Below are positions 1-40,793 of a stretch of 40,793 bases of DNA, piece by piece. The notes under the pieces were generated by a model. The model did no database searches, was not told the origin of the DNA, and saw only the letters and a program-made list of their open reading frames with translations. Each line of letters begins with the position of its first letter. Within the stretch, counting starts at the first letter, position 1. The position numbers and the translations under genes were made by a program. The stretch spans positions 1 to 40,793 of the forward strand of contig JBDTOK010000001.1 in the NCBI GenBank assembly GCA_039933275.1, given 5' to 3'. The DNA is from Chloroflexota bacterium (GTDB lineage: Bacteria; Chloroflexota; Dehalococcoidia; SM23-28-2; RBG-16-64-32).

Positions 1-410
1 GCGCGGGCTTCGTAGAGCTGGTATTCGTCGAAGAGAAAGTCCTTGCGCAGGAGCGGCGGGCCGGCGGGCAGCTTCTCGCGAATCGCTGGCAGAAAGTCGA
101 GGCTGCCCTGGAAATGCTTCTCGTCTGTGAGGACGCTGAGCGCCGCTGCGCCACCCTCGGCGTAGCGGCTCGCGATCCAGACGGGGTCGAAGTCGGCGCG
201 CAAGACGCCGCGCGACGGTGACGCCTTCTTCACCTCGGCGATCATCGTGATGTGCGGCGCACGCAACGCGGCAGTGAAACCGCGCGGCTCCAGCGATTTC
301 TCTGCGCGCGAGCGGATGTCAGCGAGCGGCACGCGCTTCTTGCTGGCAGCGATCACCTCACGCGTATCCGCAACGATGCGGTCGAGGATGGTTTCAGTCT
401 GCTGGGTCAT
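1..410 (-). CDS. trpC: Indole-3-glycerol phosphate synthase, N-terminal part (3' end lies beyond window start)
   Basis: Own translation of the minus strand from ATG (rc of 408-410): MTQQTETILDRIVADTREV...MIAEVKKASPSRGVLRADF...AAALSVLTDEKHFQGSLDFL...PPLLRKDFLFDEYQLYEAR. These are the conserved TrpC blocks. It is absent from the ORF track because no stop lies inside the window. It starts 17 nt after the trpD stop. Confidence 0.85.
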   Translation of the reverse strand, partial: MTQQTETILDRIVADTREVIAASKKRVPLADIRSRAEKSLEPRGFTAALRAPHITMIAEVKKASPSRGVLRADFDPVWIASRYAEGGAAALSVLTDEKHFQGSLDFLPAIREKLPAGPPLLRKDFLFDEYQLYEAR

Positions 411-427
411 GGCTGGATTATCCCACC

Positions 428-1444
428 TCAGCCAAAGCTCGCGCTCAGCTCGATGTACGACGTTAGGTGCTTCGTGGCGGCGCCGGAGTCGATCGACTCG
501 GCCGACTGCGCGATACCGTCGAGGACGTCGCGGGAAATGTCTGCGGCTACGAGGGCGGCGGCGGCATTGAGGAGCACGACGTCGCGGAGGGGGCCGTTGT
601 CTCCGTTGAGAATGGCGCGCAGGGTCGTGGCGTTTTGCTCGGGTGTGCCGCCGCGGATCGCAGCGGGCAGCGCCGTCGTCAGGCCAAGCTCTTGCGGGGA
701 GACCGTGTACTCGCGCACCTTGCCGTCGTGCAGCTCGTAGACCTCGGACGGGCCGTCGAGCGTCAGCTCATCGCAACCGCCGTGGCCGTGGACGACGAGC
801 ACGTGCGTGCTGCCCAGGCGCTCGAGGACGGCTGCCATGAGCGGCGCAATTTCCGAGCGCGCGACGCCGACGAGCTGATGCTTGGCGTGCGCGGGGTTTG
901 TGAGCGGGCCGAGGATGTTGAACGCGGTGCGCACGCCGATCTCACGGCGCGTCGGGCCGGCGTGCTTCATCGAGGGGTGGAACGCCTGCGCGAACATGAA
1001 CCCGAAGCCAGTCTCCTCAATGGACTTGGCGACTTGCTCGGGCGTGAGGTCGATCTTTGCGCCGAGCGCCTCGAGGACGTCCGCGGAGCCGCAGTCGCTG
1101 GACATCGCGCGGTTGCCGTGCTTGGCGATACGCGCACCGGCACCCGCCGCAACGAACGCCGCCGCCGTCGAGATGTTGAATGTGCGCGCGCCATCTCCGC
1201 CGGTCCCGCACGTGTCCAGCAGCGGCCCGTCGACCTTTACCTGTAGCGCGTGCTCACGCATGACGCGCGCCATGCCGGCGATTTCGTCCACGGCCTCACC
1301 CTTCATACGCAGCCCAATGAGGAACGCGGACAGTTGGGCGGGCGTCACCTCCCCGGCGAAGATTTCCCGCATCGCTTCGGCGGCTTCGTCTTCGGTGAGG
1401 TCGCGCTCTTCGTTGACGATGGCTTCGATGGCGTCTTTGATCAT
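428..1444 (-). CDS. trpD: Anthranilate phosphoribosyltransferase
   Basis: 338-aa ORF with the TrpD blocks DTCGTGGDGARTFNISTAAAFVAA, KHGNRAMSS and FNILGPLTNP. It lies in trp operon context. Confidence 0.95.
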   Translation of the reverse strand: MIKDAIEAIVNEERDLTEDEAAEAMREIFAGEVTPAQLSAFLIGLRMKGEAVDEIAGMARVMREHALQVKVDGPLLDTCGTGGDGARTFNISTAAAFVAAGAGARIAKHGNRAMSSDCGSADVLEALGAKIDLTPEQVAKSIEETGFGFMFAQAFHPSMKHAGPTRREIGVRTAFNILGPLTNPAHAKHQLVGVARSEIAPLMAAVLERLGSTHVLVVHGHGGCDELTLDGPSEVYELHDGKVREYTVSPQELGLTTALPAAIRGGTPEQNATTLRAILNGDNGPLRDVVLLNAAAALVAADISRDVLDGIAQSAESIDSGAATKHLTSYIELSASFG

Positions 1445-1445
1445 G

Positions 1446-1721
1446 TCAGCGTTCCTTGTAGCTGTTCGTGTTTCGTCGGCTCACTTCTTCGATTTTGACC
1501 AGGCGATCGGGGTCGAAGACCGCGTAGATGACCCGATAGTCACCGACCTTAATGCGAAAGAGGGGACCGCGCCCGCGGAGTTTTTTGCAACCGTTCGGCC
1601 GCGGATTTGCTGCGAGAGCGCGGATGGCATCGTCGATTCGCAAGTAATCGCGGTGGGATGCGGCTGCGAGTCGCTCGAGTGCTCTTGTAGCGCGCTTCGG
1701 TACTTCAATGCGATACGCCAC
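1446..1721 (-). CDS. Type II toxin, RelE/ParE superfamily
   Basis: 91-aa ORF with a GTG start. It shows the RelE/ParE-like pattern ...NPRPNGCKKLRGRGPLFRIKVGDYRVIYAVFDPDRLVKIEEVSRR. It overlaps the upstream RHH gene by 17 nt. Its TGA stop (1446-1448) is 1 nt from the trpD ATG (1442-1444). Confidence 0.85.
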   Translation of the reverse strand: MAYRIEVPKRATRALERLAAASHRDYLRIDDAIRALAANPRPNGCKKLRGRGPLFRIKVGDYRVIYAVFDPDRLVKIEEVSRRNTNSYKER

Positions 1722-2031
1722 TCTTTTTCCTTCGGCCAGGAGCGGTAGCCTTTCGACGAGTTGGTGGCTTAGTGGTAGCCGCCTTGGTTCCGTTTCGGGA
1801 AGCGATCTTGGCCCGTAGGCGCTTGCTCAACTCTTCGAAACTGATGCTGCCAGACGGGTCAGCGAGATCCTCTGCGAGAGCACGCTCGCCGGCGACGGCA
1901 TCGATGTCGTCTTCGTAGCTGTCTTCGATTGCGGCAAGAATCAGTTTGGACAGACTGGCTCTCTTCCGGACAGCAACTTCCTTGAGGATGTCGTGTAGAT
2001 CATCTGGAATCGAGACGAGTATTCGCGTCAT
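1705..2031 (-). CDS. Type II antitoxin, ribbon-helix-helix (CopG-like)
   Basis: 108-aa ORF with the N-terminal RHH pattern MTRILVSIPDDLHDILKEVAVRKRASLSKLILAAIEDSY. GGAGG (rc of 2039-2043) lies 7 nt before the ATG. It is paired with the downstream RelE-like ORF. It has an unusual Lys/Arg/Thr/Pro-rich C-terminal tail. Confidence 0.75.
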   Translation of the reverse strand: MTRILVSIPDDLHDILKEVAVRKRASLSKLILAAIEDSYEDDIDAVAGERALAEDLADPSGSISFEELSKRLRAKIASRNGTKAATTKPPTRRKATAPGRRKKSGVSH

Positions 2032-2052
2032 AGCCCAACCTCCGACTGATAT

Positions 2053-2064
2053 AGTGATATCACT
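2053..2064. promoter_or_regulatory. Perfect 12-bp palindrome AGTGATATCACT, candidate RHH-antitoxin operator
   Basis: Read directly in the 36-nt trpG-antitoxin spacer. It sits just upstream of the antitoxin Shine-Dalgarno (SD) sequence, where type II antitoxins usually autoregulate. The function is inferred. Confidence 0.4.
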
Positions 2065-2067
2065 GTA

Positions 2068-2631
2068 TCACATCTCCAGGAAGTTCTTGAGCAACTGCTT
2101 GCCCGGCTTCGTCAGGATCGATTCGGGGTGGAACTGCACGCCTTCGACGGCCAGCGTCTTGTGGCGCACGCCCATGATTACGCCGCTATCCGTCGTCGCG
2201 GTTACTTCGAGGACGTCCGGCATCGTGTCGGGGCGGATGCTCAGCGAGTGGTAGCGGATCGCCTCGAAGTCCTGGGGGAGGCCGGCGAAGACGCCCTTGC
2301 CGTCGTGATGGATGACCGACGTCTTGCCGTGCACGATCTCGCCCGCGCCTTCGACGACGCCGCCGAACGCCTCGCCGATCGCCTGGTGACCGAGGCACAC
2401 GCCGAGAATCGGGATCGCGCCTGCGAAGTGCTTGACGGTGGGAATCGAAACACCGGCCTCGGCGGGCGTGCAGGGGCCGGGCGAGATGACGATCTTCTCC
2501 GGCGCCATCTGATCGATGTCCTCGATGCTGATCTTGTCGTTGCGCGCGACCTCGACTTCCGCGCCGAGCTCGCAGAGGTACTGGTACAGGTTGTAAGTAA
2601 ACGAGTCGTAGTTGTCGATTAGCAGAATCAC
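2068..2631 (-). CDS. trpG: Anthranilate synthase component II (glutamine amidotransferase)
   Basis: 187 aa with the class-I GATase blocks MILLIDNYDSFTYNL, PILGVCLGHQ and GVQFHPES. Its GTG start overlaps the SDR stop (GTGA). Confidence 0.93.
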   Translation of the reverse strand: MILLIDNYDSFTYNLYQYLCELGAEVEVARNDKISIEDIDQMAPEKIVISPGPCTPAEAGVSIPTVKHFAGAIPILGVCLGHQAIGEAFGGVVEGAGEIVHGKTSVIHHDGKGVFAGLPQDFEAIRYHSLSIRPDTMPDVLEVTATTDSGVIMGVRHKTLAVEGVQFHPESILTKPGKQLLKNFLEM

Positions 2632-3365
2632 TTCGCCTCCCTCGGCAGGTATATCTCGCGCGGAATGGTGACGCCCGTGATGTCGCGGGCAGCGTCGCTG
2701 GCCAGGAAGACGATCGTGGGCACCAGGTCCTCCGCCTGGCCGACCTGGCCTGTGCGGTACGCTTCTTCGATGCCCTCCGGCGTCTGGTGCGCGCGCCAGA
2801 ACGGCGTGTCCGTGACGCCGGGCGTGAATGCGTTGACCCGAATCCCGTACCGCGCTACTTCCAGCGCGAGCGTTTGCGTGAAGTGGATGACGGCCGCCTT
2901 CGACGCGCCGTACGCCGCAGCACCGGGCCGCGAGCGCATGCCCAGCCCGGACGCAGTGTTGATGATGACGCCCGACTTCTGCTCGATCATTTCGTGCAGC
3001 GCCGCGCGCGAGCAGACAAACGTCCCCCGCACGTTAGTGGCGAACACGGCGTCCCAGTCCTCATCTGTCATGCGGGCGACGAGGTTACCCCGCGCACGCC
3101 CAGCGTTGTTTACGAGAACGTCGATTCGCCCGAAGCGCTTGACGGTCGCCTCGACCATCGCGTCTGTGTCGGCGGTCTGCGAGACGTCGCACTTAACCGC
3201 GAGAGCGTTCGCGCCAATCTCAGCGGCGACAGCGTTCGCGGTGTCCGTGTTGAAGTCAGCGATGACGACAGACGCACCCTCAGCCGCGAAGCCGAGCGCG
3301 ATCGCCCGCCCGATGCCGGAACCGGCGCCGGTGACGATCGCGACTTTGCCTTCGAGTTGTCCCAT
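2628..3365 (-). CDS. Short-chain dehydrogenase/reductase (FabG-like), substrate unknown
   Basis: 245 aa with the TGAGSGIG Rossmann motif, NNAG and the catalytic Y-x3-K (YGASKAA). Confidence 0.92.
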   Translation of the reverse strand: MGQLEGKVAIVTGAGSGIGRAIALGFAAEGASVVIADFNTDTANAVAAEIGANALAVKCDVSQTADTDAMVEATVKRFGRIDVLVNNAGRARGNLVARMTDEDWDAVFATNVRGTFVCSRAALHEMIEQKSGVIINTASGLGMRSRPGAAAYGASKAAVIHFTQTLALEVARYGIRVNAFTPGVTDTPFWRAHQTPEGIEEAYRTGQVGQAEDLVPTIVFLASDAARDITGVTIPREIYLPREAK

Positions 3366-3371
3366 CGCCGC

Positions 3372-3524
3372 CTACTTGAACTGCAGCGTGGCGAGAACAG
3401 CCTCGGCCACTGGCTTGAAGTCATCGAACTGGCTGGTCGGCGACGAGTCCATCGCCGCGAACATCGGGCCGGTGGGGCCGTTCAGACCCAGAACAACCAT
3501 CGCCGCGAAAAAGTGCTTCGTCAC
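3372..3524 (-). CDS. Possible small ORF (50 aa), hypothetical
   Basis: Own translation from GTG (rc of 3522-3524): VTKHFFAAMVVLGLNGPTGPMFAAMDSSPTSQFDDFKPVAEAVLATLQFK*. Third codon positions are mostly G/C, like the neighbouring genes. It fills the trpE-SDR gap almost exactly (4 nt and 6 nt spacers). I recognise no family, and it is too short for the ORF track. Confidence 0.3.
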   Translation of the reverse strand: MTKHFFAAMVVLGLNGPTGPMFAAMDSSPTSQFDDFKPVAEAVLATLQFK

Positions 3525-3528
3525 GGGG

Positions 3529-5034
3529 CTAGTAACCCAAACTTCCGGCTAGAACTGTTTGCTCCATCTCCTCCGCCCGGTCGATCGCCGCCATCATTGC
3601 GCCGGCCTTGGTCAACGTTTCGCGGTACTCCGTCTCCGGTACGCTGTCGTAGACGACGCCGCCACCGCACTGGATGTTCGCGATGCCGTCCTTCATGGCG
3701 ACGGTGCGGATCGTGATCGCGGTGTCCATGTTTCCGCTGAAGTCGAAGTAGCCGACGGCGCCGCCGTACGTCCCGCGCCGCTGCGGCTCCAGCTCGCTGA
3801 TGATCTCCATCGCTCGGATCTTAGGCGCGCCGCTCAGGGTGCCGGCCGGGAAGCAGGCGCGCAGAGCGTCGTAAGCCGACATGCCTTTCTTGAGCTTGCC
3901 CTCGACGCGCGATACCAGGTGCATGAGGTGCGAGTAGCGCTCGATGACCATGAACTCGCGCACGTTGACGGTGCCCGGCTGGCTGACCCGCCCGATGTCG
4001 TTGCGCCCGAGGTCGACGAGCATGACGTGCTCGGCGCGCTCCTTCTCGTCGTTGAGGAGGCGCTTCTCGATTGCGGCGTCTTCGTCCGGGTCGCGCCCGC
4101 GAGGCATCGTGCCGGCGATGGGGTGCGTCTCGACGACGCCGTCTTCGACGCGCACCAGCATCTCCGGCGACGCCCCGACGATATAGGAATCGCCCATCTG
4201 CAGGTAGTACATGTACGGCGACGGGTTCACGGTGCGCAGAGCGCGGTAGATCGAGAACGGGTGCGCAGCGGTCTTTCGGCGCAGGCGCTGGGACGGCACA
4301 ACCTGGATGATGTCGCCGGCGACGATGTACTTCTTCGCCTGGTCCACCATTTCGATGTACCGATCGTGGCCGACGTTTGATTCGACTTCGCCCGGCTCGT
4401 GGTAGAGCGCGGTGGGGTACGGGCTGGCGGGGAGCGCGTGGTTCAGGCGCTTGGCCAGCTCGTCGATCCTCCAGCACGCCTGCCGATACGAAGCCTCAAC
4501 GTCGCCATCGAGCCGACAGTGCGCAACGACCTTGATGACGTGCTTGACGTGATCGAAGACAAGCATCGAGTCGACGAACATAAACAGGGCTTCGGGAAAG
4601 CCGGTCGCGTCGTCGGCGGGGATCGTCACGCGCGGCTCGAAGTGGCGGATAACATCGTAGGCCAGAAAGCCAACGGCGCCGCCAGTAAAGCGCGGCAGCG
4701 ACGTGCGGGCTTCGTTGTCCTTCGGATGCGAGAGGGCGTAGCGCGACATCTCCTGCTCGACCTCGATCAGCGGGTCGACTCCGTCCGTCGGGTCCGCGTA
4801 CGGGCCGCTGCGGTAGACGCGATACGGCTCCGTCCCGATGAAGGAGTAGCGGGCCAGCCGCTCACCGCCTTCCACGGACTCGAGTAGGAACGAGTATTCG
4901 CCGCGCGCGACCTTCAAGAACGCTGACACTGGCGTCTCGAGGTCCGCCGGGACGTCGCGGTAGATCGGTATGAGGTTGTTGTCAGAGTTCTTCGCTTGTT
5001 CGAGCACCTGCTCCAGGGTCGGTTGGTAGTTCAC
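3529..5034 (-). CDS. trpE: Anthranilate synthase component I
   Basis: 501 aa with a GTG start. Chorismate-binding blocks: LLESVEGGERLARYSFIG, GTLSGAPKIRAMEIISELE and RGTYGGAVGYF. Confidence 0.95.
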   Translation of the reverse strand: MNYQPTLEQVLEQAKNSDNNLIPIYRDVPADLETPVSAFLKVARGEYSFLLESVEGGERLARYSFIGTEPYRVYRSGPYADPTDGVDPLIEVEQEMSRYALSHPKDNEARTSLPRFTGGAVGFLAYDVIRHFEPRVTIPADDATGFPEALFMFVDSMLVFDHVKHVIKVVAHCRLDGDVEASYRQACWRIDELAKRLNHALPASPYPTALYHEPGEVESNVGHDRYIEMVDQAKKYIVAGDIIQVVPSQRLRRKTAAHPFSIYRALRTVNPSPYMYYLQMGDSYIVGASPEMLVRVEDGVVETHPIAGTMPRGRDPDEDAAIEKRLLNDEKERAEHVMLVDLGRNDIGRVSQPGTVNVREFMVIERYSHLMHLVSRVEGKLKKGMSAYDALRACFPAGTLSGAPKIRAMEIISELEPQRRGTYGGAVGYFDFSGNMDTAITIRTVAMKDGIANIQCGGGVVYDSVPETEYRETLTKAGAMMAAIDRAEEMEQTVLAGSLGY

Positions 5035-5110
5035 GTCAGCACCACTTTCTCAATTGCATCTGTTCGAAACGGGATCGAGCAGTGGCGCCAGTGGCGATCG
5101 AGGCGATCCA

Positions 5111-6181
5111 TCAGCGCACCTCCAAATGATCGGTGCCGCGGAAGTAGGTCAGGCCCATCGCCTCCCGCGCTTCGGCCAGCGTCTTCTTCGCTTCTTCGCG
5201 CGCGCGGACGGTGCCCGCTTCGATGATCTCCTCGACGTAGCCCTTCTTCTTCGCAAACTCGTTGCGCCGGTCGCGGATCGGGTCGAGGAAGCGGTTGAGC
5301 GCGGCGGCGAGCTTCTTCTTCACCTCGACGTCGCCGACAGCACCGGCGCGGTAGCGCTCTTCGAGGTCAGCGACTTCGGCTTCATCGTCGTTGAAGATCT
5401 CATGGTAGATGAACACCGGGTTGCCCTCGACGGTGCCCGGAATGTCGGCTCGGATGCGGTTCGGGTCGGTGTACATCGCGCGCACCTTCTTCTCGACGTC
5501 TTCCGCCGCGTCCGAAAGCATGATCACGTTGCCGATCGACTTGCTCGCCTTCGCCTGGCCGTCCGTGCCGATGAGCACGGGCGTGATGTAAGCGTCGGGC
5601 TCGGGGAAGACGACCTTGCCATACGTCTGGTTGAAGCGCGTCGCGATCTCGCGCGTCAGCTCAACGTGCGAGGCCTGGTCCTTGCCGACGGGCACGACGT
5701 TGCCCTTCACCATCAGGATGTCCGCAGCCTGCAGGATCGGGTACGAAAGCAGCGCCATCGACGCCGTGTCGATGTTTAGCGCTGTCATCTGCTCCTTGAG
5801 CGTGGGGATGCGCTGCGCCCGCCCCACGCCGACGAGCGGCATGAACAGCCAGAACAGCTCCAGCACCTCCGGCACCAGCGACTGCAGGTAGATCGTCGTC
5901 TTCTGCGGGTCGATCCCAACCGCGAGATAGTCGAGCACGCAGTCGCGGATGTTGTCGCCGATTTCGTTCAGGTTGTCGGTGCGCGTAGTCAGCACGTGCA
6001 GATCGGCGATGAGCACAAACGTATCGATCTGTTCCTGCAAATCGACGCGCATCTTCAGCGAGCCAACGTAGTGGCCCAGGTGCAGCGCGCCGGTCGGGCG
6101 GTCGCCGGTGAGCATGCGCTTCCAGGTTGGCTTGGCCTGCATTGGCGCGCTGGTCGCGGCCGGTATGTCAGTTGTTCTCAT
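5111..6181 (-). CDS. trpS: Tryptophan--tRNA ligase
   Basis: 356 aa with the class-I HIGH-type block LTGDRPTGALHLGHYVGSL and the KMSKS-type block KASKSIG. A UGG-specifier T-box lies directly upstream and the trp operon directly downstream. Confidence 0.92.
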   Translation of the reverse strand: MRTTDIPAATSAPMQAKPTWKRMLTGDRPTGALHLGHYVGSLKMRVDLQEQIDTFVLIADLHVLTTRTDNLNEIGDNIRDCVLDYLAVGIDPQKTTIYLQSLVPEVLELFWLFMPLVGVGRAQRIPTLKEQMTALNIDTASMALLSYPILQAADILMVKGNVVPVGKDQASHVELTREIATRFNQTYGKVVFPEPDAYITPVLIGTDGQAKASKSIGNVIMLSDAAEDVEKKVRAMYTDPNRIRADIPGTVEGNPVFIYHEIFNDDEAEVADLEERYRAGAVGDVEVKKKLAAALNRFLDPIRDRRNEFAKKKGYVEEIIEAGTVRAREEAKKTLAEAREAMGLTYFRGTDHLEVR

Positions 6182-6195
6182 GCGAGTCTCCGATC

Positions 6196-6491
6196 TGCGG
6201 ACAATAAAAAGCCCCTACGCCCGTCAGGGGCGAGGGGTACTCGCGGTGCCACCCTGGTTCGTCGCGGCGGTCAAGCTGCGACCTTCGTTTTACGCATCAC
6301 CTACGGAGGTGAAGCGCTGGGCCTGTAACGGTGCCCTCTCCGGCCTCGGCTACTAGCGTTTCGGCGTTCGCCTGGCGGCTCTCGGGTCCATTCCCTTGCA
6401 GTGCTGACACCGGGTTCTCACCTGTCCCCGGCTCTCTGAGCCTCGCGCCCGCGAGGTACTAGTCCCGTTCGTTGCCGCTTGTTATTCGATT
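6196..6491 (-). promoter_or_regulatory. T-box riboswitch leader, tryptophan (UGG) specifier
   Basis: The minus-strand transcript contains an AGAGAG stem-I element and a specifier loop GGGAA-UGG-ACCCGAGAG (UGG = rc of 6388-6390). It also contains the T-box sequence AACCAGGGUGGCACCGCGAG (rc of 6240-6259), followed by the terminator. Confidence 0.85.
6206..6237 (-). terminator. Intrinsic terminator of the T-box leader
   Basis: The minus strand reads CCCCUCGCCC-CUGA-CGGGCGUAGGGG followed by CUUUUUAUU. It lies 2 nt after the T-box sequence and about 20 nt before the trpS ATG. Confidence 0.7.
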
Positions 6492-6498
6492 GGACGGG

Positions 6499-6528
6499 AG
6501 TGTATCAGGGCCGCTGAAACGCTGTCAA
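6499..6528 (-). promoter_or_regulatory. Candidate sigma-70-type promoter for the T-box/trpS transcript
   Basis: The minus strand reads TTGACA (rc of 6523-6528), an 18-nt spacer ending in TGA, then TACACT (rc of 6499-6504). This gives an extended -10-like TGn. Confidence 0.45.
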
Positions 6529-6562
6529 ACGGCCGCTCAGGTACAATGTGTGTGAGGTTAAC

Positions 6563-6757
6563 GTGCAGACGAAGGACGGCAAAAAGGGCATCCTCGCGGC
6601 TCTCGACAAAGAGCTGGCAGATGACGCGACGGTCGAAGACGCCATCGACTATTTGCTTTACCTGCAGGGGATCGAAGAGGGTCTGGAAGATGAGCGACAA
6701 GGTCGCATGGTCCCCCATGAGACGATCGTTGAAATGATCAAGTCCTGGGCAAAATAA
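6563..6757 (+). CDS. Type II antitoxin (ParE/RelE-associated, family not assigned)
   Basis: The ORF track gives 6548-6757. I prefer the GTG at 6563, 5 nt after GAGG (6554-6557), because TACAAT (6542-6547) looks like the -10 element. The protein ...AIDYLLYLQGIEEGLEDERQGRMVPHETIVEMIKSWAK resembles antitoxins found upstream of ParE/RelE toxins. Its stop overlaps the toxin ORF. Confidence 0.65.
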   Translation: MQTKDGKKGILAALDKELADDATVEDAIDYLLYLQGIEEGLEDERQGRMVPHETIVEMIKSWAK

Positions 6758-7043
6758 ATTGGACTGATCGCGCGCAGCAAGACCTGGCGGCGATCTACGA
6801 ATTCATCGCTTCCGAGAGTCCGCTTGTCGCGCTTCGAGTCGCCCAGCGCATCCAGCTTTCGACCGAGCGACTGATCGAGTTCGCAGAGTCTGGTCGATCC
6901 GTGCCGGAGCACTCTGAGAGCGGCGTTTGCGAGGTGATTGTTCCTCCATACCGGGTTGCGTACCGAACTGTCGGTGACGAAGTACGGATCCTGAAGATCC
7001 ACCACAGCGCGCAAGTAATGAGACGCGCTGATATCGAAGAGTC

Positions 7044-7047
<4 letters not shown>
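6754..7047 (+). CDS. ParE/RelE-family toxin ORF lacking a canonical start codon (possibly inactivated)
   Basis: Own translation: (I)NWTDRAQQDLAAIYEFIASESPLVALRVAQRIQLSTERLIEFAESGRSVPEHSESGVCEVIVPPYRVAYRTVGDEVRILKIHHSAQ...*. The frame is open only from 6733. No ATG, GTG or TTG occurs before the conserved N-terminal W-x3-A-x2-DL block. ATA at 6754 overlaps the antitoxin TAA (ATAA). Confidence 0.6.
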
Positions 7048-8633
<1,586 letters not shown>

Positions 8634-8671
8634 AGCGGCAAGTTATCAGCGGCATGGCGTAGGTTCTAGTT

Positions 8672-9265
8672 TCAGCCGATGACGACCGGCTCGCGGCCCT
8701 TGCGCGCGCGCTCCTTCGCAATGATCTGCTCGACGTTGGCGACGGCGCGGCGCAGATCATCATTCAGGACCATGTGGTCGAACTCGGGCGCCTCCGCAAT
8801 CTCCTCACGAGCCGTTTGCAGGCGAATGTCGATCTGCTCCTCTGTGTCGCCGCCGCGGGAGCGCATCCGCTTCTCTAGTTCGGCGTCAGACGGCGGCGCG
8901 ATGAAGATGGTGACCGTACCCGGCGCAATGCTCTTGATGTAGCGGGCGCCCTGCACGTCGGTGCGCATTAGGACGTCGTGGCCCGTTGCCAGCTCCTGGC
9001 GGACGGCGTCTTTCGGGACGCCTTTCTCCTGGCCGTAGACAATGGCGTGCTCCAGCATCTCCCCGTTGTCCACCATGCGCTTGAACTTGTTTTTCGATAC
9101 GAAGTGATAGTCGACGCCGTCGCGCTCAGTTGGGCGGGGAGGGCGTGTTGTGACGGTGGTTATAAAGGCATACGGCCGGTCCGAGAGCTTGCGCAGCTCA
9201 TCGAGGACGGAGTCTTTACCCGCGCCGGATGGTCCAGTGAGAACGACCAGTAAGGGCGCGGGCAA
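8672..9265 (-). CDS. gmk: Guanylate kinase
   Basis: 197 aa with the P-loop GPSGAGKDS and the blocks TTRPPRPTERDGVDYHFVS and VYGQEKG. Confidence 0.93.
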   Translation of the reverse strand: MPAPLLVVLTGPSGAGKDSVLDELRKLSDRPYAFITTVTTRPPRPTERDGVDYHFVSKNKFKRMVDNGEMLEHAIVYGQEKGVPKDAVRQELATGHDVLMRTDVQGARYIKSIAPGTVTIFIAPPSDAELEKRMRSRGGDTEEQIDIRLQTAREEIAEAPEFDHMVLNDDLRRAVANVEQIIAKERARKGREPVVIG

Positions 9266-9270
9266 TCGGG

Positions 9271-9585
9271 CTACTCGATGGGGCCTTGCGCCTGCAGGAT
9301 CTTCCCCTGCCGCGCAGCCGTGACACGCCCGGCCAGCGCCTCAGGCGTGATGGCAACGAGCATGATCTGCCCGGAGTCCATGAAGACGGCGGCTTTCGTG
9401 CGGCGGCCGCTGGTGATGTCGATGATGTGCTTTTCCTTCTTACCTTCGCGAATCATGCGCTGGATTGGCGCGGAGGTGGGAGTGACTATGGCCAGTACTT
9501 TGTTGACGGCCAGGAAGTTTCCGAATCCCACGTGGACTAGCTCCGTGGCTGAGCCGGGGGCACTCCCATTTTTCGATTGCGCCAT
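9271..9585 (-). CDS. remA: RemA/DUF370 family DNA-binding regulator
   Basis: VHVGFGNFLAVNKVLAIVTPTSAPIQRMIREGK..IDITSGRRTKAAVFMDSGQIMLVAITPEALAGR matches the RemA (YlzA) pattern. I moved the start to ATG 9585, which is preceded by AAGGAGGA. The remA-gmk adjacency matches that in Bacillus. Confidence 0.85.
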   Translation of the reverse strand: MAQSKNGSAPGSATELVHVGFGNFLAVNKVLAIVTPTSAPIQRMIREGKKEKHIIDITSGRRTKAAVFMDSGQIMLVAITPEALAGRVTAARQGKILQAQGPIE

Positions 9586-9722
9586 ATCGTCCTCCTTGAA
9601 CCCAACCGCATGCTTCGAAGCGCGTCTCAATTTCTGATGATGACTGAATGGCCGTAAAAGTGCCAATTGAGTCGCTATAGAGGAATGGGCGGCGCTGAGG
9701 AATGATAGAGATTGTTTATGTG

Positions 9723-10886
9723 CTAGCCGGAGGCGTCTTTTGGCTCTTCCGGCTCACCTGATGGCGGGGTTTCTTCTCTGGACGCCCGTAGTTTTTCCAG
9801 GTCGCGGCGCACACCTTCGGCCACGCGGTCGGAGAATGTCGACTTCGCCTTCTCGATCCCGTGGGCCTTCTCGCGCTCAGCGTTAGCCTTTGCCATAACG
9901 TCCGGCAGCGCCATCACCCGCTTCATGTTGTCGGCGACCATGCCGCCCACCAGCATCTTTGTGAACGTTTGCCTGGCGTCGATCTCCGGTCGCGTGTCGA
10001 TGGGGCGGCGCTTCGGTGGGTCGCGGAGGAACTCATCGCGCTGCATCTGCGCTTCGACAAATGCCTGCAGTAGCGTCTCGTCCTGCGCGTCCTTGAGGAG
10101 ATCGCGGTAACGGTTAAGCTCGCCGATCATGCGCTCCAGCCAGTGGATCACGGCCTCGCGGTTAGTGCGCCAGATGCCGTGGCTCATCGCCGGATCGGTG
10201 GAGGCGAGGCGCGTGATGTCTGTGAAGCCGGACGACGCCATCATCCCCATGTCTTCCCACGAAGGGCTGGCGCGCAGCAGCGTGAAGAGCGCTGTAGAGA
10301 TGACGAGAGGCAGGTGGCTCACCGCGGCGGCGTACTGGTCGTGCTCCGGCGCGTCCATGAACAGGGGCTCGGCGCCAACGATCGTGGCGATGCCGGACAC
10401 CTGCTGGATCGCGCCCGGGCTGGCGTCGATCGGCGGCGTGATGACGTAACCCTTGCCCTTGAACAGCGATCCGTCAGCGTTTTCAATGCCGCCGGTCTCT
10501 TTGCCGGCCATTGGGTGCCCACCGACGAAGTTGACGTGCGAGGGCAGTAGTTCGTTGGCCCAGCGCATGACGTCGGCCTTAGTGCTGGCGGTGTCGGTGA
10601 TGACGACGCCTTCGGCCAGGTCCGGCCCAATCTCCTTGAACAGGTCCGGCATCGACGTAATCGGCACGGCGATGATGATGAGCGATGCGCCTTCGATCGC
10701 GCGCATGAGGTTGTGTTCGCGGCGGTCGACTGCGCCCAGCTTCTGCGCGCGCGTCTCGACTTCGATGTCGCGGTCGTGCCCAACGATTTCGATGCCCGAA
10801 AGATTGGCGCTCTTCAGCGCCATCCCCAGCGAGCCGCCGATCAGCCCAAGCCCAACGATTGTGATTTTCTTCTTTGCGTCTGCCAT
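9723..10886 (-). CDS. tyrA: Prephenate dehydrogenase
   Basis: 387 aa with the Rossmann block ITIVGLGLIGGSLG and the block FVGGHPMAG. It has a charged C-terminal extension of about 90 aa. Confidence 0.88.
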   Translation of the reverse strand: MADAKKKITIVGLGLIGGSLGMALKSANLSGIEIVGHDRDIEVETRAQKLGAVDRREHNLMRAIEGASLIIIAVPITSMPDLFKEIGPDLAEGVVITDTASTKADVMRWANELLPSHVNFVGGHPMAGKETGGIENADGSLFKGKGYVITPPIDASPGAIQQVSGIATIVGAEPLFMDAPEHDQYAAAVSHLPLVISTALFTLLRASPSWEDMGMMASSGFTDITRLASTDPAMSHGIWRTNREAVIHWLERMIGELNRYRDLLKDAQDETLLQAFVEAQMQRDEFLRDPPKRRPIDTRPEIDARQTFTKMLVGGMVADNMKRVMALPDVMAKANAEREKAHGIEKAKSTFSDRVAEGVRRDLEKLRASREETPPSGEPEEPKDASG

Positions 10887-10921
10887 ATCCCTAGTGTACT
10901 AGGAACGACGAAAGGGCACGC

Positions 10922-11440
10922 CTAGGATTCGTCGTCCACCGACTTCAGCAGGCGTGCGCGGTCGCTCGTGGGCGAGCCCATCTCCCGCAGCAGCGCGATA
11001 ATGCCGTCCGTCGCGCCGTACTCGCGGGCGAGCTCCAGCGTCTTGCGATCGTGCGCCTGCAATGAGGCGAGGCCGCGGTTGTAGCGGGCAGCGCGCTTAA
11101 GTAACCCAGGCGTCCGCTCAAGCACCACGTACGCCACGCGGTGCTGCACCCCGAAACGGGCGCCTGCGATGCTGCCCTTGCCGGCGTCGTGGATGAGGGC
11201 GGCTTGCAGCATCTCGGAGTCCGCGCAGCCGTTGGCGACGAGCCTGGCGTAGACGTCCAAACAGTGGCGCTGGTCAGCCGCCTGCATCGAGTCGAACAGC
11301 GGGTAGAGGCGCTCGCCCAGCACGCGGCGGGCGTCGGCGCGCTCTTCCGGCTGCACGTGCGGGCGCAGGGTGCGGCGTAGCTGTCGGAGGCGGTATAACC
11401 CGCGGCTAAACGAAGACATCGCCGCCGGCGACCCCGGCAA
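10922..11440 (-). CDS. HD-domain phosphohydrolase-like protein
   Basis: 172 aa with the H..HD signature (QRHCLDV ... ALIHDAGK). The start is uncertain (11440 or 11419). It overlaps the 3' end of the M50 gene. Confidence 0.75.
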   Translation of the reverse strand: MPGSPAAMSSFSRGLYRLRQLRRTLRPHVQPEERADARRVLGERLYPLFDSMQAADQRHCLDVYARLVANGCADSEMLQAALIHDAGKGSIAGARFGVQHRVAYVVLERTPGLLKRAARYNRGLASLQAHDRKTLELAREYGATDGIIALLREMGSPTSDRARLLKSVDDES

Positions 11441-12137
11441 ACAGGTTCGCGAGCACTTTGATCAGCGGCTGCATGATCCCGAACAGCCCGAACTTGCCGC
11501 CGGTCAGGAACGGCGAGAGGAAACCGATGATCAAGATCATCGGGCCGTATGGCTCCAGCTTGGCGAAGTCGTTGGCGAGGTCGCGGGGCAAGATCCCGAG
11601 CACTACCTTGAACCCATCCAGCGGCGCGATCGGCAGCAGGTTGAAGACGCCAAGGATGATGCTGAAGAGAACGATCGATGTAAGAAAGAGGCCAAGGTAC
11701 TCGCTGGAGCCGAAGCCGCGGTCCGCTAGCTGTGAGAAGCGCACGGTGTTAAACGGAGAGATCCACGGCACGGCGCCCAGCTTGATCGGCAGTCCAAACG
11801 CAGCGGCGACGATGAAGTTGGACAGCGGCCCCGCCGCCGACACCAGCCCGATCGAGGCCTTGGGGTTCTTCGTGGCGTAGGGGTTGAACTGCACGGGTTT
11901 ACCCCAGCCGATACCGACCATGATCATCAGAATCGTGCCGGTGGGGTCGAGGTGGGCCAGCGGGTTCAGCGTGACGCGGCCCTGGCTTCGAGGCAGTCGG
12001 TCGCCGAGGCTATCGGCGGTGAAGGCGTGCGAGAACTCGTGGAAAGAGATGCCGGCCACCAGCGCGACAGCGATCGAAAGGGAGAAGACGATTGCGGCGA
12101 ACGGGTCGTCCTTGACCAGCGTCAGGTAGAAGATCAT
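11406..12137 (-). CDS. Site-2 protease family (M50) membrane metalloprotease
   Basis: HEFSHAF (HExxH) sits in a TM helix of a multi-pass hydrophobic protein. I moved the start to ATG 12137 ([12 protein letters not shown]...). The track ORF extends to 12251 with an Arg/Ser-rich non-membrane leader. Confidence 0.8.
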
Positions 12138-12190
12138 CGGGTTGCGATTAAGTCTACGCTGGGGGGAGGGCTTAGCGCTTCCGGACTTTA

Positions 12191-12220
12191 ACCTGAGAGA
12201 GCCGCGGTGCACCTGAGAGA
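12191..12220. repeat. 10-bp direct repeat ACCTGAGAGA x2, 20-bp phasing
   Basis: Copies at 12191-12200 and 12211-12220, in the divergent intergenic region between the M50 protease and the 12328 gene. A regulatory role is only inferred. Confidence 0.5.
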
Positions 12221-12242
12221 AACCTGGAACCGAAGAACACCT

Positions 12243-12288
12243 AGAACCCAACGCGCGTTAGGTTCTGGTCCTTCGCTTCCGCTATAAT
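12243..12288 (+). promoter_or_regulatory. Candidate operator palindrome plus -10 box for the 12328 gene
   Basis: AGAACCcAACGCGCGTTaGGTTCT (12243-12266) matches its own reverse complement at 22 of 24 positions. It is followed 16 nt later by a consensus TATAAT (12283-12288). ACGGAGGTG lies 5-12 nt before the ATG at 12328. Confidence 0.45.
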
Positions 12289-12327
12289 TCTGGAATCCCG
12301 AACCAGGGACACAGACGGAGGTGCGCT

Positions 12328-13662
12328 ATGGCAGCCAGGCGAAGCACTCTTCTTGAGCCGGTGAACACGCTCGAGGCCGTACAGAAGGCGTGGTCTTACC
12401 CGCTCTTCGATTCGATCTTCCAACGACGCGCGCGACGCTTCCCGCTGGGCGCGACGATGCCCGGTAGCCTGACGCCGTACCAGTCGACGAAGGAGCCGGT
12501 ACCGCTCGATGAGATTGAGGAAGCGATGTTGGTGATGGCCGGCACAGGCATCAGCGGCACGAACCTCGGCGACCTCCCGTATAACGACCAGAACGGCTCG
12601 AACTTCTGCGGCAATACGATGCTGCAGTTCGTCGGGCGCGTGTACGCCAGCGCCTGCGGCTCGCACGGCACGGAGCTCTTCTACACCAACGACGAAGGCA
12701 CGTACATGGTGCAGTTCCGCGACAAGGCCGCGAACGCAATGCAGGAGTACGAGACGCTGGACGACCGCGAGAAAATCATCCAGAACTTCCGCGCTAACAC
12801 CGTCAAGATCAGTGACGGGCGCCTCGACGTGCCGATGGTGCCCGGCGTCACGCAGCCGTTCAACTGGTGGAACGCAAACCAGGCAGGCTCGACGCTGTTC
12901 ATGCCGATCAGCGACGTCACCTGGGAGTACATCAACGTCCTCATGCTGCTGATGGACGAGCCGAACTCCTACTACCCCTACGACGACATCAACGGCAACG
13001 CCGAGCCGCTGAAGGAGTGGGCGGACAAGGGCTACCTGGACCGCACCCGTGCCTACCCGCTCTCCCAGATGGAGAGCGCGATGCGGATGATCACGTCCGG
13101 CACCGAGCAGGCGATCATGCTGCAGAACATGTACCTCGCGCTGCAGGCGATGGGGCTGGGCGGCTGGATCTTCACCTCGTCCCTCGGGCCGATGGTGATG
13201 ACGCAGATGGGGTTCAACATCCACGTTTCGGAGAAGGGGCCGATCAAGCCGCTGATTCCGGGGCCGCGCGTCGCGCCCGTCGGCATCGACGGCGTGTTCC
13301 AGTCCTACTGCCCGCCGTACTACCCCGACATGGACTCGGCCTGCCAGGCGATCTTCGACGCGAAGTGGGGCAAGCAGGGCATATACAAGGAAGACGGCAA
13401 GCCGGTCGCCTGGAAGGACCGACAGTCGCTGGACAAGCTGGTCAACAAGACGCCGCAGTGGTGCCTGGACGCGACGAAGGCGATGGCCCAGTACATCTTC
13501 GAGACGTACGGCCGCTTCCCCGCCACGATCGATCCGATGGAGATGAACATCTGGTTCCAGGCGCACCACCTGGAGACGGACTTCTACGACGAGTTCTACC
13601 AGCCGGGCTCATACCACAAGGCGGTCAAGGACCACATGGCCGTCTGGCACGAATCCCACTAG
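12328..13662 (+). CDS. Hypothetical 444-aa protein, possibly nitroreductase-superfamily fold
   Basis: It has balanced composition (W, Y, N, K and M present), unlike its antisense ORF, and a good SD. The N-terminal FQRRARRFPLG...PLDEIEEAMLVMAGTG and the later AIMLQNMYLALQAMGLGGW resemble nitroreductase/SagB-type blocks. The rest is unrecognised. Confidence 0.8.
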   Translation: MAARRSTLLEPVNTLEAVQKAWSYPLFDSIFQRRARRFPLGATMPGSLTPYQSTKEPVPLDEIEEAMLVMAGTGISGTNLGDLPYNDQNGSNFCGNTMLQFVGRVYASACGSHGTELFYTNDEGTYMVQFRDKAANAMQEYETLDDREKIIQNFRANTVKISDGRLDVPMVPGVTQPFNWWNANQAGSTLFMPISDVTWEYINVLMLLMDEPNSYYPYDDINGNAEPLKEWADKGYLDRTRAYPLSQMESAMRMITSGTEQAIMLQNMYLALQAMGLGGWIFTSSLGPMVMTQMGFNIHVSEKGPIKPLIPGPRVAPVGIDGVFQSYCPPYYPDMDSACQAIFDAKWGKQGIYKEDGKPVAWKDRQSLDKLVNKTPQWCLDATKAMAQYIFETYGRFPATIDPMEMNIWFQAHHLETDFYDEFYQPGSYHKAVKDHMAVWHESH

Positions 13663-14259
13663 CGGGTAGCGGGTAGTTTGAAGCGGCTGAGATAGCCAAG
13701 AAGGCGGCTGATGGGAGAAATCGCGAGAAGCAGGCTATACTTCCGCCACCGTGCGCAGCCGGGCGTAATAAAAGTCCCCCGCCCACGTCTATCTAGATAT
13801 GCGATCCGACGCGCAATGGCTTGAATTCGTCGACAATTGGAAATACTTCTGGGGATGCAGTGCCTTGATGGTTGTTGCCTACCTGGTTGCAAGCGGAATC
13901 GATGCCACCGGTCCAAGGACAAGCTTCGCGATAGGCCTTGCGGGTGCCGCTGCGCTGGCTTTTCACGGCGTTTTGCCATGGGTACTCTTGATCCGTGCGT
14001 GGCTGACGGGACATCACTTGGCTCTGCCAAAGAGAGACGCACGCTTCTGGACAGGACTTGCCTCGACTGCGGGGCGCTGGCTCCTCGACGAACAGCCTAG
14101 AGCCTCAGAGAATCGTGCTCGTGGGTCGTTAGTTGGTGTCCGATTGCCGTCCTATTCGTTGCCCTTTTCGTTGCTCTATCTATTCGGCTGGATATTTCTC
14201 TTCGTCCTGACAGGTCTATCTCTGATTTCGATCGCAAACTGACCCACTACCCACTAGCG
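13657..14259. mobile_element. About 0.6-kb insertion-like segment with imperfect inverted-repeat ends and flanking short direct repeat; no transposase
   Basis: Left end: CACTAGCGGGTAGCGGGT-AGTTTG (13657-13680). Reverse complement of the right end (14259-14235): CGCTAGTGGGTAGTGGGTCAGTTTG. The direct repeat CCCACTAGCG occurs at 13655-13664 and 14250-14259. The interior is visibly lower in GC and has T-ending codons. Confidence 0.5.
13799..14242 (+). CDS. Hypothetical membrane protein (about 4 hydrophobic segments) carried on the insertion
   Basis: 147-aa ORF with hydrophobic stretches (CSALMVVAYLVASGI, FAIGLAGAAALAFHGVLPWVLLI, LPFSLLYLFGWIFLFVLTGLSLISI). It has no clear SD, and its codon usage is atypical for the window. 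Confidence 0.5.
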   Translation: MRSDAQWLEFVDNWKYFWGCSALMVVAYLVASGIDATGPRTSFAIGLAGAAALAFHGVLPWVLLIRAWLTGHHLALPKRDARFWTGLASTAGRWLLDEQPRASENRARGSLVGVRLPSYSLPFSLLYLFGWIFLFVLTGLSLISIAN

Positions 14260-14272
14260 CGACGAGAGTCGT

Positions 14273-15163
14273 CTAGGCGCGGACAGCTGGCGCCGGGCTG
14301 ATCGTCAGCTGGTTGCTCACTTTGCGCACGCCGGGGATGCGGACAATCGTTCGCTGGATGTCCTCGGACTGGCGCGGCGTGGGCACGAAGCCGTAGATGA
14401 TGACGCCGCCAAGCTTTGATCTCGCGTAGACGCTGGTGTGCGCCAGACCTTCGCGCAGCAGGGCGCTGCCAATCTGTGTTTCGATCCCGATGTCGTCAGC
14501 TATCTCATCGTTGATGCTGATAACGCCGTGTACCCTGGCGACGATCGATTCCACGTACTCACGCGCGGCGGCCACCCAGACGTTGCCGCTCAGTGTGACC
14601 ACACCGGCTTCGACGCTTGGCTTTACCCGCAACTTCTCGTCTGTCTGGAGGTGACGGTCCTCGGCGATCGCTCTCTTAACGTCGGCCAGGATGTCGGCGT
14701 CCCAGTCGTACTCTGGCATCGCGTCCAGGTCTGCGGTGAACATCAGGTTCTTGCCTTCGAACTGCGCGTCCCCCACTTTCACGCGATACGTCTTGCCCCC
14801 GCGTGAGACCAGCACCTCTTCGACGCGATTGCCGTCCGTGTTCAGCAACACACCTGCAAATCGCATGCCCTGGCGGGATGTCGGCGTCTCTGCGGAGACT
14901 GGTCGCGCCGGTGCGGCGACAGGCGGTATCTCCCGCGCGAACGCTTTTATCGACGTCGCCGCGATTTTCACCGCGCCGTCCGCCATCGACGTGACGGCTG
15001 TCATCGGCAGCTTCACGCTCTTCTGGCTGAAGAGGGCGCCGGCGCTGACCGTGACGTTGAGGACAACCCAGTTCTCAGTCACGTCGAGGGCGCTGACTTT
15101 ACCCGTCCAACGGTCATCAAAGCAAACGGGGCTGTCGAGCTTGAGCGGTGCTATGCGGGCCAC
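14273..15163 (-). CDS. BON-domain protein (two C-terminal BON-like repeats)
   Basis: 296 aa with the repeats ...VKPSVEAGVVTLSGNVWVAAAREYVESIVARVHGVISINDEI and ...VYARSKLGGVIIYGFVPTPRQSEDIQRTIVRIPGVRKVSNQL. Confidence 0.8.
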   Translation of the reverse strand: MARIAPLKLDSPVCFDDRWTGKVSALDVTENWVVLNVTVSAGALFSQKSVKLPMTAVTSMADGAVKIAATSIKAFAREIPPVAAPARPVSAETPTSRQGMRFAGVLLNTDGNRVEEVLVSRGGKTYRVKVGDAQFEGKNLMFTADLDAMPEYDWDADILADVKRAIAEDRHLQTDEKLRVKPSVEAGVVTLSGNVWVAAAREYVESIVARVHGVISINDEIADDIGIETQIGSALLREGLAHTSVYARSKLGGVIIYGFVPTPRQSEDIQRTIVRIPGVRKVSNQLTISPAPAVRA

Positions 15164-15256
15164 TTCGCCTCCATAAGATGTTCTCGGTTCAGCGTAGGGT
15201 ATCCGATAATCGCGCGCCAGTCGGTTGACGCCCCTGCCACACCCCTCTACCGTTTA

Positions 15257-16648
15257 TTGGACATGCGTACCCGAACATTCGTTGCGATTTTGCTCAGCGG
15301 CGGGCTACTGATTGCGCTGGCCGCGTGCGGCGGAGGTGGCTCCGGCTCATCGTCCACGCCAGACGGAAGCGCTACCGGCACCAGCGGGGCGAGCATCAGC
15401 GCCGGCCCGCCCGCCGATGCGCTCCTCGTCATCGCCGACCCGAACGTCACCCACGACGTGCTGTCTGCGGCGCTGACCCAGGGCACCGTCAAGAAGTACT
15501 TCCTCACCTCCCGCAGCCACGACCCAGCCTCCTTCGACGGCGTAACTCTGGGCGACGCCACCGTCTGGGGAACCGTGCCTACTCCCGCGTTCGCGCAGAC
15601 AGACGACTTTAACGCCGCTTACGAGGCCACCTACGGTCACCCGGCCTCCGACGCTTTCGGCACAGCCGCGATGTACGACTCCGTCTACGTCGTAGCGCTG
15701 GCGGCCGTCGCCGCTAACAGCAACGACCGCGCCGCCATCCACGACCACATCTCCCTCGTCGCCAACGCGCCGGGCGATATCACAACCTACGGATCGGACG
15801 CCTTCTCGGCAGCCGTGACGGCGCTTTCTGAATCGAGCGATGTGAACTACGTCGGCGCTTCGGGGCAAGTAGACATCGACGCGAACGGCGAGCTGGCTAA
15901 GAGCTCTGTGCAGACCTGGCGAGTAATCAACGGCACCATTGCACCCATCGAGACGCGTGACATCGATCTCGCCGCCGAAGCCGGCATCCAGCTCCCGGCA
16001 CCGAGTCCCGCCTCGCCGCCAACGGCAACGCCGGAGACCGAGCTGCACATCGGCGTCATCGTGCCGGACGACGACAGCGGCACCGCCCTCAGCGATGCCG
16101 CCAAGCTTGCGATCAGCGAGATCAATGGCGCGGGTGGCGTCTGGGGCAAGGACGTCGTGCTGCACGTGCAGACGATCGGCAGCGCCGACCAGGCTTCGCA
16201 CGCAGCCGGCCTGCTCGCCACCGACGACTCCGTCTCCGCCATCATCGGCCCCACCACGCTGGACGCCGTGTCCTCAGCGCTACCGACTGCGGCAGAAGCA
16301 AACGTCCCGCTCCTCGCCCTGACGACAGACGCCGGCCTGAGCAAGCTGGCCGACGAGAAGAACATGCTCTACCAGATGGTGCCTTCTGACGCCCTGCAGA
16401 TGCCGGTCCTGGCCAACCTCTACCTCGAAGGCTTCCTGCCGGCGCCGGGCACAGATTCGCCGGCACCGACCGCCGCGCCAGCGGGCAGCGTCTGCATCGT
16501 CTTCCAGGCCGGGGACGCCTCCAAGCAGATGTCCGAAACCTTCGCCAAGGCGATGACCTTCAAGAAGGCGGCAGTGCGGGCAAACGTGCCGTTTGACCCG
16601 GCCACCGTGGACTATGCGGCGCTCTTAAAGGACTGCATCGGCTCCTAA
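15257..16648 (+). CDS. Lipoprotein, type-1 periplasmic binding protein (LivK-like) with permuted block order
   Basis: 463 aa with a signal peptide and lipobox (MDMRTRTFVAILLSGGLLIALAAC) followed by a Gly/Ser linker. The LivK-family blocks are present but the C-terminal-type blocks come first (see findings). Confidence 0.85.
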   Translation: MDMRTRTFVAILLSGGLLIALAACGGGGSGSSSTPDGSATGTSGASISAGPPADALLVIADPNVTHDVLSAALTQGTVKKYFLTSRSHDPASFDGVTLGDATVWGTVPTPAFAQTDDFNAAYEATYGHPASDAFGTAAMYDSVYVVALAAVAANSNDRAAIHDHISLVANAPGDITTYGSDAFSAAVTALSESSDVNYVGASGQVDIDANGELAKSSVQTWRVINGTIAPIETRDIDLAAEAGIQLPAPSPASPPTATPETELHIGVIVPDDDSGTALSDAAKLAISEINGAGGVWGKDVVLHVQTIGSADQASHAAGLLATDDSVSAIIGPTTLDAVSSALPTAAEANVPLLALTTDAGLSKLADEKNMLYQMVPSDALQMPVLANLYLEGFLPAPGTDSPAPTAAPAGSVCIVFQAGDASKQMSETFAKAMTFKKAAVRANVPFDPATVDYAALLKDCIGS

Positions 16649-16980
16649 ACGCCGTGTATCGCGGCACTTGTCGCCAAAATCGGGTCAAGTTCGCGCGGGA
16701 TCTGGAACGTGCGCACGAGACCCTTGTGGAAGACGGAGTGTGGCGGCAGACCATCGATCCGCTCGCCGTCGAAAGTGATGTGGCCGGAGTCCGGCTTGAG
16801 GAAACCGCTGATCGTGTTAAAGAGCGTCGTCTTGCCGGCGCCGTTCGGGCCGATCAGCCCGGTGATGCCGCCGCGCGGCACTTCCAGCGAACAGTCGTTG
16901 ACGGCGCGCACACCGCCGAATGACCGCGAGACGTGCTCGACTACGAGGATTGGCGGCGTCGGCGCGGCAGTCTCATTCAA
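16645..16980 (-). pseudogene. Truncated LivG-type ABC ATPase (N-terminal ~100 aa only)
   Basis: ILVVEHVSRSFGGVRAVNDCSLEVPRGGITGLIGPNGAGKTTLFNTISGFLKPDSGHITFDGERI...VRTFQIPRE contains Walker A and the Q-loop region. The similarity then ends and a stop follows. There is no ABC signature, Walker B or H-loop. Confidence 0.75.
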
Positions 16981-17010
16981 GGATGCAATTCCTTGAATCG
17001 ATATTATGCG

Positions 17011-18111
17011 CTATGCGTCTACAGGGCTCAGCGTTGGCTGTTGATCTTCCTTGCGGTCTAGCAAGCTCGCCGACGCCAGTGCTACCGACGCGATGCCGCT
17101 GATGATCAGCCCGATGCCAAGCGGCGAGAGCGCGAACGTCTCACTGCGCGCTTCGAGGATTCGCGACATCTGGTAGAACGAAGCGAACCCGGCCACAGCA
17201 CCACAGGAAAACAACCCGACCCGCGTTATCTCCCACGGCACTCGCTTGCTGAGCGCGATGGCAGAGAGCACGATTGCTATGCACGCAGCAATCGCGGAGT
17301 ACTGCCCGCCCTCGATTGAGAGGCCCACGTGCTTGCCGCTTTCCGCCGTACCCCACGGCAGCACGCACCCTACGAGAACGATCGCTGCGATCGGCAGGTA
17401 CACCCAGGCCAGCGGCACACGGTAGTCGCGAGTCTTTACCTCGCCGGTCAGTTCGGGGAACGCCTTCTTGTAGCCGGGGAGCTGTCGCAGCACACCCCAG
17501 GCCAGCGGCAAAATACCGGCGGCCAGCAGCATTTTCGCCGTGTCGCCGAGGACGTAGGGGTAGAAGCCGACTTCGAGAACGTTGCCCGTGTAGGTCGGGA
17601 CGTTGGAGTAGAACCAGTGGTCCAGCCAGATCAGCCCGGGAACGTAGATCAGCAGGTTCGCGCCGAGCATCGCCAGCGCCATCGTGAGCGGGTTGCGGTC
17701 GAGCCCGCGCTCCGCGAGCCAGCCGATGACAAACGCCGCCAGGATAAACCCGACGATGTAGCCCCCGGTCGGTCCCTCAATGATCTGCCACCCAAACGTA
17801 CCTTCAGAGAAGAAGTGCAGGCCGGTCGTCTTGCTGCCCCAGAGCATGCCGTAGCAGCCCTCCGCCAGGTACAGGAGCAGAGACGCTGCGCCAAGCCGCG
17901 CGCCCAGCAGTCCGCCAACCGTCAGTACGGCGAACGTTTGGCCCGTGATCGGCACCGGTGTGAAAGGCAACGTCACGTGGATCTGCGCGCAGGCGGCGAC
18001 GAACAGGCTGCCTCCGATGACCAGCGCGGCCATGAACAGGTAGCGCTGAAGCGTGGACGTAGGCGAAAAGACGGTCAGGGCCAGCGGCCGGTATGTCGTT
18101 TGTGCCTGCAT
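17011..18111 (-). CDS. bioY: BioY-family biotin transporter S-component fused to an extra C-terminal membrane domain
   Basis: BioY blocks: PFTPVPITGQTFAVLTVGGLLG, GPTGGYIVGFILAAFVIGWL and YVLGDTAKMLLAAGILP. These are followed by about 150 aa with roughly 4 more hydrophobic helices. I set the start at ATG 18111, 7 nt after GGGAGG. Confidence 0.82.
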   Translation of the reverse strand: MQAQTTYRPLALTVFSPTSTLQRYLFMAALVIGGSLFVAACAQIHVTLPFTPVPITGQTFAVLTVGGLLGARLGAASLLLYLAEGCYGMLWGSKTTGLHFFSEGTFGWQIIEGPTGGYIVGFILAAFVIGWLAERGLDRNPLTMALAMLGANLLIYVPGLIWLDHWFYSNVPTYTGNVLEVGFYPYVLGDTAKMLLAAGILPLAWGVLRQLPGYKKAFPELTGEVKTRDYRVPLAWVYLPIAAIVLVGCVLPWGTAESGKHVGLSIEGGQYSAIAACIAIVLSAIALSKRVPWEITRVGLFSCGAVAGFASFYQMSRILEARSETFALSPLGIGLIISGIASVALASASLLDRKEDQQPTLSPVDA

Positions 18112-18246
18112 TCGGTTGCCTCCCAGATATGACAAGGATCGCCTGCATCGCATCCTATTCGCTCCCGCAAACGAAGGGCAACCCGCCTATACGGAAACGG
18201 ACGCGCGGTTGAACGAGCCGCAGCCTCCGCATACGATTCGCTTGTC

Positions 18247-19650
18247 GTGAGATTCGCACAAGTTTTGCTGCCAGCCGCTCTGCTCGCTCTGACGATGCTG
18301 GTCGCCGCCTGCGCGAGCCCGGCCGGCGAGTCGGAGGCGGGCACACCCACGGCGCAAGCCGGCACGCAAACGTTGTCGCCAACACCAACGCCGGGCGGCC
18401 CGACGCCAATCCCAGGCCCGGGCGTGACGGCGACGACCATCACGCTGGGCATGACCAACGATATGACCGGCTCCGGCGACACGCCCTACGCTGCGGTGAC
18501 GGTGGCGATGCAGGCGTACTTCAAGAAGGCGAACGCGGAGGACCACGGCGCGTGCAGCCGCCAGATTGTGCTTGCCACCGAAGACGACGGCTATTCTCCG
18601 ACGGTAGCGCTGGAGAAAACGAAGAAGCTCGTCGAAGGAGCGCAGCCCGTGCTCGCAATGATCGGCGGCATTAGCACCGACGAGCAGCTTCTCACCGCGC
18701 CCTACCTGAACGACCCCAACGCCGACGGCAACCCGGACGACGGCGTCCCCGACCTCTTTGTCGCCAGCGGCGCCTCCGCCTGGGCAGACGTTACCCACTA
18801 TCCCTGGACGATCGACTACGCGCCGGACTTCGTCTCAGACGGCGCCGTGCTCGCGCGCTGGGCCAGCACCAACCTTGTCGGCAAGAAGCTGGCCGTCGTC
18901 TACCCGGACAACGAATTCGGCCGCGACTACCTCGCGGGCTTCACCGCCGGACTCACGGACAAGACGCAACTCGTCGCCAGCAACGCTTTCCCGGCGAACG
19001 CCACCACCGCGAATGACCAAATACAGGTCGCCAAGGTCAACGCCGCCGACGCTGTGCTGATCGCCGCCTCGCCCGACGTGACCGCCACCGCCATCAAGTA
19101 CGCCGCCACCGTCCAGTACGCACCGCAGTGGCTGCTCAGCTACACGAACGCACCCAGCACCCTGGCTAGCCGCCTCGGCGGTGGCACCACGCCTGACCAA
19201 CTGCTCGCCGGCTTCGCAATGCTCCACGGCGCGATCACCAACTCATATCTCCTCAGCCCGATAGCCGACCAGGACTCCGCTCCGATCCAGGAGCACAGGC
19301 GCATCATGCAGACCTACCAGGGCCCAACGCTGAGCAGCCTCAGCGTTTACGGCCAGTCCCTTGCGGAGGCGACTGTCGCCGCGCTCAAGGCATCGTGCGG
19401 CGACCTGACGCGCGCGGGGTTCATGCGCGCGGCCGAGTCGCTGACGGGGTTGCACACCGCGCTGATGCTGGACGGCGTCACCATCAACCTCAGCCACAAG
19501 GACCATCGCGCGATCCAGTCGCTGCAGCCGGAGCAAATCGACGTCGACGGCAGCGTGATAGCGCAGGGCGGCATCATCTCGGCAGAAGACGTAGCTGCGC
19601 CCACTGCCGTGCCAACCCCGACCCCGACCCCCAGTCCGCCACCGAGGTAA
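18247..19650 (+). CDS. ABC substrate-binding lipoprotein, LivK-like (normal block order)
   Basis: 467 aa with a GTG start, the lipobox LVAAC, a Pro/Thr linker and type-1 PBP blocks from ITLGMTNDMTG to VYGQSLAEATVAAL. Confidence 0.88.
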   Translation: MRFAQVLLPAALLALTMLVAACASPAGESEAGTPTAQAGTQTLSPTPTPGGPTPIPGPGVTATTITLGMTNDMTGSGDTPYAAVTVAMQAYFKKANAEDHGACSRQIVLATEDDGYSPTVALEKTKKLVEGAQPVLAMIGGISTDEQLLTAPYLNDPNADGNPDDGVPDLFVASGASAWADVTHYPWTIDYAPDFVSDGAVLARWASTNLVGKKLAVVYPDNEFGRDYLAGFTAGLTDKTQLVASNAFPANATTANDQIQVAKVNAADAVLIAASPDVTATAIKYAATVQYAPQWLLSYTNAPSTLASRLGGGTTPDQLLAGFAMLHGAITNSYLLSPIADQDSAPIQEHRRIMQTYQGPTLSSLSVYGQSLAEATVAALKASCGDLTRAGFMRAAESLTGLHTALMLDGVTINLSHKDHRAIQSLQPEQIDVDGSVIAQGGIISAEDVAAPTAVPTPTPTPSPPPR

Positions 19651-19653
19651 CAC

Positions 19654-19959
19654 ATGAGCGACGAACCGAACATCGACAAGATCGTGGAGGCCCACGCAAA
19701 GGCGATCGTCAGCATGGACATCGCCAAGATCATGGACGACCTCATGCCGGAGCCGATGATGAAGCTGCAAGCGCAGGCCGGCGGCGGCACCGCCCTCCAG
19801 ATCAACACCTACGAGCTGCAAAGCCACACGGCTGAAGGCGAAGACTACTGGTACGACGTGAAGTACATCGGTCCGCAGTCGTTCACCGTGCACGCCCGCT
19901 GGTCGCAAATCGGCGGCCAATGGAAGATCGTAGACGCGGAGATAACCGGCCGAGAGTAG
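19654..19959 (+). CDS. Small hypothetical protein (possible NTF2/SnoaL-like fold)
   Basis: 101 aa, starting 3 nt after the binding-protein stop. The C-terminal ...YWYDVKYIGPQSFTVHARWSQIGGQWKIVDAEI looks like beta-sheet. The fold assignment is tentative. Confidence 0.6.
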   Translation: MSDEPNIDKIVEAHAKAIVSMDIAKIMDDLMPEPMMKLQAQAGGGTALQINTYELQSHTAEGEDYWYDVKYIGPQSFTVHARWSQIGGQWKIVDAEITGRE

Positions 19960-19962
19960 CGC

Positions 19963-20685
19963 CTAATCCCGCAACACCTGCGACAGCTCCCGGTACACCT
20001 GCCGGTTGTACACGAGCCCGATGTGCGTACTTGCCACCGGCACGTTGTGTGCGCCAGGCACGCGGCACGTGCGCGCTGGCACGATCGGGTCGTCCGGGCT
20101 GTATATGGACGTGACTTTCGTGCTTGGGTGCAGCGGCGCGAGGAAGTCCCTCGGGAAGGGGCAGCCGCAGTCGGGCACGTCGCAGTCCGGGTCCAGCGTC
20201 TTTCGGATGCGCTCGCCCGCCTGCCGCACGCGCGTTGGCACCGGCGCTGTCGAGTAGCCGCTGGTCTCCGCCCAGCGCGTGACACCGCCCACCGGCGAGC
20301 CCAGCAGGATCAGGTGCGACACCCTCTCTTGCAGACGCGCCGCGATCGTCCGGCCCAGCAAACCTCCGCGGCTATGCCCGATGATCGCGACTCTGTCCTC
20401 TGGCGGCAAGGTGCGGTCTAAGTAACCCTGCGTGCGGCGCGTGAGTCGCTCCGGGCAGCCTGCGTTCACCCACAGGTCGGACCGGATCGCGCGATAGCCG
20501 GCGCGGTTCAGCCACGAACGCATCGGGCCGAGGTAGAAGTCGTTGCCGAAGAGGCCGGGGATCACCAGCACCGCGCGGCGGCTCGTCGCGCGCGGCGGCG
20601 CCCAGTAGATCGGGTCGCGCATCAACTGCCCAAGCTCCGCCCAGGCCGACGCCTCGCTGGCGAGGACGTCGCGCATCTGGGTCAT
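19963..20685 (-). CDS. Alpha/beta hydrolase (lipase/esterase-like)
   Basis: 240 aa with the nucleophile elbow GHSRGG within VAIIGHSRGGLLG. It starts 1 nt after the EF-G paralogue stop. Confidence 0.82.
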   Translation of the reverse strand: MTQMRDVLASEASAWAELGQLMRDPIYWAPPRATSRRAVLVIPGLFGNDFYLGPMRSWLNRAGYRAIRSDLWVNAGCPERLTRRTQGYLDRTLPPEDRVAIIGHSRGGLLGRTIAARLQERVSHLILLGSPVGGVTRWAETSGYSTAPVPTRVRQAGERIRKTLDPDCDVPDCGCPFPRDFLAPLHPSTKVTSIYSPDDPIVPARTCRVPGAHNVPVASTHIGLVYNRQVYRELSQVLRD

Positions 20686-20686
20686 G

Positions 20687-22741
20687 CTAGGCGCGGGCAG
20701 CTTCGCGATCTTTCAGCGCCTGGTCGATGATCTTCTGCGCCAGGTGCGCCGGCACTTCTTCGTAGTGAGAGAAGTCCATGCTGAAGACGCCACGCCCCTG
20801 GGTGATCGACCGCATGTCGGCCGAGTAGTGCTGCACCTCCGAAAGCGGCGCCTGCGCTTCGATCAGCGTCATCGATCCGGTCGGCGTCATGCCCAGCACG
20901 CGAGCGCGTTTGCCGTTGAGGTCGCTGATGACGTCGCCCGTGTTCGACTCCGGTACGGTGATGTGCATATCGACGACTGGCTCAAGGAGGATCGGGTGCG
21001 CGTCTTCCGTCGCCTTTCGCAGCGCGGCGGCGGCGGCGATCTTGAACGCGATGTCGGATGAGTCGACGGGGTGCTCCTTGCCGTCCGTGAGGCTGACCTT
21101 GGCATCGACCATCGGGAAGTGCGCGAGGATGCCTTCGTGGCTGCCTTCCATCACGCCTTTTTCGACGGAGCCGATGTACTGCTTCGGTACGACACCGCCG
21201 ACTGTGCTGTTCTCAAACTTCACGCCTTCGCCGCGGCCGAGCGGCTCAACCTTCAGTTGCACACGCGCGAACTGGCCGTGGCCACCCGTCTGCTTCTTAT
21301 GCGTGTACTCCGCCTCCGCCTTGCTCCGGATCGTCTCGCGGTAGGGGATGCGTGGCGTGTGCGCCTCCAGCTCGACGCCAAACTTGCGCTTGATGCGCTC
21401 CAGGTTCACCTCGACGTGGGAGTCGCCCAGGCCGGAGAGAATCATCTCGCCCGTCGCCGGGTTACGCTCGATTCGGAGGCTCGGGTCTTCTTCGACGATA
21501 CGCTGCAGTGCCGTGCCCATCTTGTCGAGGTCAGCCTTCGTCTTCGGCGAAACGGCTGCGCTGAACGCCGGGCTGGGGAACGAGATCTCCGGCAGCTTCG
21601 GCGCGTTCTTGTCACCCAGCGTCTGGCCCGTGTGCGTGTCGACAAGCTTGGCGACGGCGCCAATGTCTCCGGCGATTACGGATGGCACTGTGTCCTGCTG
21701 CTTACCGGTGATGCGGTACACCGCACCGACCCGCTCATCGGCGCCGGTGTTGGTGTTGGTGACGTGGCTGTCGCCCTTGAGCGTGCCGGACAGCACCTTG
21801 AAGTAGGTGAGGCGCCCAACGTAGGGGTCAGCCGCCGTCTTGAAAACAAGCGCCGTCAGCGGACCGCTGGGATCTGCCTTGAGTTGCTTTCCATCGACCT
21901 CAGTTGCGTGATCGGCGGGCGAAGGCAATTCGGTGACGATATCGTCGAGCAATGCATGTATGCCAATCACTTTCGTGCCGGCGCCGACGAAGATCGGGAC
22001 GAAGCTTCCGGCCATGATGCCAGACTTGGCGCCGTGTGCGATCTCTTCCGCCGTCAGCGCCGTCCCTTCCAGGTATTTCGAGATGAGCGCGTCGTCCGTC
22101 TCCGCAGCTGCCTCGATGAGCTTCTCGCGAGCGGCGTCCGCGGCGGCCTGCATATCGGCCGGGATCTCCTTCTCCTCACCCTTTTCCCCCATGAACGCTT
22201 CCTGCGCCAGAACGTCGATGACGCCTGTGAAGCTGGCCTGCGAGCCGATCGGCAGCTGCACTGGCACGCACTTGGAGCCCCAGGCCGCCTGGATCTGCTG
22301 GACCGTGCGATCGAAGTCCGCATTCTCGCGGTCCATGCGGTTGATGAAGATCGCCCGCGGCAGCGACAGCTCGTCCGCGAAGCGCCAGGCAAACTCCGTT
22401 CCCACCTGCACGCCGGACACGGCGTCCACCACGATGAGGACGGTCTCTGCAGCCCGAAGGCCACACTTCACCTCGCCCATGAAATCCATGTAACCCGGCG
22501 TGTCGATGAGGTTGATCTTGTGCCCGTTCCACTCCAGCGGGACGATCGAAACGGTCAGCGAAAACTGGCGCTTGTGCTCGTCCGGGTCCCAGTCGCTCAC
22601 GGTGGTGCCTTCTTCCACCTTTCCGAGCCTGGTGGTCGCCCCCGAGGCGAACAGCATGGCTTCAGCCAGCGAGGTCTTGCCGGTGCCACCGTGACCGGCG
22701 AGCGCGACGTTGCGGATCTTGTCCGGAGGGTAGTCCTTCAT
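20687..22741 (-). CDS. Elongation factor G paralogue (EF-G2-like GTPase)
   Basis: 684 aa with G motifs AGHGGTGKTS, DTPGYMDF and NRMD. EF-G domains II-V are recognisable. Confidence 0.9.
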   Translation of the reverse strand: MKDYPPDKIRNVALAGHGGTGKTSLAEAMLFASGATTRLGKVEEGTTVSDWDPDEHKRQFSLTVSIVPLEWNGHKINLIDTPGYMDFMGEVKCGLRAAETVLIVVDAVSGVQVGTEFAWRFADELSLPRAIFINRMDRENADFDRTVQQIQAAWGSKCVPVQLPIGSQASFTGVIDVLAQEAFMGEKGEEKEIPADMQAAADAAREKLIEAAAETDDALISKYLEGTALTAEEIAHGAKSGIMAGSFVPIFVGAGTKVIGIHALLDDIVTELPSPADHATEVDGKQLKADPSGPLTALVFKTAADPYVGRLTYFKVLSGTLKGDSHVTNTNTGADERVGAVYRITGKQQDTVPSVIAGDIGAVAKLVDTHTGQTLGDKNAPKLPEISFPSPAFSAAVSPKTKADLDKMGTALQRIVEEDPSLRIERNPATGEMILSGLGDSHVEVNLERIKRKFGVELEAHTPRIPYRETIRSKAEAEYTHKKQTGGHGQFARVQLKVEPLGRGEGVKFENSTVGGVVPKQYIGSVEKGVMEGSHEGILAHFPMVDAKVSLTDGKEHPVDSSDIAFKIAAAAALRKATEDAHPILLEPVVDMHITVPESNTGDVISDLNGKRARVLGMTPTGSMTLIEAQAPLSEVQHYSADMRSITQGRGVFSMDFSHYEEVPAHLAQKIIDQALKDREAARA

Positions 22742-22853
22742 AGGGAGTTTCCTCGTTACGTCTGATTTGGTGCAGCGATTCTATCCTATCGTTCAAAGCG
22801 CGGCAAAGAAGTTGAGACGCGGCTAAGGACGCCGCCCCGAAAGAAGAAATGTA

Positions 22854-22882
22854 TTGACAGTCTACGGGCGCGGGCGTAGCAT
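22854..22882 (+). promoter_or_regulatory. Candidate promoter TTGACA-17 nt-TAGCAT
   Basis: TTGACA at 22854-22859 and TAGCAT at 22877-22882. It is oriented toward the methyltransferase operon and would give a leader of about 190 nt. Confidence 0.5.
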
Positions 22883-23074
22883 TCCGGCGCAACCGCTAGA
22901 AGCGGGAACGCAGGTGCGGCGGAGGGGCCGCGAGGCTGTGAGCGCCGTCACTGACGGTTGTCGGGCGGTTCAGCAATATGTGTGCGTGAGGGGCAAAAGA
23001 GAGGTGACTATCGAACCCAGCTCCAACTGAGACGCAGCCCATTAATGTTCCACCCCAAACATGAAGGGAGACGT

Positions 23075-24151
23075 ATGACCACGCAAGCACAACCCGCAGT
23101 TGACGAACAGGTCCTGCATCAGTTCATGATGAAGGCCGTCGGCGATATGGGCGCAGCCGCCGTCTGCGCCACCATCCTCCTCGGCCAGAAGCTTGGCCTG
23201 TACCAGGCGATGGCCGGCCAGGGCGCAATGACAGCCGCTGACCTCGCGAAGGCTACGAAGACCAACGAGCGCCTCATACAGGAGTGGCTCAATGCGCAGG
23301 CCGCCGGTGGCTACATCAACTATGCGGACGGCAAGTACACGCTCGCGCCGGAGCCGGCGATGGCACTCGCGAACGACCAGAGCCCCGTCTTCATCGGCGG
23401 CGCTTACGACGTTGTCGCCGCGATGTTCGCCTCCGACGACAAACTCGCCGAAGGTTTTCAGAACAACCACGGCCTCGGTTGGAAGGACCAGCACCCGCGC
23501 CTCTTCGGCGGCACGGAGCGCTTCTTCCGGCCCGGCTACCAGGCGTTCCTGACCACAGCCTGGATCCCGGCGCTGGAAGGCGTCGAGGCCAAGCTCAAGG
23601 CCGGCGCGAAGGTCGCCGACGTTGGCTGTGGCCACGGCGCCTCGACGATCATCATGGCCCACGCCTACCCCAACTCCGAGTTCCACGGCTACGACTACCA
23701 CGACGGCTCGATCAAGACAGCGAAGGACCGTGCTAAAGAATCCAACCTCGGCGAAGGCGTGAAGTTCGAGCAGAAGGATGCCAAGTCCTACCCTGGCAAG
23801 AACGAATACGACCTCATCTGCTTCTTCGACTGTCTCCACGACATGGGCGACCCGATCGGCGCCGCCAAGCACGCCCTCAAGGCGCTCAAGGACGACGGCA
23901 CGGTTCTCCTCATCGAGCCGATGGCCGCTGACACGCTGGAAGCCAACCTCGGCTCGCCAATCGCATCGATGTTCTACAGCGCTTCGACGATGCTCTGCAC
24001 GCCCAACTCGATCAGCCAGGGCGGCGAGCCGGCGCTGGGCGCCCAGGCAGGCGAGGCGCGGCTGAAGGAAGTCTTCGAGAAGGCCGGTTTCACGCGCTTC
24101 CGTCGCGCGACCGAGACGCCGTTCAATCTCGTCCTCGAGGCGCGACCGTAA
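23075..24151 (+). CDS. Class I SAM-dependent methyltransferase with N-terminal helical/winged-helix-like domain
   Basis: Motif I VADVGCGHGASTIIMA and post-I FHGYDYH, plus CFFDCLHDMGDP. I set the start at ATG 23075, after GAAGGGAG. The track ORF starts at 22958. Confidence 0.87.
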   Translation: MTTQAQPAVDEQVLHQFMMKAVGDMGAAAVCATILLGQKLGLYQAMAGQGAMTAADLAKATKTNERLIQEWLNAQAAGGYINYADGKYTLAPEPAMALANDQSPVFIGGAYDVVAAMFASDDKLAEGFQNNHGLGWKDQHPRLFGGTERFFRPGYQAFLTTAWIPALEGVEAKLKAGAKVADVGCGHGASTIIMAHAYPNSEFHGYDYHDGSIKTAKDRAKESNLGEGVKFEQKDAKSYPGKNEYDLICFFDCLHDMGDPIGAAKHALKALKDDGTVLLIEPMAADTLEANLGSPIASMFYSASTMLCTPNSISQGGEPALGAQAGEARLKEVFEKAGFTRFRRATETPFNLVLEARP

Positions 24152-24157
24152 CGCTGG

Positions 24158-24772
24158 ATGACTGACGACAGCACGATCTACCACGAAGGCAATCGCCGGC
24201 TGCAGGATGAGTTCGACAGCCGGCGTATCGCCGATCGCCTCGAGCAGGTGACGCTGCACGATCGCTTCACGCCCGGCGACATCGAATTCATCCAGAGCGC
24301 GCCGATGTTCTTCCTGGCGACGGCGGACGCTGACGGCTGGCCCGACGTCTCGTACAAAGGCGGTCTGCCCGGCTTCGTGCAGATCACCGACTACGACGAG
24401 CTGGCGTTCCCCTGCTACGACGGCAACGGCATGTTCAAGAGCATGGGCAACATTCTCGTGAACCCGAAGGTCGGGCTGCTGTTCATCGACTTCGAAGGGC
24501 AGGACCGGATGCGTGTGCAGGGCAGCGCCTCCGTCAGCGACGACGATCCGATGATGGAGCAGTTCCCCGGCGCGCAGCTCATCATCCGCATAAAGGCGGA
24601 GCGCATCTTCCCAAACTGCCCGCGCTACATCCACAAGATGCAGTTGGTCGAGTACTCCGTTTACGCGCCGCGCGCGGAGTACAAGCCGCCGGTGCCCGAT
24701 TGGAAGAACATGCCGGTCTTCCACGACGCGCTTCCGCACAAGGGACCCGCTGCAATCGAGGAAGAGGCGTGA
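24158..24772 (+). CDS. Pyridoxamine 5'-phosphate oxidase-family FMN-binding split-barrel protein
   Basis: 204 aa with the blocks MFFLATADADGWPDVSYKGGLPGFV, GNGMFKSMGNILVNPKVGLLFIDF and NCPRYIHKM. Confidence 0.82.
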   Translation: MTDDSTIYHEGNRRLQDEFDSRRIADRLEQVTLHDRFTPGDIEFIQSAPMFFLATADADGWPDVSYKGGLPGFVQITDYDELAFPCYDGNGMFKSMGNILVNPKVGLLFIDFEGQDRMRVQGSASVSDDDPMMEQFPGAQLIIRIKAERIFPNCPRYIHKMQLVEYSVYAPRAEYKPPVPDWKNMPVFHDALPHKGPAAIEEEA

Positions 24773-24773
24773 C

Positions 24774-25811
24774 ATGAGCAACGAGACACCGTTCACGGTC
24801 GCCGCAGCGCAGATCGCGCCCGTCTTCATGGACCGCGAGGCCACGATCGACAAAGCCTGCGAGACGATGGCCGAAGCGGCGAAGAACGGCGCAAAGCTCG
24901 TCGTCTTTCCGGAGGCGCTCGTGCCCGGCTATCCCGACTGGGTGTGGACCGTCCCGCCGGGAGTTCGTGGCGACATCCACGCCGAGATGTACGGCGAACT
25001 CCTCGACCAGGCGGTGACGATCCCCTCGCCTGCCGTCGACAAGCTCTGCCGCGCGGCGAAGGCGAACGGCGTCTACGTCGTCGTTGGCGTCAACGAACTG
25101 AACGCGGACGCCAGCGGCGGTTCGCTCTACAACACGCTCATCTACATCGACGACCAGGGCCGGCTGCTCGGCAAGCATCGCAAGCTAGTGCCCACTGTCT
25201 CGGAGCGCCTGGTCTGGACCCCCGGCGACGGCAGCACGCTGGAGGTATACGACACGCCGTTCGGCAAGCTCGGCGGGCTGATCTGCTGGGAGAACTATAT
25301 GCCGCTAGCCCGCTATACGATGTACGCGTGGGGCGTGCAGATCTACGTCGCACCGACGTGGGACAGCTCGGATGGCTGGATCGGCACGCTGCAGCACATC
25401 GCCCGCGAAGGTGGCTGCGTCGTCATCGGCTGCTGCATCGCGATGCGCCGCGACCAGATCCCGGACAAGTACGAATTCCGCAAACTCTACCCACCCGCCG
25501 AAAAACCTGAAGACGAGTGGGTAAACGACGGCAACAGCGCCATCATCTCGCCGCGCGGGCGCATCCTCGCTGGCCCGGCCTCGCGTGTGGAAACGATCCT
25601 CTACGCCGAGATCGAGCCGTCATCACTGCGCCGCAGCAAGTTCATGCTGGACGTCGCCGGCCACTACGCCCGACCGGACGTCTTCCAGCTAACCGTCAAC
25701 CGCGAACCGAACCACATGATCCACACAAACGGCGGCGATCACCCGTCGCCGATCAACGGCAAGAAAGCGCCGGTCCCGCCTCGCAAGGCGCGGGAGCTCG
25801 GCGCCAAGTAG
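24774..25811 (+). CDS. Nitrilase (carbon-nitrogen hydrolase branch 1)
   Basis: 345 aa. The Glu-Lys-Cys triad contexts are intact: VVFPEALVPGYP, HRKLVPT and GLICWENYMPLAR. Confidence 0.9.
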   Translation: MSNETPFTVAAAQIAPVFMDREATIDKACETMAEAAKNGAKLVVFPEALVPGYPDWVWTVPPGVRGDIHAEMYGELLDQAVTIPSPAVDKLCRAAKANGVYVVVGVNELNADASGGSLYNTLIYIDDQGRLLGKHRKLVPTVSERLVWTPGDGSTLEVYDTPFGKLGGLICWENYMPLARYTMYAWGVQIYVAPTWDSSDGWIGTLQHIAREGGCVVIGCCIAMRRDQIPDKYEFRKLYPPAEKPEDEWVNDGNSAIISPRGRILAGPASRVETILYAEIEPSSLRRSKFMLDVAGHYARPDVFQLTVNREPNHMIHTNGGDHPSPINGKKAPVPPRKARELGAK

Positions 25812-25824
25812 GAGGAGAATCCCC

Positions 25825-26136
25825 ATGGCAGCGAAGCACGTCACGATCTGGAAGATGAAGATCAAGCCCGGCAAGATGGACGAGGTCAGGGCGATCATGA
25901 GTTCGCCCGCGGACCAGGAGCGCCTCAAGAAGGCTGGTTGGCAGATGACCGTAGTCGGCACCAGTAAGGACCACCCCGAAGAGGTCTGGGGCATGGTCAC
26001 CTGGGACAACAGCGAAAACTACAAGAAGAACGCCGACAGCGGCGATCAAGACGCCGACTACCAGAAGATGCGCGCTCTCCTCACCGCTGACCCGGAGTGG
26101 CACGACTGCGACGTCGTCGAAGAATCGCACGCCTAG
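25825..26136 (+). CDS. Small ABM/dimeric alpha-beta-barrel-like protein, hypothetical
   Basis: 103 aa, starting 13 nt after the nitrilase stop. The fold guess comes from the size and the pattern HVTIWKMKIKPGKMDEV...WGMVTWDNSENY. Confidence 0.65.
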   Translation: MAAKHVTIWKMKIKPGKMDEVRAIMSSPADQERLKKAGWQMTVVGTSKDHPEEVWGMVTWDNSENYKKNADSGDQDADYQKMRALLTADPEWHDCDVVEESHA

Positions 26137-26375
26137 TGGTTCGTCTGCGAGACAAAGAGACTGACGCGGACCTCGGCGAAATCTCGGAGGAGGACTTCCA
26201 GTTCCTGCAAGACCAGCTCGAAGAAGAGTCGGCGGAGGACACGGACTACTACATAAGCCGCGACGAGCTAACGATCCTGAAGGAGGGCGGTGGGCCTGCC
26301 GGGCTGATGCAGTTCCTCGAAGGGGCGATGGGCAGCCGCGAGGGTGTCGAGGTCAGCTGGGCCGAGGCCGAGTAG
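26136..26375 (+). CDS. Small acidic hypothetical protein
   Basis: GTG 26136 overlaps the preceding TAG (TAGTG). The protein reads VVRLRDKETDADLGEISEEDFQFLQDQLEEESAEDTDYYISRDELTILKEGG... The track ORF starts at 26097, inside the preceding gene. Confidence 0.6.
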   Translation: MVRLRDKETDADLGEISEEDFQFLQDQLEEESAEDTDYYISRDELTILKEGGGPAGLMQFLEGAMGSREGVEVSWAEAE

Positions 26376-26381
26376 CGGAAC

Positions 26382-27284
26382 CTAGCGCTTCTGGCCGTAG
26401 CGCTCGGCAAGCCAGACGGTGTTCGACAACAGCATGGCGATCGTCATCGGGCCGACGCCGCCGGGCACGGGCGTGATCGCCGACGCCACCTGGCGCACGC
26501 CTTCGTAGTCCACGTCGCCGACGAGACGGCGGCCGGACTTGCGGCTCGCGTCCTCTATCCAGTTGTTGCCCACGTCGATCACGACGACGCCCGGCTTCAC
26601 CATGTCCGCCGTGATGATCCTGGGCACGCCCATCGCCGCGATCAGGATGTCGGCCTGCCGCGTGAAGTAACCGAGGTCGCGCGTGCCGGTGTGACAGAGC
26701 GTGACCGTGGCGTTGGCTTTCGCGTTCTTCTGCATCAGAATGCCGGCGATCGGCTTGCCGACGATGTTGGATCGCCCGCAAATGACAACGTGCTTGCCGG
26801 CCGGTGCGTGCCCGGTGCGATTCAGCAGCTCCACGATGCCGTTGGGCGTCGCCGGCCACGGCCCAGGCTCGCCGCGGAGGAGGAGGCCCATGCTGGTCGC
26901 CGTCACACCGTCCGCGTCCTTGGCCGGCTCGATCACCTCGATCACGTGATCTTCGTCCATGTGCTTCGGCAACGGCAACTGCACGAGGATGCCGTGAAAG
27001 CGCTGGTCGGCGTTCAAGTCCTGAATGTGCCCGATCACGCGCTCCATCTCCGTGTTCTCCGGGAAGTGGAACATGTCGGAGTACAGCCCCGCTTGCTCCG
27101 CCGTATTCCCTTTGGAGCGGACGTAGGACAGCGACGACGGGTTGTCGCCAACCAGCACCAGCGCCAGCCCGGGCGTGATCCCGCGCTCATCTTTCAACTT
27201 GCGCGCCCGCTCTGCGATGGACACGCGCACCTCTTCGGCAACCGCCTTGCCGTCAATGATTTGCGCGGAGGATTGTGTGGCCAT
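26382..27284 (-). CDS. folD: Bifunctional methylenetetrahydrofolate dehydrogenase/cyclohydrolase
   Basis: 300 aa with the blocks LVGDNPSSLSYVRSK, ILVQLPLP, GRSNIVGKP and PVPGGVGPMT. Confidence 0.95.
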   Translation of the reverse strand: MATQSSAQIIDGKAVAEEVRVSIAERARKLKDERGITPGLALVLVGDNPSSLSYVRSKGNTAEQAGLYSDMFHFPENTEMERVIGHIQDLNADQRFHGILVQLPLPKHMDEDHVIEVIEPAKDADGVTATSMGLLLRGEPGPWPATPNGIVELLNRTGHAPAGKHVVICGRSNIVGKPIAGILMQKNAKANATVTLCHTGTRDLGYFTRQADILIAAMGVPRIITADMVKPGVVVIDVGNNWIEDASRKSGRRLVGDVDYEGVRQVASAITPVPGGVGPMTIAMLLSNTVWLAERYGQKR

Positions 27285-27383
27285 GATCCAATCATACCGC
27301 CCTCATCTGCTACGGGATCGCAAGTCCGGCGCCCCGCATGTTGACATCGCCGAAACGGCGCCCGCTCGACACTGGGCATCGAC

Positions 27384-27902
27384 ATGACGGACCGAAAGCC
27401 AGTCGAGACGGACGTACCACATGCCCTCCAGATGCTCCGCGACGAGCACCGCCGCATCGGCGAACTGCTGGACGAGTACAAGTCCGCCGCCACCGCCGAG
27501 ATGCGCCTGCAGCTGGCCGATGCCGCAATCGCTGAGATCGACACCCACATGTTGCTCGAAGAGGAGATCGTCTTTCCCGTCATCCAGCGCCTCGCCACCG
27601 AGGAAACCGTCATCGAACACGCCGTCAGTGACCACCGCGAGATCGAGGAACTGGCCGACGAGCTCGCTTCAACCGCGGCGACCGAGCCCGAGCATCCGAA
27701 GTCCGTCGCTCGCCTGCACGAGCGGTTCGAGGAGCACGTCCGCGAGGAAGAGCGCGACATCTTCTCGCACCTGGAAAAGGCGGGCGAGGAGGAGATGGTC
27801 GCCCTGGGCAATAAGCTGCTCGAACGGCGCGAGTCGATCCGCAAGGACGTCAGCGAGCACGGCCCCGCTGCGCCCGCCAGCCTCGCCGGTGAGGCCGGCT
27901 AG
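27384..27902 (+). CDS. Hemerythrin (HHE cation-binding) domain protein
   Basis: 172 aa with the His/Glu ligand pattern LRDEHRRIGELL, HMLLEEEIVFP, DHREIEEL and HVREEERDIF. Confidence 0.85.
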   Translation: MTDRKPVETDVPHALQMLRDEHRRIGELLDEYKSAATAEMRLQLADAAIAEIDTHMLLEEEIVFPVIQRLATEETVIEHAVSDHREIEELADELASTAATEPEHPKSVARLHERFEEHVREEERDIFSHLEKAGEEEMVALGNKLLERRESIRKDVSEHGPAAPASLAGEAG

Positions 27903-29008
27903 TGACCCTCGCCCCGAACGCCGTCGTCACCGGTCCGGACCACGCGATCGAACTGCTGGCCAAGCCAGACCTCGCCGCAAAGGCCGCTGGTCTGCGCCAC
28001 ATCAGTCCGGTGATCCCCGGCATCCGCCGCGAGAAGAACGGCGAATCGTTCCGCTACTTCGACCAGTACGGTAAGCCCGTGAAGGACACCGAGACGCTGA
28101 TCCGCATCAAGCATCTCGTCATCCCGCCGGTTTGGACGGACATCTGGATCAGCCCGCTCTCAAACGGCCACCTGCAAGCCGTCGGCCGCGACGTTAAGGG
28201 ACGCAAGCAGTACCGCTATCACAACAAGTGGCGCCAGGTCCGCGACGAAGCGAAGTACGGCCACACAATCGCCTTCGCCCGCGCGCTGCCCGCCGTGCGT
28301 CGCCGCGTGCAGAAGGACATCGCGCTGCCCGGCCTGCCCCGCGACAAAGTGCTTGCCACAGTCGTGCGGCTGCTGGAGATGACGTTGATCCGCGTCGGTA
28401 ACGATGAGTACGCGCGCGACAACAACTCCTACGGCCTGACGACGATGCGCGACCGCCACGCGAAGATCCAGGGCAGCCGCGTCGAGTTCAGCTTCGTCGG
28501 CAAGTCCGGCAAGAAGCACGCCATCAGCGTCGACGACAAGCACCTCGCCGGCATCGTCAGGCGCTGCCGCGACATCCCCGGCTACGACCTCTTCCAGTAC
28601 TACGACGAAAACGGCGAGTCCCACGCCATCAGTTCCGGTGACGTAAACGACTACATCCGCTCGATCACCGGCCAGGACTTCACGGCGAAAGACTTCCGAA
28701 CATGGACAGGCACATTGCTCGCCGCCACCGCACTCAAAGTTTTCGATCCGTTCGGATCCCAGGCCGAAGCAAAGCGCAACGTCGTCGCCGCGATCGAGGG
28801 CGTGTCGCAGAAGCTGGGCAACACGCCCTCCGTCTGCCGCAAGTGCTACGTCCACCCCGACATCCTCGCGTCGTACCTGGACGGCGATCTCCCCGAAAGC
28901 TTGGTCTCGGACGACAGCGCCAAAGTGCGCGGCCTCGGCGCAGAAGAGTCCGTCGTGCTCGCGTTCCTCGAGCGGCGCTTTAGCGAGCAGCAGAAGAAGT
29001 CGGCATAG
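27902..29008 (+). CDS. Type IB DNA topoisomerase (bacterial/poxvirus-like)
   Basis: 368 aa with the blocks PPVWTDIWISP..GHLQAVGRDVKGRKQYRYH, RVGNDEYARDNNSYGLTT, FSFVGKSGKKH, FTAKDFRTWTGT and LGNTPSVCRKCYVHP (catalytic Tyr context). Its GTG overlaps the hemerythrin TAG. Confidence 0.9.
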   Translation: MTLAPNAVVTGPDHAIELLAKPDLAAKAAGLRHISPVIPGIRREKNGESFRYFDQYGKPVKDTETLIRIKHLVIPPVWTDIWISPLSNGHLQAVGRDVKGRKQYRYHNKWRQVRDEAKYGHTIAFARALPAVRRRVQKDIALPGLPRDKVLATVVRLLEMTLIRVGNDEYARDNNSYGLTTMRDRHAKIQGSRVEFSFVGKSGKKHAISVDDKHLAGIVRRCRDIPGYDLFQYYDENGESHAISSGDVNDYIRSITGQDFTAKDFRTWTGTLLAATALKVFDPFGSQAEAKRNVVAAIEGVSQKLGNTPSVCRKCYVHPDILASYLDGDLPESLVSDDSAKVRGLGAEESVVLAFLERRFSEQQKKSA

Positions 29009-29025
29009 GCGCTATAATCGGCGCC

Positions 29026-29823
29026 ATGATTGGCACCGTCACCTCGATCACCCGCTACCCCGTCAAAGCAATGCTCGGCGAAAGTCTGAACGCCGCGCTC
29101 GTTACGTCGCAGGGCCTGGCTGGCGACCGGCGGTACGCGCTCATCGACAGCGACGGTCGCATCGGCACGCCGAAGATCCCGCGGCGCTGGAAGCCGATCT
29201 TCCAATCCCGCTCCCGCTACATCGAAGAGCCGGACGGCGAGTCGCTCCCGGCGGCTGAAATCACCCTCCCCGACGGCGAGCGGATTCGCAGCTCCGACAA
29301 CGACGTCGAAGCGAGGCTCTCCGCACTCCTCGGCTTCGAGGCGAGGCTCATCACGGAGAAGCCGCCGGGCCTGATCCTAGAGTCGCCGCCGCTCGGCACC
29401 GTCCCGGACGATCCAGACGCTCCGACCATCAACCTCCCGGTCGTCAACGGCTTCTTTGATCTCGGCTCGCTGCATCTGATCACCACCGCTACCCTGAACA
29501 GCCTGCGCTCGCTTAACCCGGACGTCCGCTTCGAGCCACGCCGCTTTCGCCCGAACTTCATGATCGACACCGGCGACGCCGCCGGCTTCGTCGAAAACGA
29601 CTGGCCAGGCAAGACAATCGCCATCGGCGACGACGTACGCATCCGCGTGATGATGCCGACGATCCGATGCGTAGTGACAACCCTCCCGCAGGACGACCTC
29701 CCCAGCGAACCGGGCGTGCTAAAGACCGCGGCTCAGCATAACAGCGCCAACGTCGGCGTCTACGCAATGGTTGAGCAGGGCGGCATGGTCCGCCGCGGCG
29801 ACGAAGTGCGGATTGAGGGTTAG
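29026..29823 (+). CDS. MOSC domain protein
   Basis: 265 aa with the N-terminal beta-barrel block ITRYPVKAMLGE and the MOSC blocks RRFRPNF and PTIRCVVTT (conserved Cys). Confidence 0.87.
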   Translation: MIGTVTSITRYPVKAMLGESLNAALVTSQGLAGDRRYALIDSDGRIGTPKIPRRWKPIFQSRSRYIEEPDGESLPAAEITLPDGERIRSSDNDVEARLSALLGFEARLITEKPPGLILESPPLGTVPDDPDAPTINLPVVNGFFDLGSLHLITTATLNSLRSLNPDVRFEPRRFRPNFMIDTGDAAGFVENDWPGKTIAIGDDVRIRVMMPTIRCVVTTLPQDDLPSEPGVLKTAAQHNSANVGVYAMVEQGGMVRRGDEVRIEG

Positions 29824-29904
29824 GGCCGAACGTCCCGTCAGCGCAGGCTAACCGGCCCTGCACATCTCGCCCGCAAACGCTCACGCTGTAATCGGAGGTG
29901 CGAT

Positions 29905-30585
29905 ATGCGACCGAGCACAATGGCGAAAATAGGTGTGGTCAAGCTGGCCATGATCGGGGCCTACGCCGCCTTCGTTCGCCCCTGGCACCTGCGCTGGGGC
30001 GCCACCGACGAAGAGCTAGCCGAAACATGGCCCGGCGACGAACGCGCGCCAAATCCCACCATCGACGCCACCCACGCGATCACCATCGACGCGCCGCCGG
30101 AAGATGTTTGGCCCTGGATCGCGCAGCTTGGCCAGCACAAAGCCGGCTTCTACAGCTACGGTTGGCTTGAGAACCTCTTCGGTTGCCACATGCCAGACGT
30201 CCGCGATATCCGCCACGACTGGCAGCACCTGAAAGTGGGCGACAAGCTTTACCTACACCCGAAAGTCGCGCTGGAAGTAGTTGAGGTCGAGCCGGAGCGC
30301 ACGTTAGTGCTGTCGCGCGACTGGAGCTTTCACCTGCGCCCAATCGATGGCGGCGAAAGAACCCGCCTCCTAATCCGCAACCGTGGCTACTTCGAGAACC
30401 CGGACCCCCGGACCGGCCAGCCGTTGCGCTTCGACCTCGGCCCGATCGGCAACGTGGTCTACTGGCGTGGCCTCTTCGAGCCGGCGCACTTCATCATGGA
30501 ACGCAAGATGATGCTGGGCATCAAGGCGCTGTCAGAGCGATTCGCCGAAGAACGAGAAGCGGCGCGGCTGGTCGGAGTCGCCTAA
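29905..30585 (+). CDS. SRPBCC (START/polyketide-cyclase-like) family protein
   Basis: 226 aa. It has IDATHAITIDAPPEDVWPWIAQLGQHKAGFYSY and an N-terminal hydrophobic segment. Confidence 0.78.
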   Translation: MRPSTMAKIGVVKLAMIGAYAAFVRPWHLRWGATDEELAETWPGDERAPNPTIDATHAITIDAPPEDVWPWIAQLGQHKAGFYSYGWLENLFGCHMPDVRDIRHDWQHLKVGDKLYLHPKVALEVVEVEPERTLVLSRDWSFHLRPIDGGERTRLLIRNRGYFENPDPRTGQPLRFDLGPIGNVVYWRGLFEPAHFIMERKMMLGIKALSERFAEEREAARLVGVA

Positions 30586-31697
30586 GCCAGCCGCTTCTCA
30601 ACCATCACTTCCACGCGCTGGCAGGCGTTGTTGCCCATCCCCTGCGCGTTCCAGAACTCGTCCGGCTGCACGCGGCCGTCCGCATCCGTTGCCCGCACTG
30701 CGAGCATATTCGCGCCTGGCGTTGCATGCCAGTCGAATGACCATCCACGCCAGGCGAACTTGCCGGCGGGCTCAGCCAGCTTCCCTTCCTGCCACGAACC
30801 ACCGTTGTTGGTGCTTACTTCGATACGGCGCACCTCGGCTCGTCCGGCCCAGGCGCGTCCCGTCAATGTCACGTTGCCCGCCTCAAGCAGCCGGCTGCGC
30901 GTCAGGAAATCCGGGATGCCGGGCGGCGTCATCAACGCGCGAGGGCGAAGCAGGCTGACTGGTTCCGTTGCCGCGCCATCCGCGTCAGTGAAGTGGTACG
31001 CCTCCGACTGCTGGTAACCCGCAAACCGCTCACCAATCGCCTCGATCGACGTAAGCCACTTCACGCTCGTCATCCCGTACCACCCGGGCACCAGGAGCCG
31101 CAGAGGAAACCCGTGCTGCGGCTCCAGCGGGCGGCCGTTCATCTCGTAGACGAGCAGCACCTCGTCGCGCGTCGCATCCTCCGGAGTAAGGGCGCGCTGG
31201 TAATACTGCACCTCGTCGCCTTGCACGCCGCGGTCCGCGCCGGTGAACACGATGTCTTTCGTCTCACCTCGCAGGGCCGCTTCCCGCAACAGCGGTGCCA
31301 GCGGCGTGCCTGTCCATTCGGCCGTGCCGATAGCCTCATTCGTCCACGGCTGGCTGATCGGGCGCGGGTGCATCAGCGCCCGGCCGTTCCCGGCGCACTC
31401 CATCGTGACGGCGAGTGTTACCCGTGGTCGCCGCTTGATGTCGTCCAGCGACAACTTCAGCGGCCGCTCAACCAGCCCATCGATCTCGAGGCGATAGGCC
31501 GTCGCCTCAACAAACGGAACGTCGAAGTGAACCAGGACGTAGTGCATTCCGGTCGGCGTGACGTCGTAACGCAGGCCTTCCAGCGGCATCCCATGATTGC
31601 GCAGCGCGAGCGCTAACTCTTCGCGAGTGATGGCGTCCGTGCGCGCAATACCGCTGCCGTCGCCGACAGTGTGGAAGCGCTTGATCTTCTGTTCCAC
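30582..31697 (-). CDS. Sulfite-oxidase-family molybdopterin oxidoreductase
   Basis: 371 aa. It has MECAGNGR (Mo-ligand Cys), the blocks GFPLRLLVPGWYG and SVKWL, and a C-terminal Ig-like dimerisation domain. Confidence 0.88.
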   Translation of the reverse strand: MEQKIKRFHTVGDGSGIARTDAITREELALALRNHGMPLEGLRYDVTPTGMHYVLVHFDVPFVEATAYRLEIDGLVERPLKLSLDDIKRRPRVTLAVTMECAGNGRALMHPRPISQPWTNEAIGTAEWTGTPLAPLLREAALRGETKDIVFTGADRGVQGDEVQYYQRALTPEDATRDEVLLVYEMNGRPLEPQHGFPLRLLVPGWYGMTSVKWLTSIEAIGERFAGYQQSEAYHFTDADGAATEPVSLLRPRALMTPPGIPDFLTRSRLLEAGNVTLTGRAWAGRAEVRRIEVSTNNGGSWQEGKLAEPAGKFAWRGWSFDWHATPGANMLAVRATDADGRVQPDEFWNAQGMGNNACQRVEVMVEKRLA

Positions 31698-31738
31698 AGC
31701 GCAGTTATCGTACTACGCTAGTAGGATGCCGACTCAGG

Positions 31739-32035
31739 TTAGGAGCGAGTCCGCCGCACGATCGGCTTGACGCCCGCCCATTCTTTTTCGCGCTCGCGGG
31801 CGGCGGTGTCAGGGAAGTGCCACAGCACGGCCGCGGCGTAGGGTGCGAAGAAGCCGCCGATGATGCCGAGGATCAGCAGCACGTACGACCCGTTGCCGGA
31901 GCCGACGTAGAAGCCGGTAATTCCACCGATCGCGCCGGTAAGGACGGCGGCAATCCACCAGCCGCGGGAGCGTCGCGTGCCGATTGCGTCGTTCCAGGCA
32001 CGCGGGAGTATAGGCTCAGGATGGCTCATGCTCAC
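31739..32035 (-). CDS. Small membrane protein, hypothetical
   Basis: 98 aa with two hydrophobic helices (WWIAAVLTGAIGGITGFYV, VLLILGIIGGFFAPYAAAVLW). Its GTG start overlaps the thyX TGA (GTGA); ATG 32029 is an alternative start. Confidence 0.6.
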   Translation of the reverse strand: MSMSHPEPILPRAWNDAIGTRRSRGWWIAAVLTGAIGGITGFYVGSGNGSYVLLILGIIGGFFAPYAAAVLWHFPDTAAREREKEWAGVKPIVRRTRS

Positions 32036-32835
32036 ACCTTCTCGTTGGGCGTGGTGGCGACCTCACGTCCGTCTGGTAGCTTTTCGATCTTGTAGTCGGC
32101 GAAAAGATTGGGCGCCTCGTGCTGCATAATGCGCAGGAACTCCAGCGCCACGCCGCGGATCTCGGCCTCCGCACCCTCAGACCCACGCAGCTCGATGAAA
32201 TGGCGCAGCGCGCGGGCGTTGGCCGTGACGAAGATCATCGTCTCGGTAGCGTTGGGCAGAACGGAGCGGGCGGACTCGCGGGCCATCTTGCGCCGCGTCG
32301 TGCCGGCCACGCCTTGTTCTTGCAGCTTCTTGGCCAGCGCCTCCGTCAGCCGCACATAGGCCTCGTGCGAAGTCTCAATCGTCTGCTGCCAGAGCGCGTG
32401 TAGCTCCGGGTCGGCCGCGATCAGCGCCGGCTCGACGTAGTTAGCCTCGGATTCGTCAACATAACGCTGCGAGAGCTGCGAATAGCCCCAGCCCGCGCGG
32501 TGGCGGATCAGCTCGTGCGTGAACGAGCGCGAGACCCCGGCGATGATGAAGTTCCAGACGGCGTGCTCCAGCACCGACCCGTGCTTCGACTCGATGATGT
32601 TGGTGACGTACTCAGCGTTGGTTTTGCGGCCCTTGCCGTACGACACGTAGCAGAGCCGCCCACCGGCCTCAACCAGCTGCTCGCCGCCGATCTCAGTGTC
32701 GGTCTCCCAGGACATCCCGTACTCGCCGAGAAAGCGTTCAAGCTCCCCGCGGTCGACGTTCTGACGCCCAACGACGTAGATGCGTGGCTCTCGGATGATG
32801 TTCGGTTTGGTCATTGGCGAAGTCTCAGTCTGCAT
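32032..32835 (-). CDS. thyX: Flavin-dependent thymidylate synthase
   Basis: 267 aa with the ThyX signature HELIRHRAGWGYSQLSQRY. Confidence 0.93.
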   Translation of the reverse strand: MQTETSPMTKPNIIREPRIYVVGRQNVDRGELERFLGEYGMSWETDTEIGGEQLVEAGGRLCYVSYGKGRKTNAEYVTNIIESKHGSVLEHAVWNFIIAGVSRSFTHELIRHRAGWGYSQLSQRYVDESEANYVEPALIAADPELHALWQQTIETSHEAYVRLTEALAKKLQEQGVAGTTRRKMARESARSVLPNATETMIFVTANARALRHFIELRGSEGAEAEIRGVALEFLRIMQHEAPNLFADYKIEKLPDGREVATTPNEKV

Positions 32836-32939
32836 GGCGGCTCTAGAACCACGCTAAGCCGCAGAACAATTGCCCCACAAGGCCCAAATGGCACGGGAAT
32901 GTGGGGTTCAGGCAGTGGAAATGTTGACGACGGAAATTG

Positions 32940-33094
32940 GCCGCAGATTCGCGCAGATTAGACGCAGATTGTTTTAGCCACGGAATAACACGGATTGGGC
33001 GCGGATCTGTCAGCCCCGGGGTTAAAGCAGATTTTTCGCCGAATCTTAAGCGAGGAGAGGCGCAGCCTACCGAAATCTGCGTTCAATCTGCGGC
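32940..33094. repeat. Array of CGCAGATT octamers (4 direct, 2 inverted) forming a ~150-bp inverted-repeat-bounded element
   Basis: CGCAGATT occurs at 32942, 32952 and 32963. AGCAGATT occurs at 33026. The inverted form AATCTGCG occurs at 33074 and 33085. The ends GCCGCAGATT (32940-32949) and AATCTGCGGC (33085-33094) are mutually reverse-complementary. The segment is lower in GC than its surroundings. Confidence 0.6.
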
Positions 33095-33163
33095 TAGTTC
33101 TCGGCCCACCAATGTGCGCCGTTCCGCGGCTCGTCTCTTTATCGGGCCAGCGAGTGTTGGAGG

Positions 33164-35311
33164 TTACGCAGCGACGGGCTCGACGAGCGACCGGCCGGCC
33201 TTGATCAGCGCCTGGAAGTCGCCGGCTGGCATTGGGTGGGCGAAGAGGAAGCCCTGGCCCTTGCGACAGCCGCTCTCACGCAGGAAATCTAGCTGCTCCG
33301 CCGTCTCGATGCCCTCAGCGATCACATCGAGGTGCAGGCTGCGGGCAAGCGCGATGATGGCCGTGATCACGGCCCGGTCCTCGCTGTGCAGACCAATCCC
33401 GGAGACGAACGAGCGGTCGATCTTCACCGAGTCGATGGGCAGCGTACGCAGGTAGCTGAGCGAAGAGTAGCCCGTCCCGAAGTCATCGATCGAGATCTGG
33501 ATCCCGGAGTCACGCAGCACTTTGAGGACAGCGGCCCCGCGCACGACGTCTTCCATCAGCGTCCCCTCCGTCATCTCCAGGTGCAGGCAGTGCGGATCGA
33601 GACCAGTATCAGCCAGCGTCCGCCGCGTGATGTCCCCGAAGCCCATGCTCTGAAAGCGCCGCGAAGACACGTTCACCGCGACGGGAATCTTGCGCGCGCC
33701 GCCGTTTTGCCAGGTGCAGTTATCCGATGCCGCCCTGTGTAAAACCAGCTCGCTTAGCGGCGCAATCAGGCCTGTCCGCTCCGCCACGTCGATGAACTCG
33801 CCGGGGAGGATGAGTCCGCGTTCCGGGTGCTGCCACCGGACAAGCGCTTCGGACGCGACGACTTCGCCCGTCATCATGTCGATGATCGGCTGGTAGTAGA
33901 CGACCAGCTGCTCTTGCTCGATGGCGCGCCGTAGCTCGTTCTCCAGCGTGACGCGGCGGCGTAGCTCTTCACCCATGCTGGAGCTGTAGAGCTGGCAGTT
34001 GTCCCGGCCCGCATCTTTCGCGCGGTACATCGCAGTGTCGGCGTTAGATAGCAGCGTCGCCTCGTCGTCGCCGTCGTTCGGGTAGATGCTGATGCCAATG
34101 CTGGCCGTCGCGCGCAGCTCCTGGTTGCCGACACGGTACGGCTCCTTCAGGCTCTCACGCATGCGCTCAGCGATCTGCAACGCGTCTTCCGGCCGCTCGA
34201 CGTTGGAGAGAAGCACGATGAACTCGTCGCCGCCAACGCGCGCCACGGTATCGCCGTCTCGCAGTAGGAGCGTCAGGCGCTCCGCTGCCCCGTGCAGCAG
34301 CTCATCGCCAACGGAATGGCCCAGCGTGTCGTTTACCAGCTTGAACTCGTCCAGGTCCACGAAGATGATTGCCAGCGTTTGGCCGCTGCGCCGCGCCTGC
34401 GCCAGAGCTACCCCCAGCCGGTCGCTGAGCAGCGCGCGGTTCGGCAGCCCGGTCAGTGCGTCGTGGTACGCCATGTGCCGGATCGTCTCCTCCGATTGCT
34501 TCCGCTGCGTGATCTCGCGGCAATTGACGACGATAGACGCTATCGGCACGGCTTGCCCGGGCATCGGGTCACTCATCGCTTCCAGCACCCGCCAGCTTCC
34601 GTCCTTGTGCTGCGCCCGGAACTCGAGTGGGATTGGCTCGCTCCCACCTCCTATCGTCCGCTGGAACGAGGCCAGCGCCGCCGGCATGTCTTCGGGATTG
34701 ACCAGCAAGAAGCCGTTGGTCCCGACAAGCTCTTCTGGTTCATAGCCCATCGCAGTCTTCGTGGAGGGGCTCGCGTACTCGATCACACCCGTGCTGGAGA
34801 GCACGAGAATAATGTCGGAGCCGTGCTCAATCAGCGCGCGAAAGCGTTCCTCGCTAGCGCGGACCGTCTGTTCGGCTCGTACACGGTCAGTGATGTCCTG
34901 TACCAGCGACAGCACGCAGAGGCCTTCGTCCATCTCAATCAGTTCTGCCGTAAACAGGCAGTCCATGATTTCGCCGTTCTTCTTGCGGATGTGCGTCTCC
35001 AGCTCGCGAACGTGGCCGTCCCGGGTGAGGATATCGACCATTATCTGGCGCTCTTCGTTTGTGACCCAGACGTTCATCTCAGTGCTCGTCTTCCCGACTA
35101 CCTCTTCTCGCTCGTATCCGAGAACGCGCGTGAAGGCGAGATTGACGTCGATGTATTTCTGCGTCGCGACGGACGTAATCGTCATGCCAAGCGGGCTGAA
35201 GAAGAACGCCTTCGAGAACTTATCTTCGCTGGAGCGGGCCGCTTGCTTGGGTGTCGGTCGCTGAGCGCCACTATTGCGTGTCATGGCGCTCCAGTTGGTC
35301 CGGACAGGCAA
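33164..35311 (-). CDS. PAS-PAS-GGDEF-EAL signalling protein (diguanylate cyclase/phosphodiesterase)
   Basis: 715 aa with two or three PAS-like repeats. The GGDEF motif is intact (RVGGDEFIVLL), and the EAL motif (EALVRW) plus DDFGTGYSS are present. The start could instead be 35284. Confidence 0.9.
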   Translation of the reverse strand: MPVRTNWSAMTRNSGAQRPTPKQAARSSEDKFSKAFFFSPLGMTITSVATQKYIDVNLAFTRVLGYEREEVVGKTSTEMNVWVTNEERQIMVDILTRDGHVRELETHIRKKNGEIMDCLFTAELIEMDEGLCVLSLVQDITDRVRAEQTVRASEERFRALIEHGSDIILVLSSTGVIEYASPSTKTAMGYEPEELVGTNGFLLVNPEDMPAALASFQRTIGGGSEPIPLEFRAQHKDGSWRVLEAMSDPMPGQAVPIASIVVNCREITQRKQSEETIRHMAYHDALTGLPNRALLSDRLGVALAQARRSGQTLAIIFVDLDEFKLVNDTLGHSVGDELLHGAAERLTLLLRDGDTVARVGGDEFIVLLSNVERPEDALQIAERMRESLKEPYRVGNQELRATASIGISIYPNDGDDEATLLSNADTAMYRAKDAGRDNCQLYSSSMGEELRRRVTLENELRRAIEQEQLVVYYQPIIDMMTGEVVASEALVRWQHPERGLILPGEFIDVAERTGLIAPLSELVLHRAASDNCTWQNGGARKIPVAVNVSSRRFQSMGFGDITRRTLADTGLDPHCLHLEMTEGTLMEDVVRGAAVLKVLRDSGIQISIDDFGTGYSSLSYLRTLPIDSVKIDRSFVSGIGLHSEDRAVITAIIALARSLHLDVIAEGIETAEQLDFLRESGCRKGQGFLFAHPMPAGDFQALIKAGRSLVEPVAA

Positions 35312-35523
35312 CTGGATACACTCGACGCGCTGACCAGCGTTGATTGTCCGGCCTGTGGTTGGCGTTTGTCATAACGATAATGGGAGTTGCCTCCAAATAC
35401 GTAGGATGAAAGCGTCCCCTGACGTGTTACGGAAAAGGCCCCTCGCGGGAGAGTTGGCAGCGAGAATATGGCCATTGCCAGTGACATCGGCATCTAGCGT
35501 GGGCGGGCGGTAGAATCGCTTGT

Positions 35524-35973
35524 ATGAGCACCGTTTCCGCTGTTGGCGTGGACATCATCGAAATCGACCGCATTCAGGCCACCCTCGCCCAGTACGGCGA
35601 TCGTTTCCTTGGCCGTGTCTACACGAAGCTGGAGGTAGCCGCCTGCAGAGGCCGCGTCAACGAGCTCGCCGTCCGCTTTGCCGCCAAAGAGGCGGTGATG
35701 AAGGCGCTGGGCACCGGCGCCCGTGGCGTCGCCTGGCGGGAGATCGAGGTGCTCCCCAACCACCGTGGCAAGCCGCTTGTCTACCTGCACGGGCGGGCGG
35801 CGGAGCGCGCCGAGAAGATCAGCCTCACCGCCATCGATATCAGCCTCAGCCACTCCAACAACCTGGCCATCGCCATGGTCGTCGGTGCATCGATGAACCT
35901 GGAGGCAGAGCGGGACGTCTGGCGAGCCAGCCTCGCCGAACGCCTGCGCGCGCGGGGTCTGTACGATGGCTGA
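35524..35973 (+). CDS. acpS: Holo-[acyl-carrier-protein] synthase
   Basis: 149 aa with the blocks GVDIIEIDRI, FAAKEAVMKALG and ISLSHS. It has a short C-terminal extension. Confidence 0.87.
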   Translation: MSTVSAVGVDIIEIDRIQATLAQYGDRFLGRVYTKLEVAACRGRVNELAVRFAAKEAVMKALGTGARGVAWREIEVLPNHRGKPLVYLHGRAAERAEKISLTAIDISLSHSNNLAIAMVVGASMNLEAERDVWRASLAERLRARGLYDG

Positions 35974-36340
35974 GGCAACAAGCGTCGGCTTTGTCCAGCT
36001 TCTGCCGGGGGAAACTTGTCTTAAGTCATGGGAAGTGAAATGGCTCAAATGGCCGAGTCTGCCTGTCCTTGGTTTCGGCATACTCTCGCTAACAAGCGCG
36101 CGGTTAATGTTCCAATCGTTTCCTCGCCGGCTAGTGAAGCCAAGCGCGCATGTCATCGGGCTTAACCAGCTCGTCAGTTGTAAGGACAGGTTCTATTGGT
36201 GGCACCGCAGGGGCGTCGTTGATGTCGCTTTGAGCGACGGCAGGCGGTTCGGCTTCAAGCCAGTTGCCGCGTCACCTGAGGCGAGAGATATCGTCGCGCA
36301 GATCAACGAAGCTCGGAACAAGGCTGTTGCACGTGGCTGA
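35966..36340 (+). CDS. Hypothetical protein, possibly bacterial PH/GRAM-like
   Basis: 124 aa. Its ATG overlaps the acpS stop (ATGGCTGA). LLPGETCLKSWEV...GILSLTSARLMF resembles bacterial PH-domain N-termini. It is lower in GC than its neighbours. Confidence 0.55.
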   Translation: MAEATSVGFVQLLPGETCLKSWEVKWLKWPSLPVLGFGILSLTSARLMFQSFPRRLVKPSAHVIGLNQLVSCKDRFYWWHRRGVVDVALSDGRRFGFKPVAASPEARDIVAQINEARNKAVARG

Positions 36341-37709
36341 TTACCTAACGCTCGAAGAACTGCAACTTCGCACGGGCGAAAAGCTCGAGCGCCTCCGCGA
36401 CTGGCAGACGCGCGGACTCATCGGCGCGGACCAGATCGACGTCTTCTTGGACCGCGACCTCGGTCGGGCGCGCCTGATCCACGACCTCCTCCACTGGGGC
36501 ATCGATCTCGATACGATCGCGCAAGCCGCCAACGATCCGAACTCCGTCTTCTCCCGCTTCCTCGACGAGATCAGCGAACGCCACAAGGCCCCGACGCACT
36601 CGCTGCAAGAAGCCTGCGAGATCACCGGCGTCGACATTCCGCTCGCCCAGCGCTTGCTCGACGCCGCAGGCTTCGAGTCGCATAGCGAGCTGTTGGACGA
36701 AGGCGACATCGAACTGCTGCGCTCCTGCCGCATCGCCATCGACGCCGGGCTGCCCGAAGAGGCGATGATCCAGATCCTCCGTGTCTACGCCGACGCCATG
36801 AACCGGGTCGCCGAAGTCAGCGTCCGCTCCTCTCACTTCTACTTGCATCAACCGCTCCGCGAGCAGGGCCTTCCCGCCGACGCGATCGTCCAGCGCATCA
36901 CCGAAGCGAGCGCGCGCGTCGAGCCGCTGGTGGAGCCGGCGCTCGTCTACTTCCACCACAAGGGTCTCGCCCGCGCTGAGTGGGAAGACATGATCATGCA
37001 CCTCGAGGAAGAGGCCGGGCTCGCCGAGAAGTCGGACGCGCCGGGCCAGATCAGGCGCGCGATCATGTTCGTCGATCTCGCGTCCTTCACCCCGCTCGCC
37101 GAGGCGATGGGCGACTTACGGGCGCTCGCCATCCTCGACCGCTTCGGCGCGATCACGCGCAAGGCCGTGCAACGCTGCCACGGCCGCATCGTCAAGCAGA
37201 TCGGCGACGCGTTCATGATCGTCTACTCGGAGTGCTATTCCGCCGTCTCCGCCGGCCTGGAGCTGGAAGCGGCGTCGCAGGCCGAGCCGCAGTTCCCGGC
37301 GATCCGCATCGGCATGCACTGGGGTCCCGTCCTCTACCGAGAGGGCGACTACATCGGTTCCAACGTCAACATCGCCTCGCGGCTGGCGGAGGAAGCGCAC
37401 CGCCATCAGTTTCTCGTCACGGACGAAGTGCGCCGCCGCGCCAAGAGCCTCGAAGGCGCGGAGTTCGTGCGCATCGGCCGCCGCCGCCTGAAAGGCCTCG
37501 CCGCAGAGCTCGACCTGTTCGAGGTGCGCTCCGTCGACCCGACCGAACTGACACGCGTCGCCGACCCGGTCTGCGGCATGGAGCTTGGCCCGCGTGAGAT
37601 CGCCGCCCGCCTCACCGTTGACGGCCGCGAGCACGCATTCTGCTCCGACGATTGTCTCCGCAAGTTCGTGAAGGCGCCGGATCTGTACAGCGCCGTCCCG
37701 GCCGAGTGA
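36333..37709 (+). CDS. MerR-like HTH / class III nucleotidyl cyclase / YHS(TRASH) domain protein
   Basis: N-terminus: LTLEELQLRTGEKLERLRDWQTRGLIG (MerR-type HTH). Cyclase blocks: IMFVDLASFTPLAE, KQIGDAFMIVY and IRIGMHWGPVLYREGDYIGSNVNIASRL. C-terminus: DPVCGMELGPREIAARLTVDGREHAFCSDDCLRKF (YHS). I set the start at GTG 36333, which overlaps the previous stop. Confidence 0.87.
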   Translation: MADYLTLEELQLRTGEKLERLRDWQTRGLIGADQIDVFLDRDLGRARLIHDLLHWGIDLDTIAQAANDPNSVFSRFLDEISERHKAPTHSLQEACEITGVDIPLAQRLLDAAGFESHSELLDEGDIELLRSCRIAIDAGLPEEAMIQILRVYADAMNRVAEVSVRSSHFYLHQPLREQGLPADAIVQRITEASARVEPLVEPALVYFHHKGLARAEWEDMIMHLEEEAGLAEKSDAPGQIRRAIMFVDLASFTPLAEAMGDLRALAILDRFGAITRKAVQRCHGRIVKQIGDAFMIVYSECYSAVSAGLELEAASQAEPQFPAIRIGMHWGPVLYREGDYIGSNVNIASRLAEEAHRHQFLVTDEVRRRAKSLEGAEFVRIGRRRLKGLAAELDLFEVRSVDPTELTRVADPVCGMELGPREIAARLTVDGREHAFCSDDCLRKFVKAPDLYSAVPAE

Positions 37710-39364
37710 TGCGCCTCGTCACCGTCGCCGAAATGCAGCGCCTGGAGGCAGAGTGCGGTGTCCCCCTGCCGCAGCTCATGGAGAACGCCGGCCTCGCCGT
37801 CGCGCAGGAGGCGTGGCTGCTCCTCGGCGAGATCGCGGAGCGGCGCATCCTCGTGCTGGCGGGCGCTGGCAACAACGGTGGCGATGGCCTCGTCGCCGCG
37901 CGCCACCTCAAAGAGTGGGGCGCAGACGTCATCGTCTACCTGCTCAAGCCTCGCAGCGACGACGACGCCGTTTACAAGCAAGCGCTCGATCTGGAGATCC
38001 CGATGATCGTCGAAGGTGCGGACGACGCGCCGAAGCGCCTGGCCGACGCGATGGGTGGCGCTGAGCTCGTGATCGACGCGCTGCTCGGCACTGGCAGCAG
38101 CCGTGCCATCGAATCGCCGCTCGCAGACGTTCTCGACATGCTGCGAGACGCCCGCGCCGGCCGTCTCGCCCCGCGCCTGATCGCGGCCGACATCCCGACC
38201 GGCGTCGACGCTGACACCGGCGCCGCCGACCCCCACACCATCGCCGCCGACGAAACGGTCGCGCTCGGTTTCGGGAAGGTTGGTCTTTACATCCAGCCGG
38301 CCGCGCAGTACACCGGCCGCATCGAAGTCGTCGACATCGGTATCCCCGCCGCACAGGCGGAGAGCGTGAAGACTGAGTTACTCACGCGGCGTTGGGCGCA
38401 GGACAACCTGCCCGCCCGCCCCGTTGATGCGCACAAGGGTACGTTCGGCAGCGTGATGGTCGTCGCCGGCTCGCCGCAGTACACCGGCGCGGCGTATCTC
38501 AGCTGCACCGGCGCCCTTCGTTCCGGCGCTGGCATTGTCACGCTCGCCTGCGGGCGCACGATCCACCCGATCCTCGCCGCCAAGCTCACGGAGACAACGT
38601 TCGAGGTGCTGGACGACTCCGACGGCGCGATCTCCGCGCAGGAGACGAACGACGTCCTGCGCGCCCTCGCCCGCGGCTACGAGGCGATTCTCGTCGGGCC
38701 GGGCCTCGGGCAGAGCGGCTACCAGCAGGCTTTCGTGCGCAGTCTCATCCCCGCGCTCACAACCGAACCGCCGCGCGACTCCCACCGCGCGCTGCGAGCC
38801 GCCATCATCGACGCCGACGGCCTGAACAACCTCGCGAAAGTAGACAACTGGCCGGCGCTAATCAAGGTGCCAACGATCATCACCCCGCACCCCGGCGAGT
38901 TCTCGCGCCTGACCGGCCTCACCGTCGCCGAGATCCAGGCGAACCGCCTCGGCCTCGCCCGCAAGTACGCCGAGCAGTGGAACGTCATCGTCCTCCTGAA
39001 GGGCGCGCCGTCCGTTGTCGCCGCCCCGGACGGCCGCGCGCGCCTCAACGCCTTCAGCAACCCCGGCCTCGCCACCGGCGGCACCGGCGACGTCCTCGGC
39101 GGCATGATCGCCGGCTTCGTAGCGCAGGGCGTCGAGTCATTCGACGCGGCCTGCCTCGCCCTCTACGTCGGCAGCTGGGCCGGCGAGATGGTGCGCCAGG
39201 AACTGGGCTCTGCCGGCATGCTGGCCAGCGACGTCGCCCACACCATTCCCCGCGCGATGCGTGACCTCCGCGGCGAGGCCGGCCCATCGCGCACCTCAGC
39301 CGGCCGCACGGACATCCTGGAAATGCTCGGCGGCATGCACGACGCAGGCGGACGCAGCAAATAA
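37709..39364 (+). CDS. nnr: Bifunctional NAD(P)H-hydrate repair enzyme (epimerase/ADP-dependent dehydratase)
   Basis: YjeF_N block LAGAGNNGGDGLVAARHL and the C-terminal carbohydrate-kinase blocks GPGLG and GTGDVLGG. ATG 37709 overlaps the cyclase TGA (TGATG). Confidence 0.9.
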   Translation: MRLVTVAEMQRLEAECGVPLPQLMENAGLAVAQEAWLLLGEIAERRILVLAGAGNNGGDGLVAARHLKEWGADVIVYLLKPRSDDDAVYKQALDLEIPMIVEGADDAPKRLADAMGGAELVIDALLGTGSSRAIESPLADVLDMLRDARAGRLAPRLIAADIPTGVDADTGAADPHTIAADETVALGFGKVGLYIQPAAQYTGRIEVVDIGIPAAQAESVKTELLTRRWAQDNLPARPVDAHKGTFGSVMVVAGSPQYTGAAYLSCTGALRSGAGIVTLACGRTIHPILAAKLTETTFEVLDDSDGAISAQETNDVLRALARGYEAILVGPGLGQSGYQQAFVRSLIPALTTEPPRDSHRALRAAIIDADGLNNLAKVDNWPALIKVPTIITPHPGEFSRLTGLTVAEIQANRLGLARKYAEQWNVIVLLKGAPSVVAAPDGRARLNAFSNPGLATGGTGDVLGGMIAGFVAQGVESFDAACLALYVGSWAGEMVRQELGSAGMLASDVAHTIPRAMRDLRGEAGPSRTSAGRTDILEMLGGMHDAGGRSK

Positions 39365-39436
39365 CGCTAGCCTTCTCCACACGCGTGTGCCATTCGTCCG
39401 TATCGCTGGTCGTTCTCGCCACCCATACTCAAACCA

Positions 39437-40793
39437 ATGGTTCTTGCCCCCGCGCAAATGATTGGTGTCTCCGGGCGCCGCTGGCACCTCCGCGGGCGCT
39501 TCCCTGACGGCGAGCTGGACGGCGCGCACAAGGAGCCGCTGATCCGACACCTCCTCTGGCACCGCGGGCTCCGTTCGGCGAGCGATGCGGCGGCGTTCCT
39601 CGAGGCGCGAGATCCCGGCTTCGATGCGATGCTTCTCCCTGACATCGATATCGCCATCGAGCGCATGCGCCGTGCTATTGCCAACGGCGAGCTGATCGCC
39701 GTTTACGGTGACTTCGACGTAGACGGCGTGACCGCCTCCGCAATCCTCATCGAGGCCTTGTCCGAGCTCGGCGCGCGCGTCATTTCGTATCTGCCGGACC
39801 GCTTCGGCGAAGGCTACGGTGTAAACCCCGGCGCGATCGAATCCCTGGCGGCGCAGGGCGTGACGCTGATCATCACCGCCGACTGCGGCACCAGCAACGT
39901 CGATGAGGTCGCGCTCGCCAACAAGCTTGGCGCAGACGTCATCGTCCTCGACCACCACACCGTCCCGCCCGAGCTGCCCGCCGCCATCGCTCTCGTCAAC
40001 CCGAAGCGTATCGGCGCCCGCTACCCGGAGCCGGAGCTGGCATCGGGAGGTCTCGCCTACAAGCTGATGTCCGCGCTCTACAGCGACTGCGGCCGCCCCT
40101 TCGACGGCGACCGTTACCTGGATCTCGTCGCCCTTAGCACCGTCTGCGACATGGCCCCGCTCCGCGGCGAAAACCGCTGGCTCGTCCGCGAGGGCATGCG
40201 CTCCCTCGGCAAAGCCCAGCGCCCGGGCGTTCGCGCCCTGCTGGAAACCGCTGGCTGCGACCCAACCCGCGTCGACGCATCGACAATCGGCTACACGATC
40301 GGCCCGCGCCTGAACGCCGCCGGCCGCCTCGCCCACGCGCGCCTGTCCCTCAACCTCCTGCTGGAGCGAGACGAGACGAAGGCCCGCGCACAAGCGATCG
40401 AGCTCGGCGCGCTGAACACGCAACGCCAGCAAGCAACCACCGACGCAATGAACCTCGCCCGGAAGCTCCTCCAAGACGAGCCCGCCGCGCCGCTTATCTT
40501 CATCGGCGACGAAGCGATCCCCTCCGGCATCGTCGGCCTCGTCGCTGGCCGTCTGACCGAGCAATACAACCGCCCGTCCGTTGTCTACGAGCGCGGCCCG
40601 GAGACCAGCCGAGCCAGTTGCCGCAGCATCGATGAGTTCGACATCACCGGCGCCCTCCGCGCCACGCCCGGCCTCTTCGAGCGTTTCGGTGGGCACCGCG
40701 CCGCCGCCGGCTTCACCGCCCGCAACGAGAATCTCGCCGCGATCCAGGACTCGCTCGTCTCGCAGGCGCGCGACGAACTTAGCGGCGTAGACC
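39437..40793 (+). CDS. recJ: Single-stranded-DNA-specific exonuclease RecJ, N-terminal ~450 aa (runs off window end)
   Basis: Own translation: ...GELIAVYGDFDVDGVTASAILIEAL...LPDRFGEGYGV...LIITADCGTSNVDEV...ADVIVLDHHT..., which are the DHH-family motifs I-IV. It is missing from the track because there is no stop in the window. ATG 39458 is an alternative start. Confidence 0.9.
   Translation, partial: MVLAPAQMIGVSGRRWHLRGRFPDGELDGAHKEPLIRHLLWHRGLRSASDAAAFLEARDPGFDAMLLPDIDIAIERMRRAIANGELIAVYGDFDVDGVTASAILIEALSELGARVISYLPDRFGEGYGVNPGAIESLAAQGVTLIITADCGTSNVDEVALANKLGADVIVLDHHTVPPELPAAIALVNPKRIGARYPEPELASGGLAYKLMSALYSDCGRPFDGDRYLDLVALSTVCDMAPLRGENRWLVREGMRSLGKAQRPGVRALLETAGCDPTRVDASTIGYTIGPRLNAAGRLAHARLSLNLLLERDETKARAQAIELGALNTQRQQATTDAMNLARKLLQDEPAAPLIFIGDEAIPSGIVGLVAGRLTEQYNRPSVVYERGPETSRASCRSIDEFDITGALRATPGLFERFGGHRAAAGFTARNENLAAIQDSLVSQARDELSGVD

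Follow-up and report, generated by a model that had tools for sequence, protein, structure and literature searches.

A toxin–antitoxin cassette in the trpG–trpD slot of T-box-controlled trp operons in Dehalococcoidia

Toxin–antitoxin (TA) modules are usually viewed as free-standing, sporadically distributed two-gene operons. Here we describe a TA pair that is wedged between trpG and trpD, on the same strand as the trp operon, in a window of 40,793 nt (the whole stretch of DNA analysed) from a Chloroflexota bacterium (GCA_039933275.1, contig JBDTOK010000001.1, positions 1–40,793). Judging from sequence comparisons, positions 1446–2070 (minus strand) would represent a RelBE-type cassette that is addictive and exchangeable, occupies a long-lived slot and is co-transcribed under T-box control; we put the probability of this reading at about 60%. 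If so, one fixed gap in an essential, riboswitch-controlled biosynthetic operon accommodates interchangeable TA cassettes throughout the class. An initial annotation had proposed a complete type II pair of a ribbon-helix-helix (RHH) antitoxin and a RelE toxin at this place, and its coordinates and sequence observations hold; what it took for a one-off wiring turns out to sit in a slot found across the class, where ParE-like and HicAB pairs occur as well. Its remark that no TA module wired into an amino-acid biosynthesis operon had been described agrees with our literature searches, which found no report of a TA module embedded in a trp operon or in any other biosynthetic operon.

The trp operon and its T-box leader

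The operon runs on the minus strand of the window as T-box, trpS, trpE, a 50-aa open reading frame (ORF), a short-chain dehydrogenase (SDR) gene, trpG, antitoxin, toxin, trpD and trpC, and in relatives it goes on as trpC–trpF–trpB. Profile searches gave strong matches of TrpD, TrpG, TrpE and TrpS to their own families. The features, in operon order, are as follows.

6499–6528, minus strand: sigma-70-type promoter of the operon (TTGACA, 18 nt, TACACT, with TG upstream of TACACT)
6223–6481, minus strand: T-box leader with a Trp (UGG) specifier (RF00230, 79.8 bits, E = 4e-17, full length 1–219)
5111–6181, minus strand: trpS, tryptophanyl-tRNA synthetase (PF00579, 244.5 bits), the first gene after the T-box
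3529–5034, minus strand: trpE, anthranilate synthase component I (ORF list and strong family match)
3372–3524, minus strand: 50-aa ORF between trpE and the SDR gene, possibly a remnant
2628–3365, minus strand: SDR gene inside the operon, its stop overlapping the trpG start (GTGA)
2068–2631, minus strand: trpG, glutamine amidotransferase subunit (ORF list and strong family match)
2047–2070, minus strand: operator-like 24-nt imperfect palindrome TGATAcAGTGATATCACTaTATCA, overlapping the trpG stop codon
2039–2043, minus strand: Shine–Dalgarno GGAGG of the antitoxin gene, read in the spacer and conserved in orthologues
1705–2031, minus strand: antitoxin, 108 aa, with a probable N-terminal RHH domain (DUF6290 match)
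1446–1721, minus strand: RelE-fold toxin, 91 aa, GTG start (PF05016), presumed to be a ribosome-dependent mRNA interferase
428–1444, minus strand: trpD (strong family match), starting 1 nt past the toxin stop (TGAcATG)
1–410, minus strand: 5′ part of trpC, which runs off the window edge

Intergenic distances range from −17 to +36 nt from trpE through trpC, with a gap of 76 nt between trpS and trpE, and no significant terminators were detected between these genes. The promoter just upstream of the T-box is the sole promoter-like site detected in positions 1–7100. The SDR gene at the trpE–trpG junction is kept in 21 loci. Family profile searches with the 50-aa ORF gave no match; one related locus (L001) has a 214-aa ORF at the same position.

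The T-box that had been reported ahead of the operon appears to be Trp-specific and lies before trpS–trpE: its specifier reads GAA-UGG-A, giving the Trp codon, the leader contains AGGGUGGCACCGCGAG, and the terminator, which has a U-run, consists of a hairpin at 6231–6211 followed by TTTTTATT (6231–6203 as a whole). An Rfam scan of the window at gathering thresholds gave no match, and the RF00230 match, at 79.8 bits under the gathering score of 93, surfaced only in an E-value search. T-boxes are found at the equivalent place in relatives, whose homologous leaders score 49–97 bits against RF00230. We take the leader to be very probably a genuine Trp-specific T-box, even though it falls below the Rfam gathering score. 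Trp T-boxes upstream of trpE and of a trpB-like gene have been described in Dehalococcoides (Wels et al. 2008, PMC2494555), in the same class and as the same kind of control of Trp genes. By contrast with the window, that study reports no TA genes inside the operon, and trpS as the first gene behind the T-box also departs from the Dehalococcoides description.

A RelBE-like pair behind an operator-like palindrome

The toxin gene overlaps the antitoxin gene by 17 nt, and this overlapping, antitoxin-first layout is seen in 15 related loci. The toxin matched PF05016 (ParE_toxin) with 33.9 bits (cut-off 23), and a profile of its family matched the RelE structures 1wmi, 4v7k, 4fxe and 3g5o (E = 5e-15 to 1e-7). 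Across 15 toxin family members, R56, R63 and Y88 are invariant and R58, R82 and R83 near-invariant. In the window toxin, R56, K58, R63 and R82/R83 align to K52, K54, R61 and K80/R81 of Escherichia coli RelE, and Y88 sits 5–6 residues past R82/R83, as Y87 follows R81 in the E. coli protein. We infer that Y88 and the basic residues correspond to the catalytic positions of a RelE-type mRNA interferase; a ParE-type gyrase poison was dropped in favour of RelE on the strength of the structure-profile matches and the residue alignment. Against NCBIfam models, the toxin scored 16.6 bits with TIGR02385 (RelE_StbE; cut-off 27.9) and the antitoxin 34.6 bits with NF046040 (RelB_antitoxin; cut-off 50), and the pair is best described as a divergent relative of these models, not a member.

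The antitoxin matched PF19807 (DUF6290) with 32.5 bits (cut-off 27), and a single-sequence PDB search with it gave no meaningful match. Its structure model (pLDDT 69) shows an extended N-terminus followed by helices at 10–23 and 27–57, with helices up to about residue 79 and then a disordered basic tail (80–108); in a fold search it came closest to Arc, CopG and RHH antitoxins (TM scores of 0.66–0.8 over ~42 residues, probabilities of up to 0.98), but with E values of 0.2 or more. The initial annotation had singled out an atypical 40-aa basic tail, which is real (residues ~69–108) and is conserved among orthologues in composition but not in sequence. It had also pointed out that both TA proteins lack Trp, which holds for the window pair but is not a conserved trait: six of the eight closest antitoxins have Trp where the window antitoxin has Phe, and distant toxins of the same family (family A below) contain Trp, which rules out the Trp-free proteins as an adaptation.

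No match to the exact window toxin was found in public assemblies. A metagenome scan seeded with a six-sequence toxin alignment recovered 80 RelE homologues (34–61% identity), none of them adjacent to trp genes and only two with a weak family A antitoxin alongside; it added no members to the slot and is used here as a negative control. A plasmid origin was rejected, as the antitoxin has no plasmid relative and the plasmid relatives of the toxin are distant (37–50% identity over part of the length).

Between trpG and the antitoxin gene lies a spacer of 36 nt (2067–2032). The perfect 12-nt palindrome first noted there at 2053–2064 is indeed present (AGTGATATCACT, read 2064–2053) and forms the core of the 24-nt palindrome. 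It is not a chance occurrence: GTGATATCAC is found once in the 40.8-kb window, and the 24-nt motif is conserved in orthologous loci. Family A loci share conserved GATATC repeats ahead of the antitoxin gene; these repeats and the motif TGnTAnnnT are kept across loci whose proteins share only 35–75% identity. The window version of this extended −10-like motif, TGATACAGT, falls within the 24-nt palindrome (2070–2062); in 14 of 15 family A loci, TGnTAnnnT stands at −36 to −45 relative to the start of the antitoxin gene, and it occurs only six times in the whole window. The promoter scan showed no canonical −35/−10 promoter in the spacer, and no −35 element. The palindrome was also considered as an intrinsic terminator or structured RNA and rejected (fold z-score −1.39; 21 of 200 shuffles fold as well; no U-run). 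The GATATC palindrome is thus a conserved putative operator, as expected for TA autoregulation, and the extended −10-like motif suggests that transcription may also start within the cassette.

At the other end of the cassette, the reported 1-nt distance between the toxin TGA and the trpD ATG was confirmed by reading the junction, cgcTGAcATGatc. The earlier claim that trpD and trpC must be transcribed through the TA genes stands in that the toxin and trpD are too close for a promoter and have no terminator between them, but the cassette may hold a promoter of its own, in which case trpD and trpC need not rely solely on read-through.

Occupants of the trpG–trpD junction across Dehalococcoidia

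We surveyed 75 species-level Dehalococcoidia trp operons, seeded with TrpD and with trpG and trpD on one contig. About half (40/75) carry TA genes at the trpG–trpD junction, comprising the RHH/RelE family of the window (family A) in 15 species, a ParE-like family (family B) in 23 and HicAB in two. The junction is empty in another 23, with a clean 1–16 nt between the genes, which indicates that the trp operon does not need a TA cassette. The TA pairs all share the orientation of the operon, and in the surveyed loci (~1 Mb in total) matches to families A and B fall exclusively between trpG and trpD, on the same strand as these genes. In every family A locus, the toxin lies −4 to +7 nt from trpD. 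Within the family B clade, the start of the first antitoxin overlaps the trpG stop, leaving no spacer for a separate promoter, so that expression must follow the operon. Cassettes of both families lie downstream of Trp T-boxes in their respective clades.

On the question of whether the pair is conserved or sporadic, then, the survey argues against a sporadic insertion, with the same family in 15 of the 75 species, but a clean junction is also common. Far from being absent from all close relatives, family A pairs occupy the junction in L001, L003, L004, L167 and L168 (loci found through their TA proteins), and also in more distant species. The nearest TrpD relative of the window, L007, carries another insert instead. 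Each of the two families tracks a single TrpD clade, and the identities of TA proteins and TrpD are correlated (Spearman 0.52–0.56), suggesting that much of the TA history is vertical, a pattern that a retained function would explain too. Inserts are also found at further junctions of these operons (SDR, glyoxalase, DUF4258/DUF2283), and the slot pattern may partly reflect a generally insertion-tolerant operon. We consider that trpG–trpD is probably a special, long-lived TA slot, judging its enrichment from the fetched flanks and from general knowledge of TA density.

Cassettes have also been exchanged between near-identical operons. In L004 and L024, TrpD is 98% identical and the flanking DNA ~97%, whereas the toxins share 46% and the antitoxins 51% identity; the boundaries of divergence are sharp, with the breakpoints falling where trpG ends and trpD begins. 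A chimeric TrpD-N/TrpG-C remnant lies between two slot contents in L008. The cassette of the window has a GC content of 0.56 against 0.63–0.68 in the flanks, and a GC3 of 0.57–0.63 against 0.86–0.89; lower cassette GC recurs in eight other lineages, and could partly stem from the amino-acid composition of small basic proteins. Many toxins are decayed: four family A slots hold the antitoxin alone (L008, L026, L053 and L066), and among 24 family B slots ~11 toxins are intact, eight are split or partial and five slots are antitoxin-only. Taken together, the swapping, the low GC3 and the decay of toxins are more in keeping with a mobile, addictive cassette than with a tailored regulator.

Persistence, alternative roles and known parallels

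We propose that the cassette is primarily a selfish addictive element. It would be tolerated because it leaves intact both transcription of the operon and the context in which trpD translation starts, and an empty allele would not readily replace it, since without the antitoxin the toxin would be set free. The boundaries at the trpG stop and trpD start suggest that homologous recombination in the conserved trpG and trpD sequences on either side may spread or swap the cassette. Owing to its place in the operon, its transcription would increase when uncharged tRNA-Trp raises T-box read-through, and an autoregulated promoter within the cassette probably contributes basal transcription of trpD–trpC–trpF–trpB. 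The slot is therefore a natural system for studying how selfish addiction modules persist and spread, with recombination through operon flanks as the apparent route and opposition to loss by addiction as what may explain persistence.

An alternative, which generalises the idea of the initial annotation and which we regard as unlikely, is that the cassette has been domesticated as a starvation brake: Trp limitation would raise T-box read-through and TA expression, and freed RelE/ParE toxin would throttle translation or replication until tRNA-Trp is recharged, in the manner of a local stringent response specific to one amino acid. The T-boxes upstream in both clades, the forced coupling of family B expression to the operon, the long occupancy of the slot within clades and the conserved catalytic residues of family A toxins are all consistent with this idea. 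However, the slot is empty in 23 of 75 species, toxins are often decayed or lost, and the occupants are RelE-like, ParE-like and HicA, so that no single activity seems to have been selected. Moreover, co-transcription lifts toxin and antitoxin jointly, with no selective mechanism of antitoxin loss evident, and Trp content shows no consistent bias. A physiological role of the cassette in Trp starvation is possible but unsupported, and it is distinctly improbable that the slot is a selected Trp-starvation brake across Dehalococcoidia, in which T-box-driven RelE/ParE toxin slows translation or replication while an antitoxin–operator complex gates the distal trp genes. Were a starvation brake the true reading, it would be a riboswitch-coupled, amino-acid-specific growth brake assembled from interchangeable TA cassettes.

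We also doubt that the cassette has been co-opted for regulation, with the TA complex on its operator and promoter setting basal trpD–trpC–trpF–trpB transcription and perhaps roadblocking T-box read-through. The constant spacing between the antitoxin start and the GATATC repeats and extended −10-like motif (14 of 15 loci), the retention of the antitoxin after toxin loss in four and the tight coupling of toxin to trpD would fit such a role, but the missing −35 element, the family B cassettes that have no spacer for such an element and the relatives that do without any cassette argue against it, and antitoxins kept after toxin decay are also expected from ordinary TA decay. Highly unlikely, in our estimate, is an anti-phage hotspot, at which diverse TA-type (abortive infection) cassettes would be swapped under phage pressure as in a defence island. 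Several TA families at one site, alleles swapped between near-identical genomes and the foreign-looking composition of the cassettes are in keeping with it; yet six slot-family proteins gave no match to the anti-phage defence models of PADLOC-DB, phage or integrase genes were not noted in the slot, and the interior of a biosynthetic operon is an unusual place for a defence island. A recent sporadic insertion peculiar to this genome and of no wider significance, as the lower cassette GC and the different insert of L007 might suggest, is already refuted by the recurrence of the family in this slot in 15 of 75 species and in the five related loci, with conserved junctions and operator, and we effectively dismiss it.

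The addictive, exchangeable cassette that we favour resembles RelBE modules (E. coli RelBE; Pyrococcus horikoshii aRelE–aRelB, PDB 1wmi) in its overlapping antitoxin-first genes and probable RHH antitoxin, in the RelE catalytic-position residues and structure matches of its toxin, and in upstream palindromic repeats of the kind expected for autoregulation. It differs in scoring under the NCBIfam RelE_StbE and RelB equivalog cut-offs, in its DUF6290 antitoxin with a long, disordered basic tail, and in being not free-standing but placed inside a biosynthetic operon, where it abuts the next gene. The E. coli trp operon has an internal promoter, p2, which lies within a coding region and provides basal expression of distal trp genes; the candidate extended −10 promoter of the cassette could do likewise, although p2 is not tied to a repressor or a mobile cassette. 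Chromosomal integron arrays such as the Vibrio superintegron carry promoter-poor, co-oriented TA cassettes, often RelE/ParE or HigBA, that are horizontally exchanged and thought to stabilise their neighbourhood by addiction. The trpG–trpD slot likewise holds small, co-oriented, exchangeable TA cassettes; it differs in having the trpG stop and the trpD start as its boundaries, and neither an attC-type site nor an integrase gene was noticed there.

In Staphylococcus aureus, mazEF lies directly upstream of, and is co-transcribed with, rsbUVW–sigB, and the two are adjacent in Listeria too (PMC5647390, PMC5308263), so that there as well a chromosomal TA module holds a fixed place by a housekeeping or regulatory operon and shares its transcripts. 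However, mazEF precedes its operon, whereas the window cassette is internal, between enzyme genes and under a riboswitch, and mazEF–sigB involves one conserved MazEF orthologue, whereas the trpG–trpD slot takes different TA families and alleles by species. The slot thus lends itself to asking whether embedding in an operon turns TA modules into regulators (through an internal promoter or a roadblock) and whether TA activity is ever linked to a specific nutrient signal. Annotation pipelines should anticipate TA inserts in Chloroflexota trp operons. The gene caller missed the toxin in two relatives; in one of them, L001, it is intact and has a TTG start.

Architecture of the T-box-led trp operon

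The toxin–antitoxin (TA) pair sits between trpG and trpD in a minus-strand operon with the following features in the window:

6528..6499, minus: sigma-70-type promoter (TTGACA-18-TACACT) upstream of the T-box
6481..6223, minus: T-box leader, full-length RF00230 match (79.8 bits, E = 4e-17)
6231..6203, minus: terminator hairpin with TTTTTATT, of the T-box leader
6181..5111, minus: trpS, first gene after the leader
5034..3529, minus: trpE, after trpS
3524..3372, minus: 50-aa open reading frame (ORF) between trpE and the next gene
3365..2628, minus: short-chain dehydrogenase (SDR) gene, its stop overlapping the trpG start
2631..2068, minus: trpG, directly before the antitoxin gene
2031..1705, minus: antitoxin (DUF6290, 32.5 bits)
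1721..1446, minus: toxin (PF05016, 33.9 bits)
1444..428, minus: trpD, after the toxin gene
410..1, minus: trpC, 5′ start only, at the window edge

The leader carries a Trp specifier codon (GAA-UGG-A) and the T-box sequence AGGGUGGCACCGCGAG; because it scores below the Rfam gathering score for RF00230 (93), a default Rfam search of the window came back empty. T-box control of trp genes has already been described for Dehalococcoides (PMC2494555). Genes from trpE to trpC are spaced by −17 to +36 nt, and the trpS–trpE spacer measures 76 nt. The initial annotation had described a 36-nt trpG–antitoxin spacer and a toxin lying 1 nt from trpD, and both hold, the latter junction reading TGAcATG. Scanning positions 1..7100 gave 8 terminator-like sites against 4.9 ± 2.3 expected from shuffled sequence, no excess, with none in the trpG–trpD interval. 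Since the cassette (the TA gene pair) is co-oriented with the operon, lacks terminators and abuts trpD, it is very likely co-transcribed, and its transcription should thus rise when tRNA-Trp is uncharged, as far as operon anatomy predicts. Such an arrangement would resemble mazEF of Staphylococcus aureus, a known TA module that shares transcripts with the neighbouring rsbUVW-sigB operon (PMC5647390).

A divergent RelE-type toxin and its probable ribbon-helix-helix antitoxin

The proposed protein families were recovered by profile searches, with both the RelE/ParE-fold toxin (PF05016; cut-off 23 bits) and the predicted ribbon-helix-helix (RHH) antitoxin (DUF6290; cut-off 27 bits) above threshold. 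A profile of 15 related toxins matched solved RelE structures, namely Pyrococcus horikoshii aRelE (1wmi, E = 5e-15), Escherichia coli RelE (4fxe and 4v7k) and Mycobacterium tuberculosis Rv2866. Toxin residues R56, K58, R63 and R82/R83 align with E. coli RelE K52, K54, R61 and K80/R81, and Y88 lies near the C terminus, like RelE Y87; across the window's own RHH/RelE family (family A), Y88 is invariant and the others are invariant or nearly so. On the strength of these structural matches and conserved positions, the window toxin is RelE-like rather than ParE-like. Toxin and antitoxin fall below the NCBIfam cut-offs for RelE_StbE and RelB, respectively, and by sequence the pair is only divergently related to these curated families. 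Among six proteins of the slot families, none matched a PADLOC defence family.

The antitoxin structure model (pLDDT 69) has an extended N terminus and helices at 10–23, 27–57 and 65–79; its closest fold matches are Arc, CopG and RHH antitoxins (about 42 residues, TM 0.66–0.8, probability ≤0.98, with weak E-values). The basic C-terminal tail noted earlier is present, and is modelled at low confidence without secondary structure. That both proteins lack Trp is correct for the window but does not extend to relatives: of the eight antitoxins closest to the window's, six carry Trp at the position of its Phe.

A conserved and apparently exchangeable slot between trpG and trpD

Relatives conserve the pair at this position, where each of the closest antitoxin homologues from public data is found (L001, L002, L003, L004 to L006 and L167). 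The public records of two of these loci lack a called toxin gene: in L001 (8317..8592) an intact gene begins with TTG and shares the window's TGAcATG junction, and L167 has a gap of about 260 nt at the expected position (655..914). TA pairs of this slot may be under-annotated. One toxin homologue at greater distance (P0009, locus L168) likewise occupies a trp operon slot, whereas a 49%-identical one (P0016) lies outside such a slot.

A TrpD-seeded scan, with one genome per species, yielded 80 loci, all from Dehalococcoidia/Chloroflexota metagenome-assembled genomes; 75 had trpG and trpD on one contig.

Contents of the trpG–trpD slot in 75 loci (family B, ParE-like TA family)
Family A, complete pair: 11
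Family A, antitoxin only: 4
Family B with toxin: 18
Family B, antitoxin only: 5
HicAB: 2
Cupredoxin-like lipoprotein: 5
Other inserts: 7
Empty: 23 (trpG–trpD distance 1–16 nt in closest relatives)

Family B combines a 60–70-aa antitoxin with a ParE_toxin protein (59 bits). Family A and family B each fall in one TrpD clade, both clades have T-box leaders upstream of the operon, and all family A and B HMM matches in the scanned loci fall in the trpG–trpD gap on the operon strand. In every family A locus, the toxin gene ends within −4 to +7 nt of the trpD start; in the family B clade, the first antitoxin start overlaps the trpG stop.

Several features suggest a mobile, putatively addictive cassette, and alleles of the slot appear to have been exchanged. 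Between L004 and L024, TrpD is 98% identical and the DNA of trpG and trpD about 97%, whereas the toxins share 46% identity, the antitoxins 51% and the whole cassettes about 50–55%; identity falls exactly at the trpG stop and returns at the trpD start (L004 336..990, L024 approximately 3236..3890). In L008 (5704..7000), an antitoxin without a toxin is followed by a chimeric ORF (the N-terminal 32 aa of TrpD fused to the C-terminal 11 aa of TrpG) and an unrelated 301-aa gene, as if recombination had placed two slot alleles one after the other. The window cassette also differs from its flanks in GC (0.56 versus 0.63–0.68) and GC3 (0.57–0.63 versus 0.86–0.89), and eight other lineages have a similar GC offset. 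Among 24 family B slots, about 11 toxins are intact, 8 are split or partial and 5 slots hold antitoxins only, often in several copies. TA identity nevertheless correlates with TrpD identity (Spearman 0.52–0.56), indicating that much of the descent is vertical and counting against pure mobility. None of 80 metagenomic RelE homologues (34–61% identity) adjoined trp genes, and only two stood beside a weak family A antitoxin; plasmid relatives were distant for the toxin and not found for the antitoxin.

The evidence best supports a genuine RelBE-type cassette in a long-lived, exchangeable TA slot of a T-box-controlled trp operon. Because the slot holds three toxin types and is empty in a third of cases, and because toxins decay, alleles swap and composition looks foreign, we argue that the cassette is probably a tolerated, mainly selfish element rather than a tailored regulator. 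The idea that Trp limitation, through T-box read-through, raises TA expression so that the toxin slows growth is possible but has no specific support. The initial annotation knew of no comparable arrangement, and our literature search likewise found no report of TA modules within trp or other amino-acid biosynthetic operons. The components themselves are ordinary; what is unusual is a conserved, multi-family TA slot in a riboswitch-controlled biosynthetic operon.

Operator-like repeats and other inserts

The palindrome reported in the trpG–antitoxin spacer, AGTGATATCACT (2064..2053), is indeed there, and this perfect 12-mer makes up the central part of an imperfect palindrome of 24 nt overlapping the trpG stop codon. 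GATATC-type repeats (consensus near TGATATAGTGATATCACGATATCA) are conserved 5′ of family A antitoxins although the TA proteins are mostly only 35–55% identical between lineages. In 14 of 15 family A loci, an extended −10-like motif, TGnTAnnnT, lies 36–45 nt upstream of the antitoxin gene's start; the pattern occurs only six times on both strands of the window. No −35 element was evident upstream of the antitoxin in a promoter scan of positions 1..7100. We infer a predicted antitoxin operator overlapping a putative weak internal promoter. Gating of the distal trp genes by a repressor complex bound there, as first proposed, is likewise possible and likewise lacks specific support. As a terminator, the region was rejected: its RNA shows no stronger folding than shuffled sequences and lacks a U-run.

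Further slot variants include a lipoprotein of about 195 aa with a weak cupredoxin-like match (L017, L019, L020, L021, L028 and L037), which stands beside a TA pair in L028 and replaces it elsewhere. In four slots (L048, L052, L074 and L080), family B antitoxin-like domains are repeated two to four times in tandem, some of them within two-domain proteins of 132 aa, and the toxin is often decayed or missing.

Other junctions also carry inserts. Among relatives, the trpE–trpG junction holds SDR (21 loci) or, in other clades, glyoxalase (29 loci) or NUDIX-methyltransferase genes; the window's 50-aa ORF may be a remnant, because L001 has a 214-aa ORF at that position. The trpD–trpC junction of SAR202-type loci holds a DUF4258 and DUF2283 pair in about 12 loci (for example, L046 8005..8268 and L083 8263..8745) and thereby resembles another TA-like slot of these operons. 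The DUF4258-like match is weak and DUF2283 is above cut-off; by eye, a 160-aa DUF2283 protein apparently comprises two repeats.

Upstream of the trp promoter, a divergent second pair (6548..7047, plus) belongs to family B, the occupant of the trpG–trpD slot in the SAR202-type clade, and is missing from the matching place in L001. Its antitoxin probably starts at GTG 6563. The frame of its ParE-like toxin runs open from 6736 but lacks a canonical start codon until 6901; on the opposite strand, the trp −35 box is 14 nt away from a TACAAT at 6542..6547. Elsewhere in the window, ORFs at 23042..26130 have unusually low GC3 (0.45–0.65 versus about 0.85 outside this stretch).
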